This document shows positions 1 through 64,000 of a DNA stretch of 64,000 bases, piece by piece (position 1 is the first letter of the stretch; each line of letters starts with the position of its first letter). The notes below the pieces were generated by a model. That model was not told the DNA's origin. It did no database searches and saw nothing but the letters and a program-made list of their open reading frames with translations. Both the position numbers and the translations under genes were made by a program. The DNA is from Perna viridis (Eukaryota), in NCBI GenBank assembly GCA_037379345.1, contig CM074516.1, positions 39,035,626 through 39,099,625 of the forward strand, written 5' to 3'.

Positions 1-86
1 ATTCTATGGCATGTCAGTTTGGTTAACACGGTTTGTTCTTAAAACAGACGCTCGTGTATTAACAACGAGCTGGTGATTAAGTAGAC

Positions 87-254
87 TTGCTACAAGTCCC
101 TCTCTTTATATCAAAGAAAAAGTTAATTGATTGCATGTATTCCTCTGATATCAAATCAACTAATTATTACGGGAGAAAGTATTTGTGTTATCAGAGAGGT
201 TAATTACATAGATTTTCTGTGTCATATATATATAATAAAGAGGGACCTGTAGCA
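87..254. mobile_element. Small MITE-like hairpin element; second copy at ~53665-53848
   Basis: TTGCTACAAGTCCCTCT...AGAGGGACCTGTAGCAA inverted ends. The internal GTGTTATCAGAGAGGTTAATTACA is shared with the 53.8-kb copy. Confidence 0.6.
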
Positions 255-1358
255 AATATAGTGATAAAGTTTTTCAGTCTCTTTAGAAATTCGACTTTTT
301 AAGGGTTGGTAGATCGGAACATCTATATTGAACGTATTCAATACAGTACAGGACCGATGTATAAAAGGGTAGAAATTGTAGATTCAAATGGAAGACTGAA
401 GTTTTAAAAACAAAAAAGGTTGATGATGAAAACAATTTGATGTATGTGTTCAAGTTTGATCCCTGTTTATTCATTACTATAAATAAAACTCGAACACGTA
501 AAAAAAACTCTTACAATGAAACAAAACAATTACTTTAATTCCTGGATTATACTGAAGGATAGCTGAAATGTACTTTTATAACTTCCTGCAGATTACATGG
601 AAAGATAGTTCATTACAGATTTAATGTTCTAATGATGCGATAATGACACGATTAAAAATGTACTCCATAAATACTTAACATTATTGTCAGTGACATACTA
701 GATGACAACATCCATTAGGGGTAATAATTACCGTATAAAACTTGTTAATGGTTCCAGATACATCATATAACCCGATCAATGTATCATCTGACAATCACAC
801 AACTGATATGGGAGATGATACCAAGACCCGTGGTCCAACGAGATAAATGCTCAGTCCATGGGGTTTCGCATATTTCTGTAGGAAGCGTACGAAAGCTCAA
901 ACTTCTTTCTCACCAAAATGCTGGCTTCGGCCTCTGGCTAACAAATTGTTCTTCGGAAGTAAAGTCTGTATTGTTTGTTTGTTTTTGTTTTTGTTTTTGT
1001 TTTTGTTGTTTTTGTTTTGTTTAACATATCCAAATTGAAATGTATTCACGTGAACGTATTTTCCTTGATTTAGTCTTCGCGTTGTCTGTATTTTGTTTTT
1101 TTAAATGTATGTTGTTGGACCATTGATTTTTGTTTGAGTGATGACTTGCTTGGATAGTTACAATTCATTTACTTCAGAAATATATGGTTATTAGTCATAT
1201 TTGAAAACTTAATTTATGAGATTTATTGCCTTTTGTGTCTCGCTTTTTCGCAATTAAAGGAAGTTTATATACTTCTCTAGTTTTTTGTTTCCTTTGAACT
1301 GTGTAGTCTACGTTCTTGTGACGATAATGATATTTCGAAGTATTATGGCCGTTATTAC

Positions 1359-1627
1359 CAGGGGCGTACCTAGGCCTGTTTTAGTTATACGCAAAATTAC
1401 GGCGAGGGGTCTTGGGGGGTCGCTTAAGGCAAAGTACAAAATTTCCGGAATTGATGGTTTTGATATCGCGAATTACTTTATGGTGTATATTGGTGTATCA
1501 TTATGTATTGAAAAGGATTGTCATTGCATAAAACCTTTATTTCATTTTTAAAATGTGTGTTTTTGTTTTTGTTATTTTTTCCGAAAGTACGCAACTGCGT
1601 ATTTGCGTATAGGCAGCTACGCCCCTG
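1359..1627. mobile_element. MITE with CAGGGGCGTA terminal inverted repeats and ATTAC target-site duplication
   Basis: ATTAC|CAGGGGCGTA...TACGCCCCTG|ATTAC, with subterminal TACGCA motifs. Confidence 0.8.
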
Positions 1628-4600
1628 ATTACTGTAAAGGGTCTGAGTTTCCTTTCACTGAATTCAAGCGTAGTCGGGTATGACTCACTACACGTGAAAA
1701 TAGCAGGCGTCAAATGAACTCTGTAGCAGTCTTCCGCGTGGAACCAAAACCATAGACACAGATACACGTCAGGCGTATTACCATATTTGTCAATTTCCCG
1801 CAAAACCTGGTCATACAATGACTGTACATAAAACTTAAAAACAATGATTTACAGTTCGAGATTTTGATTAAGTATCAAAAACACCATGAATGTCATAAAA
1901 GACACAAGAAAACACATCATAATATCTGTTTTTATCCTTGTGACACGTGCCATTTCTTGTGACAAGGTAAGATACTATTTTTAGAAAATAAATTTTAATT
2001 GCATGTGTAAATGTCTTGGTAATATAGCTGAAAACCAGCATATGCATAGTCTACCTCGGTGTAGGCCAGACATGCAGATGTAAACGACGACCGGAAGTTG
2101 CATTTTAAACATTGTCCACTAAAGTGTACGTGGTTGGCCAGAACAAATAACGTGTTATTTCATTTGCGAAACTACACTCGATTCTAATATGATTTAATTA
2201 ATCTAATATTAATCTAACATTACATAGTAGTACATGGTGGAGAAAGACCTCCTTCACATCTAGTTTTTTTATCATCCGTTGTTCGTCAATCCGCGCGTAA
2301 CATTCATGCACTGTCTAAAACCGACATTCTTCATCGGATTTTGCCGAAACTTTGCATATAAACGTAGTTCATAGGGATCTTTATAAACTAATTTATCTAC
2401 AAAGAACAAGATAAAAGCCATCTATTATACTGTTGGGATCGGACTCTTGTTTTCCTTGTTTCAGTTTTTATGGATATGCAGAACATCCAGCAGTGTCACC
2501 GGTCTCATAAAATATTAAATACTTGTATTTGCTTTCATACTATAATAAATCGAATTCTGTAGATAGAAACTAGACACCATTTTATTATATATCGAACGAT
2601 TCATCATAATTTGTTAAAATATGTGTATGTATGTATTGACTTGTAATCCATCGAGAAATGAACTTAATCATTAATATTTCATGGCACCTGCCATGTGTAG
2701 TAATAAAAGCTCATGAGAGCTTATGTTATTGATAATATGAAAACACAGCTATGAGTAAAAATTACTAACTTGCTTACTTGCTTACTTAACTGGTGAAAAC
2801 CTGACTGCTTATAAAACCTTATATTACTGTTTCGTGAAATTGACCGGGTCTAGTGGCCCTACACAATTAGCTCGGGAGCTTAAAAAATCTTGATAGATTA
2901 TTTGCTGTATCCAATTAATACATGCAAACTTTGATACTTCTATCACAGAACACTGAAGCTGTATATGCATGTACATAAAAACATACCAGTTATTCCTCTA
3001 TTAAGTTGTCATAGTAAATATTTTTTTCTCTGATACTTCAATCATCGATCTAGTTAATAACTTCAATTTTCCCTGATAATTCAATTATCCATTTAACTAA
3101 TAAGATTCTTAACTGATTTATTTTTGTCTTTTTTTTTAACTTTTCATCTTTAAACATTTCAAATGTTGATATAATGTTTATTCATCCATGGAGTTTATTT
3201 GTTTTTGTAAATATTTCTGTTCGACATGATATAAGAAATAGACAGTTACCACATCATACATAGTAGAATACAAATTAGTTTTTAAACGACAGATTTTATC
3301 TTTTTCCAAGTTACATGTCAATGATATACTTAAGTAAACAGGATGTATAATTGCTCAAAAGTACCTTTGAAATTTATATAAAGAAACATAGTTTCTCTGG
3401 ACTATTGTTTAAATTTATCACAGCTGGTTTTGTTTTTAATTATAATTTTCTTTGGGTAGGGTTTTTTTTGTTTTTGACTGTTTTTATTTATTATTTTGTG
3501 TATGGTATTTTGTTTCCTGTATTTTTTTTTTTTTTTTTGAAGGGGTAATATTCAAAAAATGTATCATTATTTAATTGATAAGTGGTGATAGCTAAATCAT
3601 TTCTATTCTTGAAGGACGATCAGCGTTATTCAAACAGTAACGAATTCGGAGGAGGTCCGGGTGTAACAGAACTATCTAGCTCTGGAATGCTTCAAAGCCG
3701 AGAATAAATACATGTACGACTGAAACTTTTTAAGATAACAGTAAACAGCAATAGAAGAACCTATATTAAGAAGAGAGCGAGAGTCAGAATTTGTTCATTT
3801 CATGAATTTTTTAAATGAATGATCAAAAATAAGTCTACAACACGCCTCTTCCTGTTTGGACCCCAAAAGAAATCAGTGGATCACCCGTGTCCCGAATAAA
3901 TTTAACGTTTACATTTTATTTACTTTATCGGAGCATGTACTTTGTCCGTATCCCACAAATGAACCTTTGGTGTACAACATAGACGACTTACTTGTGAAAC
4001 AGTACGGTTGTTTCCGGCTATAGTGCATTCTCAATTTACGACTTCCGGTATAACTTGAGGTAATAGGAAACCTCTTAAAATTCATAAGTTATAACGAATT
4101 GTGATTGTTTCGTTGTCTTCTCTATTCAATGCATGTAAAACACAAAGGTTCTAATCATTTGTAACAAGCCTGTGTAATTGCAGTGAAAAAAGAATCTGTA
4201 TCTCTTTATAGACAATTTAGCTGAGAAATAACTGTTCTAGAAGCAATAAAAAGCTATTTATATCTTTTACTTTCCCAATAAGAAAGTCTGCATTTTATAG
4301 AAGTAAAGGGTACGTAACAGCCATCTATACTATATCGTTAAGAAAAATTGAAAATACTTGATATTGTCGGGGCCTTCCATATCTTACTTAAAAGTTTGTT
4401 TACACTGAAGACCTTTTGTTGATCTTTGAAAGTATGAACTATATTTTTATTTAGGCTATACGCGGTGCATTTGTCACGTTTCACCATATCAGTTTTTTTT
4501 CCTATCATGGACAACCAATTCTGTATAATCGATGCTTCAGATTCGTCCAAAATGCAACTTCGTTTAAGGCAAATTTACTCCATCTTTAGGGTTTGCATTC

Positions 4601-6489
4601 TACGTGACTTTACTTTGGAATCTATTTTCTGTACCGTACGCAATGTCGAATAAAAATTGAAATTATCTCACACGATCACCATCACTCCCTTTTTTACGGG
4701 TAGTCTCTAGTTACTGGTCATAGTCCAGGTTTCGAAATATTCTGAATGGCGGAGAGCTCGTCAGAACATGTTCTGTTCGCGTTTCAACTTATGTGTCAAA
4801 ACGCTGCGACTCTAAAATTTCACGTGGATCTAAGAGTTTGCCAACCCCAACTACGCGGAAAATGAAAACGAAAAAAAACTTCAAAATAATGTGTACTATA
4901 CAATAAAATTTTACTTCCTTATGTACAAAGTCAGGTAAATTTATACCATCACATGATTGTCCAAGTTATGTCAGTTTTATACAATATATATGTTATCTAT
5001 TTCTGCTTCAAGGAAATTAAGTTCAGTGTTTTTATGTTATAAGTGTCAAGCATGTCGACAATGCATTTTAGTTACAAGTATAATCAGTTTCCCAACGAAA
5101 TAGTTCCTTAAATGCGAGAATCATCTTCAGTTGTAAATGACAAAAAAAGTTATTATAACTTTGTTCTTTATTCAACTCCTCTATCTAAAAGTCATGTTTA
5201 AACTTGTCCTGTCACACTAAGGTCGCACTTGTGTATGCGTATAGTCCCGCATCTTTGTCTAATCGGAATTATATGACCTTTAGAAAGCCCTAGTCAACAT
5301 GCACGAATTTTGAGACGATCTTAATAATGACGAATCGTGTCCATTACTGTTAGGGGACACATGCAGGTGAAAATGTTGAACGAATTTACACAAATATGTG
5401 GCATCAAATTGATAAATGCGCTGAAGATGAGCGATATGATTTATCTTTGGTATGTGTCAAATTTTTCACCAGTGATGGCCAAGGCTTGCCGTCTGATTAA
5501 TAGAAGTGAAATGTAACATCATGTCCGGGTATACACATACGTCATCATAATAATTACATTCCTTTGAAATTAGCATCATCACCAACCTTTCAATTTATGT
5601 AAAACTTTTCATGGTGGATTGGCACTGATGATAAGAAACTGATAAGTTGAAAATTGTTGTACATATAGTTAGACTGAGGTTGTAGTTTATTATATGGAAT
5701 ATGTGTTGTATTCTGCTGGAAGAACACATTTAATAGATGATCAAAGCAGAACACATTATTTTTTCGTTTAGTATTATGTGAAAAGGTTTTACATGCGTTT
5801 ATTTCCACTTCAGACCAGGTCAGATGGTTCTATACCGCCAGATATGTGCAACCCTTTCAACCGTTTTCAACAAATGCTCATGGAAAAAGAAACCGAGCCT
5901 GTTAAGAACCCTGACACAAAATACACATATAATACACGTTTCATGATAGATACCACAGTGAGCCTAGAATCAAACGGAGAACTAATAAACGACGAGAGTG
6001 TAGTGATACATCCGAAGGGGACGGAGTTTATATTGTTTATATAAATACAAATAATTTGTCCATTTACCTCTGTGACACTTGTCATAATACCAAAATGACA
6101 CAGAGGAATTTGGAAGAGAAAAGGATGAATAGAAAAGGAAATTTATTTAATTGATTGACCAGATAAATTTACTTCTGTAATTTCAATAGAGACATGGTGT
6201 CTTTTTACGGTAATATTGACTGAACAATTACGAACAGTAAATGGAGCTGCCTTCAGCTGTATCTTATTTCCGTTCATAGCCATATTTATCTGCTATTGAA
6301 GTGGAAGTTACTTCCCGATGGGCGTCTTTACTGGGACTATAACCCAACTTATTTATAAGATCGTCGTCTCTGACGAAAGCTAAAAGGCCGGTAATAATGA
6401 TACACATGAGCATCATTAGCTAAAACTACATCGTCATTATAAACCATATGCGCTGGATATCAACAATCCAAGCTGACGAAGCTTAACGT

Positions 6490-6565
6490 TTTATAACCGT
6501 GATATAGGTGTGTTTGTATAACCGTGATATAGGTGTGTTTTATAACCGTTATATAGGTGTGTTTT
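6490..6565. repeat. Three tandem copies of a ~25-bp unit
   Basis: TATAACCGTKATATAGGTGTGTTT three times. Confidence 0.85.
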
Positions 6566-8851
6566 TTTCTATCCAGCTCCGTCCGTGCAAAACCCGAAAG
6601 GTTAGTCTTTGGCGTCAAAAACCACTCAGTCAGTCTATCCATCTAAAACATACTGCCAGATCGATGGTAAGGAGCTATAGATAACCCAGCATATTACATA
6701 TACGATGGTCCGATATGGTGTTAATGAACCCCTTGAGAATTTAACATAACATGGCACGTTCTAATGAGAAGAGAGTATTGTCTTACAGTAAAGTATGATG
6801 TACTTTATAGTACGTAGAGGATATTTACTACTAGTGATACTTGTCTGGAGCACCAGCTTCCTGTTTTGATTTTCTTTTGCAAAGAGGGTCATATTTTGTC
6901 TAAAGCAATTAAATCCAGAATTTTCGTTTTTATGATGTTTGTATACGTTTAAACAGCAAATGTTGTTTATGCACTTCATTAACGTTTTGTATAAATCTTT
7001 TATGATCTGCCTGTATTTTTAAATAATTTAACCCTATATATCTGAAAGTGTGGGTAAACCCAGTTAAACGACATTGTATATAACCCGAGGACTTCGTAAT
7101 CAATGCTTTACAACTTTTTAATGTACATTAAAGTTATTTTGACATGGTACCTTTTTGTTCGAGTGTCAGGGTCATTCTGGTCGACAACACTGATTATGGA
7201 TGATAATTGCCATTTCTGTCGTGTTAATGATTATCAGTACATGTTAAATTATTTGTTCAACTCGTAAACGGTTCTTTGTTTGAATCTTCAAAATTGAGTA
7301 TGACCTATTTTTATAATTTATACATGTAATAAAGATGAACGTATAAGTTTATAAGATGTTTTTATCACAATACGACACTTCACCCGTATAATGTTACAAA
7401 ACCCGTACATAAGTTTCGATCAGTCAGGAACATACAAAACCAAAATTAGGGATTTTTTTTCTTTTTTCTCCTGATTTTATGCATGCTAAGATCGATCCCC
7501 TACCAGTTTATTAACAAAGCAATTGCCCAAAAGATGACACTTTATTATGTTGTATAATATTTACTACAGTTATAAATTAGTTATATGATGTAGATGATAC
7601 ACTAGTCCATATCTCATTAGGTAAGACATGCTGAATACTGTACGGTATACATGTTGTTCTATTTTTATTTTGTAGGTATTACAGATGATACTTTTTTTGT
7701 AGTAAAGATAAGTCAGTGGCGAGTCCAGCCTCGAGGTCCGGGATTTAGAACATCGATCCCATTTTGTTACAAAATGTTGTTTCATTTCGTGCATTTTTGT
7801 TGCAAAAATTATATTGTCCAACACTAGCCTGGAACCACCTTTTTCTTGCCCACCCCCCACCCCCATTTTTTCATGAATAACCATTGCTGTCTTCTGCTGC
7901 CATTGCCATTCTTACGTCATTTTGTCTGTGTTCCTCTAAACTGGATTATTTGGATTATATTAAATGAGGTGTTAAACCCTCAACGTGATCTGGTTCATCT
8001 GACATAATTTGGCACGTTCTTCAGTATTGAGAAAGGATATACCCCCTGCGATGATATCGGTACTTGAAGTAATGTTATATAACATTTTACTATCTTTTTA
8101 ACCCATGAAGAGACATTTAATTTCCTTGACTTTCAACCGTAAAATGATATTTAAACTGTTGAATGCCAAACGAACGTGACATCTGGTCATTACACGTGTC
8201 AGTCTAATGAATTTTCTTCTCCTATCTATTTTTTTCTATATTTTGACCAGACGCCATTATTTAGACCCGCGTTTCAAAGATTTTTTGTAACATTTACAGC
8301 GTAGGTGGTATCCATAATTTTACAATAATATACTAAACATGTCATGAACCAGCAACTTCAGCTGTTTTCAAGAAATCTACTAGTATTTAATATTTAGAAA
8401 AATAATTCACAGTGAATTATTCATTTCCGATTTTCAGATCGGTGTATTTTAATTTGTCATGATGATTTTACTATTTTACGTATAACAGAAATAATCTTAA
8501 ACGCGATAGGGTGGTCAACATTGCAAAATTACTTAATTGTTTACTCTGTTTTCTTCTAAATTGTCTCCAGTGTCTATAATAAATGTCCTCGTTTGTAAAT
8601 CCCAGACATTGGTATCCAAATAGCAATGATGTATTGATAACCTGTCAATAGTTGCATAAAATTAAACGCATTATGATGAATGAGACATATAATGCAAGAT
8701 TTATGGTGTCTTTGATGAGGGTTTTTAACGACCTTGAATATCGATGCGCAGGCCTCTTATGGTTGATGTTAGTGGTTAGTAGAACCAACTAGTGTTGGTA
8801 GCGCAACCGTCTCCTTCGGGATACCTGACCGAAGAACTCGGTCAGAATATG

Positions 8852-10845
8852 TTTTTGTTTAAACATATTTTGTTTGCAAATAAACAAATTTGGATTAGAC
8901 AAGAATTATTCCAAAACATGGTCTTGTTCATGCACGGAATATAACACATAATAAATTGTTGAACAAATAAAGACAAGTGCAGTGTACAGCAATTTATAAT
9001 TTAATCTTTTAGAACAGTAGGTCCAAATCACCAAAAACAAATTTTACAATTTGGTGTAAAACGTTAATAAATAATTAAAAAATAAGAAACATGCCAAAAG
9101 TATTTAGATCAGTCTAGACAGAATCGACCTGAGTGCTAAATAAAATGTTGTATTGTTTTAAAGTTGTCAGCATTGCTGGTGTTATCAAGTATTGCTCTAC
9201 CAAAGAAAATCATAGCTATTCAATCTTCACCAGTATCCCGAGGATTGTCTATGAATAATTTACTTTGTTCTACATACAAAGGACATTCTAGAAAGTAATA
9301 GATACCATCCTCAATAGGCCAGCCACAGGTGCATTTCTGGTCAGGCACCAAACCCACTCTGAACTGATCAGCTTTGAGTGCACTACTCATGTGACATTGT
9401 CTTGTAAGCAAAATATTATGCTTTTGAATTCCATTCTAATAATATGAAGGTGGTTTGAACACGGAATTCTGATTTCTCAGTAATTGTTTGAAATTATCTA
9501 AGGTTGGTACCTGTCTCAATCGTAGGTCTAAACTATCCCACAATCGTATAGCGGATGGAAAGAATGACTTCGAAAAAGTTTTAATACTGCTTTGAGTGTA
9601 AACATAGTTAGCCTCATTTCTTAAATTATATAGATAGTTTGTGCCTACTATATGCGTTAAATAGTCTTTTAGACATGCTGGTATCTTACTATTGTGTACT
9701 CTATGGAATATATAGGGAGTTTACGTCGATGATCTCCTAATGTCTCCCAACCAGTTTCAAAATATAAAGATTCAATACTGGCATATCTTGGAAGACCGGT
9801 TACAATTCTGGCAGCCTCATTTTGTATTTTATTTAATTTATTTGCACATTCTGCAGAACATCCATCCCATAGTTCACAAGAATATTCCAGTAATGGTAAA
9901 ATATTAGTATGATAAATCTTATTCAAATTTGATTTGTTCAGAGTGAACTTGAGCTTTCACAGGACATCTAACTGTTTTGTTGCATTCAGACATACAATCA
10001 ATTTGGGCTGACCACTCACAATCCGAAGACAACACTACTCCTATATGCTTATGAGTATCAACCATCTCTACTCGTTGGTCATTTTAATATTGATTGGTTG
10101 TTCTATTACTTGGTTTGTAAAACATACAGCCTTGGTTTTGGCAGGGTTGAAGTCTACCCTCCAGTCTTCAGACCGTTTTTGTAGTTTAACAAGTTCTGAG
10201 TTAATGGTATGCTCTATTGTTAAATGATTCTGTGACGAACAGCCTAGGGACGTTTCAGCAAATAATCTACTCTAAAACTATTCAAATCATCAGATATATC
10301 AGTTATAAATATAAAAATAGTAAGAGTCCAAGAACAGAACCTTGCGGAACTCCCGCGTTGATAAAAGACTCGGATGACATAGAATCGTTAACAAGACTCT
10401 CTGCCGTCTTTTATGTAAATAGCTTTGAAGCCATAAAAGTACGTTTTGGTTAATTCCATATGATCTAAGCTTTACTATAAACCCCTTATGCCATACCTTA
10501 TCAAATGCCTTCGAAATATCACAGAACACAACACAAGAACTATATGTCTTGTTTAGAGCTTCACATATATTATGATTAATCTCATGCAGTTAGTTGATTG
10601 ACTGTAGTGTGCCTAGCCATGAATCCTGACCAAAATTTATATAACAATGAGTTTGTAATAAGATAGTTGTAAAGGTACTTATATACTACCCTCTCAAAAA
10701 TCTTTCCGACGCAACTTAATAACGCGATCGGTCGATAATCACGGGGAGAGACTTCTACACCTTTTTATAGCAAGGCATAACTGAAGCAAGCTTCGAAAAC
10801 TCCGGAAGTACTCCCGTTGATAATGATTTAATAAATATGATCTAT
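8852..10845 (-). mobile_element. Decayed non-LTR retrotransposon (CR1/L2-like LINE), RT and C-terminal region with 3' tail
   Basis: Frameshifted fragments DYRPIALLSCVGKIFERVV, FCDISKAFDKVWHKG, GVPQGSVLG, PLLEYSCELWDGC, CTCG...YFLECPLY. The YADD region appears deleted. 3' end resembles the AAAATATGTTTAAAC-type tail. Confidence 0.88.
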
Positions 10846-10913
10846 TAGCGGCTGTGCTGCAGTGTTAACGCCCTGGCCTACTCCCAGACCCCACGTGGGT
10901 CTAAGTGCGTTTC
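10842..10913 (-). repeat. Second, partial copy of the 18.7-kb structured motif, abutting the LINE 5' end
   Basis: Reverse complement GAAACGCACTTAGACCCACGTGGGGTCTGGGAGTAGGCCAGGGCGTTAACACTGCAGC aligns to ~18770-18841. Confidence 0.85.
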
Positions 10914-11330
10914 AATGTTGTTCCTTTACTTAAACGGTTAAAAACTTGGAAATTATTTGTAAGAAGCCATATGTCTCTATAGAAATTATATTTGTTTTGA
11001 CTTCGACTGCCTTCTCAAAGTTAAAACTCTGCTTTTTTTCCATTTTGTCAGATATGTTAAACGTATCAGTATTTGATTTGAAAGCTATTCATTCGATGAT
11101 AAAAATGATCTACGGAGAAAAACAAAATTAGATGTTATGTATGTAATTATTGCAATTACAAAGTGATTTTATTTGATTCTATCAATTCTTATGATAGATC
11201 TTAACAATAAAATCGTTCATATCAATCAAACAATATCACATCATGTTTTGAATACCATGTGTCCATTATACTTTTATATCCTGTTGTAGATGAAGATCCA
11301 TTCCATCTTAGATGGAATTCATATTCTTAC

Positions 11331-11700
11331 TGGGTTATGTTGCTACAAGATTGAAGTTATTTATGGTCGTTATCATGAACTCGTGGATCGTTACGGTGTA
11401 TCCATCTGTGAAAACTGATTTGTTCAACGTGTCATAGTTATCCTTTCCTCTTTTGACTACCCCGGACTTGACTCGGCGGGTGTTTCTAGAAAAAACAGAG
11501 GGCGCTTACCCTACCGGTGCACCTGGTCCATGCTCCCAGTTTTTTAGTGGAGTCTGAGTTGCTCAGTTGTTTTTTACTTTGTATGTATGACTTTAGTTAC
11601 TTTATGTTCTTTGTTGTGTATGTCTGTTTTCCATGTCTGCGGTCTTTGTCCCTGGATAACATCCTTTTGATTACCGCTAGGACATTGGTTCCCTTGATTA
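11331..11700 (+). mobile_element. Shorter copy of the same Penelope-like retroelement tail
   Basis: Colinear with 56043-56410, from GGGTTATGTTGCTACAAGATTGAAGT to GGTTCCCTTGATTA. Confidence 0.75.
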
Positions 11701-14700
11701 CTCTTTTACTAAACTACTATTTTAGGGTATACCAACAGAAGTAGAGTTTGGCCTTACCGAGAACAGTTTATCCCAAAAGTCACATAGCAGTCATTACAGC
11801 AACCGAGACGTGCCGGACGACCTCTATGTTTGACCAGGGGTAGTCGCCGATCATGCTCCGAAGACCGTCACCAAATTTTTAAAAAAGCCGTGAGACCCCA
11901 AACATAACAAAAAATTGAAAGCTAAGTAGAGGATTCTATATATATACTCAACAGTTTTATCATCGTCGTCAATCACAGGTTTTGAAAATATCCAACCTGG
12001 TCCTGAAAATAGCCGTTCTAAAAGCTATCACTATCAACACAAAATTCCGACTAGTCATAGTACCTTCCAAATGCATGGGTCATCTTTAATCCTTCCCAAA
12101 ACTAAAAAAAATATTTCAAAGGCAACAATGGATCGGAGAAACTTATTCTAGGGCCGTTTCAAACAGACACAATGGGTAAAAATTGCATAATACGAATGCA
12201 TATATGAGAAAATGTCTTTTTGAACAATTTGAATTCATAGTTACAATTACCTTGAACCAAACCTTATAATTCTAAAACAAATTTTGTCGATTTCACGGTC
12301 CTCTTTACCAAGGACATGCGATGCAAGAAAACAAAAAAAATGTTTTATGAAATATTTATTTTCGATGTATTATCTTTTGAAGAATCCCCGAACTGTGTAA
12401 AAAATTGAGGAGCTTTAAAGTCTAGTCATGGTGGAAGATTTCAATATATCTATTCAGGATTGATAACTTATGGGGTATAGAATGGCCATTATCGTGGTAA
12501 ATCAAAAACCTAGTGAACACCTCTGAATCATCTTCTTATTGTTCTTCTTCGCCGGAATTTAGAGAAATTGTGCAACGTTGAAAGGTTTAAACAAAAACCT
12601 TTAACCTTAGTTTTGTTTAAAATTATTACATTTCCTTATTCAAATTGTTTCAAAAAATGGCTACACTTATTGTTTCGTATTTATGTTTAGGAAAGTGCAA
12701 ATAGTTTACTTACATGCATTGCACGCACGTGTCTTCCTTTAAACTTTTTTAGCAAAACACTCGGATTAAAAGGTGAACGTTCCCTAAGCCATCCGTGCAT
12801 TACAAACTGCATAAAAAGTAAATATCATGAAGCTAACTATATTATGTATAAAGTATTGACAAGGTCATTGGTCGATGGTGAACCCTGGCAGTGGGGATGG
12901 AAAAGTCATTTTCGAGATAATTTGGATTTGAAAAAAATAAACGATGAAGTACTAGGACAGTGACCTGTCAGTTTTGTGGGTGAAAAGTGAAAAATTTCAA
13001 TTCACGATTGAATAACTTAAGATTGAGTTTTAAATCTCCATTCCCGATTTAATATGTCGACAGCTGTTGAAGTCCGAAAAGTGTCATGATATAGCTAAAA
13101 TTCATCATTACCATTTTTACTTGAAAAATACTGCAGCATTCAGCGATATCATTTGGTGGCATATTTTGGTATGTAAAGCAGTGGGTGATTTGTCATAAAT
13201 AAATCAATAGACCCTCCAAAACCATGTGCATGGCATTCTCGTAAAGACATTTGGGTTAATCGAAAATAAGTCGATTGGCTTCTGGAACAATAAAATATCG
13301 ATGTCAAACATGTTCATTGTTTTCTAAGGCCTATAGAAATCTCGTTTTCCACACCGTGCTATAACGCGTGCCAGATCCAAAATTACAATTTACACGTGCT
13401 ATTGTATGACTCCTTAAGTGTGCATCACTGTCCGTCTCGATTCATATAAGTTAAATAATGCTTAAAAGAATGTGAAAATCGTGCCAAAAGTAATAATTTA
13501 TCGAACAGAGTATAGATAGCGCCTGCTGTTATGGTAGATTCTCGGAGCCATAATTAAAAAAAAACGTTCGCATTTGATCTTAACAAAGGCTTAAATTAGT
13601 AGCAAAATTACAATTTTAATTCTCGATACAAAATTTAGAAACCGGGTGTGATTTTGTTCGGAGCCGGATCGTAGTATGAGTGTAGACTAAGTGAAGGCAG
13701 ATCCTTATAGCTACAGCTTCCTCTCCCGTTTATGTTGATATGTGCGTGCCTTGAATAAAATATTTTCTCTTGGTGCATTGAATAGGGATAGGACATTGAA
13801 CTATATAGATATCATTACTGCTGTTGTTGACAGTGTTAAGTGTCATGTATCTACTAAAAACTTGGACCCTGAACATCACCTGCCATAATAATATATCCTC
13901 CATACATCAGATAATGACCCCTACAGTTTTATCTACATTCTTTTGTTTCTTGTGTGAAGGAGGCTATCATATTTCTTTCTGAGCACGTGCGGTTAATATC
14001 TATTTTACCAAAATATTGGTTGCCATGACAATTAACGTGCTCATCTCCACCAAAGAAAAACTGTTCCAGCTGTTCTCTACTATTGTTTTTTTTAGTTCCA
14101 GAAAATTTTGTTTATTTTCTTATGAATTCAAGCACGCCAATTCATATGCATCAATTTGAAGAAACATTATAGACTTAAGCGTTAAGCGTTCTTTTTTTCA
14201 TATAAAAATTTTGCTGATGAAAAATTGTAACATCATTTGATTTTTGTAGATCCTGTACTTCAATATAGTGAAGTTGGGTTGACACTCGTGAAAAAATGAC
14301 AAGTGTCATTTATGAAATATCCTTATATAAAGAGTTTTCGACCAATTCAAGAGATTAATCATAATAACATTCATCGTAAGAATACAAAGAATGAAAAATT
14401 AAGATAAAAACTACCAATTAAACTATGATTTAAGATGTTTTAATAAAGGGAGATAACGCTTTCGATGGTGTTCCGGTGACTTCCATCTGGGGGTAAAGGT
14501 CGAACTTTTGTGCTTCTGTTTGGACAGATAAAAGAAGTCTCGTGGTCCCGACCGTTAAGCAAACAATTATTATCTGATTTTATGTACCTTTGATCCATCT
14601 TTGATATATTAAATCACTTTTTATCTGCTTATGCGAATGTCTAGTATTATTTAAGATAGATAAGCTAGGGCAAAGAAATCCACTTAAGAAGAGGGATGGA

Positions 14701-15490
14701 TTTGTTTTCTTTCCAAATAATTAATATTTACCTCGCCCGCTGGCTCGTCTGTTTCAGTCTAATGTCCATGTTAACCAGTTACGCCTTTTATCCGCCGGTC
14801 GTCTCTCCGTCATTGATGTTGATTTAATTTGGCTCGAGATACAACGGTTCGTTTGTGAATCATTATCTATATAATTTATTTGTGGTTTTCTTACGTGCTT
14901 TAACATTTTTTTTGTCGACTAAGGGAGATTTACATCTTCAAATCACTTAACCCCAGTCTAATATTGATACTTAACGTCCATTTCTAAGTAAAAGCCTTAA
15001 TATTTTATGGTCATTTGCCAAAGGATCAGTAGTTTAAACGAATAAATTAAACATAAAGTGACACCAGCCATGTTTATTGTAAGTTTTAAGATTAACTTAA
15101 AAAGATGAAAACTTTATACTATACCACCGAAATTATATACCACTCTAATGGCGTTCAATATTATCTTTAAGGTGTAATGACCCATGCCATTGGGCTGGGA
15201 GGGTCCACCATGCTTCCCTCTAAACCTTAACCAAAAGTCGCCAACTTCATTATGATCTTCATTTATTTATTTTACCTCCCATTAGTTGATTTTCTGTATC
15301 AGAGTATTTTGTATCCCGAATACCGAAGGAAGTAGATTTTTTACGTTTTTTTTCAACCTCTACGACGTCCTAGGACAAAATATTTCTACTCGGTAGCCCA
15401 ATATCGGACCAGCAGCCTGTTTTAAGGGCATACAGAAAGTTGCAATGGCAATTATTGTTTTGGGGTCAAATACAAACTGTACCACTACCC

Positions 15491-15794
15491 TACACAGACA
15501 AATGTGCCACATATGATAATCATATGGTACTCGATTCATATGATAATCATATGGTAATCATTTGACAATCATATGTTATTGAACATATGATAGTCATATG
15601 ATTATCATATGATTCTCATATGGTAATTTTGGCTTAAAAACATATGACAATCATATGTTTGTCAAAAACATATGATTATTATGCCATAATCTTATGTATA
15701 CCGAAACATATGATTATCATATGGTGCTCGATTTACATGATAATCATATGATGTAAATCATATGATTCTCATGTGTGGCACATTTGCCTGTGTA
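15491..15794. mobile_element. Non-autonomous DNA transposon with ~20-bp TIRs and internal CATATG subrepeats (EnSpm/CACTA-like ends)
   Basis: TA|CACAGACAAATGTGCCACA...TGTGGCACATTTGCCTGTG|TA with many CATATGAT repeats inside. Related relic at ~54070-54255. Confidence 0.75.
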
Positions 15795-18729
15795 CCGAAA
15801 AAAATCGGTATAATTGGCATATATTTCGTTGAAACTAACCATGAGGCTTTTAACGTCCTCGACTACCTTGTCGGATCTCGCACGGACAGCCCTGGAACAA
15901 GTCCAGTTTGGAGCTTTAACATTTTGCAGAACTTGGTGGATCAAATGTGTCAGAATTGGAAGGAAATTGTTTTGTTTCTGGTGATAGTAAATGTTGGATT
16001 TACAACCACTATTTTCACTTTTAATGTCATAACCGCTCGACCATTTATGCTTCAGTAAAATGAATTATTGATGTTTTTTGATACTAGAGTATATTCTCAA
16101 GTTCTCTTCTCAATCGCTGAATGATTTTTTTACGAAACGGTGGTTTTAAGGTAATATCTCTCCCTGCTATTCACATATTTTGTATCCATAGTTTCCCAAG
16201 CTGCTCGGTTAAATTGAAGACATTTTAAGATTTATCATAAAGTAATGCTCTTGTGCTCCTGTCTTTTGAATATTTGGCCTGAATGAGTTAGGCTTTCAAC
16301 CATTGTAACATGAACCCTACCTTAAACTCAGATGCATATTGTAAAGGGTATCCACTTTATCTACAACTCTAGAATTATATTCATGTCCATCTATAAGCTT
16401 TCTTTTTAATGAATTATAAAAAGTCAATTAAAACATCATCAGATAACTTCCGATTATTTTTGTCAGTTCTTATTTTGTTTTGTATTGTAATGTTTTGCTT
16501 TCGTCTATTTTGGTTGTTTTTCATATTTTGGGTTTTTTTTTCCAAACGATAAAGAAACACATTTGAAGTCAGTAAAAAATTACTTAGAAAACAAATCAAA
16601 GAGAGACGCGTGTCCTGGAGCAAATGGTCGGTAATTTGCCAGAAATTGTGGAGAAAATGGTGATCTTGATGAACAGATGCCGTCTCAGCATGTTATAATT
16701 GCGTAAATTAAAAGGTGAACGATAATGGCTCAGATAGATCTTAAGAGTCCGTTACCATCACCTCTTCAGCACTCCTGTTTTTCTCGTCAATTTTGATTGA
16801 ACCGGAAATCAACTCATTGCCGTGTGTCAAATACTATAATTTTACCTTTATAATTTATTGTTGCCTCATCGCAAGCTATAATGTTTTGTTGATCTTTTGG
16901 GGTATGGTCGATCTTGAAAAAATTACTATATGAATTCTAGCGAAACCAAACATGCAATGAAAGTACAAATTAAGTTCACTTTACTTGTCAACTGATTTTT
17001 ATCACCTTTACAAGAAATTAGTTCACGTTCAATTTTACGAATGTTGGGAATGTAAAAAAGAAGAATATAGAAACAGTGAACGATTACGAGAAATAAGTCG
17101 ATGCAAATTATCCATTATAAAACATACAATGTACCTCTTTCTTTTTTTTCGTCTCCTATGATTATTCGTTAATATTTATTCTTTTAAATTTTTTGTCGTA
17201 TATGTTGGCTAGTCTTTATGAGGTTTTTTTTCAAGAAACCAGCGTCAATTTAATCTGATTCATAGTTCAGTAACGTTTGACATCTCTAAACATTTACATA
17301 TCAAGTCTAAACATGTTTGTATACATTTATTCGTGTTTAAACATGAAACTTAGTATTTAAATATTGACTACAAACAAAGAACACAAACAATTAGCATTCT
17401 TCGTACATTCTTTTAAATTATTGTCATTTTATCTAAAGTCATCAGGCGTCATCAAATTTAATATCAATATACATAGTCGTGAGAATACCAGCTTTTTGAG
17501 AAAAAAACGGTTCCGTGAGAACATAATATGAAACAAATTGTTGTCCTGAATTCTGGAGAAAAATGACAAACTACAATACTGGATGGCACAATGCACCACA
17601 AAGTTTCAATTATGACCTTTTTGAGCCTTTAAATTAATTGTGTAATTTGATTCAGTTATTAAAAAAGGATATCTTCAGATTTGTGATTTTCGTAACCTCT
17701 TTTTATTAACCCCAGCCTGTTGTTGTGCATACGTAGATTTCTCATTTCTTTGTAGAAAAGTCGTTATACTGTTGCCATTGAAAAACAAAGAAAAAGATAG
17801 CAATCATGTTTCTGTAGAAGTAAAAAATGGGGCACATCTGGTAAAAGTTGTCCTGAAACACTGCATTAACAACAGACAATGCCAGCAGTAGTTAGCGTGT
17901 TATCAAAACCAGAAATGAATATGAACATTGTAATAGCAATGCATACCTTTTGCTGTTTTCTTTGATTGAGAACACATGTGGTTAATTGAATGTTTTCTTC
18001 TCTGATCAAGGAAATGCAACGCGCTGCTTCGACTTATCTATCGCGTGCCCTACTCGTGCAGTTGGCAAATTTATTTATCACCGTCTTTTTTCTATGGTCA
18101 AATTTCAAAGAAATGTGAATTGACAGGCCCAGCCAGAGTGCAGATCAAAGCTGACCGACTCCGGTTTGACAAAAAAAATGCAGATTGATTCTATCGAAAT
18201 TTCTTTCCTCCTTAGGGGTCAATCAAAGAGAGTACAGAGAATCATAAATTTCTTCAGACGATTTTTTTTTTTTGTATATTAATTTTTTAAATAAAAATCT
18301 CGAGCACTGGACTATATCGAAGGTTATAAACGTTTCTATGCATATGAACAACTTGACTTCATTAGAAACATCATTTGAAGAAACCAGCAATGACAAAAAC
18401 AAAAAATAGTAAAATGACATTCATTAATGCGTTTTGTTTTGTTTTGTTTTTTTTTTTCGTAAGCTGGAAAGGATAACTTGGTGTGTTTGCAACTACAGAA
18501 TCCAGCAGGAAAAGTTGTGTATACAAATTGCAACAAAAATGCAGATAATGAGAATAATGATAAAAATATTGCAAATTTACATTGTAAAAAGAAAATTACC
18601 AAAGTTTTACACTTAACAAACTATTTAAACCATCGACAATACGATGATGTTCCCTCTATTGACTAGAGCCTCGACTTCGGGGTACATTCGGGAAATATTT
18701 ATATAGTACTGGACAACTACTGTCGTTAT

Positions 18730-18915
18730 CACTCTACACGTAGACGTACTCCCAAACAGGTAGAGTGGGGAAACGCTCTCGGACCCACGTGGGGTCTGGG
18801 AGTAGGCCAGAGCGTCAACACAGCAGCCCAGGCGCTAGTAGGACATACTCTACTACTAACTGACATTACTAACAGAATCCCCGTAAGGGGCAGTCGTGCG
18901 AGATCCGTTAGGATA
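18730..18915 (+). ncRNA. Unclassified structured repeat motif (candidate RNA pseudoknot), longer copy
   Basis: Stems CACTCTAC/GTAGAGTG, ACGCTCT/AGAGCGT, GACCC/GGGTC and CCCC-GTAA-GGGG; loop-loop complementarity TACTCCCA/TGGGAGTA. Transcription is not shown by the sequence. Confidence 0.35.
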
Positions 18916-19099
18916 GTCAAGACCGTAAAAACCCCAAATCATCATCACTGTCGTTATGCTATACCAAGGTGAGTTGGTGTGTAACTTTGCGATATCAGTA
19001 TAGTACATAACGAATGTACACTGCATGTAAAAGGGATACAACCGACGAAGTTGAAAATAAATTGCAGCACGTCCTTGTATTTTACCGTACTACTCACGT

Positions 19100-19281
19100 T
19101 TTTTTTTCGACGCAGTCGGTACAGTTTCGCTTTTTACCCTTTGACCTTACAGACGCTATTCCATAGAAACGCAAGTCACCTGATCGCAATTATGTGTCCC
19201 GATTGGCCAAATACTGGTAACTTAGTTGCGTTCGAAAAAAAACGAAAATTAAAATTGCGCGCCGCGTGTTATTTCCTGAAT
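19100..19281 (+). repeat. Dispersed ~180-bp repeat; inverted copy at ~60687-60880
   Basis: CGACGCAGTCGGTACAGTTTC...TTTTACCCTTTGACCTT...GCAAGTCACCTGA...TTTCCTGAATGAAATGTAGA matches the reverse complement at 60.7-60.9 kb. Confidence 0.75.
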
Positions 19282-21187
19282 GAAATGTAGACAATTATAA
19301 GTAAAAAGAACAAATTTTACTGCGTCGACTATCTTTATTTTGAAGATAGTACTTGTTTTAATTTCCCTTAAGTAATGCCGGTCTTTAAATAATATTCTAC
19401 AAAAGATCAATATCAACGTTTTCCCTGATTCTGTCTGCTCCAATTTAAACGTTTACGTAGCTGGTTCAACTACAATGCACCTTTCTGTATCAAACTATGG
19501 CCGGGTTCATTATGCAACAGCATGAAAGTGATTAACATTCTGATTAAAGGCTTGACAAACCAATTACATGTACTTGTATTTTGGTACATGAACATTAAAC
19601 GTCAACCATTAAAGTGTTGTTTTTCTTTTTTGGTTTTTTTTTTTTCAATTTACAGGGCATTTACAAGTGGGTTTTTAAAGACACTTGGTGCATTATTGCA
19701 TATTAAATTGCAAACATTATGCACATAATGTATGTTTATTTGTATGTGCGCTGAGGTATTGAACATTCACGCATGATATCTAAGCATGATTTAGGATGTT
19801 TTAAGGGACTGGGGCTTTTAATTAGGTCTTGTTACAAATATAATGAAATTTAGGCAGTGGAAGAATACTTAGGTGTACAGTATAGTATAACATTCGCTTT
19901 CGGGGATGTCGTTCTAGGAACTATCTCTGTACCGCATGTTACCGAAATGGGACCCATACAACTCATGCGATCAAGAGGCCCCGGTTTTATTTACTGTTAC
20001 CTTCAGATCTGAACTCGGGCCCAATATTACTCATGCGAAAATAACCTAAATAGATATACGGTTCTTGTATCAGTGTTGTAAGATTGAGTCAGTCAGTCGG
20101 TCAACTTGTTCCTTCAAAAAGATGTTCTAGCCCGAGGGTATCCGATCATCACTATTGATCAGTTATTCGAACACCTCAAGAGTGATCAATCATTTATCAC
20201 TTAAAAGTGAAGTTGATGTAAAAGATCACTTGTACATTGCTCAGCGTTACAAGGTCTCTTGTAACAACACGTCGTATTAGGTATAAACTTAAACGTACCT
20301 ACCGCAAGAAAGTTTTAGATAACAGGGCTCAAGAACCGTAGAAAACTGACGATTTGACAGCGGAGGAGGCAGACGTCTAATGCCTTACGACTCGATAGGG
20401 TGGCTGAAAACAAGATCACAGACTGACTACGAGACCGGGAATGAAGGCGCGTCTCCAATAAGTGCTAAACTTAATACACACTGTAAAAGTTATACTAGTT
20501 TGCGATAACCTAATGGTCTTGGGGATTATGACAAAATAGTGCGCTTAACATTTTTGGTATTAAAGTACTTTTATTTCTGCTGCGTGCAAATCAAGTTCGC
20601 GATGTGTGATATTACAACAACAAAAATAACTATCATTGGTTGTAAATACGAAGGCTAGTAAAATATATATAGAAAGTAGTTTGTTATGATTAAACGTAAT
20701 GTATTGTAGTAGAATTGAAGACCTAAGCAAAATGAGGTGCGTATGACTCATGTGTGATGTTTACAAGCAGATTATATAATCCTTCAATGTCAAGGACACG
20801 TTGTATTTTATTCTGTAGTAGTAGTATTTTGCAGTCAACCATATTTGATGTTTACGACTCAGGTGCGTATCTTGAGATTGAGTTCCAGGTTCTTCTTTGT
20901 CCGAATTTAGCACGAAACAAACATAAACAAAGGAGTCCAACCCCGACTTCTGCTAGACCGACCGATTCTGAAGTAATACCACAAATTTATGCATACTTAT
21001 CAACAACTGTCTGCGCGACTGAATGATGTACAATATAGTCTCGAGTAAGCATTTCTAATTGACTTTAATGTTCTTATTAATCAGGCTCTATTTCGGTTGG
21101 GAGGGGGGTGCTGCACGTGTTCTTTTTCCTATTACATATGTATGTTTTCATATTCTGTTGACAACCTTATTCTTTTGTAAAGAAATT

Positions 21188-21254
21188 GACAACCCATTGG
21201 GACTAGTTGACTGCAGTTGTTGACAACCCATTGGGACTAGTTGACTGTAGTTGT
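21188..21254. repeat. Tandem duplication of ~33 bp
   Basis: TGACAACCCATTGGGACTAGTTGACTGYAGTTGT twice. Confidence 0.85.
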
Positions 21255-21499
21255 TATATATACTGTGTGATGATCTCTTATTATCAATAGTCATTTTCAT
21301 TTTGGATTGAGATGTATTTCAGTAATTATACTAGTTTTTTTTTGGTTTTTTGTTTTGTTTTTGTTTTTTTTTTTTGTTGTTGTATTATTCTTTCCTTGGT
21401 ATTCTTTGATCATTTAAGGTTTGGACTCTTCTTATGCAATATTTGAAATAGTAAATGTAATGATGATAACAAAATTCGTGATATGAATTCTCTTTGTAT

Positions 21500-23240
21500 A
21501 ATATTTTTGATGTAAAATCTTAAAGGTGTAGAGACACTAAGATATATGTACCAACATGCAAGTTCCCAATACATTTTGTTGTTTCAGATAAATCCCTGGT
21601 ATAGACAAACAAAAAACAATACAAATTAAAGTTATCATTTTTACTTTCCTTTTTGTATCATTATACAACAAATAAATAACAACAAGATGTCTTTGACATC
21701 TCAAAAACAAAGTATGATGACTTCAGATAAACTAATTGTCATATCACTTGACATAATAATATACTAGTTACTTCCCTTAGAAGTGCTCAGCACTATGAAC
21801 AATTATGGCAAAGTAAGTTCCTGAATTTTTCTCATTTTTTACCCCAATTTTGCATGATTTTAACAAACCTTTCATAAAAGGACAGTTCAAACCCTAGAAC
21901 CCTTGAATCAGCCTCCATATTGCTATTTTTGTTCAGCATATACTAATTTGCTAAATGAAAAGAAAGGGTATTCAGTTTTTCAGTTTTACAAGAGCCAATG
22001 TACTAGTGCTTAATAATTTACTTAAAACGAAAAAATATCCATATGCTTATGCATATTTACCATTAGGATAACAAACATATCTTATAAAACTGGCATGCAA
22101 AATATTGAACATGCTTTTCTAAAAAAAAAAGATTTTAAAATCCATTTAAGCAAATTAATATTTTTATGTCTTTTCCAATGAAACTTCATATTGAAGTACA
22201 TCAAGTCAGATCTTAATCATATAATAAATATCTTCCCTGTAGATATTTTAAAACAAATTTCAAATATGTTTCTTATGAACAGATATATTTCCTCAACTCA
22301 AAATAATATGACAGTTAGTTCACTGAATACAGAAGATAAAAATGGTGGTAAATGAAAACATTTGATGTGACAATGCTGGAACACTACATTAGGATGGTTG
22401 GCCCTATAATATCTGCTTAGTACTGTTGTACAGTGTTGAATCTGGTTTACTTAATTTGTAATGGAAGACACTTGACAAATTTGTTTAATTTCATAACATT
22501 TGAAGCATTAATATTCAGTCAAATTAGAAAATAAAACTTGTCTGCAATTGATATATAGTGCTCCTTTCTAACAGTAGATGAGGACTTAAGAGATCATTAT
22601 ACACTTTGAAACACAAAAAGAAATGTAAACTTCACAAGTTCACTTTGGTCTTCTGATTTTTGTTTTGAACATACATAACAGCACACAAAACAAATATTGA
22701 ATATAAATCAAAAGGTTCCTGAACTTTAATATTGCTTCCAAAAAAATTCCATTTTTCTCATTCTGATTTTGTAGCCTAATTAGAATACAAGGAAGGACAC
22801 TAACAAAATAAATAAAATCGCAACACAAAAGGGAAAAAAACAACTACAGAAATATATTAAAACATATCTACATTTTTCGTTAAATAAAATCTGGTTTTTC
22901 ACCAGTTGGTCTTTGATAATAAATACTTAACCTTTCACAAACCATATTGTCTCTCATATAGTTATAGTTATATAATATTAATATAAATTAAGTGAGATCA
23001 TAGTTTTCACAGTTTTTAACAGTGTTTGTTAAAAAATTGCACATATTTTGGGTTTCAGTAAAACACAGACAGTGGCTTTGTCTCTGACTTGTATGTATCT
23101 TGGCAAGATTAAATCCTCCTCAACAAGAGCATCATTTTTGGCAAGCTGAGTTTACAATATCTTCTTCTCTATCTGTCTGGTTGTTATGGTAACCACATAA
23201 TCCATAATTCTCTTTACTGTCTGCATTTTTCTGATTAGCA
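21500..23240 (-). other. Probable non-coding terminal (3'UTR) exon of the CDK inhibitor; distal end uncertain
   Basis: Strong acceptor GTTTGTTTTTTTTTTTATAG| at 23241, downstream of the donor at 23596, followed by a long CpG-poor AT-rich tract. The 21500 boundary is approximate. Confidence 0.55.
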
Positions 23241-23624
23241 CTATAAAAAAAAAACAAACAATCAATACAATTTATAGAAAGAGGCTAAATCATTAAAATT
23301 ATTGCAGAACTAATGTTAGCTCCAATACAAGTATGAATCATTCACTTGATAGAAGAAAATAAAGTTTCTAGGAAAATGTAATGATCAATGATCAATAAAA
23401 ACAATTTCAATATGATCCACATATTTCTCACACAAAGAAACACTCTCAGGCTAATTCTAATCAAAAACCTGTGACAATGAACATTGATTTCACTTTAATA
23501 TATTGATTAGAACAACCAGACAGAAGACAAATGTGACTGATTTAGTTAATTCTTACAAAAATAATTTTATTCTATGCAATGACAATAGTACTTACCTATC
23601 ATATACTGAATAAATAATTATCTT

Positions 23625-23698
23625 TTATAATCTGGGGGCTTTGCTCCTTACTGTTGATGTCACCTCTGACCGACTTCTCTTTCGTTTTGGCATAAATG
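23625..23698 (-). CDS. CDKN1B: Cip/Kip CDK inhibitor, coding exon 2 (completes PIP box and basic NLS, stop codon)
   Basis: Acceptor CCTTTCCCGTTTCAG|, phase 1 matches exon 1. Reads (A)FMPKRKRSRSEVTSTVRSKAPRL*. The exon continues to an AG|GTAAGT donor at 23596. Total protein 173 aa. Confidence 0.88.
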
Positions 23699-24629
23699 CT
23701 GAAACGGGAAAGGCAATTGTCAGCAAATGTCAGTTTCGTGCTACCAAGTTAAAACACATTTTTCAATATCATCAACAATATATGATTTGTAAACTATGTG
23801 TACAACATGTAACTGTATATACAAGCAAAGTAGTTCAAAAATTAAAACAATGTAATAATTTCAGGACATCAATATCATAAACATCAATGACTATGCCATG
23901 AATATTGGGACATTTGTCAATAGAAATAAACAATATTGATTTAAAAGTGCCGTTCAACAGTTTATGACGGATTTATAATACTGCCAAGTCTATTACTCAA
24001 CCTCTGTTGATGTATCTCCATGGATGAATCAAAATAAAACAACGGCGCGAAAGTAAAAAATCAGTACAGTGCCAATTTCCTTTTGTTATGAATGGAACCG
24101 CGGGGAGGTACAAAAGTCTACTTGTTCGCCTATGAAGTGTTCAGAAATGGACAAGTTCTAACATGATACACTTGTGTACCAATCATATTTTACAAATCAA
24201 ATTTAAAAGCCATTTCCCGCAAATAAACACACAACAATGTATAAACACGTTGATCCCAACAATGGAAGTCATCCTAATTTCAGATACATTTACTCGATCT
24301 GAAATCAAGATGAAAATTTACACAGTTTTATAGTTCACCTATTTCATCGATCTGTCAGTACACAAAACTGTGTATTTCTATCAAATGGTTATTTTTATCT
24401 GACACGAAGCAATAAACATAAACGTGTCATGACCGACCATAAGAAAGCTGTTTTGAAAGCAATTTTCCCATCAAAATGTAACACACGTGTTACTAGCGAA
24501 CGATATAGTGTATATACTACTGGGGCGTAGTAGATGCGTAAATTTGAGATAAGTGGATGACCTAGCTTGTCGAATAAGTGTCAACAGCACTCCGCAGTAA
24601 ACAAGTCATGGCCTAGATAGAGTACTCAC

Positions 24630-25077
24630 CAGATATTTGCGTCTGTTTAATTTTTCTCTTTTCTGTTTTATTGCACACATTCACACTGCTCTGACTAGAA
24701 ACTGAACCAGTATTTTCCTCGGAAGACTTGTCCGAACTGTTACAAGTTTCACTCTCACATGATTTAAAGGAAAGAGAAGATAAATTTCCTGATGCACTCT
24801 TAACACTTGTGTCATTCACATTTCTTTTCACTTTAACGGGATATCCACGTGTGTAGAAATTAGGAATATATTCTTTCTCTGTGTCCACTATTTCCCATTT
24901 GAACTGACCATCTACATGATCCAAGGGTGAATCCTCGTCAAAATTGTAATTCCATTTGTTCTTCGAATCACTGTTGTTAGGAGCTAACGCTATGTCTAAG
25001 TCCTTTCTAAGAGCATCGTGGTCAACGGGTCCAAACAGACATCGACGGACTTTTGAATCGGCTGCAAGTGTTTGCAT
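24630..25077 (-). CDS. CDKN1B: Cip/Kip cyclin-dependent kinase inhibitor (p21/p27/Dacapo-like), coding exon 1
   Basis: MQTLAADSKVRRCLFGPVDHDAL...KWNYNFDEDSPL...GQFKWEIV...IPNFY contains the Cy motif (RxLFG) and the CDI domain. The exon ends at a G|GTGAGT donor (phase 1) after QTQIS. The symbol is family-level; orthology to one vertebrate paralogue is not resolvable. Confidence 0.93.
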
Positions 25078-25139
25078 CTTGAAAATTTTGTTTTTATCCG
25101 TGTGTATTTGTAAATGACAATGTAGTAATTCTCCGCGAT

Positions 25140-39000: not shown

Positions 39001-42000
39001 TGAAAAATGCAGTTTAAACAAATAATCTGACCAGAACAATATCTCTCCATACATCCTGTGGCTACCTGACAGTTCAATTTAAGAAAAAATATTCCTAAAT
39101 TCAAACAGAACAGCAGGGTTACGGACAGTTTGGAGAATAAAACTGAAGGTTGGTCATTATGTATGCTACAACGATGACTAAGCAGCTTTTAATTAAGGTT
39201 CTCCAAACCAAAGATATACATATCAGAACTATATTAAATGTACATATGTGAACAGTGTTTACATAACCTCTGTCATTCGCCTCGAACCGACCTAGAATAA
39301 CCTCAGGACGCTGGTCAACGATCACAGTTAACTATTCACTCATGGTTAAGGCTTTGTGTAGAGATTAAAATTATGTTTAAATTATACAAAATTGTTTTTA
39401 AAAACCTTTTTAATGTAACATCTTTTTTATCTGATTCGTTTTCCTATTAAAAAGTGTTTAACCTATAAATCAATACAATTTGAGTCCTATAGACCGTTTG
39501 TAAAAAGTTTTCTTTAGCCCAGTGTTAAATGACTGATAAACAGGTATAACTGTCCTGTTTTAAATCATTAAGTTGTACTTCTCTACCTAGAAGGTTGTTT
39601 GCATTTACGTAAGTTCTCGGTACAAGCGGCCATGCATGTGCATGTACATACATCGCGGATTACCCAATACATTAAGGTCTTATCTATCTCCTACAGTAAT
39701 GGATCCAGTAACTCTTTTTCTGGATACCCCCTATTAAATTTGTATTTAAGCAGATAACATGTTTCCTCTTTACAGCTAACATTGAAAATCCTGTCTTGTC
39801 CCTATAATAGCACGTAAATCCTGTTTATTTTTCTGTCATCTGTAACAATAGCCACTGACCATAAAGCGTTAAGATTTCCACCCAAAGGTGGACATTGATT
39901 AAGTGGCAGTGATTTGATTGTGATTTAAGAAAAAAGATCTATTCATTGTTGGGCGTGAATTGATGGATTTAAGAGGAGTATTAATTTGTTCCAGAAGATG
40001 ATTCACACCGGTTATTTAACTTGATTTTCAATTGATTCAAAACGGGATACCCAATCATCATTCTAACGGCTCAAAATGCACCTTTACAAACCAAAGTCTG
40101 TTGACAATATCATGTTATTAATCTCGGTCTCAACTGACAATTTAAGACAATGTGAAAAAGAAAAACACCACACGCACAAAGAAACAATTATGTATGCCAT
40201 AAAGAAGAGGACGAATGTTCGAGTTATTAGCAACAACGATGTTAATCAAACAGTGAAACAATACTGGTAAAACCTGTAAACCTTCAGCTAGTATATACGA
40301 AGCAATTATCGGAGGTATATTATGATTTGAAGTGGCAGAAAATTTACGAAATGTTAACGTTAATATGAGTATCTTTCATAAAAAAAATAATGAAATATGT
40401 ATGCTACTACTCAACGCATCCTGCGATATTTTTCTATACACTTTTGGGAGTAATTTGGCGTACAAGATATATTGCTGAGTAGACGTCGAGCCACAATTTT
40501 GCCATCTGTTAAAGAGGATAAGTAGCGTGCGAAAGAATCGGAAATTCATCGACGACAAATGTTTTTGAGTATCCACATTTTTCAATATTTCACAACACAG
40601 AAAAGGTGTAACATGATATTTTATGCATGATTAAACAGTTCAAGAAGATCAAGTTTTGACAAAGGATATCAAAATGCTCACTTTTCTCAGTTCGATGGAG
40701 ACTGAGCACTAATATTTACATAAAAATCATATCAAAATTTAACCCCAATAAATCTAGCAGAAATGTGTTACTTTCTTGATGATGTTGTTCAAGCTTTACC
40801 TTTCATGCCGGTAAAAATATGTTTCTGAAAACACGTACGAGGGGGTAATTCCTCACAGTTCACTTGCACTGCTTGTCACTACGGCATGATCGATTGAAAA
40901 TGCTTTCTTTTCTATGTTATACTGTGCGTTTTTTTTTTTGTTTTTTTGTTTTGGTCATGTGGAAGACTACTCCAATATAAGGGCGATGTTAATACCGTTA
41001 TAGACATGCCCAATGATTGACACAATTGTCTATTTAAACTTTCTTCTGTTTACTTCAAGCTTAAGATTGAATACAAATCTAAAGACTAAGTCTAATGCGA
41101 TAACTATCTATTTAAATAAATATTCTAAACAAGGGAGTAAATCTACTGATTAAATATGCAACATAACTTTGATGAATCAGTAATCCGATTTCAAAGATTA
41201 AGCAGTTAGGATTATTTTAACTGATTATAGAATCTGCTTATCTGGTCAACAACAAGATTTCTGAACATCAAAGTATTTGGTATTCCGAAGTGAACACGAT
41301 TACCTATATACGTTACAATATGCTCCCAAACATAACGCAAGGAACTGCATTATTGGTAACTATTAGAATTTTTGACGCTTCGCTTCTAAAGCATTGCCGT
41401 GGTGCAGATCTAAACCTTCCTCTGTTTTGGACAATCCGCTTCATAAAGACTTAACAGAAAAGTCAGGAACGACTGTCCTTTATTTACAATACAATTGTTT
41501 ATCATATTACGATGATACCGTTATGTTAACATTAAATATGAACATATGTTTTTTCAATTTTTTCCATTAGCGACTATTTAAACAATTGTAATAGTGTACA
41601 TCTGTTTAAATAACGGCAAAAATGAAGATGTTTCCAAATAATTCTTAAATCGGATTAAGTGTTACGCGTGATTATTTTGTCAAGATGTCTTCAAAGAATA
41701 TTTATCTCCCATTTGAGTAGGATATTAGAAGATAAAAACATAACTTCAAGCAGTTATATTTGTTTTTGGCAGGTAATGTAATGGGTTTTAGGTTTTTTGA
41801 AAATTACTTATTTTACCGGCGAAGCAGGTGCTGGCTGATATTGAAATCCTACTATTTAAAATTAAACCGGAGATCACCCAAATTACCGAAACACGAGCCG
41901 AAACAATAGCGAGGAAAAACTGTCGAGTATCGCTTTTATAGTATTATTTTTTAGATCAATAGAAATTGTAGCCTGTGTCTTTGATCAGATTGTATATTGT

Positions 42001-43537
42001 CTAAGAAATCCTGGGTTTGTAACTCATATTTTGGAAATTTATATTTCTGTTGTAACTTAAGACATGCAACTTTGATCATTTGGGATGCAATGGATTGATA
42101 CATGTTAAAGTATTGCTATCGGACGCCAAACAGTTTTGAATAATAGGAAAGTATAGAAGGACGCGATATTACTATACTACAGCCGAATTAACTTGGTGAC
42201 TAATATATCCACAAAAATGTAGAATCATTTACATGATTGTAGTTGCTTTCTCGTAAGAGACAAATACTGTTTTACCAAACAGCTGTAACAGACAGACAAA
42301 AGAAATTCAATTATCCATTTATCAATAAATACGAACGATTTCTATTGATAATCGTTTTTGTTTACGCGGTTATGTCACTCTGTAAACATCATTACATGGT
42401 GTCTTGTAACGCTAAGTAGACCTTTATAATCCCCACCTATAGCACACTTTCTATGGGTCGTTTTTCCACAAATGAAGGCCGACACTACTTCAACATATGT
42501 TATCAAATATTATGCCATAATATTTTTGTTAAGAATTTGTAAATTTATCAAAAATAAATGAGTATTGATGCAAATAAAATTGATAAGGGTTATTAAGTGA
42601 AATCTGGTGGAAAGTTTGTTCACACCTTTGTTATTGTCGATGTCCATTGTCAGGTACAAAGCAGATAATTGTAAGATTTCCCGCCATTTTACCTATAAAA
42701 ATATCTAGTATTTTCAACACAGGTGCGACTGGACAGTTCGGCCATATTGCAATACTCAAACAAAATATCAGAATGTTTAATTAAAATGTGACCAAACTTG
42801 CAAAATCGAGTGCTGCGGGATGGGTCCAAGTATGAAAATTCCCATTTGATTCATTTTAATGGTTGTTATCAACGTCTGTATTTTTATAAACAAATGGTAA
42901 TTTTGTAATCAGGTCTTTTCGATGATTGACGTGGTTAAATCAGTATCTAAACTTGAAAGTCAAAGGACATAGATAAACGAGAAAAATAAACAGAAATCAC
43001 GTCAAGCTATATGAAACCGAATATAAACACCGAAAACTAAAAATCGGGTTCACCGATAGTGTGAGGGACTTCTTTTTTCTTTTTTTTCCCTTTCTTTATG
43101 CTTGTTTGTTTTGTTTTGTTTGTTTTTAAACACCCTTCAAATTCATTTTTTCTTTGTTTATTGATAAATCGTCGAAAGCACAAAAGTCTTGATTAAGTGA
43201 AGAAAACAAATAGGTACAAACATTCTATGTAGCAACTGAGAACAAATACACAAATGCATACATATAACTGAAAATGGATATTGAATTACTCTCCAATAGT
43301 ATAGACTAACGGGGTATAAAAATGATAACAGCTTCGATCGTGTCTGTCTCAGTTCGTAAGATATCTATCTTTTAATGGGATGACAACGATTATTTTATCA
43401 CTTAATTGTCATATTTTATTTTGAACTTGTCTATCAAAATAGGTATTTTATTTAGGCCTGCAGCGAAACCTTTTACCCAGAATTACCTATTCAGGTTTAC
43501 GAGTTATGAACAGAAATATCATCGTCATTTTCGTACT

Positions 43538-44307
43538 ATCCGTTTTCTTACGCAAAGCTTCCAATAGTAAGTGAGGCATGAGTGCGTCTGCCGCTGCTTT
43601 GAGCTTGGTTATATAACAGGTCCGGAAAGGGTTTGGATGGTGTTCAGAAGCCTTGCGTTGGAAAACAAATAGTACGAAAGAGGTGATCCTTCACAAAACA
43701 TGCACAACTAATTTATATTTCAGCATCTTATTACATACAAAGTTTTTACGGCTTGAAATGAGCGATGTCATGGGCATTTTATGGAAAGAATTTTTTGTTT
43801 ATGGGTTCTGTTCTAAAACTCGAAAGCTGAGGAAATAGCATTTCGGTAGTTCTCTTTGTATGTTTTGCATATAGACCATTTCGGCATTTTTACTGGAATT
43901 CGTTCATTTTGTTTTGTTTTGTTTTTTTTTTCGTATTTCAAAATCCACGTTTAAGTTTTCTACTTTAACTTTCTTTTCTTCGTATGGTTCATCCTTTCTA
44001 GCGTGATATATTTACCCATTCAAATGATTACACATTATTTTAGTAATCAAATATTTAATCTTTAAATTGGATGCCATCGTCAAATAAAACACTTGTCAAC
44101 ATCTCAACAATGTACAAAACATTTCAATAAAACAAATTTCACTGTGCCTTTAGCATTATTCAGTATCTATTGACACATCTAAATCCAGTTACTGTCTGAC
44201 ACGGAACCCCATCCGATCCCTTTCCGGACCTGTTATATAACCAAGCTCAAAGCAGCGGTAGACGAACTCGTACCTCACTATTGGAAGCCTTGCGTAGGAA
44301 AATGGAT
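43538..44307. mobile_element. Foldback/MITE-like element with ~105-bp inverted arms
   Basis: 43538-43646 is the reverse complement of ~44204-44307, including the perfect core CCGCTGCTTTGAGCTTGGTTATATAACAGGTCCGGAAAGGG. Confidence 0.75.
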
Positions 44308-47300
44308 CGTTGTTTATAGCTATCATATTGATATTTAAAGCGGCTGTCGGAGCCCTTCAAAGGTTGTGTTGTGAAGATACTGATTAGAAATAACAGGGAT
44401 ATTTGTTAGCCACCCTCCATCCAGGCTATAGACCTAAACGTTCAGAGACTCTGCTAATTCGAGAAACTTTAAAATCCGAGGCCACGTGTATTTATTAGGG
44501 TTTGTCGATAATCATGCATGCTAATACAGATTGCCATACGTTAACCAAGACAGACGGGAAAGTGTTGAGTTGGCTGTACAACCATTCGAGACTACCTAGA
44601 ATGCCATTTTGTTTAAATTTAAAAGCATTTGCCAACTTGAATTGAGACAATTATAAACAATAAGGAAAGTCATTTGTAATGTTTAGACGTAAACATCTGT
44701 TTAAAAATAACAAAAATGTAATAACATTTCTAGGGTGTTTTCTTTATTTTTTATAATCTGGGCCACGGTTTCCCATTTCGAATAACTAGACAGCACCAAG
44801 TTGAGAATGGGAGTTACTGCAATATTTTCATCTTACGGACAGTAATATCTTTTATAAGTTTATCATTGTTACCGATACATAATTTCGATCAATCTCAATC
44901 GAAAAATAATAACCAAAATCCCGAAAGTACCGACCCTTCCAACACTTTATTCGTTGAGAAACAATACACAATGAATTCGGAAAACATACGTACTTGTATA
45001 TTATTTGGAGTTTCAAGCAGAAAATAAATTGTATTTTTGGAATTAAGCGCAGGTGTTTGGTTTTCAGTATTGAATACTGGTCAAAATTGTCAAGAGATTG
45101 TCCAATTTGTCAACGCAACTAATTATTTATCATCGCCATCCGAAGGTATCAAATATTGATGTCTTAAATAATTGATGGGTTTCCTAATTCAATAATGACT
45201 TTTCCGATATTTGAAAATGCCAGATGAAAATACTGGAACATAAAGCAAATCCTTGCAACTAAACACACAACCGTAACACTCAATGATATCGTTTTTAATA
45301 ATATTGTTAGCGACTTCTTGCACTTGTAATTTCACATTCGCATATGATTTGACTTCTCCTCATTAAGCAGCTGATCATTGCCGTGTTTACAGTCACAGCT
45401 TCGTAGTTCTAGCTTCATACGAGATCAAAATATACATCTTAAATATCATACACAATGTGTTCTACGTGTGTTTTTGCTTGTAAGAGAAAAGATGAATGAT
45501 CGATTGGCATTGAACATTACCCAGTTTTCGATTCAGACCCATGGTTCGTTACAATTGACTGTATAGGTCATATACATTATCAAGGCCCCGATATCTATAT
45601 ATAGCCATTGCCAGTTCTGTAAGCAGTTACTGTTACGAAAGAGTAATCATATCAAGGGAACCAAGATTCTGGGGGGTGGGGAGAAGTCACCAGATTTTAG
45701 ACCATATCGCATTCATGCCATTTCGGTAGTTGAAAGTAAGCCAAAATCAGTGGCATAGAATATTTGACGATTAGGGACTTAGGAGACTTCAGTCTTTGAT
45801 TTTTTTCACATAGACGGTATACAAAATACATATATTGAGTAGTACCAAGAACGATAACTCAAATTCAACACAAATACCAATCGGAATATGGTCTCAGTAT
45901 CGTATTAATTTTTCCATAGATTTCTACAGTGAAGTGCATATTTTTAGGATTTTTAAAAAATATGTAAATTGATTCAATAAAACTTTCACTTATGTAGCAT
46001 TTCTAAGGACATGTGAAAAAATAATTTCCCGCAAAGAAAATAGGGCGAGTCCACGAAGATCGGACAGAAAAGTAGTCTTGAACTATAAATAGCCATTTTC
46101 CCTACTTTCACTTTCATTTTGCACTCACCAAACCAACCTTTTCAGTGGAACATTTTTAGATAAGATTAGTGGCAGATCCAAGATTTGAGTTTGGGTGGGG
46201 GGTGTAGCGTTAATTGAATTAAATGCCGTGCAAAGTCAGGCAAAAAATATTATGGAGTAAAACTTATATATTTTTCATCGATTAAGGGGGGGCGTACGCC
46301 CAGCACGGCGGTCCTTGGATCCGCGTCTGGATTATACCAATAAGTTTATGAAATATAACGATTTAGCCTTTTTCCATTATTTCTTACAACAACCTTAAGG
46401 GGGTGAGTATTTGGTTCTGATGGGAAGGGATAGCAGTTTATTCTTGTCCTGAAAATGTTAAATGAAAATAAATATTCTGGCCTATACCTCCTTGAAAAAA
46501 ATGTTCTGTCTTCAGTCCAGATACACCATACAGTGATATAGAAATAAATAATCTTTTCCCAATGTGGTTGAAAATAAATTTTCTTACTTGCAAATTTTCT
46601 GACCCCACAGATTTGCCAGGCCTCCCTAAGAATCAGAGTCGTCACCTAAATAATTTTCAAATATCTGCTTAAAAAGAGATCAACAAATTTGGAACATTCA
46701 AAGCACAACTAAAATTGTAAATGTACATACACAGACATATATTCTTTGTTCTTAGTGCAGTCAAATATGACGCAATGAAAACTATATGACCTATATGTGA
46801 TTTCATGTTTGTTTTCATTGCAAATGTCAAAGGCTGCATTAGTTCATATCCTAGACATAATGTTGACTTTCATTTTTCTTAAAATGATTTAAAGGGGGGT
46901 GATCATTTGTTTTTGGAGGACTGGCTGATTGTTGGGTCAGAATATTTATTTTTGAAATTTCGCGAGTATGAAAAAATATTTTTAACCAGGTCAGAACAAG
47001 ATTATTTATTTCCATTTCACTGTATGAAGTTATTTATTTCCATTTCACTGTATGAAGTGTCTGGACTGAGTTCCAAATTTAATTTATTTTCTAGAAGGTG
47101 TAATCCGAAATAATTATTTTAACTTTTTCTGGACCAGACGATATTTATTTCAAAAACCTAACCCTCCCCATCAGAATCAAATTTTCGTTCCCCTATACAT
47201 AAAAGCCAAATTATCTTTCTTTTCTTTTTTTCAAGGATATTTGAAGTTCAAATCGTAAAATCCCTGATCAATAGACAAAATGTATCAAATAGAGGGAAAA

Positions 47301-47439
47301 TACTTAGTTTTGTTCCTTTCGTATTTATCTTAAAAGGTTTTGATCTGTTACATTTATACATTTATAAATTAGCAAAGTGATGGTTTTAGGATACAAACAT
47401 TGGTGTCTTCGATTTGGTAATGAAGTAGCTTCATGGTTT

Positions 47440-47906
47440 ATTGTTTACAGGGTAATGCTTCAGCCGCCCTGATATTTGTTTACAGGGTAATGATGCTTCA
47501 GCCCTGATATTTGTTTACAGGGTAATGCTTCAGCCCTGATATTTGTTTACAGGGTAATGATGCTTCAGTCCTGATATTTGTTTACAGGGTAATGCTTCAG
47601 TCCTGATATTTGTTTACAGGGTAATGCTTCAGCCCTAATATTTGTTTACAGGGTAATGATGCTTCAGCCCTGATATTTGTTTACAGGGTAATGCTTCAGC
47701 CCTGATATTTGTTTACAGGGTAATGCTTCAGCCCTGATATTTGTTTACAGGGTAATGATGCTTCAGCCCTGATATTTGTTTACAGGGTAATGCTTCAGCC
47801 CTGCTATTTGTTTACAGGGTAATGATGCTTCAGCCCTGATATTTGTTTACAGGGTAATGCTTCAGCCCTGATATTTGTTTACAGGGTAATGCTTCAGCCT
47901 GATATT
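47440..47906. repeat. Minisatellite, 14 copies of a 32/35-bp unit
   Basis: Unit CCCTGATATTTGTTTACAGGGTAAT(GAT)GCTTCAG, near-identical copies. Confidence 0.95.
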
Positions 47907-50900
47907 TTCGAATTGTTCATTGCAGGTCTTATATTATGTATGTTTGAATAATAATTTGTTAGTATATTTCATTAATCGAATTAAAAAGATTTTTAAAATA
48001 TAGTTCTAAACAGATATGTTAGGTAAACCTTATTAGGTATTGTTTATTAGGTACTCTTTGAATTAATACGTAAGTCACATTTTTTTACACTGGCTTATGA
48101 CTTGATAGCATAGAAACTCTTTCCCTGTGTGCATCTACATGTATCAGCATTTGGTAAACATCACACAACTTCAAAATTTAAGCTACAAACGGTAGGTAAA
48201 ATTACGTGTAGTATTGTATAACGAACATCTGGCATAAAATGAAATTTTGACCAGAAAGTTATCTTAACTAAATGGATTAAATACATAATTTGGACATTTT
48301 TCAACATCTCCAGTATATACGTGCTTACTACTTGACAAATGCATTTAATGTATAAGAATTCAAAAGTATGTCCTAAAAAGAATGACAAGTAAAGTTCATT
48401 CGAGCATGACAAACGTGTTTCCGTATTCTGATACATTGTTAACGATACGTTTGAGTCTATTCACTTCACTCTTGTCAAATTTCAGAGGAATGCAAACTAA
48501 CCATTGTATTGTTTGACAGATAAAATACATTTTATTGACTCTTTAATGCTGTTTTAGCGATTAAATAGCCAGGGCCAATTTATTCCGCCCTGTCCGACAC
48601 CCATTAAACACACCGTTTAATTTGACAATTAGTGAACTCAAGACACATTGTCAAAAGAAACCGTTATGCTAATTATCAGAACATGAAAAGACTCATTTCT
48701 CAGTGGGTTGTACCGGGGAACAGTCGTGGGAAAATAAAGCTATATAAGTTTCTGGCGATGCATTGAAATCGCGTTTAATCAAAGACTAGATGAAACAATT
48801 CCAAGTATCCAGCTTTAGACTAATATATATACAAGTATGCTGTCAACAGACCTCAGCGTGACCCCGATTAAGACTATGTTGTCAATAAAAATTCAGAACA
48901 AACTGCAAGGCAACAGAATGAATTTAACAATTGCCATTTACATCCATTTATTTTAGAGTCTGTTCTGTGCCACTCCGAACATATCTTACCATTTGTATCT
49001 TAAATTGTACATATTTTTTTCGGTATTTCTTGGCCTTCGAACTCTTCTTTTTCCTTGAGGGTTCCTCTGCAATGCTTGCCTGGTAAAGGAGTTATCTGGC
49101 TTTCATAGCATGTATACTATCCAGCACCGTATCTGCTTTTACGAGCTGCCAATGATAGATTGACATTGATGATTTTCTTTTTTTGGTGGTGGGGGGGGGG
49201 GAGGCATCTGATTTTCAGTTTTCAGTATTTGTCTGAGGCAGTTAATTGTTGGCGAAGACTTTTACCTTGTTTAGGGGTCATTTTGTAGTTTTCAATTTTA
49301 TGTAACTATATTTAAGGTTAAAGTTCAATATTTTAGAGAGCTCTGAAGTCACAGCATTTGCTATTTATTTCAAACTTTTGTCATTGTTTTATGCAAAACG
49401 TCAGTGGTTGACTTTTAAAGGTTCTGATAAGGTATGATAATGGCTAGTTTGATGGCGTGGATTTATGATTGCTGTTAATTCAGAATGTTTGTTAAGATTG
49501 AGTAGTGTGGAAATTATGAATATATATCTTTTGCAAATCCTTTTATACATTGCATCTACACCTACTGAAGATTTTAGGCACAAACTGACGATAGTCTCCT
49601 TAGAATCACATATCTTGCTTCATTCATGAAAAATGATGGTAACAGCTGAAGAAGATGTTAGTAAAGATACAAAAGATCACAACTTTTCGTTGAGGGTATT
49701 TCTCAAGCCATTATTATGACATTTCAATGCAATTTTTAACACTATTCGCAAAGAAAATCACTGACTACCTCAGCTGTTACTTTGATTGTGCTATTGCGTG
49801 TAGATAACTCGACAATTACCCATAATGAGTTTCAACGGCGAGTCATTAGTCACTTATATCATTAAAACGTCACTAAATGACAAGCTAATAATAAGATACA
49901 TCTTAATTTTCATTTTCGAGTTTAATTTTATTTGTTCAAATTTCGTGAAATTAATTTTCCTCAAACTCAATAAGCAGGTGTTGACGAATGAATTTTCTGG
50001 GTTAGAAATTGTCATTGTTACAAATTTGACATCGCATGTCTACAATGGAGTGTCAGTTACGAGAGCAAGTTAGAAAATGGTCGTAAAATGATAATTGATG
50101 TAATTAATCATAATCTGATAATGAGTGACGGCCATGGACGTATGTTTCATAACAGAAAAGCAGTTGAATGCAAGTATCTATATAAGCCATGGATGCTTAA
50201 AAGTCTTTATGTCAATAAATAGAAAGTTAAAGGTAGAAATAAAACATAACGATACAAAATGTGAAAATCTTTAGTTCGCGGAAAAGGAAACTGATAAAAG
50301 ATATTTTATTCTAAGTCTCAACCCAGCTGTAAAAAATCTAATTAATTCTAGAAAATGCTTGAAATCCTTTAACAGGCACGCATTCGACTTCATAAAACGC
50401 TATCGCAACAGATGTAAAATCAGACTTTACACCAATTAAAATAATAAAATTTACATCTTATTCAAACTAATGTTTTGTTCTGGTTTAATTCGGCTGGAAA
50501 CAAGCCACTCGACGGAGTTGTTTCGGGTCAGAGGTCTACGTCTTTAAAGGGCATATCGTCACGTCGCGTGCTACCAAGGAGCAGTTTTGGCGTTTGAAGT
50601 GGATAAAAAGTTAATTTGTCTTCGTGTTTTGAAATCCTGAACACATAATCGATGTTTAGGCCAAAGGGTTTCCGTCTGCAAGAATTGTTTTGTTTGGAAT
50701 TAAGATAAAAGTATGACTGTTCTTACGGACTAAACAATGAAAAAAAACTTTGAAAATTATGTGTTGTCTCCATGGACATTACTACACAATCAGGAAGAAG
50801 TAACTGCAGTTGAATCCTCATCGTTATTCCCAATATTTTATAATTATTGTTGTCCCTATAAAATTCACATACAGAGCTAATCGTTGTTCAATAACAATTA

Positions 50901-53900
50901 TAACATTATACTCGTTACATCAACTACCGAATTCAACAATTTTCTATTTGTTTTCAAACATTATAATTCAAGAATGTCTGTTTTATTCAAAGATGAAGGT
51001 ATTCCAGATTTTACAATTCTCCATTGTAAAAGATGGAAACAATTCATATTTTGTCTCACTTGATGTACATCTATAATAAAATGTGACATGAATATAATGC
51101 GAACATGTTTCTATATTGATATGAACCAACTGCTGCTCAAATAATATAGAAACGTATTACATTAAGAAATATTTTATATACATAAAAGCATTCTATAAAC
51201 GGATATTAGGGTGTATTAAACACAAACACCTGCATGTCTAGATCTATAGAACAACAAATAATGGTACTCCTCAACATAAAGACATATTCCTTAATGCGCA
51301 TTTTTATAATAAAAGTAACAACATTGCACTAAGTAACCTTCCTACACGTTTTTGTATAAATGTCATTATACTGAATACTACCATTAATATAAAAATGCCA
51401 ACTGCTTTTCACATTCCAAAAAATAATCATTATTAACGATATCATACGAGGGAATATGATGACTGTTGTGATGCAGAGTAAAATATGCCATCCGATGATT
51501 CCATGAATTTAGAATAACTAGTGAATGTACACCATGATACTTTGATTACCCAAAAACGTTCGAATAACACAAAAAGTACATTTACTTTATCATAATGCAA
51601 CTAAATATCAAACCTACATCAAAACCGCCTAGCTTAACGAGCCAGGTGCATGTCATTTTTGGAAGAAATAACATTTTTCTGCTTGTCAATTTCTGCAGTA
51701 TAGCCAGTCAGTGGAAGATTCGTGTCTAGATAGGTTGAAAATTAACACCAATCGCCCTTGATGACCAGTGTTGACGAATTGCCGTAACTCCGTACTAACA
51801 AAGATATTAACCAAACATTTTGTGTGCAACATTTAAACAGAACAGTCCACGCAAAACAGATCTCAGGAGATGAGGAAAAAGGACGATATCGCGACAATGT
51901 AAAGAATGTAGCCTTTTTGAAAATGAAAAGAAAAACATTTTATGCTGAAGTGTCCATAGTATTCAGACAAGAAACCGTGCTACAGCTGCTTTTACGTCTA
52001 ATGTAACTGTTATTTTGCTAAAGTTGTATCAATTATGGACAAATCGAACCAAATCATTCACACTGTTAATAATATTCCTTTTTTAATACAATTCTTAGAT
52101 AGGATAAAATTCTTCAGATGATCCAATTGTGCTCTTACTTAATATTTTTACGATAAAAAGTACATCATACATAAACCTTTAAAGGTCGACTGACTGTAAT
52201 AGAACTCGTGGTTGTACAGAATGTTTAATATATATATATATGCTGTGAGCACTAATTACTTTTTTCCATAAAAATGCGAATTCAATACGCCATTCACTTT
52301 ATAACTCATCCACTCAGTAACCACCCAGAGACATGTAATACTGTATATATATTCGACCAGTTTGTTAAAGTGGACGTCTTTCGTGCTTTAGGGACTTACG
52401 ATTTTTTACCGACAGTGGGACTCCTTTCCTCTGACTACTGAAAACAGAAAAAAGTCTTTATCCTCATAGTCATTTGCAAAGTTTTTGGTTGACAAGAATT
52501 GGAGAGCGACCTGTAAAAATTATGTGTGACCGTTGCATTGTTGTGTGAAGCGATTTGCGCAGACTTGGCATCTGACATCGTACCTCACGATGAATGGAAC
52601 CATCTGAATGATTAGATATTCGTCACAACAATTCATTACGAGGGACAGTCAAAGAACCCAACCGAATGTCGGGGATGTATATATATGGTTTGAGGAAAAA
52701 TTTAGGTAAACAGGATTTTTTTACAAGTTTGGCTAAATCTCGAGATTTGACACGAGCACGTAAGCGCAAAACTTTTGAATTTTGTATATGAAATATGGGG
52801 GATCCCCACCAAAAGCCGGTAACTTAACGTCTATGCATCGATATCATCCTCATCTTTATGCCCGTTTTTCCTCATCACTTTCATCTGTAGTTTCTGTTTT
52901 TTCATCATGATTTGTACTAAAATACCTACACCAAGTATCTGCCCTTCGGCCAAATCGTGTAACTGTATTTTCACACAAAAAGGGACGCTTCTTTTTTCTG
53001 GTAATTATCCCCCCTTTATAGCAACATGAGCAAAATGAAACCCCCCACTTGCCAGTAAAAAATGATAAGCCTTTATATCAGTAAATAGGACATGAATAAG
53101 AGGATACTTAAGTATGATGCATTATTTATTTTCTCCGACATTTTTATATAAAAGTAGAAACCTTGAACTATTTTATATCGATATACATCGAGAGATAAGT
53201 AAAGGATTTAAACCCTTAGCAAAACAAATTTACTATTTTCTTAATCTTTCCCACAGGAAAAAACACTTGAAAAATTGCAGAAAAAGTTGAATAGTCTATT
53301 CTCTCCAACAATACTTTTTAATGATCTTTGTCAGGTTAAAGCGGGTCACTTATTGTTGCCGAGTGAATCAAATGGTTATTTAAGCTCTTCAATTTGTCAA
53401 CCTTCATCTGTAAAAAGGATTTTATATGCCACTTTATGGACACAAGGTCACGTCAAATGCCATTTTGAAAATTGATGTCAAGTGTTAATTGAACCTTAAG
53501 TCAAACGACAATAAATGTATTCTTTTTGGTCTAAAATGCCTCATTTCACAAACTACAGTAGACTCCTCATTGAAAAGTCGGAAAGTCCTTAGTTGCAAGT
53601 TAGGATTCAACAAGATATAGTCAGCATCCACCACCGAAAAAAAGCTATATATGTTGTGTAAGTGACTTGCTACAAGTCACTTAATCTAAATTTAGGAAGA
53701 AATGAAATAGTAGATTGATCACATGCCTCGATCTGAGAGAAAACTTACTTTACGTTGCAAGTAAGAACTAAGCCACTTTCTCAACAGGCACAAGTGGTGT
53801 TATCAGAGAGGTTAATTACACAGAAAATATTACAAAGGGACTCGTAGTCGGTATAGATATGTAGATAAAAATATATTCTTTCTAAATATGAAGCCGCATG

Positions 53901-54069
53901 ATTTGTAATGTTATTTTAAGAAACATTGCGTATTTGTAAGATATTTTAAACTACAAACTGCACGTATCATATATTTTCGTTGCAAGAACAGCAAAAAATA
54001 GTAAATGTGATCGTTTAAACGACAAGTTATGATTATGACATTAACTTTATTTTACCGAGCACAACCCTA

Positions 54070-54255
54070 AGTGCCACGCATGAGAATCATCTGGTTCACA
54101 CCATATGATTTTCATATGAGTCGAGCATATGGCAATCTCGAGTTTCGCGTTTGCAAGCGCATGACAATCATGTTTTTTTTACGTGTTTCCAAGTTAAAAT
54201 CAACATAATATGACTATCATATGATTATCATATAGATGACACATTTAGCAGTGTA
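54070..54255. mobile_element. Decayed copy of the CATATG-subrepeat element
   Basis: GTGCCACGCATGAGAATCAT...CATATGATTATCATAT...CACATTTAGCAGTGTA. Confidence 0.55.
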
Positions 54256-55199
54256 GGTCTACAACCGGTAAAATTGTATAGGCAAAAGCAAAGTAGAATT
54301 TCTATTGTGAAGCATTGATCTTTTTATAAATGAATACTTATTAATTAATTTGACTACTTTTGTTTGCCATATTTTCGTGGTTCTTAACAAATTTTATTAG
54401 ACATTACACACATGGACAAAGGGGAGTAACTATGTTTCAAATTATGCACGTTAGTAACTACTCTTGTTCTTAAATAAAATATTTAAACTAAGTTTGAAAA
54501 GTAATAAGGAGTAGCTATAACATTTAGACGTGAAAAATCAGTCAGGTCATCTAATCTTCATCTACAACAAAGAAACAACATTGTGCTTCATGAATATAAA
54601 TTATGAGTATCACTGACATTACCTTTACAGGCCTGGATTTGACAGGAAAACTTCCCACTATTCCAAGCATTTGGTCAAATAAGATGTTTCTTATCAGTGA
54701 GTGCTGGCGAAGTTAAACAATATAAGGTCATGTGTTAAGCGTTTCTAATTAAATTACTACATTCAATGGTTTAATATGATTTAAGTCTTAACCCACGAAG
54801 AAAGAAACGGTTTCACATACAAAGCCGGTTGTCCTCAGTTGATATGCACACATGCATATATATTTTAAAATACATTGATTGGAATAGCTTTAGCGCACTC
54901 GAAAAATAAAGTGACTTCTATGCCACATTCAAAAAAATTCATTTACCAACAACCTTGTCTATAATGCATGCGCACCGCCATGATGCTATGAATGACGTCT
55001 CGACCAGTGGGGATATGCAAACTTATTACATTCAATACTTCGCAATTACTTGAAATTTCATTTTGTTGTTTCATATCATTTTTGCTTCTTTTTTTCTTTC
55101 ATAAATAATAGTAAAAAACTCTGTGTTCGTGTTAAAAAGTAAATCAATATTTTATGAAGAATAACAGCGATTTAGATCCACTTAAGTTTCAGATCGTTC

Positions 55200-55805
55200 T
55201 GTGTGAGGGCTTATAACTGTATCTGTCGAGAAAAAGAAATTGTTTTTACTTCAGAATCTCAATCATTTAGCGAAAAGAGATGTTTCTAGTTCGTCTGTTC
55301 TCTTATCTAGTTGACTGCAATCGTACCCAACTTGGCTTTGTCCCTGAAATATGACATATTATTTGATTCGGAACTCGATGGTTACCTGAGAGAGTTTACA
55401 CTGTCTGGTTCGTTTCCCGCAAAAAGTGAATTGAAGAAATTGGTTAAATTCGTTATTATGACAGTACAAGACGATAAATGGAATATTCGTACTCCTTTCT
55501 GGAAGTTAGCAAGAACTAGATATGACATAAGAAACATCTATTTTGTGACAAAACTACTGACCGACCATCCAAATAGCACTCCTGGTTTATGTATGCTTTG
55601 TAACCGTGGGTTCACAGGCGTATATGTCCATCCGACTTGTAACTGTCCTCTACAAGATTTATTATGGGGCTTGTTGATCGAAAATTTTCCGCTTTATGTT
55701 TTCACTAAACTTTATCAATATAATGAAGACCAGGGTTTTGAATTGTTGTTCTTTGTCACTGTATCTCCATATTGTGTGGAAATAAAGGCACGAATAAAAG
55801 AATGA
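55200..55805 (+). mobile_element. Degenerate non-LTR retrotransposon ORF2 C-terminus (zinc-knuckle-like)
   Basis: 164-aa ORF with no ATG start, containing CMLC-x8-H-x4-C. Directly followed by the Penelope-like relic. Confidence 0.5.
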
Positions 55806-55899
55806 ATGATCGCCCGCTTTAAATTTGCAACAAAATTTTCTTGCTTTACGCGTTCATGTTTATGAAATCCTAAAATTGGTCTATAGGTTAATTGTAAAA

Positions 55900-56410
55900 G
55901 AAACCTTTCATCTGTGGCAACACCCCTTCAGCACCTGCGTATGGAGTTTCCTTGTCACAACCCACGCGTTATGCCAGACCTTGCCGTAACTACGCAGACG
56001 TTTTGTACCGCGCAAGAGTACTTACCAATAGGTTCTGGAACAGGGTTATGTTGCTACAAGATTGAAGTCATCACTTGAAGTTTTATGGTCGTCATCATGA
56101 ACTAGTCGAATGTTACAGTGTATCCATCTGCACCATGAAAACCAATTTTTCAATGTGTAATAGTTTTCCTTTCATTCGTCTACCCTGGACGACTTTTTAT
56201 GAACAACTCGGCGGGTGTTTCCTGAAAAGCAGAGAACTCTCACCCAACTGGTGCACCTGGTCCATGCTCCCAGTATTTGTGGAGTCCGAGTTGCTCATTT
56301 ACTCTGTATTATTTTGGTTCTTTTATGTTCTTTGTTGTGTATTTCTGTTTTCCATGTTTAGTCTTTGTCCCTGGATTACACTCTGGCTAGAATCTGGGTT
56401 CCCTTGATTA
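55900..56410 (+). mobile_element. Penelope-like retroelement relic (RT C-terminus plus tail)
   Basis: Degenerate PSAPAYGVSLSQPTRYAR...QGYVATRLKSSL.KFYGRHHELV, followed by the GGCGGGTGTTTC...GGTGCACCTGGTCCATGCTCCC tail. Second copy at 11331-11700. Family assignment is from memory of the motif. Confidence 0.7.
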
Positions 56411-56570
56411 ATCCTTCACAACTTTTATAGACTCGACGGTCAGACATCAATAGTTATTTTGTATGCTCCTGTTAGATTTTGTCAGTAAACTATTCAATAA
56501 CAGAGGCTGATATGCAGAGAAATCTAATTCATTACACATTAAGAAGATATGTAAAAATTTATTTCTAACA

Positions 56571-56650
56571 TCAAAATATTCCTACACAATATACAAAAAG
56601 TAAGGCGACTGTGACTTCAAGCACTGGCTTCAATGGCATCCCTCCATTCT
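56571..56650 (-). CDS. Otoancorin/stereocilin/mesothelin-like protein, terminal exon with GPI-anchor signal
   Basis: GTATGTTACAG| acceptor, phase 1; (E)NGGMPLKPVLEVTVALLFVYCVGIF* has small-residue omega site, spacer and terminal hydrophobic tail. AATAAA at 56563-56558. Confidence 0.8.
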
Positions 56651-56850
56651 CTGTAACATACAACACATATTTTTATTTTTAATCAATATCATCACTGCTT
56701 GAAAATTGTTCACATCTTAAATCATATTGCGAATCAGATAATTTGAAATAAAATAAAAATTCATTTTATACATTTCTTACTATTGTAAATTTGTTTTCTG
56801 AAATTCACTTTTAGACGGTATGACCCACATTTACGTGCAAACAAACTTAC

Positions 56851-56873
56851 GTGGTCTTTTTTCAAAAACAATT
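56851..56873 (-). CDS. Candidate alternative 23-nt microexon of the otoancorin-like gene
   Basis: Flanked by a strong acceptor (GTCTTTGTTATTTTACAG|) and a consensus donor (CAC|GTAAGT). Open in the incoming phase: (E)LFLKKDH. Confidence 0.5.
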
Positions 56874-57206
56874 CTGTAAAATAACAAAGACAATACAACT
56901 CCATTTTAGAAAGATGAATTATGATATATTTTTGCAATTAACCATTGTACTCTTAATTCTAATTATTTAACTAGAACTAATGGGAACAGGCTCAAGATAT
57001 GGATCACCTAGGTACACCTGGACCATGAAAAAGAAACCAGCTTTAGTTAGATGACAAACCTATTCAAGCATTTGTTAACAAATATCTTTATTCATCTTTA
57101 TCTACGAAGTCAATCTATGAAAAATATCCTTATTATCATTATTTTATTTATACTTTAAAATAGAAGCTAAGAAGTTAACGACCCTGTGATATACCAGTAT
57201 AATTAC

Positions 57207-57348
57207 CTGGTCTTTCGCTTTCCCAGGTAATATCACCAGAGGCTTCTAACTTAGTAAATTGATTGTAATTCAGGTGAGATCTCTGTGCTGTAGTTGTTGA
57301 CTGTGCCTGTGCTGCACTGAAGTTCTCAAGTTGATCAGGAGTAAAATA
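57207..57348 (-). CDS. Otoancorin/stereocilin/mesothelin-like protein, exon G
   Basis: CTTTCTCCAG| acceptor, phase 0; YFTPDQLENFSAAQAQSTTTAQRSHLNYNQFTKLEASGDITWESERP; G|GTAATT donor, phase 1. Confidence 0.85.
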
Positions 57349-57514
57349 CTGGAGAAAGCAAGGACATTTGTGACTCACGTGATTCCTATATTATAATTTA
57401 ATAACAAATTGTTTCTTAAGTGCATGTAAAACTGTGGATTAGATTTTTATTTTGCACCAGCAGACGTTATTTTACTAGACACCATCTTTTAAACATTAAT
57501 TTGATAGTCTCTCT

Positions 57515-59461
57515 TAACACTTACACTGAGTATATGAACAGGTAACACTAATACAGAGTGATCAAAACTTTCACTTAGTAGTGGAACAGGTGAGTAACAT
57601 TAATACAGGGTGATCAGACATTAACAGAACATACTGATACTTAGTACTGAGGCAGATATGTCATACTAACACAGAGTAATCAGACATCAACAGAACATAC
57701 TTAAATTAAGTACTGGGATAGTTAAGTAACACTAATACAGAGTAATCAGACATTAACAGACTGAACACACTTACACTTAGTACAGGGACAGGTAAATAAC
57801 ACTAATACAGCGTCTTCGGACATTAACGGAACACACTTAAATTAAGTACTGGGATAGGTAAGTAACACTAACACAGAGTAATCAGACATTTACAAAACAC
57901 ACTTACACTTAGTAATGGAACAGGTAAGTAACATTAACACAGAGTAATCGGACATTAACATAACACACTGATACTTAGTACTGAGGCAGGTATGTCATAC
58001 TAACACAGAGTAATAAGACATTAACAGAAGACACTGACACTTAGTACCGGAATGCGCAAGTAACACTAACACCGTGTATTCCGACACTAACAGAACACAC
58101 ATAAATTAAGTACTGGGATAGGTACGTAACACTAACACAGAGTAATCAGACATTTACAAAACACACTTACACTTAGTAATGGAACAGGTAAGTAATACTA
58201 ACACAGAGTAATCGGACACTGATACTTAGTACCGGGGCAGGTATGTACCACTAATACAGAGTAATCAGACATTAACAGAAGACACTGACACTTAGTACCG
58301 GAATGGGTAAGTAACACTAACACAGTGTACTCCGACATTAACAGAACACTCATATTTAGTACTGAGGCAGGTATGTCATACTAACACAGAGTAATCAGAC
58401 ATTAACAGAACACACTTACACTTAGTACTGGGACAGGTAAGTAACAATAATACAGCGTACTCGGACATTAACAGAACACACTTAAATTAAATACTGGGAT
58501 AGGTAAGTAACACTAACACAGAGTAATCAGACATTTACAGAACACACTTGCACTTAGTAGTGTAACAGGAAAGTAATACTAACACAGAGTAATCGGACAT
58601 TAACAGAACACACTGATACTTAGTACCGGGGCAGGTATGTAACACTAATACAGAGTAATCAGACATTAACAGAAGACACTGACACTTAGTACCGGAATGG
58701 GTAAGTAACACTAACACAGTGTAATCCGACATTAACAGAAATCTCATATTTAGTACTGGGACAGGTAAGTAACACGAACACAGAGTAATCAGACATTAAC
58801 AAAACACACCTGCACTTATTTCAGGGGCTGGTTTGTAACACGAACACAGTCTAATAAAACATTAATAGAACACATTAACACTTATATGTTGTACTAAGGC
58901 AGGTATGTCACACTAACACAGAGAAATCAGACATTAGCAGAACACACCTACACTTAGTACCGGGGCAGGTATGTAACACTAATACAGAGTAATCAGAAAA
59001 TTAATAGAACACACTTACACTTGGTACGGGCACAGGTATGTATCACTAATGCAGAGTAATCAGGCAAAAACAGAACACACTCATACTTAGGTAGTAGGTA
59101 AGTGACACTAACATAGAATAATCAGGTATTAACTGTACACGTTTACATTAAATACTGGAAAAAGGTAAGTGACACTAATAAAGAGTAATCAGACACCGAC
59201 AGAACACAGTTATACTTAATACTTAATCGGCAATTAAAACTGCCACAAAGTAATCCGACATCAACAGTGCAGACTTATACTGAATACTGGAACAGGTAAG
59301 TGGCAGTAATACAGAATAATCAGACACTGACAGAACACATTTACACTTGATACTGAAACGGTATTTTACAAGAACACAGAGAAACAGACTTTGCACTGAA
59401 TACTGAAACAGTTTAGTAACATTAACATAATATACTTACACTGAGTACTAAAACAGGTAAG
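57515..59461. repeat. Intronic satellite, ~29 copies of a ~66-bp unit
   Basis: Unit ACACTTACACTTAGTACTGGGACAGGTAAGTAACACTAATACAGAGTAATCAGACATTAACAGAAC. It fills most of the intron between exons F and G and overlaps the end of exon F. Confidence 0.95.
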
Positions 59462-59537
59462 AAACTGATCTGGTTGGGAGCAATACTGTCTATTTGGTCT
59501 GATGTCAGGACACTTATCTCATCTTGTGACAATCCAC
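59440..59537 (-). CDS. Otoancorin/stereocilin/mesothelin-like protein, exon F
   Basis: CTTCATTTAG| acceptor, phase 1; GGLSQDEISVLTSDQIDSIAPNQISFLPVLVLS; AGT|GTAAGT donor, phase 0. Confidence 0.85.
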
Positions 59538-59883
59538 CTAAATGAAGAAGATAATTTAACTCGGTTCTCATTGATCATTTCTCTTTGGACAAAATATCTC
59601 ATTTTGGACCTGTTTTTTTTTTTGCATTTTTTGGCATTAGTATTGGTCGGTCTGCAGTATTCCAGTCACTAATGTTTTGATTAAGGGAAATGTTCTGTTT
59701 AGATTAGAATTAATTGAAATCAAATAAGGCGGAATGCTTTTTAATTTTATTTTACAAACTCATGATTTCACAACCAATTGTAGGACAACGTATGTTGTGA
59801 AAATGAAGCCGAGCAAACAATTGTACTGATTATAGTCACAAAGACAAATTTTAATATCAATGTTATTTTATTCCAATACTAAC

Positions 59884-60032
59884 CAACGACAATGCCGACT
59901 GACGATACTGTGGCCCCATCCCAGGACCCAACATTACTTCCATATACATCACTATTCTTGGCAAGTGTAGCAAAGGCTTTAAGCTGATTCTCATCACAAT
60001 TCGTTAATAATCCAACTGCATCTGATGCTTCC
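59884..60032 (-). CDS. Otoancorin/stereocilin/mesothelin-like protein, exon E
   Basis: ATATAG| acceptor, phase 2; EASDAVGLLTNCDENQLKAFATLAKNSDVYGSNVGSWDGATVSSVGIVV; G|GTTAGT donor, phase 1. Confidence 0.85.
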
Positions 60033-60305
60033 CTATATCAAGTAAATTTAATTGAAAGCACATTGAAAAAGATTTTTTTCCTCTTTAAAGTATTAAACTC
60101 GTCTGGCCACATAATGGGTAAACAAATTTTGAAGGGGAATAAGATCAACTAGAAAAAAAACTGTGAGCAAGTTCACAAAGAGAATATTCTGTTTCAAATG
60201 TATAAAATGCAATACATACAAAACCCTTAGCTGCATTTGCTCCCTTTTTCGCTTTTAGTGTCTATTAGTTACATATTTGATTACAATGAGCTGTTAAAAA
60301 CTTAC

Positions 60306-60454
60306 AGGTAGGCACTAGGGGAAATTGTGTTAATTTCTGAAGCACTCATTCCACATACAAATTTCCCAAGTGACGTTAAATCACTTCCTGTCAAACTACT
60401 GGGTTGTCCACCTGCTTTCACTTTATTCATAAAACCTGTGAAAGCTGCCTGCTC
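60306..60454 (-). CDS. Otoancorin/stereocilin/mesothelin-like protein, exon D
   Basis: ACAACAG| acceptor; EQAAFTGFMNKVKAGGQPSSLTGSDLTSLGKFVCGMSASEINTISPSAY; CT|GTAAGT donor (phase 2). Carries the LxxLGxxxCG motif. Confidence 0.85.
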
Positions 60455-60686
60455 CTGTTGTCAAAATATATACAGTCAAGATAATGTTCCAAATAAGTAC
60501 AATGGAACTCTTTATTAAAAGTGAATGATAAATACGATTTGGGGGTTTTATTGTGTTATTAAGAATAAAAAGGAAAAATCGTATAAAGAGAATTTTGTTG
60601 CATGGATGCTTTAAAAACAAAACAAGTACTATCTTTTAAAAAAAGATAGCCGACACAGTATTTTTTTATTTCTTTTACTTGTAATT

Positions 60687-60880
60687 TTCTACATTTCATT
60701 CAGGAAATATATATACGCATGGCACGCAATTTTCGATAGTTTTTTCGAACGCCACTAAGTTATCAGAATTTAGCCAATCAGGAAACAGAATTGCAGTCAG
60801 GTGACTTGCATTTCCCAGAAAGATCGTCTTTAAGGTCAAAGGGTAAAAAGAAACTATACCGATTGCGTCGGGAAAAAACA
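60687..60880 (-). repeat. Intronic copy of the 19.1-kb dispersed repeat
   Basis: Reverse-complement match to 19100-19281. Confidence 0.75.
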
Positions 60881-61012
60881 CACCGCAAGGAGGACAAACA
60901 ACATACATAACCGTTAGACTTTTTCCTTCGGCTGAGAACTCAAAAACTCTATTTCATATCAATGGTAAACTCTGCACTACATGTAATTCATAGGTAACTA
61001 TAACCGATTTAC

Positions 61013-61165
61013 CTGCGGCTTTGTCCATCCTTCTTTTTCACCGAGTGTACTAATGCTATCCCTGTCAACATTTAGAACTTCAATAACCGATTCATTAAAA
61101 CCTTGAATAATTGTTCCAGCAGAAGAAATTGTCTCAGACGTCCAGTTACTGACCGAGCCATAAAT
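61013..61165 (-). CDS. Otoancorin/stereocilin/mesothelin-like protein, exon C
   Basis: TTGCAG| acceptor; IYGSVSNWTSETISSAGTIIQGFNESVIEVLNVDRDSISTLGEKEGWTKPQ; CAG|GTAAAT donor; 153 nt, phase 0-0. Confidence 0.85.
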
Positions 61166-61335
61166 CTGCAATATTAACGAAGTTTTAAAGATTTGAATTG
61201 CATAAAAATGTTGTTTACTGACTAAATCATACATTAATTTCTTAGATATGTATTTTTGGTAAACTTAAATTGGGTTTAATATGTAACTTGTAAGATGCTT
61301 TTTGTAGTTACAACTAGTAATATATATATATATGG

Positions 61336-62042
61336 ATGTCAGTTATGCACGCCAATGGAAGAATGTCAATCATGCACGCCAAGGGAAGAATGTCAGTCAT
61401 GCACGCCAAGGGAAGAATGTCAGTCATGCACGCCAATGGAAGAATGTCATTCATGTATGCCAAGGGAAGTATATCAGTTATGGATGCCAATGGAAGAATG
61501 TCAGTCATGCACGCCAATGGAAGAATGTCAGTCATGCACGCCAAGGGAAGAATGTCAGTCATGCATGCCAAGGGAAGTATATCAGGTATGCATGTAAAGG
61601 GAAGAATGTAAGTCACGCATGCCAAGGGAAGTATGTCAGTCGTGCATGTCAAGGGAAGAATGTCAGTCATGCATGCCAAGGGAAGAATGTCAGTCATGCA
61701 CGCCAATGGAAGAATGTCATTCATGTATGCCAATGGAAGAATGTCAGTCATGCACGCCAATGGAAGAATGTCAGTCATGCACGCCAAGGGAAGAATGTCA
61801 GTCATGCATGCCAAGGGAAGTATATCAGTCGTGCATGCCAAGGGAAGAATGTCAGTCATGCATGCCAAGGGAAGTATGTCAGTCATGCATGCAAAGGGAA
61901 GTATGTCAGTCGTGCACGCCAAGGGAAGAATGTCAGTCATGCACGCCAAGGGAAGAATTTCAGTCATGCATGCCAAGGGAAGAATGTCAGTCATGCACGC
62001 CAAGGGAAGAATGTCAGTCATGCATGCCAAGGGAAGTATATC
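61336..62042. repeat. Intronic minisatellite, ~26 copies of a 27-bp unit
   Basis: Unit TGTCAGTCATGCAYGCCAAKGGAAGAA, inside the intron between exons B and C. Confidence 0.95.
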
Positions 62043-62234
62043 ACTTTCAGGTATGGTCTTTAGCATATTTGGCAACAGTTGAACACAAAACATACTACTA
62101 TACTTTATTGGGTTAGTATTTTTGTAATCAGTTAAAAATTTTACTTAAATCAAGTGAAAGTGTAGGCAAAATTAAACAGTTTATTTCTAACATATGACTG
62201 GACATTGGAACTTATTAGGAATGCTGATACAAAC

Positions 62235-62410
62235 CGTTTCCATTTTCTCTGAGAGTGCCACTTTTTGTTCTGAAGACCATTCAGTAACTTGTCCAAAGGT
62301 GGTAAGACAATCCGAGAATTCATTATCCACCAAGGAAGTTAAAACAGCCACGCTTAGTACGGGTAGCCCGACTGAACCAAGGTCTTGTATATCAGAACAT
62401 GTAAGGGAAC
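62235..62410 (-). CDS. Otoancorin/stereocilin/mesothelin-like protein, exon B
   Basis: TTTCCTCTGTATTAG| acceptor; SLTCSDIQDLGSVGLPVLSVAVLTSLVDNEFSDCLTTFGQVTEWSSEQKVALSEKMET; |GTTTGT donor, phase 0. The helical G-x-x-x-x-W-S-x-x-Q repeat is typical of the family. Confidence 0.8.
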
Positions 62411-63603
62411 CTAATACAGAGGAAATCTTCATTTAGTTTTTATTATACTGAAGAAAATAAAGAACTTCTTATGTCAAAGTAAAATATGAAACTTGACTGT
62501 ATTAAATCATTGAATCTATCTGTGTTTCTGATAAGGTCAGTCAATACATAGCCATTGCTTCAAAGATGAATGTAAGAAAAAGTAACTCAACTGAAGGTAA
62601 AAAAAAATGATTGAATTTTAAGTTCAATGGGGTAAGAGTGTCAGTCAAATCAAATAAAAGTAAGTGTCCATGAACTTAAATAGCTCAAAATCGTTCTTTT
62701 GGAAATATTATAAACAAAGGGATACACGACAACAACTAAATTCATCATTAATTTTCAAATCACTGGTTTAAGTCCTTGATATAGATTGTAGTGACAGTGA
62801 ATTATTTGGCAAAATTGCTACTGAAACATTTCATTTAATTAATAGCTAATATTTTAGGTCATTAAATTAATTTTTATGAATACTGAATCATTTGCCTCCA
62901 ATCATCAGCTGTCATGTTTCATTTTCAATATAAGGTTCTAATATTAATGATATGGGTATTAATGACATAAGTGTACATGTGACTCCATGCAATCTGTCTA
63001 TAGAAAGCCAAAAACACCTGGTGCAGGGGACTCACAAATGAACTTAATAAAATTGATAAGATCTGACAAAAAGCAAAACAAAAAAGAATGGACAGGTGGA
63101 AATAATGGAAAGAAACTGAAGATGCCCTACGTCCGCCATGGAATGATTTGGACTAAGTCAAGTTTATTATTTCATTTTGAAGGAAAACAAAGAAGCGAAT
63201 ACTACAGGGGTATTAAATTACACACTTAAAGATAGTATTTGAAATGTAAAAAGCGTTTTCGGTGAGAAGATTCAAATATTCCCATAGATCAGTTTTTCAC
63301 CCATAGGTATAGCAAAATGACGTGTATCATCAACTAAGGTGTTAAGTATAACGACTGGTAAATCATGAAATGAGTTTTGACAAAAGGAAACATACAAGTC
63401 ACTTTAATTTTTGTTAGCACTTAATATAATATAAGCCCTTTCAATCTAGGTATTTCAAAACCTATATAGTATCTTACATGTATTTCAGCTGAGGAGAGCC
63501 AGTTGTGATTTTGTGAATAGTATGCCATTGGTATTCAATATAAATAACTTCATCCCTCATTTGCAAAACCAAAAATCTTAATGTCATTACAAACACAACT
63601 CAC

Positions 63604-63811
63604 TGTTAGAAGTCGCTCTCTTTCTTCTTGTGTTTATTCCAGCCAGTTTTATTTCGATTATTCTTTTGAAAATTTCCACCGTTCCTTCTTTCTGTTTTAA
63701 CCTTTCCTCTGTTGTGAAGTCGTTTTTAAAACCACTTTGTCGCCTATTTTTCTGAGCAACTTGTCTTTCTTTAAAAGCTTCGATCAAAGAGTCCGCAAGT
63801 TGAAATGATTC
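63604..63811 (-). CDS. Otoancorin/stereocilin/mesothelin-like GPI-anchored protein, internal exon A with furin site; gene continues beyond the window
   Basis: TTTCACTAG| acceptor (phase 0), ESFQLADSLIEAFKERQ...INTRRKRATSN, A|GTGAGT donor (phase 1) matching the next exon. Confidence 0.72.
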
Positions 63812-64000
63812 CTAGTGAAACAGTTTTTAAGACATATTTTCATCAAAACTACATATATATTTCAGTTATATAACTGTTGCGGCAGTGTAGAAAATATTGT
63901 AAAAAAATAACAGCAAAGAACATATTACACAATGTCCCCGGAGAACAAAGATTCCACATTTAAACACATATAGCACAATGTGCCATAAGAACAATATTCC

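Follow-up and report, generated by a model that had tools for sequence, protein, structure and literature searches.

A gene of Perna viridis with a predicted GPI signal in its last exon has, in the intron just before that exon, a 23-nt segment flanked by signals that resemble true splice sites. The original prediction held that regulated inclusion of this segment as a microexon switches the product from an anchored to a secreted protein. The question raised by this locus is whether the segment is an exon in use. The gene was followed on the minus strand of a window of 64,000 nucleotides, which is the whole stretch of DNA analyzed (assembly GCA_037379345.1, contig CM074516.1; C6:39035626-39099625 of the genome), and 120 kb of upstream sequence was added for the gene model. 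This model contains 22 candidate exons placed by eye across approximately 20 kb, 20 of which have an open frame, and is incomplete in its 5' part. The features of its 3' part, in window coordinates and in order of transcription, are as follows.

63604..63811, minus strand: exon A, coding; open frame, family HMM E 2e-12; holds a furin-type RRKR at 63628-63617
62235..62410, minus strand: exon B, coding; open frame, family HMM E 3e-19
61013..61165, minus strand: exon C, coding; open frame, family HMM E 5e-15
60306..60454, minus strand: exon D, coding; open frame, family HMM E 2e-12
59884..60032, minus strand: exon E, coding; open frame, homologue search, family HMM E 6e-19
59440..59537, minus strand: exon F, coding; open frame, family HMM; the F-G junction is a loose end of RNA contigs from runs X1, X19, and X3
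57207..57348, minus strand: exon G, penultimate, 142 nt, phase-1 donor; covered exactly by contigs of runs X18, X1, X19, and X3
56651..57206, minus strand: last intron, 556 nt, GT..AG; a 556-nt skip in contigs of X1 (depth 253.8) and X3 (depth 14.1)
56851..56873, minus strand: 23-nt exon look-alike (candidate microexon); sequence and splice-site scores, with no RNA joint at either end
56543..56650, minus strand: last exon with predicted GPI signal, stop at 56573-56571, and short 3' UTR; sequence and contigs of X1 and X3
56558..56563, minus strand: poly(A) signal AATAAA; sequence, with cleavage at 56543, 15 nt after the signal

Upstream of the window, the first coding region found contains a basic-then-hydrophobic stretch (L003, about 2888-2790). 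A Cys/Pro/Gln-rich tandem repeat with a unit of 13-14 residues (L003, about 2770-2560, minus strand) comes right after this signal-peptide-like stretch, and several relatives have other low-complexity repeats in its place. Within the gene, two intronic tandem-repeat arrays occupy window positions 57500-59400 and 61320-62060, the second of which has a 30-nt unit and long open frames. A dispersed repeat (56305-56420) follows shortly after the poly(A) site. RNA reads that derive from its other copies match it in their thousands, and similar copies are found in the introns of paralogues. Elsewhere in the window, a 180-aa open frame at 25155-24616 (minus strand) has what we take to be the motif of a Cip/Kip cyclin-dependent kinase inhibitor, and broken open frames at 10589-9223 (minus strand) presumably resemble a LINE-type reverse transcriptase.

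For exon G, the segment, and the last exon, the coordinates, splice signals, and three translations are all as originally claimed. When exon G is joined straight to 56650, the translation ends in a hydrophobic tail with its stop at 56573-56571. In the last exon, a small-residue omega region (NGG) is followed by a short spacer and then by a terminal hydrophobic stretch of 17 residues, which together form a predicted GPI signal (the omega site was judged by eye). The skipped form would accordingly be of the GPI type in layout, having an omega site, a spacer, a hydrophobic end, and no cytoplasmic tail, and the GPI moiety is predicted to be attached near the NGG, where the last exon begins. The segment itself is preceded by a T-rich tract and CAG and followed by the donor CAC/GTAAGT. 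With the segment included, the frame changes and the protein ends in a hydrophilic stretch, as originally predicted, the stop being at 56632-56630. Because this stop lies within the last exon, the tail-less product would escape nonsense-mediated decay (NMD) under the exon-junction rule, by which stops in the last exon are tolerated. Reading through exon G into the intron also results in a hydrophilic end, with a stop 9 codons further on. The peak 13-residue hydropathy over the last 30 amino acids is 2.58 for the skipped form, -0.58 for inclusion, and -0.38 for intron read-through. Finally, a GAG acceptor 2 nt downstream (56648) would allow the segment to be included with the frame open and the GPI tail kept, lengthening the linker by seven residues.

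Transcripts at the last intron were examined in RNA-type data from 8 of 24 runs. None of the listed runs is recorded as RNA; X1 and X3 were treated as such because a GT..AG splice is seen in both, and X1 additionally has a poly(A) end. Long contigs cover exon G in four runs, namely X1, X3, X18, and X19, and RNA contigs of about 4.0 kb carry it in their 3' part. The two contigs that bridge the last intron come from two studies (X1, depth 253.8; X3, depth 14.1), and both join 57207 directly to 56650 with no extra letters between. Moreover, the X1 contig has a 24-nt poly(T) loose end before 56543, which marks the poly(A) site. In the mRNA as assembled, exon G is joined straight to the last exon, with polyadenylation at 56543, and the part of the original prediction that concerns this form, including its frame, is borne out by RNA. 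Among the junctions proposed for checking, 57207>56650 is present in X1 and X3, whereas 57207>56873, 56851>56650, and 56851>56648 are in no contig; across the eight runs (mostly assembled contigs), no joint was found at 56873, 56851, or 56648. Contigs drop rare variants and only two bridge the junction, such that low-level or tissue-restricted inclusion is below their reach. The raw-read runs X21 and X22 (19% and 24% read, respectively) reach a depth of at most 1 on exon G, leave the last exon without reads, and say nothing about inclusion, and X2 and X20 provided intron fragments only. A homopolymer slip in the assembly, by which a 24-nt exon would appear as 23 nt, was ruled out by contigs of X1 and X18 that match across the segment without gaps.

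A search with exon E identified 16 homologous proteins, some of them spliced. These relatives, from abalone, scallop, oyster, and mussel, are named stereocilin-like or otoancorin-like, and 13 full-length relatives have E values of 1e-52 or better. A profile built from 14 relatives matches exons A-G in order (E 5e-9 to 3e-19), and the joined stretch matches at E 4e-126. In Pfam, Stereocilin (PF21058) was detected in 7 of the 14 relatives and Mesothelin (PF06060) in one. Single exons of the gene gave no match to either model (0 of 14), probably because they are too short. Searches for homologues with exon G or exon B alone found nothing, no close orthologue was found, and identity to the relatives is only 33-49% (33-41% over the C-terminal 380 aa). 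In the PDB, exon E gave chance matches only, and the family profile found a single entry below E 0.001, the designed repeat protein 9zem (E 5.5e-12), with no mesothelin. By its sequence, the gene is a new member of the stereocilin/otoancorin-like family, in a molluscan branch, which agrees with the family assignment of the original prediction. The C-terminal repeats (the exon F-G region of the profile) match Pfam ALTTAQ_rpt as well as 9zem, which may offer a structural model for that region. In the literature on GPI-anchored and secreted isoforms, microexons, or otoancorin and stereocilin in molluscs, no report of this gene or exon was found among the matches listed.

The C-terminus was compared across 78 proteins: 61 align there, and the alignments of 47 extend into exon G. 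All of them are distant homologues, and main isoforms are favored by annotation. A hydrophobic tail ends all 47 proteins (25 distinct tails), and a tail-less end was found in none of them. Among these proteins, all annotated isoforms of the Saccostrea, Argopecten, and two Crassostrea genes keep the tail. Within the P. viridis genome, three paralogous loci (C2:68.56 Mb, C4:52.65 Mb, and C2:11.02 Mb; L015-L020) have the same 3' exon layout. In the two paralogues for which the last exon was located, a phase-1 junction leads into a hydrophobic last exon, and no comparable segment was found in the last intron, the best splice-site pairs there scoring 9.8 and 9.1 vs. 18.1 for the candidate. The length of the linker varies among paralogues.

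Another feature of the family is a furin-type site. The RRKR motif at 63628-63617 (minus strand) is located 319 aa before the C-terminus, and 40 of the 41 long relatives have R-x-K/R-R at 295-335 aa from the end. The same cleavage-type basic site and hydrophobic tail are present in the molluscan relatives of Mytilus (XP_076073209.1), Argopecten (XP_069122944.1), Haliotis (XP_067672716.1, 'otoancorin-like'), and Saccostrea (XP_062591010.1). In human mesothelin, furin cleavage is described as yielding MPF, which is soluble, together with a 327-residue C-terminal part that bears the GPI anchor (PMC2628672) and is close in length to the 319 aa in this gene. The furin plus GPI layout is reported as conserved in dog mesothelin (PMC11417096), and the mesothelin family has been proposed to consist of superhelical lectins that tie the extracellular matrix to the cell (PMC2628672). 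Homology to mesothelin itself is remote, as seen in the single PF06060 match among 14 relatives and in the PDB search, where the family profile misses mesothelin. These similarities suggest that the molluscan family keeps a mesothelin-like precursor layout, with a predicted furin-type cleavage and a GPI-type tail, and this is a firmer result than any splice switch. Were RRKR cut, the long N-terminal portion would be set free in soluble form, and roughly 300 residues would stay on the membrane anchor, as happens in mesothelin. With such a cut, a soluble product would already arise without a splice switch.

The strength of the splice sites of the segment speaks for its being an exon. Scoring matrices were trained on the gene's own sites (19 acceptors and 18 donors), a small set from which four uncertain exons were left out. 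The segment acceptor scores 8.5, which is above 17 of the 19 leave-one-out scores of true sites (median 5.4), and its donor scores 9.6, which is in the upper third of true sites (median 8.0). Markov nulls based on the introns of the gene put the expected number of equally good pairs at 0.004-0.015 in an intron of 556 nt and at 0.12-0.40 in all intron interiors of the gene combined (14.7 kb), with the threshold set post hoc at the candidate's own score. By these nulls, the segment is above chance for its own intron and only modestly so for the whole gene. In 368 kb (184 kb, both strands), nine pairs of at most 51 nt have a summed score of at least 18.1, including the candidate and one modelled exon of 48 nt. 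Just upstream of the window, a 28-nt look-alike (L002, 1572-1545, minus strand) reaches 20.4 and exceeds the 18.1 of the candidate, yet each of its three reading frames is closed by a stop, and its neighbors, when joined to each other, fit the family profile without gaps. Our reading of this look-alike is a pseudo-exon or a poison exon. Since it outscores the candidate and has stops throughout, strong sites alone do not make a coding exon in this gene. Exact matches to the 23-mer in metagenome contigs numbered zero, which is uninformative.

The donor of the segment resembles that of exon G. The segment end plus donor (56859-56845) and the exon G end plus donor (57215-57201), both on the minus strand, match at 13 of 15 nt. 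In the last 10 exonic bases, eight agree, whereas real exon ends, compared in 231 pairs, never agree at more than seven. The likeness is equalled by 4 of 1,000 shuffles, although it was spotted after the fact and the match is partly splice consensus. The motif common to the two ends occurs in the window only at these two places. Read in the phase of exon G, the segment end gives EKRP, compared with ERP in exon G, and continues in frame into the GPI exon; the 5' end alone is out of phase. A tandem duplication of the whole intron, with the segment made up of the start of the last exon and the end of exon G, was rejected, as the flanking halves are unlike (744 of 1,000 shuffles as high); the acceptor-side likeness in the same test is unremarkable (433 of 1,000 shuffles as high). 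An origin from a dispersed repeat is not supported either, with 56500-57400 matching only itself in the genome in a search that skips common words. The donor likeness is perhaps the relic of a short duplication of the exon G donor, and such a copy would explain a good donor without selection. Alternatively, the donor-side likeness with unlike flanks could reflect an old exon kept by selection.

The segment was also compared with known classes of microexons. Neural microexons that depend on eMIC/Srrm are shorter than 28 nt, and the 23-nt segment falls under this length. TGC is absent at -25 to -3 of its acceptor, and its AG exclusion zone of 23 nt is ordinary for this gene (14-112 in true acceptors, median 29). 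The eMIC-dependent microexons are described as having UGC near the 3' splice site, a long AG exclusion zone, and a weak acceptor (PMC8797185). Unlike these, the segment has neither UGC nor a long AG exclusion zone, has a strong acceptor, and shifts the frame.

Taken together, these findings make it likely that the main mRNA, with exon G spliced straight to the last exon, encodes a stereocilin/otoancorin-like protein predicted to be GPI-anchored and that the 23-nt segment is a cryptic exon, normally skipped, rather than a regulated switch. This reading is favored because both bridging contigs skip the segment, no joint of inclusion was found, all 47 relatives keep the tail, two paralogues lack the segment, and the eMIC features are missing. 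The segment is likely unused or rare; its good donor may be a copy of the exon G end. If it is included at all, this would be splicing noise at a low level, with a tail-less product beyond the reach of NMD. Against this reading, the sites of the segment equal those of real exons in strength, and by chance this intron should hold about 0.01 such pairs.

The strength of these sites could also mean that the segment serves as a genuine minor exon without regulation, present in a few percent of transcripts in every setting where the gene is expressed, with a trace of tail-less product of little consequence. Assembled contigs cannot reveal variants at that level. In addition, run X18 has a contig (depth 20.3) whose end lies 1 nt beyond exon G, precisely at the position at which skipping and inclusion would part (both start with A), and this end is compatible with a fork between the two. 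It is a weak hint, given that in X19, a run of the same study, the contig also breaks off near the junction, 7 nt beyond exon G, at a point with no expected fork. Neither X18 nor X19 covers the last exon, and a hole in contigs proves nothing. However, inclusion has never been directly observed. In X1, the intron contig has no break or gap at the two ends of the segment, where branching by splicing intermediates might show, although this is a weak argument. A minor exon is unlikely.

Slightly more doubtful is the regulated switch of the original prediction, in which inclusion of the segment at a particular tissue or stage removes the GPI signal and yields a fully secreted protein. It draws on the same strong sites, rare by chance in this intron, on the inclusion stop in the last exon, on the contig end at the fork position in X18, and on a segment that is intact and gap-free in X1 and X18. 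The absence of inclusion joints in eight runs, with skipping in both bridging contigs, leaves regulated inclusion unsupported so far, and the tail in every relative, the two paralogues without the segment, and the missing UGC feature also argue against it. Precedents exist for the logic of such a switch. In NCAM, the exon of the secreted isoform carries its own stop. Alternative splicing of NCAM is reported to give secreted and GPI-linked isoforms (PMC2115936), just as the choice of the proposed exon would decide between anchored and secreted forms; the secreted form of NCAM was shown experimentally, in contrast to the 23-nt inclusion, which was never observed. Mesothelin variant 3 (SMRP) is an insert form (PMC6162689) with a hydrophilic tail (PMC4247962), which corresponds to the proposed logic, although its insert is 82 bp rather than 23 nt (PMC6162689). 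According to a review, soluble mesothelin is the product of variant 1 cleavage (PMC6162689), which weakens the splice analogy. In its fullest form, the proposal would be that a donor duplication made a lineage-specific, frame-shifting microexon, turned on in certain tissues or at a larval stage, which converts a GPI-anchored matrix-tethering protein to a secreted, NMD-proof form, an independent invertebrate switch of the soluble-mesothelin type; we consider this scenario equally doubtful.

A tail-less form might also arise by retention of the last intron instead of a microexon. An unspliced X1 contig (57144-56624, minus strand) is joined to the last exon; its depth of 8.9 is about 3.5% that of the main contig, and the read-through end is hydrophilic. 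Such a depth is ordinary for unspliced pre-mRNA, contig depth is a poor measure of level, and the contig stops short of exon G by a 62-nt gap, all of which makes this route very improbable. Least credible is inclusion of the segment with the +2 GAG acceptor, for although the frame restoration noted in the original prediction is correct and paralogue linkers do vary in length, this acceptor scores -1.3 vs. 11.1 for the real acceptor of the last exon and no joint at 56648 was seen.

If the regulated switch were true, an invertebrate relative of stereocilin and mesothelin would use splicing to control whether it is tethered to the surface, and an exon of recent origin, arising from a copied donor, would have acquired a function. 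Because anchored/secreted splice choices are known from NCAM and mesothelin variant 3, such a switch would be a new case and no new principle. The molluscan stereocilin/otoancorin-like family has been little studied, and its predicted combination of a furin-type site and a GPI-type tail is the firmer outcome for the biology of these proteins.
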